DNA of 49,815 nucleotides from Candidatus Heimdallarchaeota archaeon. Lineage in GTDB: Archaea > Asgardarchaeota > Heimdallarchaeia > Heimdallarchaeales > Heimdallarchaeaceae. Below, piece by piece: positions 1-49,815 of the stretch (position 1 is its first letter; every line of letters begins with the position of its first letter). The notes under the pieces were generated by a model. The model saw only the letters and a program-made list of their open reading frames with translations. It did not search any database and had not been told where the DNA came from. Location of the stretch: NCBI GenBank assembly GCA_023705905.1, contig BPTK01000005.1:1-49815 (forward strand). Direction: 5' to 3'. The translations under genes were made by a program, and so were the position numbers.

Positions 1-201
1 CCATATCTCTAAAATTTCCTATAGTGTTTTGAACACTTTCTAGAGCTAATTCGAAATCCACAATATTTTCCTCAGCTAATCTCTTTACTAGATAATATTA
101 GTATAATCCTATTTCAAGTTTTCATAATACTCTGGTAATAGGAATGTAATATGTAACAATTTGCTAAGCTGTATATATAGTATTTTCTTCTTACTTTCAT
201 C

Positions 202-942
202 TCATTCTGGTATAGATTTTGATTCATCAGATTTATCCTGCATAACTTCGCTTTTTTTAAGTAGTATGGCAAATCTTAGTGCTACATAACCAAAGAATGT
301 TATGAACAAGTACGCTAATATTTTTTGATAGAAAGCCATTGGAAGTAAATCAGTAAAAAACTCATATAAACCAAATGATCCAATATTGATCACTCCTACA
401 AGGATTCCAGCAAGACTAACAAATGGGTCAATAATCCATAGTTTGCTTGTTTTATATGGAGAATCTTTGTTCAATGCTATAATAGCTATTCCCCATAAAA
501 AGCAGATGAGAATAATACAATAATATAATCCTAAAGCGGAAACAATATGTGAATCAGGAAAGAAACCTACATCAAACACTCCCACAAAAAACAGAAAAAA
601 ACCTGCAACAACTCCAATCATACTAATAAAAATTTGAAGGATTTTTCTAATTGTTCCATCAGGTTTGAGGATGAAATAAGAAGCAGGAAAAAATGGTACA
701 AGAAAGACTGCTGTTAACATCAAGCTTACATTGAAAATCTCAGCATAAGGTGTAGCAATAACTTCCCCAACATAAGGATATATAGCCGCTTCTCTAACTC
801 CTAGCTCTGAAAGAAATTGGCTTAAAAAATTGTAATCTGGAAAAACTATCATCGCCAAAGTTGTTCCTATCATAAAAATCGTTACTGCTACAAAAGCGGA
901 GTAAACACTATACTTAACCAGTTTTTCCTTATTTGCTTTCAT
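202..942 (-). CDS. Polytopic membrane protein of unknown function (possibly DUF998-like)
   Basis: About 6-7 hydrophobic helices. The ORF-track start at 948 is TTG; the first ATG is at 942 (MKANKEK...). No catalytic motif recognised. Confidence 0.45.
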   Translation of the reverse strand: MKANKEKLVKYSVYSAFVAVTIFMIGTTLAMIVFPDYNFLSQFLSELGVREAAIYPYVGEVIATPYAEIFNVSLMLTAVFLVPFFPASYFILKPDGTIRKILQIFISMIGVVAGFFLFFVGVFDVGFFPDSHIVSALGLYYCIILICFLWGIAIIALNKDSPYKTSKLWIIDPFVSLAGILVGVINIGSFGLYEFFTDLLPMAFYQKILAYLFITFFGYVALRFAILLKKSEVMQDKSDESKSIPE

Positions 943-1024
943 AGGCAAATGTATAACACCCCATTTTCTTTTAAATATTTGGCAATCAAATGGTTTTAAA
1001 TTGTTATGCTAAACTAGCCCAATA

Positions 1025-1825
1025 ATGAAACCTCTTACCTCTACCAAGATTACTTCATTCCAGAAAAAAATCTTCAAGTGGTGGGAGGCAAATAGAAGAG
1101 TTTTTCCTTGGAGAGAGACAACAGAACCGTACGCCATACTTGTCTCCGAATTAATGTTACAGCAAACACAAGCACCAAGAGTTGTAGAGAAATTCAACCA
1201 ATTTGTAGAAGTATTCCCAGATTTAGAATCATTAGCAAAAGCACAGAAGTTCGAAATACTCCAATTATGGTCAGGCTTAGGTTATAATCGTAGAGCAATA
1301 TGGTTACAAGAAGCAGCACAAATGATTATAGAAAGAAAAGAATTCCCCAATACTCCTGAAGAATTACAAAAAATGAAGGGAATTGGAAAGTATTCTGCTC
1401 ATTCAATTCTAATATTTGCTTTCAATTATGATTTAGCTACAGTCGACACCAATATTCGGAGAATTCTTGTTGCTGAGAAATTCGCAGAAGAAAAAACTTC
1501 AGAGAGGGATTTATGGGAAATTGCTAAGAAACTTGTACCAAAAGGCAGATCTAGAGATTGGCATAATGCATTAATGGATTACGGTTCAATTGAGTTAACT
1601 GTAGCAAAAACAGGCATAAAACCACTAACAAAACAGGGTAAATTCAAAGGGTCTGATAGAGAATATAGAGGTAAGATACTCAAATTACTTTTGGAAAGTA
1701 AGAAGATAACAATAAATCAGATGATAACAGTACTAAATTTACAAGAAGTGAAACTTGAGAGCATTCTTCAAAAAATGGTAAAAGAAAACCTAATTAAAAA
1801 AAAGGGTAAATATTACTCTGTTTAG
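1025..1825 (+). CDS. HhH-GPD DNA glycosylase (MutY/EndoIII-like) with C-terminal winged-helix-like tail
   Basis: FPWR...PY..LVSE.MLQQTQ, GLGYNRRA, HhH GIGKYSA and VDTNIRRIL (catalytic Asp) are MutY/Nth superfamily signatures. The HhH position is Tyr rather than Lys, which implies a monofunctional enzyme. The protein has no Cys at all. Confidence 0.75.
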   Translation: MKPLTSTKITSFQKKIFKWWEANRRVFPWRETTEPYAILVSELMLQQTQAPRVVEKFNQFVEVFPDLESLAKAQKFEILQLWSGLGYNRRAIWLQEAAQMIIERKEFPNTPEELQKMKGIGKYSAHSILIFAFNYDLATVDTNIRRILVAEKFAEEKTSERDLWEIAKKLVPKGRSRDWHNALMDYGSIELTVAKTGIKPLTKQGKFKGSDREYRGKILKLLLESKKITINQMITVLNLQEVKLESILQKMVKENLIKKKGKYYSV

Positions 1826-1896
1826 TAAAGAAATACTTGTTAGAGTGGCAGTTATTTGCAAACACATATATTCTGGAACGTCCATTTTTATTTGAA

Positions 1897-2424
1897 ATGA
1901 GAGCTTTATACCTAGGTAGATTTAATCCACCTCACAAAGGTCATATTTATGCTATAGAGTATATTCTTGGACAAACAGATATAGATGAAATTATCATCCT
2001 TATAGGTAGTGGTGAAAAAGCCTATTCTCTTAAGAATCCTTTCACAGGTGGAGAAAGGCTAGAAATGGTAACAACTATTATAAGAGAACATTTCAATATA
2101 AATCAGTTTTACATCACAGCTATTCCAGATATTAACAGAAACACAATTTGGGCAGCAAACGTTATAGATCTTGTCCCCTCCTTTGAAGTAGTTTTTACCA
2201 ATAATCCTTTGGTTCAGCAACTATTCTCAAATCTAGGTAAGAAGGAAGTAAGAGAGATTCCTCTAAATAATAGAGAAGAATTCAGTGGAAAAATTATACG
2301 TGAAAAGATGATTAGTGGAGAGGAATGGAAGCTCCTGGTACCAGAAATTATTCTCCCTTTGATAGATCAGTACAAAGGAGTTAATCGAATAAAATTGTTA
2401 AGTAAAACTGATGAAATAAAATAA
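1897..2424 (+). CDS. Nicotinamide-nucleotide adenylyltransferase (archaeal NMNAT type)
   Basis: RALYLGRFNPPHKGH is the archaeal NMNAT (H/T)xGH nucleotidyltransferase motif. The ORF-track start at 1837 is TTG; the ATG at 1897 gives the canonical N-terminus. Confidence 0.8.
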   Translation: MRALYLGRFNPPHKGHIYAIEYILGQTDIDEIIILIGSGEKAYSLKNPFTGGERLEMVTTIIREHFNINQFYITAIPDINRNTIWAANVIDLVPSFEVVFTNNPLVQQLFSNLGKKEVREIPLNNREEFSGKIIREKMISGEEWKLLVPEIILPLIDQYKGVNRIKLLSKTDEIK

Positions 2425-2470
2425 AAAAATAGAAAGAGAAGTTTTTAGAATTAACCAAATGAAGCCAATT

Positions 2471-3970
2471 TTATGTTTTCCAGTTTCTTAACACATCAAC
2501 AATTAACCTGACTGCAGGTCCTTTACTACCCTTTGGATTATAATCCTTATCACTACTTTGTTCCATAGTACCTGCTATATCAAGATGCGCCCAAGGAACT
2601 TCTAATGTAAATTTACTTAGAAATCTTGCTGCTGTAATAGATCCTCCAGGTCTTCCTCCTGTGTGTTTCACATCAGCTACATCACTCTTTAATTGTTGAT
2701 CATAAACTTCCCATAGAGGCATTCTCCAGATTCCTTCGCCACTAGTTTTTGATGCATCTTCTAGTTTCTCTACAACAAAGTCATGATTGGAGAAATAACC
2801 TATAGCATGTTCTCCTAAGGCTATCATCATTGCCCCAGTTAGAGTTGCAAAATCAAACATAGCTTTTGGTTGATAGTGTTTGGCAGCATATGTTAAAGCA
2901 TCTACCAGAATCATTCTTCCTTCAGCATCAGTATTGATCACTTCTATTGTTTGACCACTGTAGCTGGTAATGATATCTCCTGGATGGTAGGCTTTTCCGG
3001 AGGGCATATTATCAGTTGCGGGAACGATAGCAACAACATGTAAATCTAAACCTAGTTTTGCTATTGCGTTCATAGCACCAATAACTACTGCTCCACCAGT
3101 CATATCGGCTTTCATTTTTTCCATGTTCTGGCCAGGTTTAATGCTAATACCACCACTATCAAAGGTGATTGCTTTACCAATCAAGGCTACAGTTTCCACA
3201 TTTTGTTTTTCAGAACCATAATCCATTATGATAAATTTAGGTGGTTCATCAGTTCCTTTTGCAACTGCCAGATAGCTACCTAAACCGATTTCCTCAGCTT
3301 CTTTCCGATCAATAATTGTAGTCTTAACACCATAGGCTTCAAGTTTTTTAGCTTCTTCTGCAAGCCTTGTAGGAGTAATAAAGTTAGCAGGTCCCCAAGC
3401 AAGTTTTCGACATAAATTAACTCCTTCACTTATGGTCAGTCCACTTTCTGCTCCAGATTTCATTTCATCATTTGAATAATCGGGACTGAAAAGGATTAAT
3501 TCTTCTATGAACTTGTATTTTTCTAGATCTTTTGTTCGATATTCAATATCTTGATAACTTCCTAAAGCTATACCTTGTACAATTGTTTCGGATAGTTCAG
3601 ATACATTAAAATTACCACGGTTGAAGATGTTAACACATATTCCCACTGTTTTTACATCTAGAGCTCTTGCTTTTCTAGAAGCATTTCCTAGAGCTTTTCT
3701 TATGCTTTCGAGGGTAATTTTCTCTGCTTTCCCAAGCCCAACGAGCAGTATTCTCTTTGGACCAATTTGTCCTTTCGTATAAACAATTGAAAGATCTCCT
3801 GTCTTACCTTTGAAGTCGCCAAGGTCTACAGTTTCTTTAATAACTTGCCAAAGTTTACCTTGCTCATCATATACAATTGGATCGTCTTTTGGATTCTCTA
3901 AAACACCAACAATTGCTAGAGGAATATCAAAGTCACTCAAAGTTTTGTTTAATGTAGAAATTTTCATCAT
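2471..3970 (-). CDS. pepA: Leucyl aminopeptidase, M17 family
   Basis: NTDAEGRMILVDAL signature, plus GKAITFDSGGISIKP and MKADMTGGA metal and active-site motifs. The probable start is the MMKIS ATG at 3970, not the 4048 extension. Confidence 0.9.
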   Translation of the reverse strand: MMKISTLNKTLSDFDIPLAIVGVLENPKDDPIVYDEQGKLWQVIKETVDLGDFKGKTGDLSIVYTKGQIGPKRILLVGLGKAEKITLESIRKALGNASRKARALDVKTVGICVNIFNRGNFNVSELSETIVQGIALGSYQDIEYRTKDLEKYKFIEELILFSPDYSNDEMKSGAESGLTISEGVNLCRKLAWGPANFITPTRLAEEAKKLEAYGVKTTIIDRKEAEEIGLGSYLAVAKGTDEPPKFIIMDYGSEKQNVETVALIGKAITFDSGGISIKPGQNMEKMKADMTGGAVVIGAMNAIAKLGLDLHVVAIVPATDNMPSGKAYHPGDIITSYSGQTIEVINTDAEGRMILVDALTYAAKHYQPKAMFDFATLTGAMMIALGEHAIGYFSNHDFVVEKLEDASKTSGEGIWRMPLWEVYDQQLKSDVADVKHTGGRPGGSITAARFLSKFTLEVPWAHLDIAGTMEQSSDKDYNPKGSKGPAVRLIVDVLRNWKT

Positions 3971-4106
3971 AATCACAATTACTAATTGAAATAAATTGAT
4001 GTAGTAAAAATGTTTTTGCCTTCTATCATTTACTGTTGATTTTGACACAAGTTAAAGTTATTAAGGATGAAAGTCTTGTTCTACTAGTAGGAATATAGAG
4101 ATTTTC

Positions 4107-4907
4107 ATGGATTGGATGATCATACTTTGGGGAACTATCGCTTCTCTTGCGGCTGGCTTAGCTACAGGTTTAGGAGCACTTCCAGTATTCTTCCTAAAAG
4201 ATATTTCAGATAAAGCATTGGATATTTTGCTCGGTTTTGCTGCAGGAGTAATGCTAGCCGCTTCCGCATTTAGCTTACTTGTACCAGCTCTCGATCTTCC
4301 AGCTAGTGAAGGTGGTGGAGTTTGGATTGTTAGTGGAGGAGTAATTGTGGGAGTACTTTTTATTGCGCTTATTGACAAATGGGCACCGCACAAGCATTTT
4401 GTAAAAGGTCCCGAAGGAAAGGTATCTAAACGATTAGCGGCTACATGGTTGTTTGTCATTGCAATAACTATTCACAATTTCCCCGAAGGGTTAGCAGTCG
4501 GTGTTAGTTTCGGAACAGGTAGTGAAAATATTGTTCCTGGTTTAATTGTTGCTATAGCCATAGGATTACAGAATATACCCGAAGGAACAGCTGTAGCTAT
4601 GCCTCTATTAAAAGAAGGATACACCAGACGAAAGGCATTTTTCATTGCAGCAGCATCGGGAATAGTTGAACCTATTGGCGCGTTTCTAGGTGTTGCTGTA
4701 GTTGGCGTTGCTAAATTCTTCTTGGGTTTCGGAATGGCTTTTGCTGCAGGTGCTATGATTTTTGTAATTGCAGATGAAATAATTCCAGAAACTCATCGGG
4801 AAGGAAAAGGGTATTCAAGAATGGCTACATATGGATTAATTGCAGGATTTGTTATAATGATGTTTCTAGATAATTTCTTGGAAACATTCCTTGCAGGTAT
4901 TCTCTAG
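4107..4907 (+). CDS. ZIP-family divalent metal (zinc) transporter, ZupT-like
   Basis: Eight-TM profile. HNFPEGLAVG and QNIPEGTAV are the paired ZIP metal-binding motifs. Confidence 0.85.
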   Translation: MDWMIILWGTIASLAAGLATGLGALPVFFLKDISDKALDILLGFAAGVMLAASAFSLLVPALDLPASEGGGVWIVSGGVIVGVLFIALIDKWAPHKHFVKGPEGKVSKRLAATWLFVIAITIHNFPEGLAVGVSFGTGSENIVPGLIVAIAIGLQNIPEGTAVAMPLLKEGYTRRKAFFIAAASGIVEPIGAFLGVAVVGVAKFFLGFGMAFAAGAMIFVIADEIIPETHREGKGYSRMATYGLIAGFVIMMFLDNFLETFLAGIL

Positions 4908-4946
4908 TTCAATAACTAGTAAATGATCCTTTGACAAGATATTATC

Positions 4947-5267
4947 CTAAAACTCAATCTCGTCCAAAATATCTTTAAACTGAGTTAAATACAAAGCAAA
5001 ACTCTCTTTTCCTTTTTCTGTTATGTGGATGATACTCGTTGGACGTGTTGACAGAAGCATTTTATTAACAGTAATAAATCCATTTTCTAAAAGTTTAGTA
5101 AGATGATGAGTTAAATTACCTGGTGTTAAATTCAACAATTTTTGCACCTTTGTAAAACCAATCTTCTTGTGAACATGTAGTATTAACATGATATTAAAAC
5201 GAGCAGAGAAAGAAAAAATCTCATGTACTGGAGGTAGTTTTACCTCTTTCTCATTGCTGTTGGTCAT
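4947..5267 (-). CDS. Winged-helix (ArsR/MarR-like) transcriptional regulator
   Basis: FNIMLILH...GFTKVQKLLNLTPGNLTHHLTKLLENGFITV is a typical HTH plus wing. ATG at 5267 (5276 is GTG). It overlaps the stop of the upstream membrane gene. Confidence 0.6.
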   Translation of the reverse strand: MTNSNEKEVKLPPVHEIFSFSARFNIMLILHVHKKIGFTKVQKLLNLTPGNLTHHLTKLLENGFITVNKMLLSTRPTSIIHITEKGKESFALYLTQFKDILDEIEF

Positions 5268-6027
5268 TAATACCACTTAAACTCAAGTTAGACTGTTTAT
5301 TTAAAGTCTTATAAGCTCTTCTTATGGAATAGACCCCACACAATATTGCAATGAAACTAGAAACAGCAATAAAAATACCACTACCAAAAATTTCTGTTTC
5401 AAAGACAAATGCATCAAATATATACGACAAGATATCAAAAATGAAAAAGAAAATAATACCATAAAGCAGCTCTTTGAATTTACATTCTTTTATGCTAAAG
5501 CGTAGGAGAAAATAACTTAGTAAAAAAGCAATATTGTCTCCCCAGTAAACATAAGTATAAGTTGTATTATATGCTCTTGATCCAGCAGGAATAGATATAG
5601 GATTGCCATATAATGGAAACGGGAAACTATCATATAAAGAGTCAGAAAGAGAATTGAGTTCTAAATATTCCAGAATTATAAAATTTCCAGCAAAAAAGTA
5701 GAATATTAGAAGTAAAGCTATCCCTAAGCCTACGTAGTAAGAGGATACAATGTTACTATGTTTTATCTTCAATTTCTTTGTTCGAATCAAATTATAGCAA
5801 AAAACACCTAGAATAATGACCATTAGTACTGATTGAGATATGAAATATATTAACTCTGAATTTCTCGACACTAGATTGGTTGTCTCAAATAATATAACAA
5901 AAAGAATATTGAATAAGGGGATACAAATTAAAGCAATTCCCCACAATTTCTGAACACGATAGTTTTCATACTTTTTGACAATTGAGATAGCTTCAATCAA
6001 TCCTTCTTTATCAGATGAAACGTTCAT
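5251..6027 (-). CDS. Polytopic membrane protein, unknown function
   Basis: ATG start and about 7 hydrophobic segments. It is translationally overlapped with the downstream wHTH gene. No recognisable motif. Confidence 0.5.
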   Translation of the reverse strand: MNVSSDKEGLIEAISIVKKYENYRVQKLWGIALICIPLFNILFVILFETTNLVSRNSELIYFISQSVLMVIILGVFCYNLIRTKKLKIKHSNIVSSYYVGLGIALLLIFYFFAGNFIILEYLELNSLSDSLYDSFPFPLYGNPISIPAGSRAYNTTYTYVYWGDNIAFLLSYFLLRFSIKECKFKELLYGIIFFFIFDILSYIFDAFVFETEIFGSGIFIAVSSFIAILCGVYSIRRAYKTLNKQSNLSLSGINDQQQ

Positions 6028-6477
6028 TCATATCTTAAATAGAATAAATTAACTGATATATAAAAACAGATTATACTTTGTTTAACAAAATTAAATCAAT
6101 ATAGAAGAAATTTAAGATTTGGTAAGCAGTCGTTATACTAATAACTGTTTTTACTTCCGGAAGCATAACGGCGAGATATATGTACGATGGAAAATACTAC
6201 CGACCTAACTTGAAATTATTCCTAAAAAGAAGGTGGAGATTGATTTTCACATATTTAATTAACATAACAACCTTAATTCTCATTTTATCTGATATTTTGG
6301 TTTTTTACTATTTGTTTGTCTCGATTACTATTTCATTGCTTGTTTTTGCTATAAGCAAAAAGGAATTTTGAGTTGTTCAAAACCTTGTACAAGAAAAGTT
6401 AATAGATGTACAAAACCTTTTATTATAAGGGTCGAAGGCCCAGAGAATCTTGAAGTTACACACTTCGGTGGAAAAAA

Positions 6478-7182
6478 ATGAGCAAAGAAAATTTCTTAGG
6501 CAAAGTGGTTTCGCGTTATCTAACTCGAAACTTTTGGAAGTGGTTTGCAATTGGTATTGGTGCCTCAATAATTCTAGGCACTGTTATTGGAGTTAGTGTG
6601 TACTTTGGGACAAACACTCCAGGATTACCAGATCCAGAACCAGGAATACCCTTCACAACTAGATTGGCGGAGGAAGTAGAATCAGAAATCCCTAACATAG
6701 TTCATGTAGAAATAGTAGGGAATGCTACACAAGCGATACATGAAAGATTAATATGGGCAACAATTGATCAGATAGGTGACAGTTCGGATTATAGTTGGAA
6801 TGTAACAGCACATGTAATGTTCCCAGATGATGCAATAGATTTCATTCTATCAACTTCTGAAGTTGACCAGATTGGAAGAGGACTTTTTACATCTATTAAT
6901 AATACTGAAAGGGTTGGTACTTATGGTGAATTACCATATGGAGATCAAGATGAACTTCCGAATCTTAAATGGATTACTGAACTATATTTGGAAAATGGAA
7001 CCGTTATATTCTTGTATGTTAATATGGAAAGTTTAATTCTATATCAAACTACTACATGGGAAGGCAACTTTCAAGCTGTAAACTCCAACATGATTGGGTC
7101 AGCTGTTTTATCGCCTGAAAGCGCATTCGACGACTATATTCAATCATTGACAGATCTATTTACACCATATTTAGCTATTTAG
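6478..7182 (+). CDS. Signal-anchored extracytoplasmic protein, unknown function
   Basis: ATG start and a single N-terminal TM (WKWFAIGIGASIILGTVIGVSVYF). The soluble domain that follows carries several N-x-S/T sequons. Confidence 0.5.
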   Translation: MSKENFLGKVVSRYLTRNFWKWFAIGIGASIILGTVIGVSVYFGTNTPGLPDPEPGIPFTTRLAEEVESEIPNIVHVEIVGNATQAIHERLIWATIDQIGDSSDYSWNVTAHVMFPDDAIDFILSTSEVDQIGRGLFTSINNTERVGTYGELPYGDQDELPNLKWITELYLENGTVIFLYVNMESLILYQTTTWEGNFQAVNSNMIGSAVLSPESAFDDYIQSLTDLFTPYLAI

Positions 7183-7193
7183 GAGAATTGAGA

Positions 7194-7670
7194 ATGACTG
7201 AGCTACCTAATGAAGACATTATTTCTTCCTTAACAGGAACAGCTTTACGCGTTTTTGTTTATGCCGTTAAGAAAGGAAATAATATAGGTGTAAGAGAAAC
7301 CCAAAGAGATCTTGGCTTGAAAACTGCAAGTCATGCACAATATCATCTCCAGAGACTTGAACAGATAAAATTACTTGAGAGGAATGAAAATAACAAATAC
7401 AATCTACCTGAAGAGTATGAAAGTTTACGAAGTCTGAAAATTGGCATATTAACGGAGATATATGTTTTCAAGGGTTGGATGATTCCTTCATTAGGGTTGT
7501 TTGCTGGGTTTTTAGGAGCCAGTTTAGTTATCTCATTACTGTTCTTCTTCTTATTGCCAGATCCCCTCGTCAGTATAACATTTAGTTCAGCATCTCTACT
7601 CCTAGCTGCAATTTACTCAAGTTTTAGAACTATTCAGATAGTAAAATCTTTCAAAAACAGTGAAAATTAG
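7194..7670 (+). CDS. Membrane-anchored winged-helix regulator
   Basis: N-terminal wHTH (LRVFVYAVKKGNNIGVRETQRDLGLKTASHAQYHLQRLEQIKLLER) followed by two C-terminal TM helices. AGGAG lies 8 nt upstream of the ATG at 7194; 7188 is TTG. Confidence 0.55.
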   Translation: MTELPNEDIISSLTGTALRVFVYAVKKGNNIGVRETQRDLGLKTASHAQYHLQRLEQIKLLERNENNKYNLPEEYESLRSLKIGILTEIYVFKGWMIPSLGLFAGFLGASLVISLLFFFLLPDPLVSITFSSASLLLAAIYSSFRTIQIVKSFKNSEN

Positions 7671-7698
7671 AAGTTTTAACCTCCACTTCTTTTTTTTT
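7669..7698. terminator. Hairpin plus T9 tract between convergent genes
   Basis: AGAAGT (7669-7674) pairs with ACTTCT (7685-7690) and is followed by a run of about 9 T. It sits between the 3' ends of 7194..7670(+) and 7711..8160(-). Confidence 0.35.
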
Positions 7699-7710
7699 GT
7701 ACAAATTTTA

Positions 7711-8160
7711 CTAATCGCTTAACAGATTATGACAATACTCAAGCGCTTTCTTATTTTCTTCCCACTTTAAGAGTTCTAAAGCTTCTTCATAAGAACACCA
7801 TCTCCAATCTGTATGCTCGAATGAGTCAATGGTAGGATCATCAACTTGATCAATTCTAGCGAGAAAAACATATTCTGATAATTCGGTAGTATTAGGTGGG
7901 TATTGATCTTTAAATTCCTCTGCAATATCTATTTTGTAAGAATGTTCTGTTTGAAAAATGAATTTTGGGATGAAGCTCGTTTCTTCAAGCAATTCACGCT
8001 TTGCACCATCAATTATTTTCTCACTTCTTTCTGTATGTCCAGTGACACCTTGCCAGAATCCTCCACGCTCTTCTGTTCTTTTTAACAAGAGATATTCTAT
8101 TTTTTCTTCTGATTGCTTGAAAGGGTATACAAGGACTTGAATTGGTGTTCTATAACTCAT
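7711..8160 (-). CDS. NUDIX hydrolase (NudB/dihydroneopterin-triphosphate pyrophosphatase-like)
   Basis: NUDIX box GHTERSEKIIDGAKRELLEETSF (Gx5Ex7REUxEExGU). ATG at 8160; 8169 is GTG. Confidence 0.8.
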   Translation of the reverse strand: MSYRTPIQVLVYPFKQSEEKIEYLLLKRTEERGGFWQGVTGHTERSEKIIDGAKRELLEETSFIPKFIFQTEHSYKIDIAEEFKDQYPPNTTELSEYVFLARIDQVDDPTIDSFEHTDWRWCSYEEALELLKWEENKKALEYCHNLLSD

Positions 8161-8198
8161 ATTAATCACTTTCAGTTTTGACTAATTAAACCATATCT

Positions 8199-9062
8199 TT
8201 AGAGTTCTTCCTTCCTCTTCTCGAAATAACGATAAACCGCTCCCCACATATAATTATCGTCTCTGTGCTTAACCTCAAAATTATTAGTGTGCATCCATTT
8301 TTGCAAAGCTTCTTTAGTGTAAGTATCTAATTTATCGTCAATGTCCTTCTCATAGAAACCATCTGCTTTGAGAACTTCTTTTATTGCTTTCATGATATCT
8401 CCTTCCATTTTCACCTTATCATCTGGTTCATCTCGTTTAAGCAATGATAGATTGTACATTTCAAAGACTCTTCTAAGTTCCTTGATGGGGTGCTTATGTT
8501 CATCAACTCTTACATCGACGTATCTGTCAGTTCCACCATCATAAGCTCCTTCTTCCTTCACAATAAGCAGAGCAGCGGATTGTTTACCTCTGCTATCTCC
8601 ACCAGCTTCTTGACCTTCTTCTAGAACTTTAAGGAGTTTGAGAGCAAGATCGCCTTTGGTTTCACGGTAAGCTTGTGACATTGCTAGAACTGTGTCTTCG
8701 GAAACTAAGATATTTCCTTGACAAGAATAATTTTCTCCAACGATATGTCCCGCCCAATCAAAACATCTTGATCCAGTAAATGATGCAGCATTACCATAAG
8801 AATCAACTATACCTACCTGTCGATCTTCTCTCTTATCATCATTCTTAGTCAACAAACTAATTGTATCTTCAGCTGTCAACCCTTGCTCCAATAAAGCAAG
8901 TCCCTTTGGACCATAACTAGTGTTTACCCATGCTTGAGTTGCAATAGCTCCTACACCAGAAATTGCCCATGGAACAATACTACCTACAGAGATAAATTTT
9001 GATTGAACTGCTACTCCCCATTCTTTCCTTTCGGGATCATAAGCTACTATTGAAAATGTCAT
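8199..9062 (-). CDS. DUF1028 Ntn-hydrolase-fold protein with C-terminal peptidoglycan-binding-like domain
   Basis: MTFSIVAYDP..WGVAVQSKF..VG is the DUF1028 N-terminus, with Thr2 as the putative nucleophile. The C-terminal IKEVLKADGFYEKDID...TKEALQKWMHTNNFE resembles the PG_binding_2 module usually fused to this family. The ATG at 9062 gives MT...; 9071 is TTG. Confidence 0.7.
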   Translation of the reverse strand: MTFSIVAYDPERKEWGVAVQSKFISVGSIVPWAISGVGAIATQAWVNTSYGPKGLALLEQGLTAEDTISLLTKNDDKREDRQVGIVDSYGNAASFTGSRCFDWAGHIVGENYSCQGNILVSEDTVLAMSQAYRETKGDLALKLLKVLEEGQEAGGDSRGKQSAALLIVKEEGAYDGGTDRYVDVRVDEHKHPIKELRRVFEMYNLSLLKRDEPDDKVKMEGDIMKAIKEVLKADGFYEKDIDDKLDTYTKEALQKWMHTNNFEVKHRDDNYMWGAVYRYFEKRKEEL

Positions 9063-9272
9063 TATATTCAACTGAAAATATTCTCGGCGAATAATAAAGT
9101 TTCTCCAAAATCGTCTTAAAACGAGAAAAGAATCTTACGTGAATAATACGATAGTAATTCGCTTTTTGTCGGAAGTATTTTCACGTACAAGGCGATTTCA
9201 AGCTTCACAATAGCAATTTAGATAATAAATCCACTATTTCTCACCTAGACATAGCTTCAAGTTCCGAAAAAA

Positions 9273-9455
9273 CTAAGCATGAATTCTAGGCTCGGATACA
9301 ATTTGTACTTTGTTACCTTCAGTATCTTGAATGTTGAAGAATGAAACATTGCTAGGGTTATCAAATATTTCTGAAGTTGTTAGATCTTTAGACTCAAGAT
9401 AGGATTTTGTTTCTTCTAGGTTTTCAATATACAACTGTGTTCCTGGGATAACCAT
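9273..9455 (-). pseudogene. Single-module remnant of a glyoxalase/VOC-family protein
   Basis: QLYIENLEETKSYLESKDL....VSFFNIQDTEGNKVQIV matches one beta-alpha-beta-beta-beta VOC module (hlaf.V.d......f.DPdGn.iei). The frame is open only back to 9498, after a TGA. The expected N-terminal module is missing. Confidence 0.3.
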
Positions 9456-9691
9456 GGTTGGGTAAATCTTAATCTCATCTGGGCATTTTCAGGAATTATC
9501 ATCAAGAGGTTCAGTGAAAGCGTTGTTGAGTTAGAAATAATAACAACAACTATAATTGGTATTATTTTGATTCTAGGCACGATTGTATTCATTCTTGTTA
9601 AGTACTTTTTGCGTAAAAAATCTGCAAAATAGTATTTTCCTTTTTTTCTTTTGTTTTTAAAAATGTTCATATATAATGAATCGTTAACTTC

Positions 9692-10585
9692 ATGATTATT
9701 ATGGTTAAATTCTGTATTCTTACTGACTCAGGTGCTGATTTAACAAATGAGATGATAAAAAAATACAATTTTAAGATTGTTCCATTTTCTGTTGTTTTAT
9801 CAGATACGGACGAAGTTCTTAAAGAAAGGATAGAAATAAGCAATGAAGATTATTATAATAGAGTTTTAACTGCAAAAAATCACCCTACAACAGCTCATCC
9901 TAATCCACATGAAATGTTAACTATATTCAAGGAACTGGAAAATGAGGGATATCAAGAGATATTTTATATAACAATGGCTGCTAGTATCACAGGAACATTT
10001 AGCACAGCTCACCTTGCCAAGAAAATTTTTGAAAAAGAAGGCGGTAAGGCCAACATAACAATTTATGATTCTTTCCAAGCAACAATTGCAATAGGTATTC
10101 AAGCATTAAAAGCTTATCAATTGCTCAATGGGGGAAAATCTATTGAAGAGACAATTCAAGCTTTGGATTATTTTAAGCTAAAAGAACTAAAATCTGCATT
10201 GACAGTTAAGACACTTAGATATTTGATGAAGGGAGGACGAGTTAGTAGATGGAAATATGCAGTAGGATCGATTTTAGGTGTTATCCCCACATTGGAAGGA
10301 ACTTATGAAGGGAAGCTTGAAGCTTTTGGATCTGCTCGTTCATATAAAGATGCGATTACGAAAGTAGTAGACAGAGCTTACGATGAAATAAAGGATAAGG
10401 AAGATTTAGCTGTATACATTAGTTCCGGAATGGCTGAGGATGGAGTAACAATTGCAAAAAGTTACATTAAAGAGAAATATCCAGACATTAAATTCATGGA
10501 TAGTCTCCAAATTGGTTCAGCCATTTTTACACATACTGGTCCAGGAATTGTCGCCATTATAATGTTCAAGTACTTTGATCATTAA
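9692..10585 (+). CDS. DegV-family fatty-acid-binding protein
   Basis: ILTDSGADL N-terminus, SITGTFSTA, and C-terminal HTGPG. Length about 290 aa, typical of DegV/EDD-fold proteins. Confidence 0.85.
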   Translation: MIIMVKFCILTDSGADLTNEMIKKYNFKIVPFSVVLSDTDEVLKERIEISNEDYYNRVLTAKNHPTTAHPNPHEMLTIFKELENEGYQEIFYITMAASITGTFSTAHLAKKIFEKEGGKANITIYDSFQATIAIGIQALKAYQLLNGGKSIEETIQALDYFKLKELKSALTVKTLRYLMKGGRVSRWKYAVGSILGVIPTLEGTYEGKLEAFGSARSYKDAITKVVDRAYDEIKDKEDLAVYISSGMAEDGVTIAKSYIKEKYPDIKFMDSLQIGSAIFTHTGPGIVAIIMFKYFDH

Positions 10586-10683
10586 TATCAATAATCCTTT
10601 ATTTTCAATACTTTTTTCCTTTTACGCTCTTTTTTTTACAAATATCAGACAAAGAATATTAATGCCTATAATAAACAACTTTT

Positions 10684-11127
10684 ATGAAACTTGAAAACGT
10701 TTTAAACTATCTTCAACTTCAACCATTGATGTATCTTGCTACAGTTGTTGAAAATCAACCAAGAGTGAGACCAATGGCGTTAATTTATCATGATGATACA
10801 TGCTGGTTTGTTAGTATTGCTGGAAGAGAGAAAATTACTGAACTTGAAAAAAATAATAATGTAGAATTTGCTATCAACCCACATGATAAAGAAGAAATGA
10901 GTACCATTAGAGGTAGAGGAAAAGCACTGCTGATTACTGATTTAGATATAAAAACAGATGTTGCTAAAGCGATTCCTTGGTTTGATGGATACTGGAAATC
11001 ATATGATGATCCAGGATTCTATTTGTACAAGTTAGATCTAAATCAGATTAGCGTTCAGATTCCTGGGAAAAGAGACATATACACATTTGATCTAAAAACT
11101 GGGAGTGTTAAAATAAAAGAAGAGTAA
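10684..11127 (+). CDS. Pyridoxamine 5'-phosphate oxidase-like FMN-binding split-barrel protein
   Basis: LATV..NQPRVRPM....DD..WF.....REK..EL..N..VEF pattern and about 147 aa length fit the PNPOx-like / general stress protein 26 family. Confidence 0.65.
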   Translation: MKLENVLNYLQLQPLMYLATVVENQPRVRPMALIYHDDTCWFVSIAGREKITELEKNNNVEFAINPHDKEEMSTIRGRGKALLITDLDIKTDVAKAIPWFDGYWKSYDDPGFYLYKLDLNQISVQIPGKRDIYTFDLKTGSVKIKEE

Positions 11128-11144
11128 CTAAAAGAGAAGGTTTC

Positions 11145-12044
11145 CTATTCTTTCCAACTTACTTTTAATTTACGTCTTGGTGCTGCTCGTTCAAATTTAA
11201 TGTTAGGGTAACCCATTACGAATACACCATGGACATTACGGTTTTTTGGTATTCCTATAACTTTTCTTGTCTTCTTACTTCTCCAGAGATACTCATGAGC
11301 AAAACCTATCCAACAAGTTCCTAAACCAAGAGCTTGTGCCGCAAATATCCCGTGAGTAATAGCAATCCCAGCATCAACACCAGTCATTTTTGAGTAAGAA
11401 GGAGCATATAATATGATGACAACTGGAGCTTTAAAGAATATCATATCATCACCTTTTTCCGTTCTCTCAAAGAACATTTCTAAACTCCTTTTAGTCCTTG
11501 GACTCTTGATTCTTCTACGCAATGTTGGACTTAAGAAAGGAGCGATTAGATGACGTAAAGGCAATAGTTTTCTTGTCTTCTCCATTAAACTCGCAACCCT
11601 TGAGGATAACCAAGCGATTTTTTCTTTATTCGTAATAACTATATATTGCCTACTTTGCCTATTACTAGCGCTAGGGGAATATCTCATAGCTTCCAAAACA
11701 CGGTTTATGTCCTCTTTGGGAACAGGTTTATCTTTATAGATCCTTATTGACTTTCTAACTCTTATGTACTTCATCAGGTCTTCATAAGTGATTAGAGATT
11801 CAGGATGACCAATCTCTTCAAAAGCATAGGTTTTATCCTCCCCCTCATAAGAAATTGCTTCTGTGGGGCAGATAGAGATACAATGACCACAGCGAAAACA
11901 GAAGTGATAAGGATCATCATGAACTATTTTCTTTTCCATACCAACTCTTTGAACAGAGAAAAGTCTGACAGAACAAGCAGTTATGCATTTTTCACATTTG
12001 ATACACTTCTCTGAATCTATTCCCAAAATCTTCAATCTAGTCAT
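11145..12044 (-). CDS. Ferredoxin-domain/nitroreductase fusion protein
   Basis: Two 4Fe-4S motifs (CIKCEKCITAC and CFRCGHCISICP). These are followed by a nitroreductase fold (RKSIRIYKDKPV..., SPSASNRQS, TCWIG). Confidence 0.8.
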   Translation of the reverse strand: MTRLKILGIDSEKCIKCEKCITACSVRLFSVQRVGMEKKIVHDDPYHFCFRCGHCISICPTEAISYEGEDKTYAFEEIGHPESLITYEDLMKYIRVRKSIRIYKDKPVPKEDINRVLEAMRYSPSASNRQSRQYIVITNKEKIAWLSSRVASLMEKTRKLLPLRHLIAPFLSPTLRRRIKSPRTKRSLEMFFERTEKGDDMIFFKAPVVIILYAPSYSKMTGVDAGIAITHGIFAAQALGLGTCWIGFAHEYLWRSKKTRKVIGIPKNRNVHGVFVMGYPNIKFERAAPRRKLKVSWKE

Positions 12045-12112
12045 CTGAAAAAAAAATTAACTAGTACTATATAACTTAAATGAATGTAAAAAAAGAGGAA
12101 TAAAAAGGAAAA

Positions 12113-14440
12113 TTAGTTCTTATTTCTGAGTTTTTTAAGGAAACGCTTATTGATAAAAGCTAAACCAACAAGCAGTACAGGTATCATAAACCATGGAAAT
12201 GCAATGAATCCTGGAGATGCATATTCAATTGTTTTTGAAGTAGTAACCACAGAATTGTCTTCTGAATCTGTTGCGTAAATTTTGTAACGAATATCATCTG
12301 CATTTTCATTTCCTGGTATTGTGCCAGAATAATATTCACTTCCACTACTAGACATTGTAACATTTGTCCATGTTGAACCACCATCATATGAATAAGATAG
12401 GATGACAGAAGTAATAGTATATGGACCTGTAACGATACATGTAACTTGAATATTCTCTCCAGCGTCAGGAGCAAAAGGTACATGGTTTATACTTGAAACA
12501 TCAGGACCGATTGATGACCAAATACCAAGAATATAACCTGAACCTAATTCACCGTCAAAGTAACTAACATAAATGAAATAGGACCCAGTGTATGTTGCTG
12601 TATAATCTATGTATTCATCTGTTTCATAGCTTTCACTATAATCAACGATATCACCTTGGTCATTAACCAAATAGAGGTCTAAATCAACTGTAGAAGGATT
12701 GAAATCTAAGATTATCTCAACATTTTGACCGGAGGTTAATTCGATTTCAAAGAAATCATCATCATATGAAATCAGATTGTACTCATTATTGAGTTCTAAG
12801 TAAGCAGCATAGTTTATATTGTCATTTTCTTCATACTCATCATCGTCATATTCAATTGTTTCCATTGTCAAAGTGTAAGAACCAGAACCCGAGTATGCTT
12901 CTACCTTAAAGAACACCGTAGTTACACCTGAAATAGGGAGAATCAGCACTTCTGGATAATCACCAAAGTTTGTACTCGAAGCACTAACTCCGTTTGACAT
13001 ACCTAGATAAGCTTCTTCATTAAATGCATACAAATCGAAATCGACAAATGAATCCATTGTTAGATTAGCCTTATAGGCAATTCCAGCTCCAGGACTTGAT
13101 AAATCAGCTTGTATATATTTGTAAGAGCCATCAGTTAGAGATCCAGAATATGGAGAACCTACAGAGACTGAAGGAATAAGGGTGTCTACGGTATCTCTCC
13201 ATTCATATACGAAGTTATCCCAATCAGTATTAGCAACAAATTCTAAATCATAGTAATTGTTGATATAACTGTTGACTACGCTTTGATTCGAGTAAATATA
13301 GAAGTCATTGATATAGTTATAAGGTAAACTTGGAAGGAAAACCCAAAGTCCATAAGGTGTTGTTAACAAACTTGAATCATATGCAATCAACGCATCATCT
13401 AACATGTTTAAGAGATTGGTTGCAGCTGTATCAACACCAAAAGCAGATATGCTCTGCACTTCTTCAATGAATTGATAGAATTCACAAACAAATTCAGGAA
13501 AATAGCTATCTGCCATATTAATCGCGTTGTAAATAGTGCTATAGTACGTTGGCAACGCAGCTATCAAAGCTTGTGAAAGATCATTTACAAACGTATCAAT
13601 TCCTGCTATTGCTGTTGTATTATAAGCTGATAGAGTAACGTCAACATCATACATCGAGTAGTAAAATACGTATTCCATGACAATTGTATCTGCCCATTCA
13701 CTTGCTGATTGAGTTGGGTTGGATATCAAATCTGCAAGGATCATATCATATGGGTATCCGTCCCCGGGTATATTGTAAAGGCTTGACACTAGTGTTCCAC
13801 AATTATCTTGGAGCTCATATAATATTTCTATATGACCCATAATACAAGCATCAAAAGCAATCAAATCGAAGTAATAACCTTCTAAGGCATCATCAACTTC
13901 ATCAATTGTCAGATAATCATTATCATCATCATCCCAACAAACACCATCTAAACCACCACCATGATCCCAAAGGATTAATGCAGTATTATTTGCAGGAAAA
14001 TTGGTTAATCCCCAATCTACAAAAGAGGTCAGTGTAGCACCGTCTCCCATATTTTGTTCACCAAGCGAGGTATTGAGAGGAGAAGTAAATGTGCTAATTA
14101 ATGAGTCTCCTTCTATTACATAATACCTAGATTCTGTCCAAGCACTTACATACGCGGGATCAGCAAAATCCTCTGTGCTTTGATCTACCATGACTACAAC
14201 ATTAACATCAGCAGTTGTGCCTCCAGCTGCTTCAAGTTCGTTTAAATCATCCATAGCAAAATATTCTAAATTATTGTCACCGCACATGTAGATTAAAACT
14301 GTCCATTCTTTGTTAGTTGCATCTAATGAAATATCCAATTGAGTAACATCAGAATTAGTCCCTGCGACTAAGGTCAAAGGAACTGAGGTGAGTAATAAGG
14401 AAAATAATAAGATTCTTGTTTTGAAACCTAAAAAGTTCAT
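12113..14440 (-). CDS. Secreted clostripain-like (C11) cysteine peptidase with PPC domains and PGF-CTERM-like anchor
   Basis: Signal peptide from the ATG at 14440 (MNFLGFKTRILLFSLLLTSVPLTLVAG). WTVLIYMCGDNNLE, WDHGGG (His) and FDACIMG (Cys) form the C11 dyad context. Two pre-peptidase C-terminal-like domains (DDDFFEIEL...VDLDLYLVNDQGD...GSYFIYV). The tail is SPGFIAFPWFMIPVLLVGLAFINKRFLKKLRNKN. Confidence 0.8.
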   Translation of the reverse strand: MNFLGFKTRILLFSLLLTSVPLTLVAGTNSDVTQLDISLDATNKEWTVLIYMCGDNNLEYFAMDDLNELEAAGGTTADVNVVVMVDQSTEDFADPAYVSAWTESRYYVIEGDSLISTFTSPLNTSLGEQNMGDGATLTSFVDWGLTNFPANNTALILWDHGGGLDGVCWDDDDNDYLTIDEVDDALEGYYFDLIAFDACIMGHIEILYELQDNCGTLVSSLYNIPGDGYPYDMILADLISNPTQSASEWADTIVMEYVFYYSMYDVDVTLSAYNTTAIAGIDTFVNDLSQALIAALPTYYSTIYNAINMADSYFPEFVCEFYQFIEEVQSISAFGVDTAATNLLNMLDDALIAYDSSLLTTPYGLWVFLPSLPYNYINDFYIYSNQSVVNSYINNYYDLEFVANTDWDNFVYEWRDTVDTLIPSVSVGSPYSGSLTDGSYKYIQADLSSPGAGIAYKANLTMDSFVDFDLYAFNEEAYLGMSNGVSASSTNFGDYPEVLILPISGVTTVFFKVEAYSGSGSYTLTMETIEYDDDEYEENDNINYAAYLELNNEYNLISYDDDFFEIELTSGQNVEIILDFNPSTVDLDLYLVNDQGDIVDYSESYETDEYIDYTATYTGSYFIYVSYFDGELGSGYILGIWSSIGPDVSSINHVPFAPDAGENIQVTCIVTGPYTITSVILSYSYDGGSTWTNVTMSSSGSEYYSGTIPGNENADDIRYKIYATDSEDNSVVTTSKTIEYASPGFIAFPWFMIPVLLVGLAFINKRFLKKLRNKN

Positions 14441-14553
14441 AGTAACTAGATGATGGTTGCTATTATTTATATTTTTACAATTAGGATGTGACAAGAAAAT
14501 ATACTTTAAGACAAAACATATATCAGTCTCTTAAAGATATAAATTCATACCAG

Positions 14554-16068
14554 ATGATGATCCAAATGAAAGAAAGATACGAACAACTTCTGCTAATATA
14601 CAAGGAGATGCAAGTAGTTGGACAAATAGGTATGCTTCTCGGTTGGGACCAAGAAGTGTTAATGCCTAAGGGAGGTATAATCCAACGTAGTGAACAACAG
14701 GGATATATTGCAGGATTAAATCATAAAGTTAGTACAAATCCTAAGATAGGAGAACTATTGAAGGAAATCAAAGAGCATGAAGATTACGCTAAGATGTCTG
14801 AAATAGAAAAGAGGAATATTCATTTAATTCAAAGGGATTATGACAAAGTAACAAAATTACCTGAAGACTTTGTTATTGAATATACCAAAACTTCTGTGAT
14901 AGCTGTAGAAGCTTGGAAAGAAGCAAGAGCTGAAAATGACTTTTCAAAGTTTCAACCTTTTCTAGAGAAAATATTTGAAATGGCAAAACAGTACGCTAAC
15001 TACATTAGTCCAGATATCCCTCCATATGAGGTTCTTCTCGATGACTTTGAACCTGGAATGACGAGTGAAAAATATAAAGAGATTTTTACACCATTAAAAG
15101 AAGCTACAATTGAGCTCATAAGGAAATGTAAAGAAGCATCTACACAACCAGATACTTCCTTGATATATAGAAAAGTTCCTTTGGATATACAGGATAAATT
15201 ATCCAATGACCTTGTTCCTTTAATCAATTTTAACATGAAAAAAGGAAGGATTGATGTTTCAACACACCCATTTACAACAGGAGCTTACGATGACGTAAGA
15301 ATCACAACAAGATATCGAGTAGACGATTTTACAAGCTCATTCTTCTCAGTTATGCACGAAGGTGGTCATGGTTGTTATGAACAAAACCAAGCAGAAGAGT
15401 GGAGATACCAACCTGTAGGGAATTATTGTTCTTTAGGTCTTCATGAATCTCAATCCAGATTTTATGAAAACACCCTTGGGAGAAGTAAGTCCTTTTGGTT
15501 CTATTATTTGGATAGATTCAAAGAACTAACCGGGAATATTTTCTCCGACGTTCAATATGAAGGTTTCATTCGTGCAATCAACGCAGTAGAACCATCCATG
15601 ATAAGAGTCGAAGCAGATGAAGTCACATATAACTTGCACATTATCCTTAGATTTGAAATCGAAAGAGATCTATTTGCAGGGAAAATTGAGATAAAAGATC
15701 TACCTAGAATTTGGAAAGATAAAATGAAGGAAATGTTAGGTATAGAAGTCAAAAAAGATAGTGATGGAGTTCTCCAAGATATTCACTGGAGTGGAGGAAC
15801 CTTTGGTTATTTCCCAACATATTCTCTCGGCAACGTTTATGCAGCTCAATTCTTCAATAAATTGATTAAAGATATACCAGATTGGAATATCAAATTGGAG
15901 AAAGGGGATATATCTTCAATTCTAGATTGGATGAAAACCAACGTCCAAGAAAAAGGAAATCTCTACGAAGCTCCTGATCTTGTTAAAGTTGTCACAGGTG
16001 AATTTCCTACACCTAAGTATCTAATTGATTTCTTGAAGAAGAAATACTCCGCACTCTATGGATTCTGA
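14554..16068 (+). CDS. Carboxypeptidase Taq-type metallopeptidase, M32 family
   Basis: HEGGHGCYE zinc motif, HPF, GLHESQSRF, and IRVEADEVTYNLHIILRFEIE. ATG at 14554; 14488 is GTG and overlaps the divergent gene. Confidence 0.9.
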   Translation: MMIQMKERYEQLLLIYKEMQVVGQIGMLLGWDQEVLMPKGGIIQRSEQQGYIAGLNHKVSTNPKIGELLKEIKEHEDYAKMSEIEKRNIHLIQRDYDKVTKLPEDFVIEYTKTSVIAVEAWKEARAENDFSKFQPFLEKIFEMAKQYANYISPDIPPYEVLLDDFEPGMTSEKYKEIFTPLKEATIELIRKCKEASTQPDTSLIYRKVPLDIQDKLSNDLVPLINFNMKKGRIDVSTHPFTTGAYDDVRITTRYRVDDFTSSFFSVMHEGGHGCYEQNQAEEWRYQPVGNYCSLGLHESQSRFYENTLGRSKSFWFYYLDRFKELTGNIFSDVQYEGFIRAINAVEPSMIRVEADEVTYNLHIILRFEIERDLFAGKIEIKDLPRIWKDKMKEMLGIEVKKDSDGVLQDIHWSGGTFGYFPTYSLGNVYAAQFFNKLIKDIPDWNIKLEKGDISSILDWMKTNVQEKGNLYEAPDLVKVVTGEFPTPKYLIDFLKKKYSALYGF

Positions 16069-16087
16069 AGAATCCATCTCTTTTTTG
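16060..16087 (+). terminator. Hairpin plus T-tract terminator overlapping the M32 stop codon
   Basis: GGATTC-TGAA-GAATCC perfect 6-bp hairpin (16060-16075), followed by TCTCTTTTTT. Confidence 0.4.
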
Positions 16088-16130
16088 TATAACCGCGATT
16101 TTTTTAATAGCAGAGCTAAATATTAAATTA

Positions 16131-16838
16131 ATGAATGATAATTATAAACCATTTAATGTTGTAGCTGTTTTTGCTCACCCAGATGATGAAGCTGGTGCAG
16201 TTGGCACATTAATGAACCATAGCGATCGTGGGGATAATGTCTATGTTATAATGCTGACTCATGGTGAGAATGCTTCTTCTCTAAAGGGGACCCATGATGA
16301 AATAAAATTAATTAGACAAGGACATGTTAACCAAATCGAAAAAATTATAGGAGCACAATATCGACTGATGGATCTTCCAGATTCAGGAGTTTTTCCTTCT
16401 GTTGAAAATGCTAAGAAAGTTGCTAGGATATTCAAACAACTTAAACCAGATATTATTATTACTTGGGGAAAATCATCAACTATAGGAACTGGTCATCCAG
16501 ATCATCGTTACACTCACGATATAGTTCTTGATGCTATCTCTTATGCAAGATATAATGAAGACGATAGCAATTTAGAACCTCATAGAAAGCCTATAAGTCT
16601 CTATACACCAAACATAGGAGATGATCCTAATATACAAAATTGTGTTTATGTCGATGTAACTGAACAACATGAGAGAATTATGGAATTCTTTAACGTTTAC
16701 GAAGAAGCATATGGAGAATGGCCAGTAAGAGCATATAAGTTAGCAGGCATGTTAATGACTGGCAGAATGGCTTATGTAAAATATGCTGAATCTTTTAAGA
16801 AAATTAATTGGGGAACAGCTAGAAAATACTTGGATTAG
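16131..16838 (+). CDS. PIG-L/LmbE-family N-acetylglucosaminyl deacetylase
   Basis: AVFAHPDDEA plus HPDHRYTH are the PIG-L zinc-binding motifs. Length about 235 aa. Confidence 0.8.
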   Translation: MNDNYKPFNVVAVFAHPDDEAGAVGTLMNHSDRGDNVYVIMLTHGENASSLKGTHDEIKLIRQGHVNQIEKIIGAQYRLMDLPDSGVFPSVENAKKVARIFKQLKPDIIITWGKSSTIGTGHPDHRYTHDIVLDAISYARYNEDDSNLEPHRKPISLYTPNIGDDPNIQNCVYVDVTEQHERIMEFFNVYEEAYGEWPVRAYKLAGMLMTGRMAYVKYAESFKKINWGTARKYLD

Positions 16839-16842
16839 AGAT

Positions 16843-19239
16843 TTATTTCTCAAATACCAAATAATTTGTCTTTTCTTCACCCATTATGCTTATTTCTCCA
16901 AGTTCAACATATTTCTTTTTCTTCCCTTCTCTATTAACATTGAAATACCATGTATCCCCTGTCTTTTTCTCTCCTTGAATATTAACGATTTCGTAATCAC
17001 CCCGATTAAATTCAAGTGAGTCTCCATCATCAAGATAGATTTCTCCTTTAGCTTCTGAATCTTTGGGGTAAACTCTAAGAGAAATTTTTGATTTGTAAAT
17101 CTCTCCTGTATGCTGAATAGGTTCCGTAATATAAGGTATAATAGAGCCTTCCTTAACAAATATTGGTACCATGTTCAAAGGCACATCAATTTCATACACT
17201 TTTCCACCATCAAAAACAAATTCCCCACAGAAACTATACCATCTACCTTGAGGAAGATAAACTTCTCTTTTCCTTTTACCCTTCTTAAGAACAGGAGCAA
17301 TAAGTAAACTGTCTCCGAACAAATATTCAGTTTCTGACCATTCATCGATATGTGTCATAGGATCCTTTGGATGATCTACCCACAAAGGTCGAAATGCGGG
17401 AATGCCTGTCATACAAGCTTTTCTAATGTTGTTATAAATGTAAACCATTAGAGAATATCTTAATTGGATAATCCGTCTGATAATTTCTTCTGTTTTCTTT
17501 CCATGAACCCATGGTTCTTGAGAGCACTTTTCGTTAATCGTATGATTTCTGAAATATGGGTAGAAACATCCAGCTTGATACCAGCGGATAAGAAGTTCAG
17601 AACCGGGTTTACCAGCGAAACCACCAATATCAGGACCAATCATAACTTGTCCAGAAACAGCCATATTAAGCATCATTGGAATAGATAATTGTAAATGTCT
17701 CCAATTTGCAATATTATCACCTGTCCATGTCCCGGCATATCTATGTGTTCCTAGGTATGCTGATCTGGAATTGATGTAAATCCTATTATTTGGAAGAAGT
17801 GTTTGTAATCCCTCATAAGTTGCTTTTGCCATTAAATGGCCATATTCATTATGTACTTCTTTATGTAAACGAGGTTCTCCTTCACCAGGATGGATGATAT
17901 CATCATCTATTGTTCCTTTGTCACTGAATACTGATGGATCATTCATATCAATCCAAAAACCTCTAATGCCTGCCTTAGTTAAAGCCTTATAGTGACTACC
18001 AAACCACTCACGTGTTTTTGTTTGAGTAAAATCAGGAAAATGGCAATCACCAGGCCAAACAGGACCAACATAAACTGAACCATCAGGATTTAAACAGAAA
18101 TGTTCTCCTTTGATTCCTTCCTTGTAAAGTTTATAATCTGGGTCCACTTTTACTCCAGGATCTGTCATAGCCATCAAACGAAAACCTTGCTCAAAAAGAT
18201 CATCTGACAATTTCTTTGGATTTGGGAAGTGTTCCTTATTCCAAGTAAATATTCTATATTCATCCATATAATCAATGTCTAAGTGAATATAATCGCAAGG
18301 TATTTTCCTGTTTCTGAATTCTAAAGCTAGAGCTCTAACTTCTGATTCAGGATAGTAAGACCATCTACTTTGATGATGTCCTAGAGCAGAAATTGGTGGA
18401 AAAAGTGCCTTCCCAAGTAACTCTGTAAGTTTTCTAAATACTTTGTATACTGTAGGACCAACAATAATGTAATAGTTTATACCACCACCATTAACATAAT
18501 ATTTTGCTGAACAATCAGTATCGTCTCCGATTCTGATTTGGCTTCGATTAGGGTTATCATAAACGACAGCATAACAGAAACCATTTGAACGAACAACGAT
18601 TTGAATAGGTTGAGATTGATATAATTTTGAATCATCATCGTCATAGGAAAATGAATCTGTATTCCAGAATGATATTGTTTCACCCTTTTTGTTTAAAGGC
18701 CCACCTTTCTCACCAAAGCCATAATAGTTTTCGCAAATTACCCCCGGGAATTTTTCTGTTTTGTACCAATCTTCTTCGTGGTAACTCGGAAATTCTTCAT
18801 TATAAATTTGGAATCCAAATCCATCAGTCAAAGTAATCTTGCTGGCCTCTTTGTCTATAATAGCAACAATAAAAACCGTTGGACCAGATTCTTGCGTAAT
18901 GATTATTTTTTCTTCCTCTTTCTTTATAACCAATCCTGGTGCTGATTTATTGTCTTGAATTACAGCATCGGTTTGAGGAATATCGGACAGCTGTTTAGAG
19001 AATCTAATATTTAGAACCCCATTAGCAATAGATTTTATTTGAAATTCCCCATCTTTCAAGGTGGCATTAAAATCAAATTTGCGAGATTTACTAGAAGATA
19101 GTTCTCCCATTTTTTCCCATTTAGACTCGTCTTTTGGCAACACTACTTCATTATATTGCATCATTTTCTTTCTGATGACCTTGTTTAAGGCGAATTTAAC
19201 TATCCAAAAGGGCACTTTTCCTATTAATTCATTAGACAT
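16843..19239 (-). CDS. Glycoside hydrolase family 31 alpha-glucosidase
   Basis: GFWIDMNDPSVF (nucleophile Asp motif), YAGTWTGDN, IGPDIGGF and RWYQAGCFYPYFRNH are GH31 signatures. Confidence 0.9.
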   Translation of the reverse strand: MSNELIGKVPFWIVKFALNKVIRKKMMQYNEVVLPKDESKWEKMGELSSSKSRKFDFNATLKDGEFQIKSIANGVLNIRFSKQLSDIPQTDAVIQDNKSAPGLVIKKEEEKIIITQESGPTVFIVAIIDKEASKITLTDGFGFQIYNEEFPSYHEEDWYKTEKFPGVICENYYGFGEKGGPLNKKGETISFWNTDSFSYDDDDSKLYQSQPIQIVVRSNGFCYAVVYDNPNRSQIRIGDDTDCSAKYYVNGGGINYYIIVGPTVYKVFRKLTELLGKALFPPISALGHHQSRWSYYPESEVRALALEFRNRKIPCDYIHLDIDYMDEYRIFTWNKEHFPNPKKLSDDLFEQGFRLMAMTDPGVKVDPDYKLYKEGIKGEHFCLNPDGSVYVGPVWPGDCHFPDFTQTKTREWFGSHYKALTKAGIRGFWIDMNDPSVFSDKGTIDDDIIHPGEGEPRLHKEVHNEYGHLMAKATYEGLQTLLPNNRIYINSRSAYLGTHRYAGTWTGDNIANWRHLQLSIPMMLNMAVSGQVMIGPDIGGFAGKPGSELLIRWYQAGCFYPYFRNHTINEKCSQEPWVHGKKTEEIIRRIIQLRYSLMVYIYNNIRKACMTGIPAFRPLWVDHPKDPMTHIDEWSETEYLFGDSLLIAPVLKKGKRKREVYLPQGRWYSFCGEFVFDGGKVYEIDVPLNMVPIFVKEGSIIPYITEPIQHTGEIYKSKISLRVYPKDSEAKGEIYLDDGDSLEFNRGDYEIVNIQGEKKTGDTWYFNVNREGKKKKYVELGEISIMGEEKTNYLVFEK

Positions 19240-19290
19240 TAAGTGTACAGTCTATCAAGAAATTAAAAATCTATCGAGGAGCTGATTTTG

Positions 19291-19809
19291 TTAAGGTTTA
19301 AATGAAATGAAGATAATAAGTGCAATAAGAAATGTACCTAAAGCAATTCCAGTAATGGTGAAAGCATTTGCAGGTAGAATTTTGAGATTGATTGTAACTT
19401 TATTTGAGAACGGTGCTAAAGGTTTCATCTTTCCTGAGATTAAGTCGACAAGATAATGTGCAACATAACAACTACTCGCCAAGATTGCTACTTCAGGAAT
19501 TGTAGCCACCCAGAAGATGAGAGAACTTAAGCCACAAACTACTAGAACACCAAATGGTTCATGCAACCAAGTATGATAAATGAACTCATCTCTTTCATCC
19601 ACTGTTTTGAAATAAAGCTTAATCAGTTGAGGAATATTCCATAATTTAATCTCAGGGTGTTTCCTCTTGTAATAGAAAACATGATCATAATCAACAAGAA
19701 CTCCGAAAACAAACATTACAATTAGAAGTAACCAGAGTGGGACATCGTAAAATTGAATGAATATAAACCCAATAAGTACAGATATACTTCCATGGGTTAC
19801 AGAGTCCAT
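19291..19809 (-). CDS. Membrane-bound metal-dependent hydrolase-like protein (DUF457/YdjM-like)
   Basis: MDSVTHG N-terminus, DYDH and HTWLHEP His-rich motifs, and 4-5 TM helices. ATG at 19809; 19848 is GTG. Confidence 0.55.
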   Translation of the reverse strand: MDSVTHGSISVLIGFIFIQFYDVPLWLLLIVMFVFGVLVDYDHVFYYKRKHPEIKLWNIPQLIKLYFKTVDERDEFIYHTWLHEPFGVLVVCGLSSLIFWVATIPEVAILASSCYVAHYLVDLISGKMKPLAPFSNKVTINLKILPANAFTITGIALGTFLIALIIFISFKP

Positions 19810-19896
19810 GAACTCTTTTGCTACAAAGAGAGTTAAAAATTTTATCACCTCACCATTTACTAAAGTTTATTTGAGAGAAAGTGATAGTATGTGTTA

Positions 19897-20352
19897 ATGG
19901 ATTGTAGCAATTACGATAAAATCATTTCAACACCATCTGCTGGCGATGGTAACAGAAGGTCTGCACTGAAGTCGTTGATAAGAGATGGATGTTTATCATC
20001 TCTATATAATCATGCTTTAACATCTTCAAGAATTGACTGGATCAGAAATTATTCGTTGCTAGCTTTGACAAAATTTGCTACCATCAATACTTCAAGTTAT
20101 GATGTTGCGATAACACTTCAGGATGATGAAATACCTCTAGAACTATCGATGGATTTAATGAAGATGCAGAAAAAAGCTGCAAGGCTTCTTTTCATGTTTA
20201 CTTCTACACCTAACAAACCTAGAAAATTCAAGAAAATATCCTTGATGGGATTGATAGCAGGAGAACATTGGGAGTATTGTGAAGAATTGCTTCATGATGA
20301 AGAAGAGTGGATAAGACGAACAGTACAATCAGCATTAAAAACAAAAAAATAA
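19897..20352 (+). CDS. Hypothetical protein with possible HEAT-like repeats
   Basis: ATG at 19897. GNRRSALKSL and EEWIRRTVQSAL resemble HEAT/PBS-lyase repeat cores. This is weak evidence. Confidence 0.4.
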   Translation: MDCSNYDKIISTPSAGDGNRRSALKSLIRDGCLSSLYNHALTSSRIDWIRNYSLLALTKFATINTSSYDVAITLQDDEIPLELSMDLMKMQKKAARLLFMFTSTPNKPRKFKKISLMGLIAGEHWEYCEELLHDEEEWIRRTVQSALKTKK

Positions 20353-20371
20353 AAAAGAAAGAGAAACAATT

Positions 20372-20425
20372 CTGCTCCTAAGGAGCAGATGACCACTGAC
20401 CGAGAATAACTCGGTTATTTTTTCT
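20372..20425 (+). terminator. Two tandem hairpins ending in a T-tract, downstream of 19897..20352
   Basis: CTGCTCC-TAA-GGAGCAG (20372-20388) and ACCGAG-AATAA-CTCGGT (20399-20415), followed by TATTTTTTCTCTTTTT. Confidence 0.4.
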
Positions 20426-20800
20426 CTTTTTGCTTATTTATTGAAAATTATCAACTGATTTAAAGATATACCCTACATCCAGTGGGTAAACCCACTGATT
20501 TGGGCAGTATTTTATGGATTTAATTATAGAGGCGGATTATTTGGATAATCTGATGGTATTGGTGTAGTGGTTGGTGGATTAGAGTATTGTATTAACAAGA
20601 AAATCTCAGTATCCCTTAGTGACTTGATTTGTGGCTTGGAAATGGCAATTTCTAATTATAGTATAGTGAAAATATCGTGTCTAAGGGATAATTGGGTTAA
20701 TTTATTGAAAAAATCAGTAAAATATAGTGAAAAAATAATCATAACGACTTCAATCTCGGAAATTTAGCAAGATATTAGCCATTAGATTGACTAATCATGG

Positions 20801-23422
20801 TTAGATTACTAATTTTGTCTTCTCATCTGTAAGTTGTTTAGCCTCTTTAGTTGCCTCATCATATATTGTTATGGGGAATCTATTATGTAGTGGAGATATT
20901 TTTGCTCCCCATTTGGATACATAATAAAGAGGTTTAGCCATGAATTGCAAACCTTTAGCCATCTCTGTTGCTCGTTTGAACTCAGCTAACGTATTATCAT
21001 CGAACGCGCCTAAGAAAGCAGCAATAAAGGCGTAGATGTACATACCTACTAGAGTACCTATCAGAAGAATTACTACAGAGGTGATGATTTCTCCTTGCCA
21101 GATAAGAAGGCATAATCCTTCCATAATACCCCAGAGAGATACAGCTGCTAATAAAGGTGCAATGAAGCCTTGCCAAGCCAAATCTTTCCACTTGAATTTG
21201 AAGTAGTCATCGCGTCTTATACCCCACCACATAAAGATGTTCTTAATGATTAATGCAGGGAAGTAAGCAAACATTATTGCAACCATCGGAGAACCAAACG
21301 TTATACTGAACCATCCATACAAGGGTATGAAAACAAATAACAGTCCAATTCTAATCACTTGCTCGATTATCCAACTTATAGCTGCCCAACCCGGACGATC
21401 TGACCCAGCAAACATCCAATCACCTAACCATGAGAAGTAACCTATAGCATGGAAGAAGAGGAACCAGATAATCAATGGCGTAGCAGCAGACCATTCAGCA
21501 CCTGCTCCACCAATAATGAATCGCCAACCTATGGGTATTAGCGCTGCTACTAGAAACCAGTCAAAATAAGAACTCCACTTTAGAGAACTCAAAGTGTAGT
21601 ATCTAGTAAGTGCCTTTTTCTTAGCATGATATGATTCTGAAATTGCTGGGAGTAATGCTTCAGAGAATAGTGCTACGAGCATAACAATAGTTGCGAAATT
21701 CCACGCTAAGGAGAAGTAACCTTGTTGTTGAGTATAATTTGGTAGGAACATTGATAGGAGGTAAAGTTGTATAAACCACCCGAGTGGCGGTAGTATTTTA
21801 CCACCCATCCATTTGACACCAAACTTGAAAGCCTCTTTCACATCCGCCCCCGTGAAATCTATTCGGAAGATCGTTTTGAGAGAGAATCCAAGTCTTTTGA
21901 AGAATAGTAATCCTACAAGGAATGAACAGACTTGTATAACATAAAAGCCAACACTGTATCCTATAGCTCCCGCCAAACCATCTCCAAACACAGGATTTTT
22001 GCCTAACGTAAACCTGAAGAGTACAATAACTAGATATTGTATACTTATATTAAAAACTGCATAAAGTAGTAGATTTAGTATCTGCTGCAAATCTATTCTA
22101 TTCATAGCCGCAAACAGATACATGAACACCAGGAAGAAAGCCGGCCATTGGAAGAACGCATGTGTCACAAAAATCCAAGACATATGTGCCAGGAATGTTC
22201 GTGGAAACACCATTGATCCTATAAATGAAATCAAGAATAACTGAGCTAGTCCTGATAACATTTGGTACCAAACAAACATTTGTACATATTTGATAGCTTG
22301 TTGAGGTGTCTTCACTCTGTGCTGGCTAAAGAATTTCACCAATACAACCGATGTTCCTAAATCAAAGAATAGCCATAAAGCTTCAAAGAATTTAATTGTA
22401 TAATCATAGAAACCTGCTGCTTGTGGACTTGGGAGTATTATCAGTGGAAATACTAATGCAGACATAACAACATTAGGTAAGATTACCATAAGACCGATGA
22501 ACAACTGAATGAGAAAACCTCCAAGTTGCCTATGCATCCCGACTTCTTCCCATTGATTTTCTTTTTCAGTTTCTTTGCTAATTTCATCTAAATCCTTTTC
22601 TTTGATTGGATTCTTTTTAGAATATTTTCGAGCATAAATAAAAGCTACAACTGTTATAGCAGCTGTCAGTAGAACTGATACACCTATAAGTATCGTATCT
22701 AGAGAATGCGGAACAGGAGAATAGTCCCACTTTGCATAACTTAATGGTGTTTCACTTACGGATGACATAATTGTAAGATAAAACATGTAATTGTAAAATG
22801 GCCATTCCACTAGCTCACTGTTAAATTCCAAACTTGGGTAGAAATTGTAAGCAATTAACCTATTATTATCGTTAGTACTCATTAAAGCGATTCCAGGATC
22901 AACACTATCAGGTGAGGTTTCTAGCCAAATAGTTCCAGTCAATGTAATATCAGTATAATTCGTAAGTGTAGGAACAGAATTCCACTGAATATTATCCATT
23001 ATAGGATAAGGGATAGAAGTTTTAACAGGAACAGGTAGTGCAACACTTTGTACAACATCATTTGTGATAGTAGATGCTAGACCTAATGTATGTAGTAAAG
23101 TGCTATTTGCTGCTAGATTTTCATAAATAAAAATCGCAATTCCTCCAAGGTAGGAGTCAAGTAAACTTATCTCAGCCAACGTAGGAGCATAGTCGAGAAT
23201 TACAATGCTATCAAAAGCACCAATGCCAGTTCCAACAGAGCTTCTAGTACTAACAACAAAAGAGGGATCCAAAGTGATCCTATCCATTAGATAGTCAGGT
23301 ATATCTTCTCCAACTACTAACACATCAAAACTATCTTGAGCTAGAGTACTTGATGGAAGTAGAGTAATTGAGATAAATACAAGTAAACAGCTTAAAGTGA
23401 GGATAGTAAGCTTTCTCTTCAT
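20801..23422 (-). CDS. Large fusion membrane protein: secreted N-terminal domain plus ~14-TM MOP/Wzx-flippase-like region
   Basis: Signal peptide from the ATG at 23422 (MKRKLTILTLSCLLVFISITLL..AQD). About 230 aa of extracytoplasmic domain and a charged loop follow, then many TM helices. The segment ...LFSEALLPAISESYHAKKKALTRYY... resembles polysaccharide-flippase (Wzx/MurJ-type) proteins. The family assignment is tentative. Confidence 0.55.
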   Translation of the reverse strand: MKRKLTILTLSCLLVFISITLLPSSTLAQDSFDVLVVGEDIPDYLMDRITLDPSFVVSTRSSVGTGIGAFDSIVILDYAPTLAEISLLDSYLGGIAIFIYENLAANSTLLHTLGLASTITNDVVQSVALPVPVKTSIPYPIMDNIQWNSVPTLTNYTDITLTGTIWLETSPDSVDPGIALMSTNDNNRLIAYNFYPSLEFNSELVEWPFYNYMFYLTIMSSVSETPLSYAKWDYSPVPHSLDTILIGVSVLLTAAITVVAFIYARKYSKKNPIKEKDLDEISKETEKENQWEEVGMHRQLGGFLIQLFIGLMVILPNVVMSALVFPLIILPSPQAAGFYDYTIKFFEALWLFFDLGTSVVLVKFFSQHRVKTPQQAIKYVQMFVWYQMLSGLAQLFLISFIGSMVFPRTFLAHMSWIFVTHAFFQWPAFFLVFMYLFAAMNRIDLQQILNLLLYAVFNISIQYLVIVLFRFTLGKNPVFGDGLAGAIGYSVGFYVIQVCSFLVGLLFFKRLGFSLKTIFRIDFTGADVKEAFKFGVKWMGGKILPPLGWFIQLYLLSMFLPNYTQQQGYFSLAWNFATIVMLVALFSEALLPAISESYHAKKKALTRYYTLSSLKWSSYFDWFLVAALIPIGWRFIIGGAGAEWSAATPLIIWFLFFHAIGYFSWLGDWMFAGSDRPGWAAISWIIEQVIRIGLLFVFIPLYGWFSITFGSPMVAIMFAYFPALIIKNIFMWWGIRRDDYFKFKWKDLAWQGFIAPLLAAVSLWGIMEGLCLLIWQGEIITSVVILLIGTLVGMYIYAFIAAFLGAFDDNTLAEFKRATEMAKGLQFMAKPLYYVSKWGAKISPLHNRFPITIYDEATKEAKQLTDEKTKLVI

Positions 23423-23532
23423 TAAAACACCTATAAAGCACAAAATCAATAACTAGTATATATGAGTTATTGAAAATAAACGCAAGTAAAACACGAAAAA
23501 TCTATGAAATAACAACATATTCCTTTGTTTTA

Positions 23533-23967
23533 CTATCTTATTTCATAATTCACTACGTAACCTTCGGCTTCAAGGAAGTCTTTGAAATTAATTAAGCTAT
23601 TATTTCTTAAGAAAACAACTGTTTGAGTATCTAATGAAGAAATTAACAGATCATTTATTCTACGAATAAAGAACATGAATATTTGATAGAAAGCAGCCAT
23701 TCTCTCATCAACATGAATAAACCTGAAATCATTGATGGGTCGCACATATTCTTTCTCCCAATCTCTACAAGAAGCCTTCATTAATGCCTCAATTACATTT
23801 TCACCAAGGCTTGGCATTGTTGTATATATACAGTCTCGAAGTTTTTCCAATACTTCGATTTGTCCCTTATTGAGCATAATCTTTTTCGAGCTAATGAGAG
23901 CTGAATTAAGTTTTCCTTGATCAAGCTCAAATGTAACACTCATTACTAGGTAAGCCTTCAAAGTCAT
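23533..23967 (-). CDS. Hypothetical protein
   Basis: Clean 144-aa ORF with an ATG start and no recognisable motif. Confidence 0.4.
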   Translation of the reverse strand: MTLKAYLVMSVTFELDQGKLNSALISSKKIMLNKGQIEVLEKLRDCIYTTMPSLGENVIEALMKASCRDWEKEYVRPINDFRFIHVDERMAAFYQIFMFFIRRINDLLISSLDTQTVVFLRNNSLINFKDFLEAEGYVVNYEIR

Positions 23968-24107
23968 CTATAAACTTTTGCTCGGCACTAAGACAAAAAG
24001 TGGCTATTAACACCTTTTAAACGCGTCTAGAAATAGCTTAACCATAAATTTCACTTAAAAGTAACAATGGTAAAAAATTATATGCTAGTTAGTAGATACT
24101 GTAAAGC

Positions 24108-24659
24108 ATGTCAGTGCATTTTGAGAAACCTGGTGATCACACAGAAGAAGTACTCAATTTAGTGCAAAAAAAAGTAGATGAACAAAAAATCTCTCAAGTT
24201 ATAATTGCAACAACCAAAGGAGATACAGCTCTGAAAGCGGTTTCTTCCTTAAAGAATTGCAAGATTGTTATTGTAACACATCAAGCGGGTTTTAAGGAAC
24301 CCGGAGGGATGGAAATTGAGGAGAGTATTATCAAGGAGATTGAAGCAAAAGGCATAAAAGTTGTGACTGCTACTCATGCTCTTGCTGGTGTTGAACGAGC
24401 TGTAAGAAAGAAATTAGGTACTTGGATGACTGTCGAAATTATGGCTCAAACGCTCAAGATTTTTGGGCAAGGAACAAAAGTATGCGCGGAGATTGTAGCT
24501 ATGGCTGCTGATGCTGGTGCTATTACACTTGATAATGTCATTGCAGTGGGAGGAACAGGTAGAAATGCTGACACTGCTTGGATTATCAAACCAGTGCATA
24601 CACATAACTTCTTTGACATGAAGCTGATAGAATTAATATGTAAACCTAAAAACAATTAA
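24108..24659 (+). CDS. Pyruvate kinase alpha/beta (PK_C-like) domain-containing protein
   Basis: FEKPG..TEE.L.L...K......VIIATTKGDTA...VTHQAGFKEPG......THALAGVER...KK.G...EI.A.TLK.FGQG.KVC.EI..MA.DAG...GGTGRNADTA matches the stand-alone ~185-aa PK_C-like family as I remember it. Confidence 0.65.
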   Translation: MSVHFEKPGDHTEEVLNLVQKKVDEQKISQVIIATTKGDTALKAVSSLKNCKIVIVTHQAGFKEPGGMEIEESIIKEIEAKGIKVVTATHALAGVERAVRKKLGTWMTVEIMAQTLKIFGQGTKVCAEIVAMAADAGAITLDNVIAVGGTGRNADTAWIIKPVHTHNFFDMKLIELICKPKNN

Positions 24660-24670
24660 GTGTGAAAGCA

Positions 24671-25378
24671 ATGAATTTTGATCCAGCACAACTTAATTGG
24701 GTATTTGTTGTTGTGTCACTCATCGTTGTTTTTCTTACTTTAGGTTCAGTTTATCTCCTTGCTTATCTTAACTATAAACCATGGCAAGTTAGAAAAATAA
24801 GTCATATGATATTGCATACAGTTCTTGCTTTCTTTCCTTATTTCATAGACAATTTATTTGATTTAATTATCACTTTGAGCATAACCCTAGCTTTACTTCT
24901 TATACTCTCATTAATACCTCAAATCCAATTTATCCCAAAAATCATTGAAAAATGTACAAGGGAAGGGGATAGTAACATGCAAATGGTCTTAAATTCTACA
25001 ATAACGAGTATAGCTGTTCTGCTAGTTTATGTGCTTAACTTTGATAGACCTTATGTGTTTACCGCAGCTTTCTTGTCAGTAAGCTTGGGCGATGGTCTTG
25101 GTGAAATGATTGGAAGACCATATGGAAAGATTAAATATCGCATTTTTGAAGAACGCTCCTTAGAAGGATCTATTGCAGTGTTTTTTGGAACAGCAGTTAG
25201 TATCTTTGTAGCTTTAGCTATTAACAAAATGTTAGCAGTAGACATTTGGTGGAAGATAATCGTAATTGCATTAATAGGTACAATCGTTGAAGCATGTAAT
25301 TACAAATTCTTAGACAATGTTACATTACCAATATCAATTGCTCTGATGATGTACTTGCTCTTTTCTCTAGCATTGTAA
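24671..25378 (+). CDS. Polyprenol/dolichol (or phytol) kinase-like membrane protein, CTP-transferase-1 superfamily, paralogue 1
   Basis: SLGDGLGEMIGRPYGKIKY...ERSLEGSIAVF is the GD..A..(I/V)G...GK....KS.EGS motif of dolichol kinase, phytol kinase and CDS enzymes. About 6-7 TM. ATG at 24671; 24662 is GTG. Confidence 0.7.
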   Translation: MNFDPAQLNWVFVVVSLIVVFLTLGSVYLLAYLNYKPWQVRKISHMILHTVLAFFPYFIDNLFDLIITLSITLALLLILSLIPQIQFIPKIIEKCTREGDSNMQMVLNSTITSIAVLLVYVLNFDRPYVFTAAFLSVSLGDGLGEMIGRPYGKIKYRIFEERSLEGSIAVFFGTAVSIFVALAINKMLAVDIWWKIIVIALIGTIVEACNYKFLDNVTLPISIALMMYLLFSLAL

Positions 25379-25425
25379 CCAATATTTTATAACCAAATGG
25401 TTTCATAAAGTGCTGTAGATGTACT

Positions 25426-26127
25426 TTGATATTTGATTATACTCAAGTGAATTGGATAATTGTTGCAGTGTTTGTTCCTGTTTTTTATCTTTCATTTTGG
25501 TTACCCTTCATACTAAAACGTTTAAAATTTCCCGGTTGGTTTACAAGAAAAAGCAGTCACGTAGCTGTGAATGTATCTACAGCTCTTTTCTCCTTTTGGT
25601 TGACAAACCTTTTTGATTTTGTTGTAACGTTCTTCACATTACTGGCTGTAGTAATAATTACTTCATATATTCCTCAAATAAAAATGATGACTAGAGTCTA
25701 CGAAGGAAATTTAAGGGAAGATGAAAAATCATTATTCTTCACCATAAGCACTGTTCTTTCTATAGTAACATTATGGATAGTAATGTTTGTTTTTCATGAT
25801 TCGAAGTACATAATCATGGCTGCTTTTCTTGCTCTTGCCATAGGAGATGGAGCAGGGGAGATGATAGGAAAACCATTAGGCAGAATTAAGTATAAGGTAT
25901 TTGTAGAAAAGAGCCTTGAAGGTTCAATTGCAGTTTTTGTTGGTATAGTAGTTAGTATTGTTATATCCTTTGCAGTATATGATCTTCTAACTATCTCGAA
26001 TATTTGGAAAATATTTGTTGTCGCACTGATTGGAACAGGAGCTGAAGCTTTAACTTATGTTGGGTTAGATAATTCAACGGTTCCATTATCCGTTGCAATT
26101 TCATTATATCTCTTTATGTTAATTTGA
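25426..26127 (+). CDS. Polyprenol/dolichol kinase-like membrane protein, paralogue 2
   Basis: AIGDGAGEMIGKPLGRIKY...EKSLEGSIAVF. The protein is collinear with paralogue 1 from its first residues (MIFDYTQVNWIIV vs MNFDPAQLNWVFV). That alignment supports the TTG start at 25426. Confidence 0.7.
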   Translation: MIFDYTQVNWIIVAVFVPVFYLSFWLPFILKRLKFPGWFTRKSSHVAVNVSTALFSFWLTNLFDFVVTFFTLLAVVIITSYIPQIKMMTRVYEGNLREDEKSLFFTISTVLSIVTLWIVMFVFHDSKYIIMAAFLALAIGDGAGEMIGKPLGRIKYKVFVEKSLEGSIAVFVGIVVSIVISFAVYDLLTISNIWKIFVVALIGTGAEALTYVGLDNSTVPLSVAISLYLFMLI

Positions 26128-26689
26128 TGCTCTTCTCAGCGGAGAGAAGATATGTTCCTCTTGTTAATCTTTTCCAATTAACGGAGAAGCCTATATCTTG
26201 ACACTTATCTTTCAATTCTTGAGGAGAGAAAAATACACTTCCGAAGCGCAATATTTTTTCGAATATAAATAAAAAAATGTTTCCAACATACTTCCTATCA
26301 TAATCGCGTATAATTAATTTACCTTGGTCTTTCAGAACTAAATGGCTTTCTTGGAGAGTTTCTTCTTGTTTTTGAATATGATGTAGAACATCGTTAACGA
26401 ATATTTGATTAATAGTGTTTTCACGAAATGGCATGGAATCGCCAGAACCTTGAACTAAGAGTAGATTGCGGGACTTATTATGAGCTTGCTTTATCATCTC
26501 AAACGAACGATCAAGGATGAGACATTCATTAACATAATCCAAAAATAAGGTTGCAACTCTACCTGTTCCGCCTCCCAAATCCACGAGTAACGCGTCTTTA
26601 GAATAGGTAATATCACCAATGATTTTTTCTAAGTCAAATCCCTTTATTATGTGATCGTATCGTCCTGCGATGCGTGAAAATAGATCCAT
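26114..26689 (-). CDS. Class I SAM-dependent methyltransferase (UbiE/MenG-like)
   Basis: FSRIAGRYDHII N-terminus, motif I LLVDLGGGTGRV, and a post-I acidic residue (ILD). The ATG at 26689 gives the family-typical N-terminus; the 26782 extension overlaps the upstream gene. Confidence 0.75.
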   Translation of the reverse strand: MDLFSRIAGRYDHIIKGFDLEKIIGDITYSKDALLVDLGGGTGRVATLFLDYVNECLILDRSFEMIKQAHNKSRNLLLVQGSGDSMPFRENTINQIFVNDVLHHIQKQEETLQESHLVLKDQGKLIIRDYDRKYVGNIFLFIFEKILRFGSVFFSPQELKDKCQDIGFSVNWKRLTRGTYLLSAEKSIKLT

Positions 26690-26745
26690 AACAAATAAGA
26701 AAATCACTATATTAAAAAGAATAGGAAAAGACGAAAAAGATTTAG

Positions 26746-27735
26746 TTAATTTTCGTCTACAGCATCTTCCAGTGTTGGCCAAGCTTCTTCCTTGTACCAG
26801 TAAGGTTTACGAATCCTTCCAAAAGCATTATGAGCAGCTATTGCTCCTTGTGCTACAGCAATAACTATTAACTGGTATTGTGTTACAATATCGCCTATAG
26901 CAAAAACGCCCTCAATATTGGTTCGCATTTCTTTGTCAACTTTGATGTATTTACCTTCAGTTTTAAGGCCAATATCCTCAAAGATTTCTAAGTTTGTAGA
27001 CATACCTACAGCTAAAATACATTTATCGATTTCTACTTATCTATTCATATGAGTATTAACGTCTTGCAATATTGCTTTCTCTAAGAGTTTATCTCCTTTA
27101 AGTTCAGCAATTTGGTGTTCATAAATAATTTCCGCTAAGTCGTCATCAACAATTTGTTTAACTTTGGTTTCTGCTGCTCTAAAACTATCTCTTCTGTGGA
27201 CAAGATAGATTTTATTAGCAATATCTGCAATCATATGCACAGCATCGATGGCAGTATCACCACCACCAACAACTAAAACATTTGAACCTTTGAAACGATC
27301 AGGATCGGTAACAAAGTTATAAACACCTTTATCTTTAATCTTGAACTTTCTCTCACCTGTTATTCCTAATTCTGATGGTCTGGATCCTGTTGCAATAACT
27401 ATACTTCTAAAATTATACCGACCCTCATTTGTTGCAATAGTAAGTACATCATCTTTCTTTTCAACATGGATAACTCTTTCATTCTTAACTTCAGCTTGCA
27501 CTTCACGAGCTTGTATGATAAACTCGTCAATCAACCTTTTGCTTAGTATACTTGGGTTTCCAGGATAGTTTTCCAGAATTTTACGTCCATAGAGTGTAGT
27601 CACGATACCACCTAGACGCCCACCTTCGAAAACTGTAACTTTGAGACCTTTGTAAGCGGCAATGATAGCAGATCCTAATCCACCAACTCCACCACCAATA
27701 ATTCCTAAATCACCATAATAAACATCATCTGACAT
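26746..27735 (-). pseudogene. Thioredoxin-reductase-type ferredoxin-NADP+ oxidoreductase-like flavoprotein, interrupted by one in-frame TAA
   Basis: FAD motif IIGGGVGGLGSA and NADPH motif VLVVGGGDTAIDA. There is no CxxC (GVYNFVTD where TrxR has the redox cysteines), as in TrxR-like FNRs. The C-terminal GVFAIGDIV lies in the same reading frame, after the TAA at 27037-27039. Confidence 0.7.
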
Positions 27736-27794
27736 ATTAACCAGAAAACATAACTCACTAATATTTGTTTTGCATACGGCATTAGTTCAAAAAA

Positions 27795-29144
27795 CTAGCT
27801 TAGGGTCTTCAAAACATAATCTTTGGCAATCATCAGAGCTTTACAATCATCTGAATTATAAGATATAGCTTTTTCTAAGGATTTTACATCGTTTCGGAGG
27901 TACCAATTGTCAAAGAGAATGATACTTGTTGCACCATCGGTTAGAGGCTCATGCCATTGAAAGCCTAACCAATTAGCAACGTCTTTTAGCGTGTAAGTGT
28001 ATATAGGGAGGATAATGTTCTCCTTGAAAATATCAAAGAGATCTATTGAATGATTTCGTATTTTGTGTACTTCACTTCTTGTGATATTGTATTTATCTAC
28101 AAGATTTATAAAATATTGAGGTTCAGCAGCTGACCAATGATAAAGAGTATAATCATCGTCAATACTTGAAATATAATCTAAAAATGCAACAATCATTGTT
28201 TTTTCTTCTCGAGGAGAATTAGCTAAAAAGGATTTATATTCATCTATCCCATTTTTTCTAATCAGACAACCTATTATCCAAACAAAATCATGATGAGAAG
28301 ATCCTTCAACATCCACAAACAGCTCTATTTTGGGGGTTGGGAATGACATTTTTTTTCTAATTATAGCTTTTTTCTCCATTAAAGATTTAGCTTGTAATTG
28401 AAAATACTCTAAATCTTTTGTAAGAAGACCTTCATCTTTCAGAGTAGAAAGATCGGCTGTTGCTAAGGAAGGAATATCTGTAATATCATGAGAAAACAAG
28501 ACTTTCTTAACCCTCTTTCCAATTCCACTTACTAAGGTTAAATCAAGAGTGTCAGCAGCAAGGTTTCTACAATAGTATCTCCACTCACATACTCTACAAC
28601 CTCTAGTATAATTTGGAGATATTGATTGTTCTCCAGATTTGAGTTTATAGATTAATGGAAGGTCAGATGTGAGTTCAGAAATATAATTTTCAACAGGATA
28701 TTCTGTATCACCATTTTTTGATCGTATAATAAAATAATCTACAGGATTATCATAAAATTCAGATAAGATATAGGTTGCAAAAGTACCTTCCATCATCAAT
28801 GGTTTTCTTGCTCGAGCATTACTTCTAAAGAATGTTGGGATATAGATTGAAGCATCGAAAGGGGAGTTAACATTGCCTTTTTCTAATTTGTCAACTTTAG
28901 AAGCATAACTTCTATTTCCAATCCAACTTTGATTGATGATATGTTTTTCATTATCTATGGCAATACTGGTACCTTTAATTCTACTTGCTAATTGCTTAAA
29001 TGTTAATTCTTTACTTTGACTATCACGCTTTCGAGTCTTCAAAATAGGATGCACACTCATTTCATCCTTAGGTCCATGGTAGCTCAGATAAAGTAACATT
29101 GGACATTTGTAGAATAAACGGATGTCATAATGAGTAATAAGCAT
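27795..29144 (-). CDS. RecB/Cas4-like nuclease domain fused to HhH and DEDDy 3'-5' exonuclease-like domain (TM0106-type architecture)
   Basis: Four Cys in the Cas4 pattern (C14 ... C183-x2-C186-x5-C192). HhH is LVSGIGKRV. The C-terminal RNase-H-like motifs are FVDVEG, YHWSAAE, IDLFD and YNSDDCKAL. Confidence 0.65.
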   Translation of the reverse strand: MLITHYDIRLFYKCPMLLYLSYHGPKDEMSVHPILKTRKRDSQSKELTFKQLASRIKGTSIAIDNEKHIINQSWIGNRSYASKVDKLEKGNVNSPFDASIYIPTFFRSNARARKPLMMEGTFATYILSEFYDNPVDYFIIRSKNGDTEYPVENYISELTSDLPLIYKLKSGEQSISPNYTRGCRVCEWRYYCRNLAADTLDLTLVSGIGKRVKKVLFSHDITDIPSLATADLSTLKDEGLLTKDLEYFQLQAKSLMEKKAIIRKKMSFPTPKIELFVDVEGSSHHDFVWIIGCLIRKNGIDEYKSFLANSPREEKTMIVAFLDYISSIDDDYTLYHWSAAEPQYFINLVDKYNITRSEVHKIRNHSIDLFDIFKENIILPIYTYTLKDVANWLGFQWHEPLTDGATSIILFDNWYLRNDVKSLEKAISYNSDDCKALMIAKDYVLKTLS

Positions 29145-29195
29145 TGTAGAAGGAAAAATTATTGTAATCTTAAAAGATTTGCAAACAAGAGAAAA

Positions 29196-30584
29196 TCAGA
29201 GATTTTTCATCATCTCATCAATTCCAGGTTCTACTCCTTGTAGGACCATATATCCTCTAGGTCCTTCTCTTGTTGTAATCTCTCCTGCAATGTTTGTAAG
29301 CATTATATCTCTTACCTCATCGATATTACTAGTATGACCTAAAGCCCAACTAAGTTTTGTGTAAGCTGCTGAAGGTAACATATTCTCACCTTCAATAACA
29401 CCTCTTGCTAGCATGTCTCTCCCTGTCTCATAAACTCTCAATTGGGCGAAGCCGTACAGAGGTTCCACAACCATAACGACGGGGATTTCTTCTTCTTTAC
29501 ATCTCTCTAAAGCTGGATAAACATCTGTTCCAACATGCCCTAAACCAGTCCCTATCATCACAACACCATGATAACCAAGATCCACCATAGATTCTAACAG
29601 GTCAGGATTCATTCCAGGATAGAAGTACAGCATCCCCACACGAGTATCTATCTTTGAATCTAGATAGAAATCTTCTCTAGGTTTTCGAGGAGAAATATCA
29701 TCTTTGAACCATGTAACTCCAGTATCATCAATTTTGCCTAGAGGGATATCGGATAATGTTCTAAAAGTATCACGTCTAGCAGAATGCATTTTTCTGCATC
29801 TAGTAGCACGATGAATAAGATTGTAACTGTCACTAGGTGTACCGTGCATAGCAATTACAACCTCACCGAAATTTTCATAGCCAGAAAGTTGAGCAGCATA
29901 CAGTATATTCCTTGGTCCATCAGAAGAGGGTCTATCTGAACTTCTTTGGCTACCAACTAAAACTACAGGAACAGGCAAGTTTCGGAGGAAAAAGGATAAG
30001 GCACATCCTGTAACACACATAGTATCAGTCCCATGTCCGATGACTATACCATTCGCTCCTGATTCAATTTCTTTAGCAATAGCTTCAGCTGTTTTAACCC
30101 AGTAATCTGGTTTGAAATTTTCACTCAATATCTGATAAAGTGTTTTTGGTGTCAGATTTACAGTTGAGATTAATTCAGGAACTGCAGAAAATAGTTCATC
30201 AGGTGTAAAAGCAGGTAGCACAGCACCAGTTCTATAATCCAATCTTGAAGCAACAGTTCCTCCAGTACCTAGAAGAGTTACATTCGGAAGATCTTTCTTG
30301 AATTCCACATCAATATGAGGTAGTTCATAGTTTCCTTTGTGAAAACCTATTTCCTTAATAGTTACATCTTCATCAATTAAAACACCTAAGTTGTAACCTG
30401 TGTCAACTTTTAGTGTTACATAATCATCATCAGTATGTTGACTGCGTGGAAGAAGTAACCCTTCATATTCAGCATCACCCTTCTTGATAGAGACTTTGCT
30501 CCATGTTCTTATTTTATCTTTAATTAATCTTTCACGCAATGCTCCTCTGTAACCTTCAGGTTCTCCATTACCATTTTTACTCAT
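29196..30584 (-). CDS. gatD: Glutamyl-tRNA(Gln) amidotransferase subunit D
   Basis: Asparaginase-like motifs GTGGTVAS and HGTDTM, plus the archaeal GatD N-terminal domain. The ATG at 30584 lies 1 nt after the gatE stop and is preceded by AGGAGG. The ORF-track start at 30605 is TTG. Confidence 0.9.
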   Translation of the reverse strand: MSKNGNGEPEGYRGALRERLIKDKIRTWSKVSIKKGDAEYEGLLLPRSQHTDDDYVTLKVDTGYNLGVLIDEDVTIKEIGFHKGNYELPHIDVEFKKDLPNVTLLGTGGTVASRLDYRTGAVLPAFTPDELFSAVPELISTVNLTPKTLYQILSENFKPDYWVKTAEAIAKEIESGANGIVIGHGTDTMCVTGCALSFFLRNLPVPVVLVGSQRSSDRPSSDGPRNILYAAQLSGYENFGEVVIAMHGTPSDSYNLIHRATRCRKMHSARRDTFRTLSDIPLGKIDDTGVTWFKDDISPRKPREDFYLDSKIDTRVGMLYFYPGMNPDLLESMVDLGYHGVVMIGTGLGHVGTDVYPALERCKEEEIPVVMVVEPLYGFAQLRVYETGRDMLARGVIEGENMLPSAAYTKLSWALGHTSNIDEVRDIMLTNIAGEITTREGPRGYMVLQGVEPGIDEMMKNL

Positions 30585-30585
30585 C

Positions 30586-32532
30586 TTAACCATCCTCCTT
30601 TGCAAATATCATTTGTCTAATTTTCTCAACTAACACTTTGCCCTCAAAATGGTAATTAAGTTCCTTTAGAACTTCTCCAGTAATCTTACTTAGAACTAAT
30701 TCTTGATATTCTTCAAACTTTTGTATTTGGTTTAGATCATATTTATCAATTTTTGATCGGATTATTTTTCCTATTTCTTCGTCAGAGCGCTTAGGTAATC
30801 CAAATTTTTTCTTAAGCTGCTCCTCTGTAGATTCAGGCTTTTCAACCAGATAATCTAGAACCAAATACAGTTGCTCTTTGAAGATGCTTTTATTAGCTAA
30901 AACTCTTGCAAGTTTATCAACAATTTCAGTTGTTAGAATGATATTATTTCTCCTCTTCTCTCTAGGAAGGGTAACGAGAAGTTTGTAAGAGAGGTTGTGA
31001 TCCAACTGCAATTGTTCTGTATATTCAATAAATTTCTCTAATTTTTCATCTCTAATCAATAAATCGACATGTTGATGATCAAAACCATACTTCTCATGTA
31101 GTTCATCGAAAACTTCCCATGGTTTCTTGCCGATATTTTTTGTTAGTTCTTTAATTTTATCTAACGAAATAACTATAGGGGGAGTATCAGTATCAGGATA
31201 GATACGATCTTTGCCATGAATCACTCTCAAGAACTCAGAGTTACCATTTATGAGAAATCGTCTAGTCTCTTGAGGTACTCCATCGAGCGCCATTTTTACA
31301 CGTTCAACAATTTTCTTCATTGCATGGAGAGCTCTTTTTTCAGGTCCTTTAACTACAATGAAGGCATCATTTTCTTTTGGATTAAGCACGGAACATATCT
31401 TTGAATATGTTTCTTGGTTCATTGGTAGGTCGCTAGGATGGTCGGAATTTATTCGTAATGCACCATCTTGATTTTCATCGCTATGAAATTGATCTTTTCT
31501 AGGAATGCCTGTTATCAGCATACTTTTTTCAAATATTTCAATACCAAAATCCTTGTTTGGTTGCACTTCAGTTCCAAAAAGACCCTTCATCTTTGGAAAA
31601 ATAGTAGCAAAAAATTTTTCGTCAGTATCAAAAAATTGCGAAATATCCACATAAGTGTGTTCAAAATCACCCTTCTTTATACCACGTTGTAACATTTCCT
31701 TTTTTATTTCTATGAGTGCATGTTGTCTGACAACTTCATGACGACACATAATGTCAAATTTATCTAAATCTTGAACTCCTTTAAGTTCAACTCGATCGCC
31801 TCCAGTGATGCTTATGTTGACGTCTTGTCTAGCAGCACCACTTCCTCTTCTACCAATCTTACTTAGTCTTAATACTCGACCTATTTGTTTTGCAGTTTCT
31901 AGAAGCTCTTCAGGATTATCTACATCAGTATATTCTGTTATGATTTCTGTTAACGGAATACCTAATCGATCTAAGTTGTAATATACAGTTCGATTGGAAG
32001 TATTCTCCCAATTCACTCGTCTAGCAGCGTCTTCTTCAATATGAACGTTGGTAATTCGAACTTTCTTACCATTAACTGGAACCCACCCATCTCTAGCACA
32101 AATAAAAGTTCGTTGGAAACCAGTTGTAATAGATCCATCGAGATATTGTTTTCTGTTAACAACTATTTCCTCGGCAAATGCTGAACTGTCAAAATATGCA
32201 GCAAGAATAAATCCATTTTCTATCATTTCCATATCTGGGAAGAAGGGAGGGGTTTCATCCATATCATAAGTGCATGTATTCCTCTCATTGGCAAGATATA
32301 TGACCTTGTAACCTTTCTCAAATTCTACAAGCATACCAGGGTCAAAATCTCCCATCTCACCTAGTACAGGACGAAAATATCGATAAAAACTATAGTCCAT
32401 GTTTTCAGGATTTTCTTCTAATATAGGAGGGCAATTACAAAATAGTTTTCTTTTGGATTTTAACTGGTGATGAACTTCAAGCCCAGCATGGAATCCTAAT
32501 TTTTTGAAATCGAGATTGGAAGGGTCTAACAT
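30586..32532 (-). CDS. gatE: Glutamyl-tRNA(Gln) amidotransferase subunit E
   Basis: GFHAGLEVHHQL...LFCNCP N-terminus, the GatB/E cradle domain and a C-terminal YqeY-like tail. It lies immediately upstream of gatD. Confidence 0.9.
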   Translation of the reverse strand: MLDPSNLDFKKLGFHAGLEVHHQLKSKRKLFCNCPPILEENPENMDYSFYRYFRPVLGEMGDFDPGMLVEFEKGYKVIYLANERNTCTYDMDETPPFFPDMEMIENGFILAAYFDSSAFAEEIVVNRKQYLDGSITTGFQRTFICARDGWVPVNGKKVRITNVHIEEDAARRVNWENTSNRTVYYNLDRLGIPLTEIITEYTDVDNPEELLETAKQIGRVLRLSKIGRRGSGAARQDVNISITGGDRVELKGVQDLDKFDIMCRHEVVRQHALIEIKKEMLQRGIKKGDFEHTYVDISQFFDTDEKFFATIFPKMKGLFGTEVQPNKDFGIEIFEKSMLITGIPRKDQFHSDENQDGALRINSDHPSDLPMNQETYSKICSVLNPKENDAFIVVKGPEKRALHAMKKIVERVKMALDGVPQETRRFLINGNSEFLRVIHGKDRIYPDTDTPPIVISLDKIKELTKNIGKKPWEVFDELHEKYGFDHQHVDLLIRDEKLEKFIEYTEQLQLDHNLSYKLLVTLPREKRRNNIILTTEIVDKLARVLANKSIFKEQLYLVLDYLVEKPESTEEQLKKKFGLPKRSDEEIGKIIRSKIDKYDLNQIQKFEEYQELVLSKITGEVLKELNYHFEGKVLVEKIRQMIFAKEDG

Positions 32533-32752
32533 TTGAACTGATTTAACGAAGCTAATGCGGTTTTAAATTTTCTTCAATGTAACATGTTTGGAAGAAAATA
32601 TTTCTAGATAAAAAATTTGTAATTAGGATATTGTCAGAAAGGTATGTAGGAGGACGTTAAAGGCATTTCATGCAGTTTAAGTAAAATGCAGTATCATCCG
32701 AATTATCAAAATCATTATAAGCAATAAGATTCAGAGTAAGATAGACACAACA

Positions 32753-33283
32753 ATGGCAAGCTATAAGTACACTTTCAAGATTCTTTTACTCGGAGATGGA
32801 GCTGTTGGAAAAACAAGTCTTGTTCAAAGATTTATACACAACAAATTCCAATCTGGTTATCTTATGACAATCGGAATGGAACCATATTCAAGATTTGAAA
32901 CTATCAAAGATACAAGAATATGCCTCCAATTATGGGATATTGCAGGTCAAGACCGTTTTGCTTCAATGCGACAAATCTTTTTCAAAGGTAGTTTAGGGGC
33001 TCTTGTTACATACGATATTACTCGACGTCAATCTTTTGAGAATCTTAAGACATGGATAAAGGAAGCTCAAAATGAAAGTCCTCGCATCATGCTTATGCTT
33101 GTAGGTAATAAAAACGATTTAGAAGATCTTCGTGACGTTTCAACAGAAGAAGGAAGAAAATTTGCTAAGGAATCTGGGTGTATTGGTTTTATTGAAACTA
33201 GTGCAAAAAACGGTGCAAATGTTGCAGAAGCTTTCATAACAATGGGAGAAGAAATCCTTACAGGTGTAGAAAGCCAAGATTAA
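32753..33283 (+). CDS. Rab/Ras-like small GTPase (Asgard-type)
   Basis: G1 GDGAVGKTS, switch I TIG, G3 WDIAGQDRF, G4 GNKND, G5 ETSAKNGANV. It is very close to the eukaryotic Rab consensus and has no C-terminal Cys. Confidence 0.85.
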   Translation: MASYKYTFKILLLGDGAVGKTSLVQRFIHNKFQSGYLMTIGMEPYSRFETIKDTRICLQLWDIAGQDRFASMRQIFFKGSLGALVTYDITRRQSFENLKTWIKEAQNESPRIMLMLVGNKNDLEDLRDVSTEEGRKFAKESGCIGFIETSAKNGANVAEAFITMGEEILTGVESQD

Positions 33284-33813
33284 TCCCAATACATTTCATC
33301 TTTATTTTCTGTAAATTGTGTTTGATCATTAGAGATAGGTGGATCTATTTTTGCAAGTTGTTTTCTGATTCTTCTAGAGCTAATTATTATCCCTTTCTCA
33401 TCATAAACAAAGGGTACAACTAAGATTATTAGCTGATCCAGTTTATTCATAGTTCTCAATTTATTGATATCAACAGCTGTAGGGTATGTTTCTTCGGTTA
33501 CAACAATGCCTTCAGCATCAGGAGATGATAGTGCAAACCCATATCTATCTTCAATTGCTATTATCTCGAATTTTTTGCATCCTCTTGAAATAAGATATTC
33601 TCGTAGTGTTTCTTTTCTCGTTTCAATAGGTTGCATTAGATTGACATGTTTGTCGCTTCGACGCAAACTTTTGGCAAAAGATTCTGTAGTGATACCAATT
33701 CTTACAAAAAAACCAAAGGTAATAGCTGCTTCTAATAAAGCTTTATGTCCTTGATGAAGATGATCAAAAGTTCCTCCCATAATTACTTCATCAACCCACG
33801 GCACAGTTTTCAC
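33280..33813 (-). CDS. Phosphopantetheine adenylyltransferase, archaeal/eukaryotic type
   Basis: IMGGTFDHLHQGHKALL cytidylyltransferase-fold (H/T)xGH motif and ISSRRIR near the C-terminus. The GTG start at 33813 is retained because the first ATG would delete beta-strand 1. Confidence 0.75.
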   Translation of the reverse strand: MKTVPWVDEVIMGGTFDHLHQGHKALLEAAITFGFFVRIGITTESFAKSLRRSDKHVNLMQPIETRKETLREYLISRGCKKFEIIAIEDRYGFALSSPDAEGIVVTEETYPTAVDINKLRTMNKLDQLIILVVPFVYDEKGIIISSRRIRKQLAKIDPPISNDQTQFTENKDEMYWD

Positions 33814-33892
33814 CTTCTTGATAATGTACTATAGATTCTAACTTTGCTTTAAATCTTCCTTAAAAGCTATAACAATTATTTTAAAAAAATCA

Positions 33893-33980
33893 TGGTGCCG
33901 CGAGCCGGAATTGAACCGGCACCTAAGGAATTTTGCTGATTATCCACAATCCTCAACGCTAACCATTACGCCATCGCAGC
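33893..33980 (-). tRNA. tRNA-His (anticodon GUG) with 13-nt intron at 37/38 and encoded CCA
   Basis: - Folded by hand. The acceptor stem is GCUGCGA/UCGCGGC.
- The D stem is GCGU/GCGU with loop AAUGGUUA.
- The anticodon stem is GAGGA/UCCUU.
- The anticodon loop is UUGUGG^...^U.
- The T arm is GCCGG-UUCAAUU-CCGGC.
- The discriminator is A, followed by CCA.
- The intron AUAAUCAGCAAAA forms a 4-bp helix (UUGU with GCAA), flanked by the 3-nt bulges GGA and AAU. This is a bulge-helix-bulge fold. Confidence 0.8.
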
Positions 33981-34005
33981 AATACAATACCTTCATTCTG
34001 CTACT

Positions 34006-34018
34006 CTTTTTTAAAAAT
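34006..34018 (-). promoter_or_regulatory. TATA-box-like element upstream of tRNA-His
   Basis: On the minus strand, TTTTTAAAAAAG ends about 26 nt upstream of tRNA position +1. That is the usual archaeal TATA spacing. Confidence 0.35.
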
Positions 34019-34080
34019 TGTTGTTGGATACTAATCAATCTAATGGGTACATTTTTATTTATTGCTTTTTTTCTTTCTTT

Positions 34081-34560
34081 ATGGGCGCTGGTAAAATTAT
34101 TGTACAATTGCATAACTTCAGCAGTATCAACCTTTGTCGAGAATTTGCTAAGATTTCATTAGGTTTAGGTGCAAGAGACATAATTTTCACAAAAGCTGTG
34201 GGAACTGGTGCTACTACAGGTGTACCAATGGCACAAAAGTTAGCACATGCAAAGAAAGCTAATGTTTTGTATCTTCAAGAAATAGAAGATGCTATTGAAC
34301 TTGCTTCACCTGACGAAGTATATTTATTCATTAAGCGACCTTTCTCAAAGGAAATTTTTAACCCAGATAATATCATTGAATCTTATAAAGGAGGAAAAAC
34401 TATTCTGCTCATCTTTGGTGGAGCTGATCCAGGCATAACAAAAAGAGAGTTAGAGTTAGGCGTTCCCGTTTACTTCAATAAGGTTAAGGATCTAGGTTGT
34501 TTAGGAGAAGTAACCTTGTCACTTTATTTATTAAGAAATCTAATTGAAGAAGAGGATTAA
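34081..34560 (+). CDS. Conserved archaeal protein, possibly DUF531/SPOUT-like
   Basis: KIIVQLHNFSS.....EFAKISLGLGARDIIFTKAVGTGATTGVP.AQKLA pattern recalls the archaeal DUF531 family (often mis-annotated as a RecB-family nuclease). ATG at 34081; the longer track ORF begins inside the tRNA promoter region. Confidence 0.45.
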   Translation: MGAGKIIVQLHNFSSINLCREFAKISLGLGARDIIFTKAVGTGATTGVPMAQKLAHAKKANVLYLQEIEDAIELASPDEVYLFIKRPFSKEIFNPDNIIESYKGGKTILLIFGGADPGITKRELELGVPVYFNKVKDLGCLGEVTLSLYLLRNLIEEED

Positions 34561-35093
34561 ATTACATCTTCTTCCTGAATGATCAACCTAACTAGGTTTG
34601 TGAATGCTACTTCTGCATTAGTTCCATTTTTAGCAGAAGTAAAAAGAAATTCTGCATTAGTGTGATCTTCAACAATTTTCTTCATATCCTCTTCTGTTAC
34701 TTGAAGTTCAGCAAGATCACATTTGTTTGCCAAGAAAATAATGGGTTTCACCCCTACCACCTCAATAAACGATTCAACCCAAGATTTGAGGTTTTCATAA
34801 GTAGTCATGTTTGATGCATCACAGACTGCAAGAGCGCCTTTACTCCCAAAATAATACTTGCTTCTAACCTTTTTGAATACATCTTGACCCCCTACATCCC
34901 AAATTGCTAAAGTTACCAAATTATTAAGATATTCTACTTCTTTCTTCATTATAGTTGTTCCTAGAGTAATCTGATATGAAGGATCAAACATATTTGTAAC
35001 AAATCGCCTAACTAATGATGTTTTACCTACTCTTGCATCACCAATAAGTACTATTTTACTTGTAGAATGTATTTTCTTGGACACAAATCTCAC
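34557..35093 (-). CDS. Rab/Ras-like small GTPase (Asgard-type)
   Basis: G1 GDARVGKTS, G3 WDVGGQDVF, G4 ANKCD, G5 TSAKNGTNAE. There is no C-terminal Cys. The apparent start is GTG, with no in-frame ATG before the P-loop. Confidence 0.85.
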   Translation of the reverse strand: MRFVSKKIHSTSKIVLIGDARVGKTSLVRRFVTNMFDPSYQITLGTTIMKKEVEYLNNLVTLAIWDVGGQDVFKKVRSKYYFGSKGALAVCDASNMTTYENLKSWVESFIEVVGVKPIIFLANKCDLAELQVTEEDMKKIVEDHTNAEFLFTSAKNGTNAEVAFTNLVRLIIQEEDVI

Positions 35094-35145
35094 TTACGTA
35101 TAATATTTATCAATCTAATATTTATGTATGTTTATGTTTTTCCAC

Positions 35146-36000
35146 TCACTTCTCGGAATAAAAAGCAGCTGAACCATATCCTACAACACTACTTCTATCA
35201 CCTGATGTATCGCCTGAAGTCGCATATTGTAGAAGCTTAGCTTGTTTTCTTCCCATTCTCTTAGCTGCTTCAATAGTTCCAGCTATTGGTCCAATACCGC
35301 ACATTGAAACGGTTAATCGGGATTTAATATCATACATCTCTTTCGTATTCATCTGTTCAATGGCTTCCAATATCAGATTGTCCTTCTTAGTGGCGATGCT
35401 ATGAGATTCAAAGTGTGTGAAATCACTACTTGCTATAACAAGAACATTTTTTCCATGACTCACCTTTGCTATAATCTCACCAAGCACCATACTCGCATCA
35501 TAACTTTGATTGAGTAAAACAATTGGTACAAAATTAAATGGTTCATCGAAGAGATATTGTAAGAAAGGAAGTTGAACCTCTATCGAATATTCACGCGCAT
35601 GAGAATCATCGCTCTTTCGTATTAAGCTTGAGTAATTTACTAGTTCTTCAATTAGTTCATGGTTAACTTCAACTTCACCTAAAGGAGTTCTCCATGATTC
35701 AACCTTGTTTGGGACTCCTATATCAGCACCGAATCCAGTATGATTAGGACCAAGAATTATTACAGTGCTAGGAGGAGGGTATTTGCTGAGTTCCAAATAA
35801 CTCCATGCTGCGACAGGACCACTATAAATATAACCTGCATGTGGGACTAAAAGGAAAGGAAATAGGCCAGTTTCAACTGGTTCCTTATGAGGGAGCTGTT
35901 GAGGACCAAGAGAACTTGTGAAACTGTTTTCAATTGCTTCGTTGAGACCATCTGAATTACCAGGATAAAACGAACCCGCATATTGAGCGTTCCTTATCAT
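35146..36000 (-). CDS. MEMO1-family protein (AmmeMemoRadiSam system protein B)
   Basis: R.A.YAGSFYP N-terminus, VPHAGYIYSGPVAA, SSDFTHF and CG.GPI motifs typical of the MEMO / extradiol-dioxygenase-B-like fold. Confidence 0.85.
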   Translation of the reverse strand: MIRNAQYAGSFYPGNSDGLNEAIENSFTSSLGPQQLPHKEPVETGLFPFLLVPHAGYIYSGPVAAWSYLELSKYPPPSTVIILGPNHTGFGADIGVPNKVESWRTPLGEVEVNHELIEELVNYSSLIRKSDDSHAREYSIEVQLPFLQYLFDEPFNFVPIVLLNQSYDASMVLGEIIAKVSHGKNVLVIASSDFTHFESHSIATKKDNLILEAIEQMNTKEMYDIKSRLTVSMCGIGPIAGTIEAAKRMGRKQAKLLQYATSGDTSGDRSSVVGYGSAAFYSEK

Positions 36001-36041
36001 ATGTTGACAAATGAATTAATGAATAAAAAGTATGCCCTCAA

Positions 36042-38387
36042 CTAAGGGATGATATGAAAGTCTAGTTGCATATTTTTCATAAGTGAAACTGTTTTTTGCC
36101 CTTCTTCAGAACTTAGTGGTATATTGTTAATCTGACATATTCTTATTACATCTTTTCCTTTATCCTTCGTTTTCTTGAAGTAATCTTGTATGGTACTTAA
36201 GATAAACATCATATTGTGATCATCACTAAATTCAGGTAAAATTTCTATATTGTTTATGTATTCTACTTTCTGTTGTTTTTTGAAGTGAAGAGCAGCGACA
36301 GGTTCTTCATTCTTAAGAATAAGTTCCGCAAAGTCTGTTGGCATAGATCTAAGAAAGAAGGATCTAAGTTTGAAACGTTTAAGGAGATACTCTTTGTATA
36401 ATAGAATTAAAGGATCTGTTCTTGGCAGATAAACAAAATTTACCCCACTTTTATCATGTGGTTCCTCACTTTTCTGATAAACATAAGCAGTGATAGACTC
36501 TTCTATTACCTTTGTTGTAAACTGCACATCACTCTCTTCTTCAAGAAATCTTCCTGTTCGAACGTTCTTTGAAGCAATTAGCTCCTTAAGATATACTTCC
36601 AATTGAGTGTTAGAAAGACCAGTAAGATTAGCTAATTGCCTAATAGAGAGTGGTAAGTTGGAGGACAGTATCCTATAAATGATTTCTAACCACGCATCTC
36701 GCTGTGAATTTACAGATTTTGGCTTTAACGTACTCAAAAACTTAGAAAGAGACAACCATATTACTTGATTTGAAATATTTTTGGTTTGAATGATTTGGCA
36801 TGTAGATTCTAGACGATGCAAAGCTGATAATAGTACTCTATCAGATAGATTCAACGAGCTTTTAAGTTGTTTAAAATTCACTTTTTCCTTCTGTTTAATT
36901 ATATTGAGAGCTCTTTCCTCTAGTACACCCACATTTCTCGCAGGACTAAGTTTTGCATAATAAGAATAATCTTCTGAATTGATTAACCCTCTAGGAAAAC
37001 TGCTATACTTACCCCGAACAATTTTTCTATCAATTTGCATCTCATTCAAAATGTGTTCTTTTCCGGTAGAGATACGGATCAACAATGATTCATAGGAAAG
37101 AGGGATGCCAATAAAAGATAAGCTTCTAAGTAAATCAGCTTTGGTAACTATTTGTTTGCGTTTAGTAAGGAAATGATTGTCTATAAGTAAAGGAAAGACA
37201 TCTTGAATTGAGATGGATTCTTTGTTTCCTTCAGGTTTGGTCAATTTAGAACGATGATAAGCTAATCCAGAAGAACTTAGAACATAACCACGTTGTTTTA
37301 GAGTATCCACAAAGGAACGAGATTGATTTTCCAGTAGTTCAGACTGCATTTTGGGGAAAACAAGGATTTTCCCTTTATTCTCTGAAAATTCTTGTATTTT
37401 GTTTTGTATTTTTTCTTCAAGAGGAATGAATGCTGAATTTTTGATAAGATTGATAACGTGTAACTTATCACCAATTACCTTGTAATCAAATGTACAAACA
37501 GGTTTTCCAGAAACAAACACAATTTCTTTTTGAATGTCTTGAAGTACTGTAAAATCTGCTGAAGACCAATATATTGAATATGGATCTGTAGCAGGAAGAA
37601 TCTCGATTTGATAGGAATTTTCCTTTGTCTCCTTTTCATCAAACTCCTTCAAAAATTCTAATTCATCAGCAGCGAGAAATCCTTCATAACTGGAATTCTC
37701 AATGAAAGGTCCTCTAACTATTTTTTTATTCTCATATAATTCAATTATACTTGTACTTATTCTGCTTCCAGATAAATTAAGGATGGACATAATCTGAGGT
37801 ACAGTTATCGGACCAAAATTCTTTATGACAGTATAGATTAATCCTTGGATGGCAGACGATTGACTTTTGGATTCTTCCTTAAGCAACATCTCAGAACTGT
37901 ATATAGTCCAGCGGGTACCATCGTAAAACATGAATACTTGAAAATTTATCCTTAGTTCAGAAAGTATTTCCATTACATCTTCTTTCTTTAATTTGAACTG
38001 CTCGATAATTCTTTGTCTTGTTGATGAACCGTGTTCCTTTATGAATTCCAAAATGTTTTTTGTTTGTGGCTTCTTGTAATCTATTTCCTCTGAAATGTTG
38101 CTATAATAGAGTAGATCAAGATTTTCTCTTCCAACGTAAGCCAGTTTTCCAGATATGAACGGTGCCTGGATGAGATGTTTGTTTTTTATTAAAGATGGAA
38201 TTAAAGTGTGAGAAAAAGTGCGCATTCTAGCAAATAATGATTCGGGATCTTGGAATTGAACAAGGTTATTCAATATTGATATCGCATGACCGTAATTAAT
38301 CCCTTTGAATTCAGTGGATAAATTCTGTTTCTCAGATATGTAAAGAGATAACTCTTCTAGGTTTAATGAGATTTGTGACACAGACAT
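36042..38387 (-). CDS. Multi-winged-helix protein with two YcaQ/AlkZ-like modules
   Basis: At least four wHTH units (e.g. ILEFIKEHGSSTRQRIIEQF, IYTVIKNFGPITVPQIMSIL, IIYRILSSNLPLSIRQLANL). Two (L/Y)LP(A/R)TDP motifs (EILPATDPY, VYLPRTDPL) recur as in the helicase C-terminus. The ATG directly abuts the helicase TAA. Confidence 0.6.
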   Translation of the reverse strand: MSVSQISLNLEELSLYISEKQNLSTEFKGINYGHAISILNNLVQFQDPESLFARMRTFSHTLIPSLIKNKHLIQAPFISGKLAYVGRENLDLLYYSNISEEIDYKKPQTKNILEFIKEHGSSTRQRIIEQFKLKKEDVMEILSELRINFQVFMFYDGTRWTIYSSEMLLKEESKSQSSAIQGLIYTVIKNFGPITVPQIMSILNLSGSRISTSIIELYENKKIVRGPFIENSSYEGFLAADELEFLKEFDEKETKENSYQIEILPATDPYSIYWSSADFTVLQDIQKEIVFVSGKPVCTFDYKVIGDKLHVINLIKNSAFIPLEEKIQNKIQEFSENKGKILVFPKMQSELLENQSRSFVDTLKQRGYVLSSSGLAYHRSKLTKPEGNKESISIQDVFPLLIDNHFLTKRKQIVTKADLLRSLSFIGIPLSYESLLIRISTGKEHILNEMQIDRKIVRGKYSSFPRGLINSEDYSYYAKLSPARNVGVLEERALNIIKQKEKVNFKQLKSSLNLSDRVLLSALHRLESTCQIIQTKNISNQVIWLSLSKFLSTLKPKSVNSQRDAWLEIIYRILSSNLPLSIRQLANLTGLSNTQLEVYLKELIASKNVRTGRFLEEESDVQFTTKVIEESITAYVYQKSEEPHDKSGVNFVYLPRTDPLILLYKEYLLKRFKLRSFFLRSMPTDFAELILKNEEPVAALHFKKQQKVEYINNIEILPEFSDDHNMMFILSTIQDYFKKTKDKGKDVIRICQINNIPLSSEEGQKTVSLMKNMQLDFHIIP

Positions 38388-41300
38388 TTATTTCACCAGG
38401 TTATATGCGTTAAAACCATTTATTTTTTTGATAGTAACTATAGGCGTACTACTATCGTGTGAGGGAGAAATGGTTTCTATTGCATTAATTATATAATTGA
38501 AAGATCCCTCATTCTGAACCCAAGGAGCAATATTTAGATCCTTAACAATAAGTTGTTTTTCATTACTTGATTCTATTTTGCATTGAGCCGCTAATTTTTG
38601 GTTCAGTAGAATTAGATAGTTGTCTCCAGAAATATCGAATCTTTCAGGCATGTTATTTCTTAACAAAGAATGAGCTACATCTGTAGGATGTAGAACATAG
38701 AATCTTCCTCTATCCTTATCCGAGACATACTCTCTTGATACTTCAAACTGTTTCTCGTACATAATTAGGTCATCATAATTATTTGAAGTGATATAGTAAA
38801 AACTCAAATCATCCTCAATGAACCTTCCACCAAATATTTCTTCGTCTCCAATTAGATTAGATAATATTTCCTTAATTTTTATTTTTGTCAAAATAACAGG
38901 AATGAATGCACGTTCAATTATCTGGCTCTCAGAAGATAACCCTAAGCTAGAAACTATATCTCTTACATATCTTCTTTTGAGAACTGTTAAATCATCATCA
39001 AATTCTGGGATGAAATTAGAGACATCCCAATACTCTTGAGGGAGATATGTGTTGCTAATTGATTTTACGCCAATAAGCATGTTCGTTTCCAATATCCGCA
39101 AAGAAGGTTTTAATGTTGCACCTGCACCTGTCCACTTATGAGATAGATCTTGAATGTTTGAAGTTCCTTTAGTTATAAGTTTCAAGAGTTCCTCGTGTTC
39201 TGTTTTGAGTTTTCTTCTTTTTCTCAGACCACTTTTTCTATACCGAGCAAATGTCAAAGAGAATAATTTACCATCTTGACAGAGAATTTTCTTTTCCTCT
39301 AATAATTTGTTAATTATGAAAGCAATTATTGCATGCATTGTCTCTGGAAATCTTGTAATAATCACCTCAAAACTGAGCACACCAAAATGGTTGATTAGTG
39401 ATAATAAACTGCTTTCATTTAGTGCAGGAGAATCTTTCCTCAACCAAACTTTGTCCATAACATACTTGGTTACAATGTTTCTTGTGAAGATGCGTGTGAT
39501 TGTATCTCCACCCACTAAAGTATCTTGAATTAGAATAAAACCTGTTTTAATCAAAGAATCTTTGATGAATTTATTCACTGTTGAGAGAACTGATTTTCCA
39601 TTTATATCCTCTATTTGTAAACTGAGAACACGATGAATCTTTCTCGTATAAGAAACAAGTTCTGATGCGATTTTTTGAAGTAATAGGAAATTGTAAGCAA
39701 CTATATCATCAAGTTGCAAATTATAGATTTGTAGATACTTCCCTCGGTGAAGTTTATACTCAACTGAACCAACAACCTCGCCATCCAAAAGAATAGGATC
39801 AATTTTCCCTTCTCCATAAACATCTCGGATGTGAAGTCTTAACCCTAATTTCGTAAATGGATCAGAACGTGGAAGGATGAGTGTTTTCTCATCTTCGTGA
39901 AGAGAAAGATTGATGAAATCTGCTTTTAGTTTACGGATGGTTTCAAAACGTTTAGGAGTCAAATAGTAATTAGTTTCTCTAGTTGTGAGTTTCTTTTCGA
40001 TTATTTTCTTCTTTTTAATTAAATCACGAATGTGTTTCTCAACATCACTATACTTGAATCCTGAGATGTGTGTGAGCTCAATCAAGGATACAGGACCTAA
40101 CGATTCTATTAGTTTATTCAAGATGAATTGGATGCTTTTGTCATAGTCAGGCAATTTATCCAAAGTGAAATACCTGGATGAGATGTCATAAACATTCGGT
40201 ACAAATTGTTTTGGTAGAAAGGAATCAATGGCAACAGACTTTCTTACCAGATGAAGTGTTTTGTCAAGAATCATAATGCTTTCTTGTACTATATCCTCGT
40301 CAAGATCGATATATTCAACCATCTCTCTTCTTGTCATGGGTCCATATCTTTGAAGAGTAGCAAGAATTTTCTCCTCAACCTTAGACAATTCAAACGTTTC
40401 TCTGTATGCCACATAATAATAGGGGAAATGTTCTCTACTCACATAGGACAATCTATTATGACTAAACCTTCCTTGAATGATTTCGTTTTTTTCAACAAGC
40501 TCTCTAACCCAATCAATATCGTAATCTTTAATTCTAAATGCCAAAGAACTCAAATCTGCTATAGAACCAAAGTCATCTAACAGATACAATATACTTTCTT
40601 TTCCAATAAGAGCTTGTTTAAAATAAGTATCAACAGTGAAATAATAGTGAACAAAATTCAATTCTTCTGAAGTTAATAATAACGAATCTTGTTTTCGATT
40701 ACTCAAATTCCTTAGCAGTTCTCTATCTTCAAGTCTAATGAATTGAGGTTCTAGGGTGGAGGCAATAATCTGTCCTTTTAGAATCTTATTCTTTTGCTCT
40801 AACTCTACAAGGGTTCTTGATATTTTCTCTTGGTCTAGAAGAAGGTATTCAACTATATCACTCGCTGATGAAGGACCATTGATTTTCAGATATCGCAAAA
40901 CAATGTTCTCCAAACAAACCTCAGGATCTAGTTTTCTTGCTTTTTCTCTGAATGATTCTGGAACAAAATCTTCTATTGAAATATATTTCCACGTTGTTTT
41001 TCCTTTATATGACTCAAAATCGATTCGTGTCACGAGAATCGAGCGTTCAAGCCTCTCTAGACTTGACTTAACCTCTTGTTTCGAGAGTTCTAAATCCATC
41101 GAGATTTTTGTAGATGAAATAGGAAATTTTTCTTTGACTAAATCAAGAATTTGTTTGTCTTTCTCTGAAAGCTCAATTGACTGTACATATATGTTCCAAT
41201 AGAGTGGAAAATCCTCCAAAGATATAGTTCTTCGTTCTGTTTGAGAAAGATAAATCTCCATGAACTCTTTATTATTGTGAAGAGCAAAAACCCACGATTT

Positions 41301-44114
41301 AATTTGTTTGGGGTTAGAAATACAACGATGATATATGCTAGGAGGCATACTCTCGATTGTTCTTATTGGAGAAATTGCTTTAATAGCACGCCTCAACTGT
41401 TTTAGAGAAGAGATTGGAAGCTCTTCATTTCTGTAGCTACGATTATTAAAAATACTATCTACTAAATCCTTCCTGAAAAGTATCTCTTTTGTGCCTTCCT
41501 TTCCAAAAACCTTTGACAGAACTTGTTGATGTAATTCTCTTAACAAAGCACTTCTATCAGAAATCTGAACAATATCGGCTATACCTAATAGAACAATACC
41601 ATGGGCAAAAGGACTTGGAATATCTGTTAATGGAGCTATTTTGTATGTGTATTCTCCTTTTTCTAATTTCTTAATTACAGTTTTAGAATTTTCTAAATCC
41701 ATGTAATCTCGTAGGATTTCACGATATGTTTCTTTAATAATGCAGAAAGAATCTTGCGTTTTTAGAGTTGGGAACAATCTTCGTGCATACATAGTTTGCC
41801 TAGAAACAGGAATGTATTTGTTGCCGCTCCTTCTTAAAATCATAAAAGCTCTATTTGCAACATGTCTAAATCGAGTTTGGAAAAGCTCAGTGTTTATGAT
41901 AGCTTGCTTTACAAGATTTTCTAGATTATCCGAAGCAATCAAAGTTGGGATGACCGAAGTATCATAGATTTTACCAGTTGGTAACATCAACAAGAAACCG
42001 TTATCATTAACAGCTGAAGCTACATCAGCATCAATATCTCTGCCAATAGAAAAAGCAAATGCTCGTGCAAGAGCATCATTGACTCTTCTTCCAAAATAAG
42101 CATGAAAAATGATAGTCATTCTTCCCTGAGGATCCAAAAATGACTCTATTAGGATAGATTTTTCGTTTGGTATAATATTCAAAAAGAGTTGCTGTTCTTT
42201 TACATAATCAACAATAGTTTTTGCGATAATTTCATCGACTCTAAATGATGCTTGAATCCATTCTATTGTTTCTTTGGTATTCTCTTTCTGAATTCTCTGG
42301 GCAACAACATCAATAAATCTACCAATTTGTTGGGATAACTCAAATGATCGAGGTAACTCTTCTCCAACCCAATTAGGTATTGTTGGTCTTCTTCCGAAAG
42401 ACTCAGATACCACTACTCGTGATCCAACAGTTCTTTTGAATTGGTAAGAATGACTTCCTAATACAAAAACATCTCCAGGAGTAAGTTTTTCAACAAATTT
42501 TTCAGAAAGAACCCCTATTCGAGTCCTATAAGTTTCAAGTTCGACTCTGTAATTCGAATTTTCAGGAATTGTACCTATATTTGTATAGAATATTAATCGA
42601 GAATTCCTCTTTTTTCCAAATGCTTTTTCTTTATGATCATACCAGATCTTTCGATAAACTTTTTTCTCTTCAATATCTAGATTATATCCACCCAGGTACT
42701 CTAAAACATTAATATAATCGACGAAACTGAGTGTTCTGTAATTATATGAACGCTTAATCATCGTGTAAGCTTCATCTACGTTCCATCTTTTTGTTATGGA
42801 TATTCCAACTATAAACTGAGCAAGAACATCAAGACAATTTTGAGGAATCTGTACTTTATCCAACACATGACTATAGGCACTTTTTGTAAGCACGGCACAT
42901 TCTATAGCATCATCTCTACCAGTTACAAGGAGTCTTCCACGAGCTATCCTATCAAGAGCATGGCCACTGCGCCCAACTCGTTGAAGATATTTTGCCACTG
43001 TCTTAGGAGAACCTATCTGTGAGACTAGCTCAACACTTCCTATATCTATCCCCAATTCCAAGGAAGTTGAAGTTACAGCTGCAATTAACTCATTATTTTT
43101 CAATTTATCTTCTACATCTAACCTAATTTCTCTCGATAAACTAGAATGGTGAACAGCTATCAGAGGTGTATATTCATCTCCTAGAAACTCTTTGAGTTTG
43201 AAAGCAACACTTTCTGCTCCTTTTCGCGTGTTTGTAAAAATTATCGATGTTTCATGATCTAAAATTAAGTCAGCTAAAACAGAATATATCCCTTCTTGAA
43301 CCTCAACATAGGGGGTATGAAGCAAATCTTTCACCGGACTTATTACTTCAAGATCTAGTTTTCTTTGTGGTGGAAGATTAGCTATGTAGCAATCGTTCTC
43401 TACACCATTATCATCTCTTCCAACAAGAAAACGAGCTATTTCTTCTATAGGTGCTTGTGTTGCAGATAATCCAATCTTAGTATATTTTTTCTCAACAAGT
43501 TGAGTTTGAAGATATTCTAAACACAAAGATAGGAAAACGCCTCTCTTGTTTGAACTAACTTCGTGAATTTCATCTAATATAACCCAACGAACGCTTTTTA
43601 GATGTTGAGAGAACTTAGGTGAAGTAAGTATTAGACCTAAACTCTCAGGAGTTGTGATTAGTATATGGGGAGGTGTTTTCAACATCCTCGAACGTTGAGA
43701 TTGGGGAGTATCTCCTGTCCTAACATCAACCCTAATCTTAGGAACAACAATATTATTTGCTGCAGCAAGATCTTGAATACCTTGCAAGGGTTCCTCTAAG
43801 TTCTTTCTGATGTCATTTCCTAAAGCTTTGAGAGGAGAAATGTAAAGGACATATATCTGATCTTTCAAGTTCCCTTTAGTAGACTCAATGTAAAGCTCAT
43901 TAATTGCAGATAGAAAAGCTGCAAAGGTTTTCCCTGAACCAGTTGAACTAAAAATAAGTGTGTTTTTCTGCTCATGTATAAGCGGTATAGAATATAATTG
44001 TGGAGGTGTAAAACCTGCGGGGAATCTAGAAGTAAACCAATCTTTTATTTCCTCAGCTAGGAAAGAGAAGATAGAATCAGCCGAGGAGGGGTTATCTAGA
44101 TAATGCAGTGTCAT
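38388..44114 (-). CDS. Giant Lhr-type superfamily-2 helicase with ~1000-aa C-terminal winged-helix array
   Basis: Motif I SSTGSGKT (aa 56-63), II DEIH (181-184), III SAT (217-219), VI QRVGRSGH (378-385). Lhr WH and domain-4 region (PQNCLDVLAQFIVG, LTPGDVFVLGSHSYQF) extends to about aa 860. At least seven wHTH units follow, with LILPRSDPF (aa 1412-1420) and YVLHPTD (aa 1806-1812). Confidence 0.85.
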   Translation of the reverse strand: MTLHYLDNPSSADSIFSFLAEEIKDWFTSRFPAGFTPPQLYSIPLIHEQKNTLIFSSTGSGKTFAAFLSAINELYIESTKGNLKDQIYVLYISPLKALGNDIRKNLEEPLQGIQDLAAANNIVVPKIRVDVRTGDTPQSQRSRMLKTPPHILITTPESLGLILTSPKFSQHLKSVRWVILDEIHEVSSNKRGVFLSLCLEYLQTQLVEKKYTKIGLSATQAPIEEIARFLVGRDDNGVENDCYIANLPPQRKLDLEVISPVKDLLHTPYVEVQEGIYSVLADLILDHETSIIFTNTRKGAESVAFKLKEFLGDEYTPLIAVHHSSLSREIRLDVEDKLKNNELIAAVTSTSLELGIDIGSVELVSQIGSPKTVAKYLQRVGRSGHALDRIARGRLLVTGRDDAIECAVLTKSAYSHVLDKVQIPQNCLDVLAQFIVGISITKRWNVDEAYTMIKRSYNYRTLSFVDYINVLEYLGGYNLDIEEKKVYRKIWYDHKEKAFGKKRNSRLIFYTNIGTIPENSNYRVELETYRTRIGVLSEKFVEKLTPGDVFVLGSHSYQFKRTVGSRVVVSESFGRRPTIPNWVGEELPRSFELSQQIGRFIDVVAQRIQKENTKETIEWIQASFRVDEIIAKTIVDYVKEQQLFLNIIPNEKSILIESFLDPQGRMTIIFHAYFGRRVNDALARAFAFSIGRDIDADVASAVNDNGFLLMLPTGKIYDTSVIPTLIASDNLENLVKQAIINTELFQTRFRHVANRAFMILRRSGNKYIPVSRQTMYARRLFPTLKTQDSFCIIKETYREILRDYMDLENSKTVIKKLEKGEYTYKIAPLTDIPSPFAHGIVLLGIADIVQISDRSALLRELHQQVLSKVFGKEGTKEILFRKDLVDSIFNNRSYRNEELPISSLKQLRRAIKAISPIRTIESMPPSIYHRCISNPKQIKSWVFALHNNKEFMEIYLSQTERRTISLEDFPLYWNIYVQSIELSEKDKQILDLVKEKFPISSTKISMDLELSKQEVKSSLERLERSILVTRIDFESYKGKTTWKYISIEDFVPESFREKARKLDPEVCLENIVLRYLKINGPSSASDIVEYLLLDQEKISRTLVELEQKNKILKGQIIASTLEPQFIRLEDRELLRNLSNRKQDSLLLTSEELNFVHYYFTVDTYFKQALIGKESILYLLDDFGSIADLSSLAFRIKDYDIDWVRELVEKNEIIQGRFSHNRLSYVSREHFPYYYVAYRETFELSKVEEKILATLQRYGPMTRREMVEYIDLDEDIVQESIMILDKTLHLVRKSVAIDSFLPKQFVPNVYDISSRYFTLDKLPDYDKSIQFILNKLIESLGPVSLIELTHISGFKYSDVEKHIRDLIKKKKIIEKKLTTRETNYYLTPKRFETIRKLKADFINLSLHEDEKTLILPRSDPFTKLGLRLHIRDVYGEGKIDPILLDGEVVGSVEYKLHRGKYLQIYNLQLDDIVAYNFLLLQKIASELVSYTRKIHRVLSLQIEDINGKSVLSTVNKFIKDSLIKTGFILIQDTLVGGDTITRIFTRNIVTKYVMDKVWLRKDSPALNESSLLSLINHFGVLSFEVIITRFPETMHAIIAFIINKLLEEKKILCQDGKLFSLTFARYRKSGLRKRRKLKTEHEELLKLITKGTSNIQDLSHKWTGAGATLKPSLRILETNMLIGVKSISNTYLPQEYWDVSNFIPEFDDDLTVLKRRYVRDIVSSLGLSSESQIIERAFIPVILTKIKIKEILSNLIGDEEIFGGRFIEDDLSFYYITSNNYDDLIMYEKQFEVSREYVSDKDRGRFYVLHPTDVAHSLLRNNMPERFDISGDNYLILLNQKLAAQCKIESSNEKQLIVKDLNIAPWVQNEGSFNYIINAIETISPSHDSSTPIVTIKKINGFNAYNLVK

Positions 44115-44192
44115 CTGATGATATCAAGATAACTTTTCACTATAAATAGGATATTATTACTAAGTAAAAATACTTCACATGGTATATGAGCA

Positions 44193-44699
44193 CTACTTTG
44201 GTTCTAAAGACATCTCAGAACTTCCTTTCTTCCCCCATTCCATAACGAATGCAGATTCACCATCTCTGTAGTACTCTTTGAATTCCTTTTTGATGTAGAA
44301 ACCAAGCTTTCTATACATTTCAATAGCAGCGATATTTGATACTCTAACTTCTAGAAATACCGTTTCAACATCATGATCAATCAGTTTTTTCAATCCGTAT
44401 TTCATGATTTTAATACCTAAACCTTTACGTCTATATTTAGGGATAACAGCAATTGAAATGACATGCCCTTTTGCAGATTGCACTCCAAGAAAAGATGTAA
44501 ATGGGCGTTCGATTCGGGATAGAACATAGCCTACTATTTCTTCTTCCATTTCTGCTACAACACAAGCATATCCAAAGTCACTCAAAATGCGATAGAAGAA
44601 ATCAAAAGAATAATTCTCAGGAAGGCAAATCTTGTTTATTTTCATAATTTCATTTATATCGCTTAATTCTGCTTGTCTAGTAGTATAGCTAAGTTCCAT
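44193..44699 (-). CDS. N-alpha-acetyltransferase, Ard1/Naa10-like GNAT
   Basis: CLPENYSFDFFY (the Naa10 LPENY motif) and the acetyl-CoA motif RRKGLGIKIM, plus VFLEVRVSN..AI.MYRKLGF. Length about 168 aa. Confidence 0.8.
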   Translation of the reverse strand: MELSYTTRQAELSDINEIMKINKICLPENYSFDFFYRILSDFGYACVVAEMEEEIVGYVLSRIERPFTSFLGVQSAKGHVISIAVIPKYRRKGLGIKIMKYGLKKLIDHDVETVFLEVRVSNIAAIEMYRKLGFYIKKEFKEYYRDGESAFVMEWGKKGSSEMSLEPK

Positions 44700-44818
44700 C
44701 CTCGAGCCTTCTATTATTCAAGAACTAAGCTCTTTTTTCAATTTTTTGTTAAGACGGTAGATATTGGACTAAATTAAGAATATTCTTAAAGCTTAATTTA
44801 TCATTTTCATTGCTTTAA

Positions 44819-46105
44819 ATGACTACTCCTAATGACTCTACAGATGATGACCTAAGACCGGATGAAATAATTGATAGATTTATGTATGATCCATCATTAC
44901 TTCATCGCTGGTTGGAGCAATTGGGAATCAACTATACGCTCAGTCTACTTTCTTCTTTGCGAAAACCTAACGATTCAATTTGGGTACAAGTAAATAAGAG
45001 TAAAATTGATTATGATTCTTTATTAGATATTTTTGAAGATATGGGATTCAATGCAAATAAACACCCACAATTCGATGATATTATTCAAGTCAAAATAGGC
45101 ATAAATGAATTTGATGAGGATGAAAAAGTTTTGCCAATGATTAAAGTAGATAGAGAATCAACAACAAGTATAGCTCTAGGCAAAGACGTTAATTCAACAA
45201 ATGTAACCGAAGTAAATCAATTTGTTGCAGGGGACACGGTAAGAATAATAGATTTCATTGGGAACATAATTGCCGTTGGTGTAGCAGAAATTCACAGTTA
45301 TGAAGTTAAAGACAAAACTGTGCGAGTAGCAGCAAAGATCACTAAATCATTAGGTATTACTCCCCAATTAACAGAATTAATGGTGTATCGAAGAGGATAT
45401 TTCAATATCCTTACTCCAGCGCAAGTATTAAGCGTGAAATCAACATATCTGAAACCTGAAGACAATATATTAGTTATGACAGTGGATAAAGGGGATGTAG
45501 CTAGTTACATTGCGGAATTAACAAATAATAAGTGTCCAATAACTTTTGTTGTTAGAAACAAGCATCAACTAAAAGCAGCAAGAAGGCAAATAGAAAGAAC
45601 GAAGAGTAAATCAGTAAGAATCTTAAAGAGACCTTTTCTTAAATTCTTAGAAGAACATCAAGAAATAAAGTATAGTGCTGTATTTATAGAACCACAAAAT
45701 TCCAGAACTGCTATCATGCCAACATTCTCATCAAATTTAGGCATCTCAAAGCTAGCAACAATAGCTAAAGATCAAAAGGAAATAATCACCAATCTATATC
45801 GGTGTCTATATGATTCAGCAACCATCACTTACTTAACACATTCAGTCGATGTAAGTGAAAATGAAGATGCATACAATCATATTTTGAGTAAAGCATATTA
45901 TGAAGATCAGAAGTTTACAGAAGAAATCAAACAGCTACAAAAGAAAAAGATAGTTTCTTATAGAGAACTCCCAGAAGAAACATATTCTGATTATGTTTTT
46001 GAGCACAAGAATTCTACTATTTATATTGACCCCGTGAAAACAAATAATTCTGGGGGATATATAGCCAAATTCAAGTTTGGAAAAATAAATGATAAGGATA
46101 ATTAA
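44819..46105 (+). CDS. PUA-domain protein with degenerate NOL1/NOP2/Sun (NSUN6-like) methyltransferase fold
   Basis: PUA-like core VAGDTVRIIDFIGNIIAVGVAEI. The MTase-fold landmarks are collinear with NSUN proteins, but motif I is ILVMTVDKGDVAS, motif IV is IEPQNS (Cys replaced by Asn294) and motif VI is YLTHS..SENE (Cys replaced by His341). Confidence 0.65.
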   Translation: MTTPNDSTDDDLRPDEIIDRFMYDPSLLHRWLEQLGINYTLSLLSSLRKPNDSIWVQVNKSKIDYDSLLDIFEDMGFNANKHPQFDDIIQVKIGINEFDEDEKVLPMIKVDRESTTSIALGKDVNSTNVTEVNQFVAGDTVRIIDFIGNIIAVGVAEIHSYEVKDKTVRVAAKITKSLGITPQLTELMVYRRGYFNILTPAQVLSVKSTYLKPEDNILVMTVDKGDVASYIAELTNNKCPITFVVRNKHQLKAARRQIERTKSKSVRILKRPFLKFLEEHQEIKYSAVFIEPQNSRTAIMPTFSSNLGISKLATIAKDQKEIITNLYRCLYDSATITYLTHSVDVSENEDAYNHILSKAYYEDQKFTEEIKQLQKKKIVSYRELPEETYSDYVFEHKNSTIYIDPVKTNNSGGYIAKFKFGKINDKDN

Positions 46106-46107
46106 TC

Positions 46108-46677
46108 TTATCTCATCATCTGGGTATCAAGTTCATTTACTAACCAGATGAAAGCTTCTTTGATACCTTTACCATGTAAAATACTGGTGTCAAAAACAGC
46201 AAAAGTTCTATCTTTGAGATCAAGATGCAATCCTAGCATTTGAATGAGGAGAGGAGCTTCAACAGCACCAGGAAGATCTTGTTTATTTGCCATAATTAAA
46301 GTAGGAACATTTTCCATGTAAGGATTATTGAAAACATGAGTTTTAAGAACATCTCGAGCTTCTGGAAGACGCTCAATGTCAGCAGCATCAATAACAAAAA
46401 TAACGGCGGAACAGCCCGGATAATGAGCTTCCCACAGGAATCTGAAGTGTGATTGTCCTGCTACATCGATTGCTGTTATTGTCCAACCTTCAAATTCAAA
46501 GGATTCTATATTTTGTCCTATTGTTGGTGTAAGATTTTCAGCGAATTTCCCAAATCTCATAAAACGTGTCAAAGTAGTTTTTCCTGCCGCATCTAACCCC
46601 AGAATCAGGATTTTTGCCTTTTGTTCCTTCTTCAGTTTTGTTCTTAACCAAGAGGAAAATGACCCGAACATACTCAT
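46108..46677 (-). CDS. Arf/Arl-like small GTPase (Asgard-type)
   Basis: N-terminal amphipathic segment (FGSFSSWLRTKLKK), G1 GLDAAGKTT (identical to eukaryotic Arf), G3 DVAGQ, G4 NKQD, and a C-terminal G.G..EAF.WL. Confidence 0.85.
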   Translation of the reverse strand: MSMFGSFSSWLRTKLKKEQKAKILILGLDAAGKTTLTRFMRFGKFAENLTPTIGQNIESFEFEGWTITAIDVAGQSHFRFLWEAHYPGCSAVIFVIDAADIERLPEARDVLKTHVFNNPYMENVPTLIMANKQDLPGAVEAPLLIQMLGLHLDLKDRTFAVFDTSILHGKGIKEAFIWLVNELDTQMMR

Positions 46678-47009
46678 TATCTGACAATCCGTTTTGTTAT
46701 CTTACTTTTAGTAGACGTTTTATAAGTGTTTTTTTTGTTATCGTTCTGTCTGGTTAGTTTGTTCTGTTTCATATTTTAAAGTTTTTCCAGATATGCAACG
46801 ATGTTTTAGACATTATTTTCACTTAATAGAGTGTCTACACTTACTTTCTGATTTTTTTGTCGGTATTAAAAATATTTCTTTGTCACTTTATTTTAAAATT
46901 TCTTCATTTCTTTACACATTGCTCCTCTTTTTAGCCAATAAACTAAAGATTTTTAAGATGTGTATTTGGCAAAAGAGTAGTTGTATTCAACATATTTTGG
47001 TGAGAAATT

Positions 47010-47318
47010 GTGACACATGTCTCTAGGGAAAATGAAAGTTTAGAAATAATAAACAAAAAAGTTGTTATAGGTCCTGATCGTTTAACAAGATTTGAACGAG
47101 CTAGAATCGTTGGCGCAAGAGCTCTACAGTTAAGTATGGGGGCACCCGTCTTATTACCTCTTGAAAATTTAGAGAACAAATCCCCGCTAGTTATTGCAGA
47201 GATGGAGTTACGAGCTAAGGCCTTGCCATTAAGCATTAGAAGAACACAACCAAATAGAACTTATCAGATCATAGCATTACAAAGATTAAGAGATATACAA
47301 GCTCTGAGAGAGATCTGA
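47010..47318 (+). CDS. rpoK: DNA-directed RNA polymerase subunit K (Rpo6/Rpb6 homologue)
   Basis: LTRFERARIVGARALQLSMGAPVLL ... PLVIAEMEL..K.LPLSIRR is the Rpb6/RpoK core. The start is uncertain: GTG at 47010, with no in-frame ATG upstream of the core. Confidence 0.85.
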   Translation: MTHVSRENESLEIINKKVVIGPDRLTRFERARIVGARALQLSMGAPVLLPLENLENKSPLVIAEMELRAKALPLSIRRTQPNRTYQIIALQRLRDIQALREI

Positions 47319-47391
47319 GAAAAAGTTGTTGACTGCTCATATAAGGAAACAAATAAAAGTAGCAACCAAAGCACTAAAGTGAGTGACGAAA

Positions 47392-47697
47392 ATGGTCAAA
47401 ATTCCTGATTTAATGTTCAAATACTGCCCCAAATGCGGCAAACACGTCAAGATGAAAGTGAAACAAGAGAAATCTGCCAGAAGAGCAGGTGGATTTTCTG
47501 CAATGGCTAGAAGAGAGAAAAGGACAAGACGAGGTTACGGGAATCAAGGAAGATTTAGTAAGAGACCAGTCACCCAGACCAAAATGGCTTCTAAAACATC
47601 TAAAAAGGTTGATTTAAGATTATCTTGCCCTGATTGTGGCAAAAAATGGGTACTTTCTTATCCAAGAACTAAAAGAGTAGAATTCATCAAAGAGTAG
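47392..47697 (+). CDS. rpl44e: 50S ribosomal protein L44e (eL42)
   Basis: Zinc ribbon CPKC...CPDC, and the basic stretch KRTRRGYGNQGRF. ATG at 47392; 47383 is GTG. Confidence 0.9.
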   Translation: MVKIPDLMFKYCPKCGKHVKMKVKQEKSARRAGGFSAMARREKRTRRGYGNQGRFSKRPVTQTKMASKTSKKVDLRLSCPDCGKKWVLSYPRTKRVEFIKE

Positions 47698-47787
47698 AAT
47701 TTGATCATTCTTCTCTTGCATTATTTTTCATTTTAATTTTCATTCCATACAATATATTTTATATACTTTGCAATTTTGGCTTTCATA

Positions 47788-48930
47788 ATGAGCATGCTTT
47801 ATGAATTTGAAGGAAAACTATTATTCAAAGATAGTAAAATTCCAATCCCTCGCATTAAGATTTATACGGATACCGAAAGTATAAAGCAATTTGCAGAAGA
47901 GATCGGAAGCGACACAATGATGGCAAAGGGTCAAGCTCTTGCCGGAGGTAGGGGAAAAGCAGGATTAATCAAGAAAGTAACAACAGAAACTGCTGAGGAA
48001 TACAGTAAGAGCATAATTGGTAGAGATCACAAGGGAAAACCAGTAGCAGCTGTTATGTTAGAAGAATTAGTTGAGATTACTAAGGAATATTATTTGGCTT
48101 TAATGCTAGATAATAAATCAGGTTCATATCTAATGCTTGCCAGTACTATGGGAGGTGTAGATATTGAGGAAGTGGCTGAAAATCATCCTACTGAAATACA
48201 CCGCACATTACTTCCTATCGATACTAATCCTCAAACCTATCATTTTATGGAACTAGGCAAAAAGATGGGTTTTAAAGCTAAAACACTAACACAGTTTGCA
48301 AGTATTTGTGTTAAGATGCTTAAGATGGCAATTAAACATGATTTGACTCTTGTTGAAATCAATCCACTTGTTACTACTCCAGATGATAAGCTAATTGCAG
48401 CTGATTCTAAAGTAGTAATTGATGGTAACTCATACTTTAGACAGCCTTCCATAGCAGCATTGCAATCCCAAAGAGATCAACACACAAAATTGGAATTTGA
48501 AGCTACTCAAGCTGGAATTAGTTATGTTCAACTTGATGGTGACATAGGCATTATTGCAGGTGGTGCAGGATTATCTATGGCTACTTGTGATTTGCTGGAA
48601 TTTTATGGCAGTTCTCCCGCTAACTTTCTAGATGTTGGAGGCGGTGCCAATGATGAGAAAGTCTACAAAGCTCTTGAACTTATATCAAAAATGGATATCA
48701 AAGGGATATTTGTGAACTTTTTTGCTGGTATCACTAGATGTGATGATGTTGCCAGAGGAGTGGTTAGTGCAAATAAAAAGCTAAACATCAAAGTACCTAT
48801 AGTTATTCGAATGATAGGAACAAAAGATACTGAAGGCATAAAAATCTTGGAAGAAAATGGAATACACGCTTACAATAAAATGGAGCCATCTGCTAAGAAA
48901 ATTGTTGAGCTTGTCAAAGGAGGAAATTAA
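47788..48930 (+). CDS. sucC: Succinate--CoA ligase (ADP-forming) beta subunit
   Basis: ATP-grasp N-terminus (LYEFEGKLLF), GGRGKAGL, EINPL, and a C-terminal GG.ANFLDVGGGA..E. It lies immediately upstream of sucD. ATG at 47788; 47776 is TTG. Confidence 0.85.
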   Translation: MSMLYEFEGKLLFKDSKIPIPRIKIYTDTESIKQFAEEIGSDTMMAKGQALAGGRGKAGLIKKVTTETAEEYSKSIIGRDHKGKPVAAVMLEELVEITKEYYLALMLDNKSGSYLMLASTMGGVDIEEVAENHPTEIHRTLLPIDTNPQTYHFMELGKKMGFKAKTLTQFASICVKMLKMAIKHDLTLVEINPLVTTPDDKLIAADSKVVIDGNSYFRQPSIAALQSQRDQHTKLEFEATQAGISYVQLDGDIGIIAGGAGLSMATCDLLEFYGSSPANFLDVGGGANDEKVYKALELISKMDIKGIFVNFFAGITRCDDVARGVVSANKKLNIKVPIVIRMIGTKDTEGIKILEENGIHAYNKMEPSAKKIVELVKGGN

Positions 48931-48931
48931 G

Positions 48932-49804
48932 ATGGCTGTACTATTAGATAAGTCTACTAAAGTGATTGTACAAGGAATGACTGGAAAACAAGGTAGTTTC
49001 CATGCAAAATCTATGATTGATTACGGCACACAAATTGTAGCAGGAGTAACACCAGGTAAAGGAGGTCAAGAAGTTTTTGGTGTCCCAATATACGATACAA
49101 TGAAAGAAGCAGTAGAAGCAACACAAGCAACAGCTTCTGTGGTTTTTATACCAGCTCCCTTTGTTTATTCTGCTGCACTTGAAGCAATTGATTCAGGTAT
49201 TAATCTTCTAACCATTATTACTGAAGGAGTACCCATTAGAGACACTGCAAGAATCAGAAGAAGAGTTCATGAACAAAATATTACCTTAGTCGGTCCAAAT
49301 TGTCCTGGTCTTATAACTCCTGGCGAAACAAAAATAGGAATTATTCCAGGCGCTATTTGCTCTAAAGGGAATGTTGGAATTGTAAGTAGGAGTGGGACTC
49401 TTACATATGAAATCATCCATAATCTCACACTAAGTGGTTATGGTCAATCTACATGTATTGGTCTTGGTGGAGATCCCGTTAGAGGTATAGATTTTAAGGA
49501 AAGTCTTAGATTGTTCGAACAAGATCCTGATACAAAACATATTGTTTTAGTTGGAGAGATAGGCGGAACTGGTGAACAAGAAGCGGCTCAACTTGTTAAA
49601 GAAGAAATTTCAAAACCTGTTTATGGCTTTATCGCAGGAAATGGAACATGGGTTAAACCCGGAAAACAGATGGGGCATGCTGGAGCAATTGTGCATGGTA
49701 AATCAGGAACTGCACAAGAAAAACTCCGTATTTTGAATGAAGCAGGAATCCTTACTGCCCATACACCTAGCGAAATTCCAAACAAAATTAAAGAAACTAT
49801 GTGA
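48932..49804 (+). CDS. sucD: Succinate--CoA ligase alpha subunit
   Basis: VIVQGMTGKQGSFH, GVTPGKGG, SRSGTLTYE, and GHAGAIV (phosphohistidine loop). The ATG at 48932 is preceded by AAAGGAGGA. Confidence 0.9.
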   Translation: MAVLLDKSTKVIVQGMTGKQGSFHAKSMIDYGTQIVAGVTPGKGGQEVFGVPIYDTMKEAVEATQATASVVFIPAPFVYSAALEAIDSGINLLTIITEGVPIRDTARIRRRVHEQNITLVGPNCPGLITPGETKIGIIPGAICSKGNVGIVSRSGTLTYEIIHNLTLSGYGQSTCIGLGGDPVRGIDFKESLRLFEQDPDTKHIVLVGEIGGTGEQEAAQLVKEEISKPVYGFIAGNGTWVKPGKQMGHAGAIVHGKSGTAQEKLRILNEAGILTAHTPSEIPNKIKETM

Positions 49805-49815
49805 TAATATCACAT

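Follow-up and report, generated by a model that had tools for sequence, protein, structure and literature searches.

The question raised by this locus is whether a long Lhr helicase and the protein encoded directly behind it are one product or two, and whether the array of AlkZ-like modules in their sequences excises bases or mainly recognizes DNA. Lhr is a widespread repair helicase, the large C-terminal domain of which is only partly understood; it brings about tetramerisation in mycobacteria and acts as a uracil glycosylase in E. coli. The window considered here is a stretch of 49,815 nucleotides from a Candidatus Heimdallarchaeota archaeon (contig BPTK01000005.1), in which two minus-strand open reading frames, p1 and p2, were reproduced exactly as initially annotated. 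Their parts are as follows.

38388..44114, minus strand: p1, Lhr, 1908 aa
41496..44114, minus strand: Lhr helicase core, p1 aa 1-873, with RecA1, RecA2, WH_Lhr and domain 4 (DEAD_assoc); NCBIfam, Pfam
40671..41495, minus strand: tail segment t0, p1 aa 874-1148, three winged-helix units; AlphaFold, Pfam, Foldseek
39507..40670, minus strand: tail module A, p1 aa 1149-1536, AlkZ-like, three winged helices and a beta domain; Pfam, hhalign, AlphaFold
38391..39506, minus strand: tail module B, p1 aa 1537-1908, again AlkZ-like, with three winged helices and a beta domain; AlphaFold topology, hhalign
36042..38387, minus strand: p2, 781 aa
37233..38387, minus strand: p2N, N-terminal AlkZ-like module of p2, aa 1-385; AlphaFold model m0a09537ec363 (pLDDT 83.7), Foldseek
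38238-38258, minus strand: conserved p2N loop Q44-F45-Q46-D47-P48-E49-S50; family alignment
36045..37232, minus strand: p2C, C-terminal AlkZ-like module of p2, aa 386-781; secondary structure, hhalign

The helicase, its double tail and the neighbouring paralogue

p1 is an Lhr helicase (SF2, aLhr2 / PRK13767) with motifs I, II, III and VI, a winged helix and domain 4. Residues 8-873 match PRK13767 with 1056 bits, against a cutoff of 849 (NCBIfam), Pfam recognizes DEAD, Helicase_C, WH_Lhr and DEAD_assoc in the core, and the SF2 motifs GSGKT, DEIH, SAT and QRVGRSGH are visible. The extension, for which at least seven winged helices had been proposed, has nine in the AlphaFold model (m2072569e858d), arranged 3+3+3. 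The first three, which make up t0, are helix-helix-helix-strand-strand units at tail residues 22-267; t0 is matched by the Pfam profiles AlkZ-rel, MarR_2 and WH4_Lhr, and corresponds to WH2-WH3, a sub-domain in the C-terminal domain of bacterial Lhr. Module A carries ILPRSDP (p1 aa 1413-1419) and ILLDGEVVG and covers positions 18-299 of the 329 of the Pfam AlkZ-like profile, and 60 long Lhr proteins share its D1418 without exception; module B carries YVLHPTD (p1 aa 1806-1812). AlkZ-rel (38.7 bits) and AlkZ-like (29 bits) both match p1 above their gathering scores, and p1 is a full-length Lhr with a C-terminal domain (bLhr-HTH architecture), in which a winged-helix array ends in an AlkZ-like sub-domain.

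The second protein is made of the same parts. EILPATDP lies at aa 262-269 of p2N and VYLPRTDP at aa 652-659 of p2C, which repeats the secondary-structure order of p2N (AlphaFold) and has an invariant TGLSNTQ in its third winged helix. Residues 38-755 of p2 are collinear with residues 1178-1900 of p1 (BLASTP, E 8e-12), and p2, by this alignment, is paralogous to the final ~730 aa of the helicase (its two-module tail) and is encoded as a separate protein. The four motif copies listed in the initial annotation (I1413-LPRSDP and V1807-LHPTD in p1, I263-LPATDP and Y653-LPRTDP in p2) were all found, and the four modules of ~350-390 aa around these LPxxDP-type motifs are mutually homologous above chance in profile-profile comparison. 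In hhalign, p2N matched p2C with an E-value of 6.6e-13 over 312 columns and module A with 2.9e-18, and p2C matched module B with 4.1e-13 over 351 columns.

The resemblance of these modules to the AlkZ/YcaQ (HTH_42) fold, which had been proposed from the sequence, is borne out by Pfam (AlkZ-rel and AlkZ-like) for p1 and by Foldseek for both proteins, and the presence of four copies on two polypeptides by both AlphaFold models together with the profile comparisons. All four modules in the models have the three winged helices, LPxxDP strand and beta domain of an HTH_42/AlkZ-like fold. The top Foldseek matches were AlkX/YcaQ (9zd6), AlkZ (5uuj) and the mycobacterial Lhr-CTD (7lhl); with the two whole models, 9zd6 and 5uuj gave E-values of 2e-11 to 2.5e-9 and target-normalised TM scores of 0.66-0.68, the values for whole p2 being 2.4e-11 (9zd6) and 4.2e-11 (5uuj), for matches not localised to one module. 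For the p1 tail, 7lhl came first (E 3e-11, ~700 columns, target-normalised TM 0.53-0.56). In a motif comparison, LPxxDP and LLDGxxVG of the modules correspond to LSPFDP and LLHRGQLVG of YcaQ, and, at greater length, VLSPFDP and LPLLHRGQLVGRMD of YcaQ match ILPRSDP and ILLDGEVVGSVE of the archaeal module. PF06224 was matched by 16 of 30 p2 family members at E<0.01. A search of PDB sequences with the p2 family profile returned Z-alpha-type winged-helix proteins only (E>0.1), with no AlkZ and no glycosylase, so that structure prediction was needed for the link between p2 and AlkZ. The module A profile found 9zd6 among PDB sequences at E 0.0056 (from WH2 to the beta domain), with MarR proteins ranking higher; module profiles aligned by hhalign to single YcaQ or E. 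coli Lhr-CTD sequences gave no significant match, and the end-to-end alignments produced with -glob were meaningless.

The junction between the two genes

Three short elements frame the pair.

44141..44146, minus strand: TTTATA, TATA-box-like, ~29 nt upstream of the Lhr ATG; a putative element, read from the sequence
38393..38397, minus strand: GGTGA, Shine-Dalgarno-like, 5 nt upstream of the p2 ATG and within the last Lhr codons (L-V-K)
38385..38390, minus strand: stop-start junction TAA ATG in the same frame with 0-nt spacing (...CTG GTG AAA TAA ATG TCT...)

The TTTATA element suggests that the pair is transcribed from a promoter of its own as a bicistronic Lhr-p2 mRNA, leaderless or with a short leader. 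The sequence TTGGTGAxxTAAATG recurs in most loci, and the conservation of GGTGA may reflect either ribosome binding or the Leu-Val residues. Termination-reinitiation requires very short distances or overlaps, and such arrangements are over-represented for the subunits of heteromeric complexes (PMC10666635). The junction was compared at 35 related loci (31 from Heimdall and four distant), and p1 and p2 are split in all of them. TAA or TAG directly precedes ATG in 25 of the 31 Heimdall loci; elsewhere, a 6-nt spacer is followed by a GTG start of p2 (L019, L020 and L040), or p2 lies in a different frame, after TAAAATG with a 1-nt spacer (L034 and L037), an 8-nt overlap (L006) or a longer spacer (L032). 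By spacing (overlap or very short distance, kept in relatives), p1 and p2 are a putative translationally coupled pair, and the abutting stop and start, with short spacing conserved across relatives, agree with the tight coupling for termination-reinitiation that had been suggested.

The same comparison bears on the other possibility raised at the outset, that of one 2690-aa polypeptide, the TAA resulting from an assembly error or a recent nonsense mutation, or being read through in a programmed manner. The shared frame and absent spacer, seen here and at most Heimdall loci, are what such a product would require, but a stop (TAA or TAG) ends p1 in all 31 Heimdall and all four distant loci, p2 is off-frame or spaced in the loci just listed, the members of the distant pairs are separated by spacers of 68, 43 and 10 nt or overlap by 22 nt, and the length of p2 stays within 771-789 aa across 33 clusters, despite a 43-94% identity range. 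Given the stop at every related locus and the off-frame or spaced p2 genes, these are two coupled genes rather than a read-through product, and a single polypeptide is extremely improbable.

Tight spacing between p1 and p2 is not universal, given the 10-68-nt spacers and the 22-nt overlap of the distant lineages. A conserved split inside the Lhr gene was also considered, from frame breaks in two loci (L001 and L002), and was rejected because the break positions differ, which points to assembly errors or sporadic lesions.

p1 and p2 are neighbours at every locus with sufficient flank, among them the loci of Ca. Heimdallarchaeum aukensis and Ca. H. endolithica, both with complete genomes, and p2 adjoins every long Lhr found across 29 Heimdallarchaeota genomes and four lineages further away. 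The reading that we consider somewhat more probable than any denial of it is that Lhr and p2 form a conserved two-gene DNA-repair unit of Heimdallarchaeaceae, encoded by separate cistrons, with p2 produced by likely termination-reinitiation and joining p1 in a presumed heteromeric complex.

Relatives and known architectures

Archaeal Lhr had been taken to be core-only in the initial annotation, a view contradicted by HTH_42 fusions published in 2021 and by the protein database. An aLhr2 with an added HTH_42 domain has been reported in Methanomassiliicoccales (Hajj et al. 2021, PMC8301817), and the database holds clusters, of the order of 100, of 1790-2650-aa archaeal Lhr proteins with PF06224. 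These long forms with AlkZ-like tails (~1790-2650 aa) are abundant in Thermoplasmata/Methanomassiliicoccales and Asgard archaea, so that a tail of this kind is already common in archaea; they are annotated as 'ATP-dependent helicase', 'Lhr-like helicase' and, once, 'DNA glycosylase AlkZ-like family protein'. The Methanomassiliicoccales-type aLhr2 (~1790-1805 aa) is collinear with p1 (33-41% identity) as far as aa ~1560-1600 at least (BLASTP), with alignment coverage between p1 and such ~1790-1805-aa archaeal proteins of up to 99% of the length, and the Heimdall protein is ~100 aa longer. The Thermoplasmata long Lhr likewise has two AlkZ-like modules (A against B there, E 4.8e-21), whereas a single Pfam HTH_42 was reported by Hajj et al. 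(2021; PMC8301817) and the tandem duplication was not described. At the two Thermoplasmata-type long Lhr loci examined, a p2-like neighbour was absent, and the partner is therefore not obligatory for two-module helicases. Asgard Lhr forms of 2344 aa (P0076, P0079, P0081 and P0082) have the core and tail of p1 and carry three AlkZ-like modules in one chain, whereas the Heimdall modules are two in cis and two in trans; the p2 family profile matches aa 1155-1922 of P0082 at E 3e-64.

Bacterial full-length Lhr (bLhr-HTH; 1507 aa in M. smegmatis, 1538 aa in E. coli; CTD structure 7LHL) shares with p1 the core, the winged helices and an AlkZ-like module, and lacks, as does p1, the AlkZ catalytic motif; p1 differs from it in having a second complete AlkZ-like module (~370 aa) and a separate two-module paralogue. 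The bacterial Lhr-CTD is a homotetramer of chains with five winged helices and a beta barrel, devoid of the AlkZ catalytic residues, and its putative DNA-binding surface is occluded (PMC8053096). AlkZ and YcaQ (AlkX) themselves (HTH_42, PF06224; 5UUJ, 9ZD6) are single-module monomers of ~370-410 aa with the (Q/H)-phi-(Q/D) motif, whereas the archaeal modules are arranged in tandem or joined to a helicase, and do not conserve this motif. Both the helicase class and its HTH_42 fusion are known and abundant in databases, and the locus is no new kind of system. Of the undescribed mega-module originally claimed, the giant helicase was already known; the double AlkZ-like module in Lhr and the coupled tandem-AlkZ-like partner p2 appear to be undescribed.

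Function of the AlkZ-like array

A glycosylase function, implied from the beginning, depends on residues that were looked for in each module. The catalytic motifs of the AlkZ/YcaQ family are Q-phi-D (YQL), (Q/H)-phi-Q (AZL) and (H/Q)-phi-(S/T)-(D/E) (AZL2) (PMC9040887). The catalytic loop was mapped by secondary-structure order and weak alignments; at the equivalent loop, modules A, B and p2C of the window have SIAD, VLSF and IPLSY and thus lack (Q/H)-phi-(Q/D). The p2N loop of the window, placed by topology and weak alignment, reads QFQD and formally fits (Q/H)-phi-Q, its placements by Pfam coordinates and by topology being ~5 residues apart. The activity implied earlier is, on this showing, putative, three modules lacking the motif and the fourth having an ambiguous version of it.

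Within the p2 family, the p2N loop is strongly conserved (F45, E49 and S50 in 30/30, Q46 in 28/30, D47 in 27/30), and an aspartate is kept at the topologically equivalent position in Thermoplasmata modules A and B. Both observations favour a machine in which at least one of the four modules would be active, excising uracil as E. coli Lhr does or unhooking interstrand crosslinks in the manner of AlkZ/YcaQ, and would be delivered by the helicase to stalled forks. The fold match to AlkZ and AlkX/YcaQ is in keeping with such a machine, as are the repair genes near related long Lhr genes, which encode OGG and an AP endonuclease (L004), a PolX-like protein (L009) and a DNA_alkylation repair protein (L006). 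In addition, the C-terminal domain of E. coli Lhr functions as a uracil-DNA glycosylase without QxQ, through an active site with Asp-1536, a residue of the last beta hairpin (PMC10953399), and the missing AlkZ motif consequently does not prove that catalysis is missing. However, only 6/30 p2 family members have Q or H at position 44, distant p2-like proteins have YFSDD or MFASS at the equivalent loop, and the other three modules of the window and the PDB search with the p2 family profile yielded neither motif nor glycosylase. In a manual alignment, GLDWG of E. coli falls on TLVGG in module A and GLAYH in p2N, which have no acidic residue and place V or A at the D1536 position; the hhalign alignment to the E. 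coli CTD was not significant. A catalytic helicase-glycosylase machine is, on balance, doubtful. Two further leads came to nothing: the profile of the first winged helix of the first Thermoplasmata AlkZ-like module (A4) found nothing relevant for loop alignment in the PDB, and the 'QLDF' at the p2 C-terminus, considered as an equivalent of 'GLD1536WG' in E. coli Lhr, is a probable coincidence, p2 ending at the first hairpin strand and D1536 lying in the second.

p2 has also been named as if it were a regulator, some members being 'GbsR/MarR family' proteins at JGI, and Pfam detects MarR_2, HTH_24 and HTH_5 fragments in it, which could indicate an autonomous multi-winged-helix transcription regulator merely co-located with the helicase gene. 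Full-length p2 is not a MarR dimer, however, but two AlkZ-like modules, each with a beta domain; it is a paralogue of the helicase's own tail and strictly adjoins a long Lhr in each lineage that has it, all of which makes a free-standing regulator very unlikely.

The reading of Lhr and p2 as a two-gene repair unit can be developed into a mechanism. Gene 1 encodes a long-form aLhr2-type Lhr, with an SF2 3'-5' translocase core, a bacterial-CTD-like region (winged helices and one AlkZ-like module) and then a second AlkZ-like module, and gene 2 is a paralogue of the two-module tail of gene 1, released as a 781-aa protein of its own. Translation of p2 would most likely occur by termination-reinitiation at the abutting stop and start, and the abutting cistrons would deliver p1 and p2 in fixed stoichiometry to a presumed heteromeric complex. 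The four AlkZ-like modules would serve mainly as a lesion- or DNA-structure-binding and assembly platform for the helicase, analogous to the homotetrameric bacterial Lhr C-terminal domain, with p2N at most keeping a plausible glycosylase active-site loop. A more specific version, by analogy with the bacterial homotetramer ring, would have the Lhr tail and p2 form a 1:1 pseudo-tetrameric AlkZ-like platform in which p2N (x-F-Q-D-x-E-S) is the sole site competent for base excision; this version is speculative and unlikely to hold in full. If it did, lesion recognition or excision would have been separated from translocation in Asgard archaea and assigned to an accessory subunit of coupled stoichiometry.

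Archaeal long Lhr has two AlkZ-like modules, not one, and the number of modules varies by lineage: bacteria have one and Thermoplasmata two, some Asgard archaea carry three in a single fused chain, and Heimdallarchaeaceae have two in the helicase and a further two in trans. In Heimdallarchaeaceae, as in a few further lineages, a dedicated paralogue has been kept in translational coupling with the helicase. The locus is a natural system in which to ask whether an AlkZ-like array is catalytic or serves for assembly and DNA recognition.

The helicase gene and its partner

In this AT-rich window (GC content about 34%), the Lhr-type helicase (p1) and the protein that follows it (p2) are encoded by two contiguous ORFs in the same frame, as described in the initial annotation. 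The features of the region are as follows:

38388–44114, minus strand: p1 (1908 aa)
36042–38387, minus strand: p2 (781 aa)
35146–36000, minus strand: Memo-like protein gene, 3' of p2 in every case
33893–33980, minus strand: tRNA-His (GTG anticodon), between a cytidylyltransferase-like gene and the DUF2122 nuclease gene
32753–33283, plus strand: Ras/Arf-family small GTPase gene
34557–35093, minus strand: Ras/Arf-family small GTPase gene
46108–46677, minus strand: Ras/Arf-family small GTPase gene
40251–40580, plus strand: ORF antisense to the Lhr gene (109 aa)
40756–41202, plus strand: ORF antisense to the Lhr gene (148 aa)

The two antisense ORFs are presumed to be spurious. The pair is flanked by GNAT, RsmB/PUA, Memo, DUF2122 nuclease and three Ras/Arf small GTPase genes, the last within 14 kb; clustered genes of this type are an Asgard hallmark. 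Synteny extends across the Heimdall loci (Arf, RsmB/PUA, GNAT, Lhr, p2, Memo, Ras, DUF2122), and p2 shares 94% identity with a protein of a Heimdallarchaeota MAG; gene content and identity assign the window to Heimdallarchaeaceae. Close to the pair lie a DNA_alkylation repair protein gene in one Heimdall genome (L006, 14480–15229) and, a few kb away in a Heimdallarchaeota MAG, the end of a 6003-aa ORF (L008, 14429–18367) for which Pfam gave no match.

In the helicase core, p1 aa 8–873 score 1056 bits against NCBIfam PRK13767 (ATP-dependent helicase), with Pfam matches to DEAD, Helicase_C, WH_Lhr and DEAD_assoc, and motifs I, II, III and VI read as intact. At the end of the p1 gene (CTG GTG AAA TAA ATG TCT), the p2 start codon abuts the p1 stop codon, and a single 2690-aa product, split by a nonsense codon or read through, had been considered alongside two coupled genes. 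In a survey of 35 related loci (31 from Heimdall genomes or metagenomes and four distant), a stop codon ends the Lhr gene in every case. In 25 Heimdall loci, TAA or TAG is followed by ATG in the same frame without a gap. Elsewhere, the junction has a 6-nt spacer and a GTG start (L019, L020, L040), or places the second gene in another frame, through a 1-nt spacer (TAAAATG; L034, L037), an 8-nt overlap (ATGAGTGA; L006) or a longer spacer (L032); the distant loci have spacers of 68, 43 or 10 nt (L009, L010, L011) or a 22-nt overlap (L043). Orthologues of p2 remain 771–789 aa long over 43–94% identity, and Heimdall p1 orthologues 1900–1916 aa. The universal stop, the variable spacing and frame and the steady lengths exclude a single read-through protein; on this comparative evidence, the TAA is a true stop codon and the organisation across the family is that of two cistrons. 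The Lhr gene is also frame-disrupted in L001 (7440–7510, after about aa 1179) and L002 (2985–3220, after about aa 950); since the positions differ, a conserved split is unlikely and the breaks are probably sporadic lesions or errors of assembly.

Archaeal termination-reinitiation operates at zero or near-zero spacing, and subunits of heteromeric complexes are over-represented among gene pairs spaced in this way (PMC10666635). The p1 ATG is preceded by a TATA-like TTTATA at about 29 nt, and a second TATA-like element, TTTTTATT, lies about 27 nt 5' of the Memo ATG (region 36001–36041). The latter suggests that the Memo-like gene has a promoter of its own, and the two together suggest a bicistronic Lhr-p2 unit.

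AlkZ-like modules in the helicase tail and p2

The AlkZ/YcaQ-like fold initially proposed for the tail and p2 proved largely right. Full-length p1 matches Pfam AlkZ-rel (38.7 bits) and AlkZ-like (29 bits) above the gathering scores, aa 1181–1530 spanning positions 18–299 of the 329 of the AlkZ-like profile. The window p2 by itself gives sub-threshold winged-helix matches only; within the p2 family, 16 of 30 proteins match PF06224 at E<0.01. Structures were predicted from a family alignment for each of p2 (mean pLDDT 83.7, pTM 0.52) and the p1 tail (mean pLDDT 86.0, pTM 0.71). In these models, p2 consists of two repeats of three winged helices, an LPxxDP strand and a beta domain, and the p1 tail has three winged helices followed by two repeats of this kind. 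Foldseek against the PDB placed p2 closest to AlkX/YcaQ (9zd6; E 2.4e-11, target-normalised TM 0.67), then AlkZ (5uuj; E 4.2e-11, 0.66) and mycobacterial Lhr-CTD (7lhl; E 1.3e-9); for the p1 tail, 7lhl came first (3.1e-11, about 700 columns aligned), followed by 9zd6 and 5uuj.

The recurring LP(R/A)(S/T)DP motif noted initially has a counterpart in E. coli YcaQ, in which VLSPFDP ... LPLLHRGQLVGRMD matches p1 ILPRSDP ... ILLDGEVVGSVE; its Asp is invariant across 60 long Lhr proteins, and the motif is a family signature. Profile-profile comparison showed the four modules (A and B in p1, p2N and p2C in p2) to be homologous over nearly their full length (p2N vs p2C, E 6.6e-13; p2N vs A, E 2.9e-18; p2C vs B, E 4.1e-13), and p2 aa 38–755 are collinear with p1 aa 1178–1900 by BLASTP. 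Module homology and collinearity indicate that p2 duplicates the part of the helicase tail that contains the two modules.

Long Lhr helicases and the p2 family

Judged from database sequences, a giant Lhr helicase is not unusual. Among the 120 clusters listed in a search with full-length p1, 21 were Heimdall and about 75 comprised proteins of about 1790–1805 aa, the named sources of which were all Methanomassiliicoccales/Thermoplasmata; all but one of these 75 or so had a precomputed PF06224 match. Other Asgard Lhr proteins among the matches listed had 1895–2648 aa, some with three fused AlkZ-like modules (P0076, P0079, P0081, P0082; 2344–2349 aa) and others with intein insertions (PF14890/PF14528; P0080, P0089, P0092, P0093, P0097). 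The names given to long Lhr proteins are 'ATP-dependent helicase' and 'Lhr-like helicase'; one Asgard protein is called 'DNA glycosylase AlkZ-like family protein'. An additional HTH_42 domain in Methanomassiliicoccales aLhr2, an extended C-terminus in Thermoplasmatales aLhr2 and aLhr2 genes in four Heimdallarchaeota have been reported (Hajj et al., 2021, PMC8301817), so the helicase itself is not the novelty it was first taken for. The premise that archaeal Lhr is core-only probably derives from the statement that the C-terminal region is present in bacteria and absent in archaea (Buckley et al., 2020, PMC7437997).

The Thermoplasmata proteins are collinear with p1 and likewise have two AlkZ-like modules (A vs B, E 4.8e-21), but the loci examined, unlike those of Heimdall, lack a p2-like neighbour. 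In one locus of this type (L004, 11431–14990; about 1787 aa), the Lhr gene is followed by genes for an HTH_3 protein, an OGG-type glycosylase, AP endonuclease 2 and a 509-aa multi-winged-helix protein, a set suggestive of a DNA-repair neighbourhood.

The p2 family has few members: across 1.84 billion representatives, all scanned with HMMER, only 52 proteins scored at E<=1e-3, comprising Heimdall p2 clusters, Lhr tails and about a dozen stand-alone proteins of 700–814 aa. All four stand-alone proteins looked up are encoded directly 3' of a long Lhr (1806, 1916 and 1946 aa, and one truncated). A PolX-like helix-hairpin-helix protein gene lies directly 5' of one distant pair (L009, 500–1981). In GTDB, p2 occurs in 29 species genomes, nearly all labelled Heimdallarchaeota and including two complete Ca. 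Heimdallarchaeum chromosomes, and adjoins the Lhr gene wherever the contig is long enough. No description of the tandem AlkZ-like tail or the p2 partner was found in the literature searched; what appears to be undescribed is that the AlkZ-like module is duplicated in tandem and that the helicase has a coupled partner, p2, dedicated to it.

Candidate active sites and proposed role

The glycosylases of the HTH_42 family use Q-phi-D, (Q/H)-phi-Q or (H/Q)-phi-(S/T)-(D/E) motifs (PMC9040887); in YcaQ, Q45-I46-D47 lies in the loop that follows the second helix. The first winged helix gave no significant sequence alignment with solved glycosylases, and loop equivalence was set by secondary-structure order, from which Pfam coordinate mapping differs by about 5 residues. 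The initial annotation had proposed a check for catalytic residues. With loops mapped by topology, the canonical motif is absent from modules A (SIAD; D, N or S in orthologues), B (VLSF) and p2C (IPLSY), and ambiguous in p2N (QFQDPES). Within the p2N family, F45, E49 and S50 are conserved in 30/30 members, Q46 in 28/30 and D47 in 27/30; just 6/30 have Q or H at position 44. Distant p2-like proteins have YFSDD (P0178) or MFASS (P0180), and Thermoplasmata module A has x-phi-D. The Thermoplasmata module B loop, LRSD(F/Y)E, belongs to a strongly conserved GGLRSD(F/Y)E (tail columns about 715–725), which could be a variant active site because it lies topologically at the AlkZ catalytic loop. No equivalent of E. 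coli Lhr Asp-1536 was evident. The AlkZ-like modules may nevertheless be catalytic, since E. coli Lhr-CTD lacks a QxQ motif and yet excises uracil (PMC10953399).

These analyses establish a long aLhr2 helicase that bears two AlkZ-like modules, a two-module paralogue of its tail, conserved adjacency of the two genes and a near-zero distance between them. Translation of p1 and p2 would be coupled, and the two proteins would form a heteromeric helicase-accessory complex, with p2N as the sole candidate active site. By analogy with the bacterial Lhr-CTD tetramer, which brings together four modules (PMC8053096), the AlkZ-like array would serve chiefly in the recognition of DNA lesions or DNA structures and as an assembly platform.
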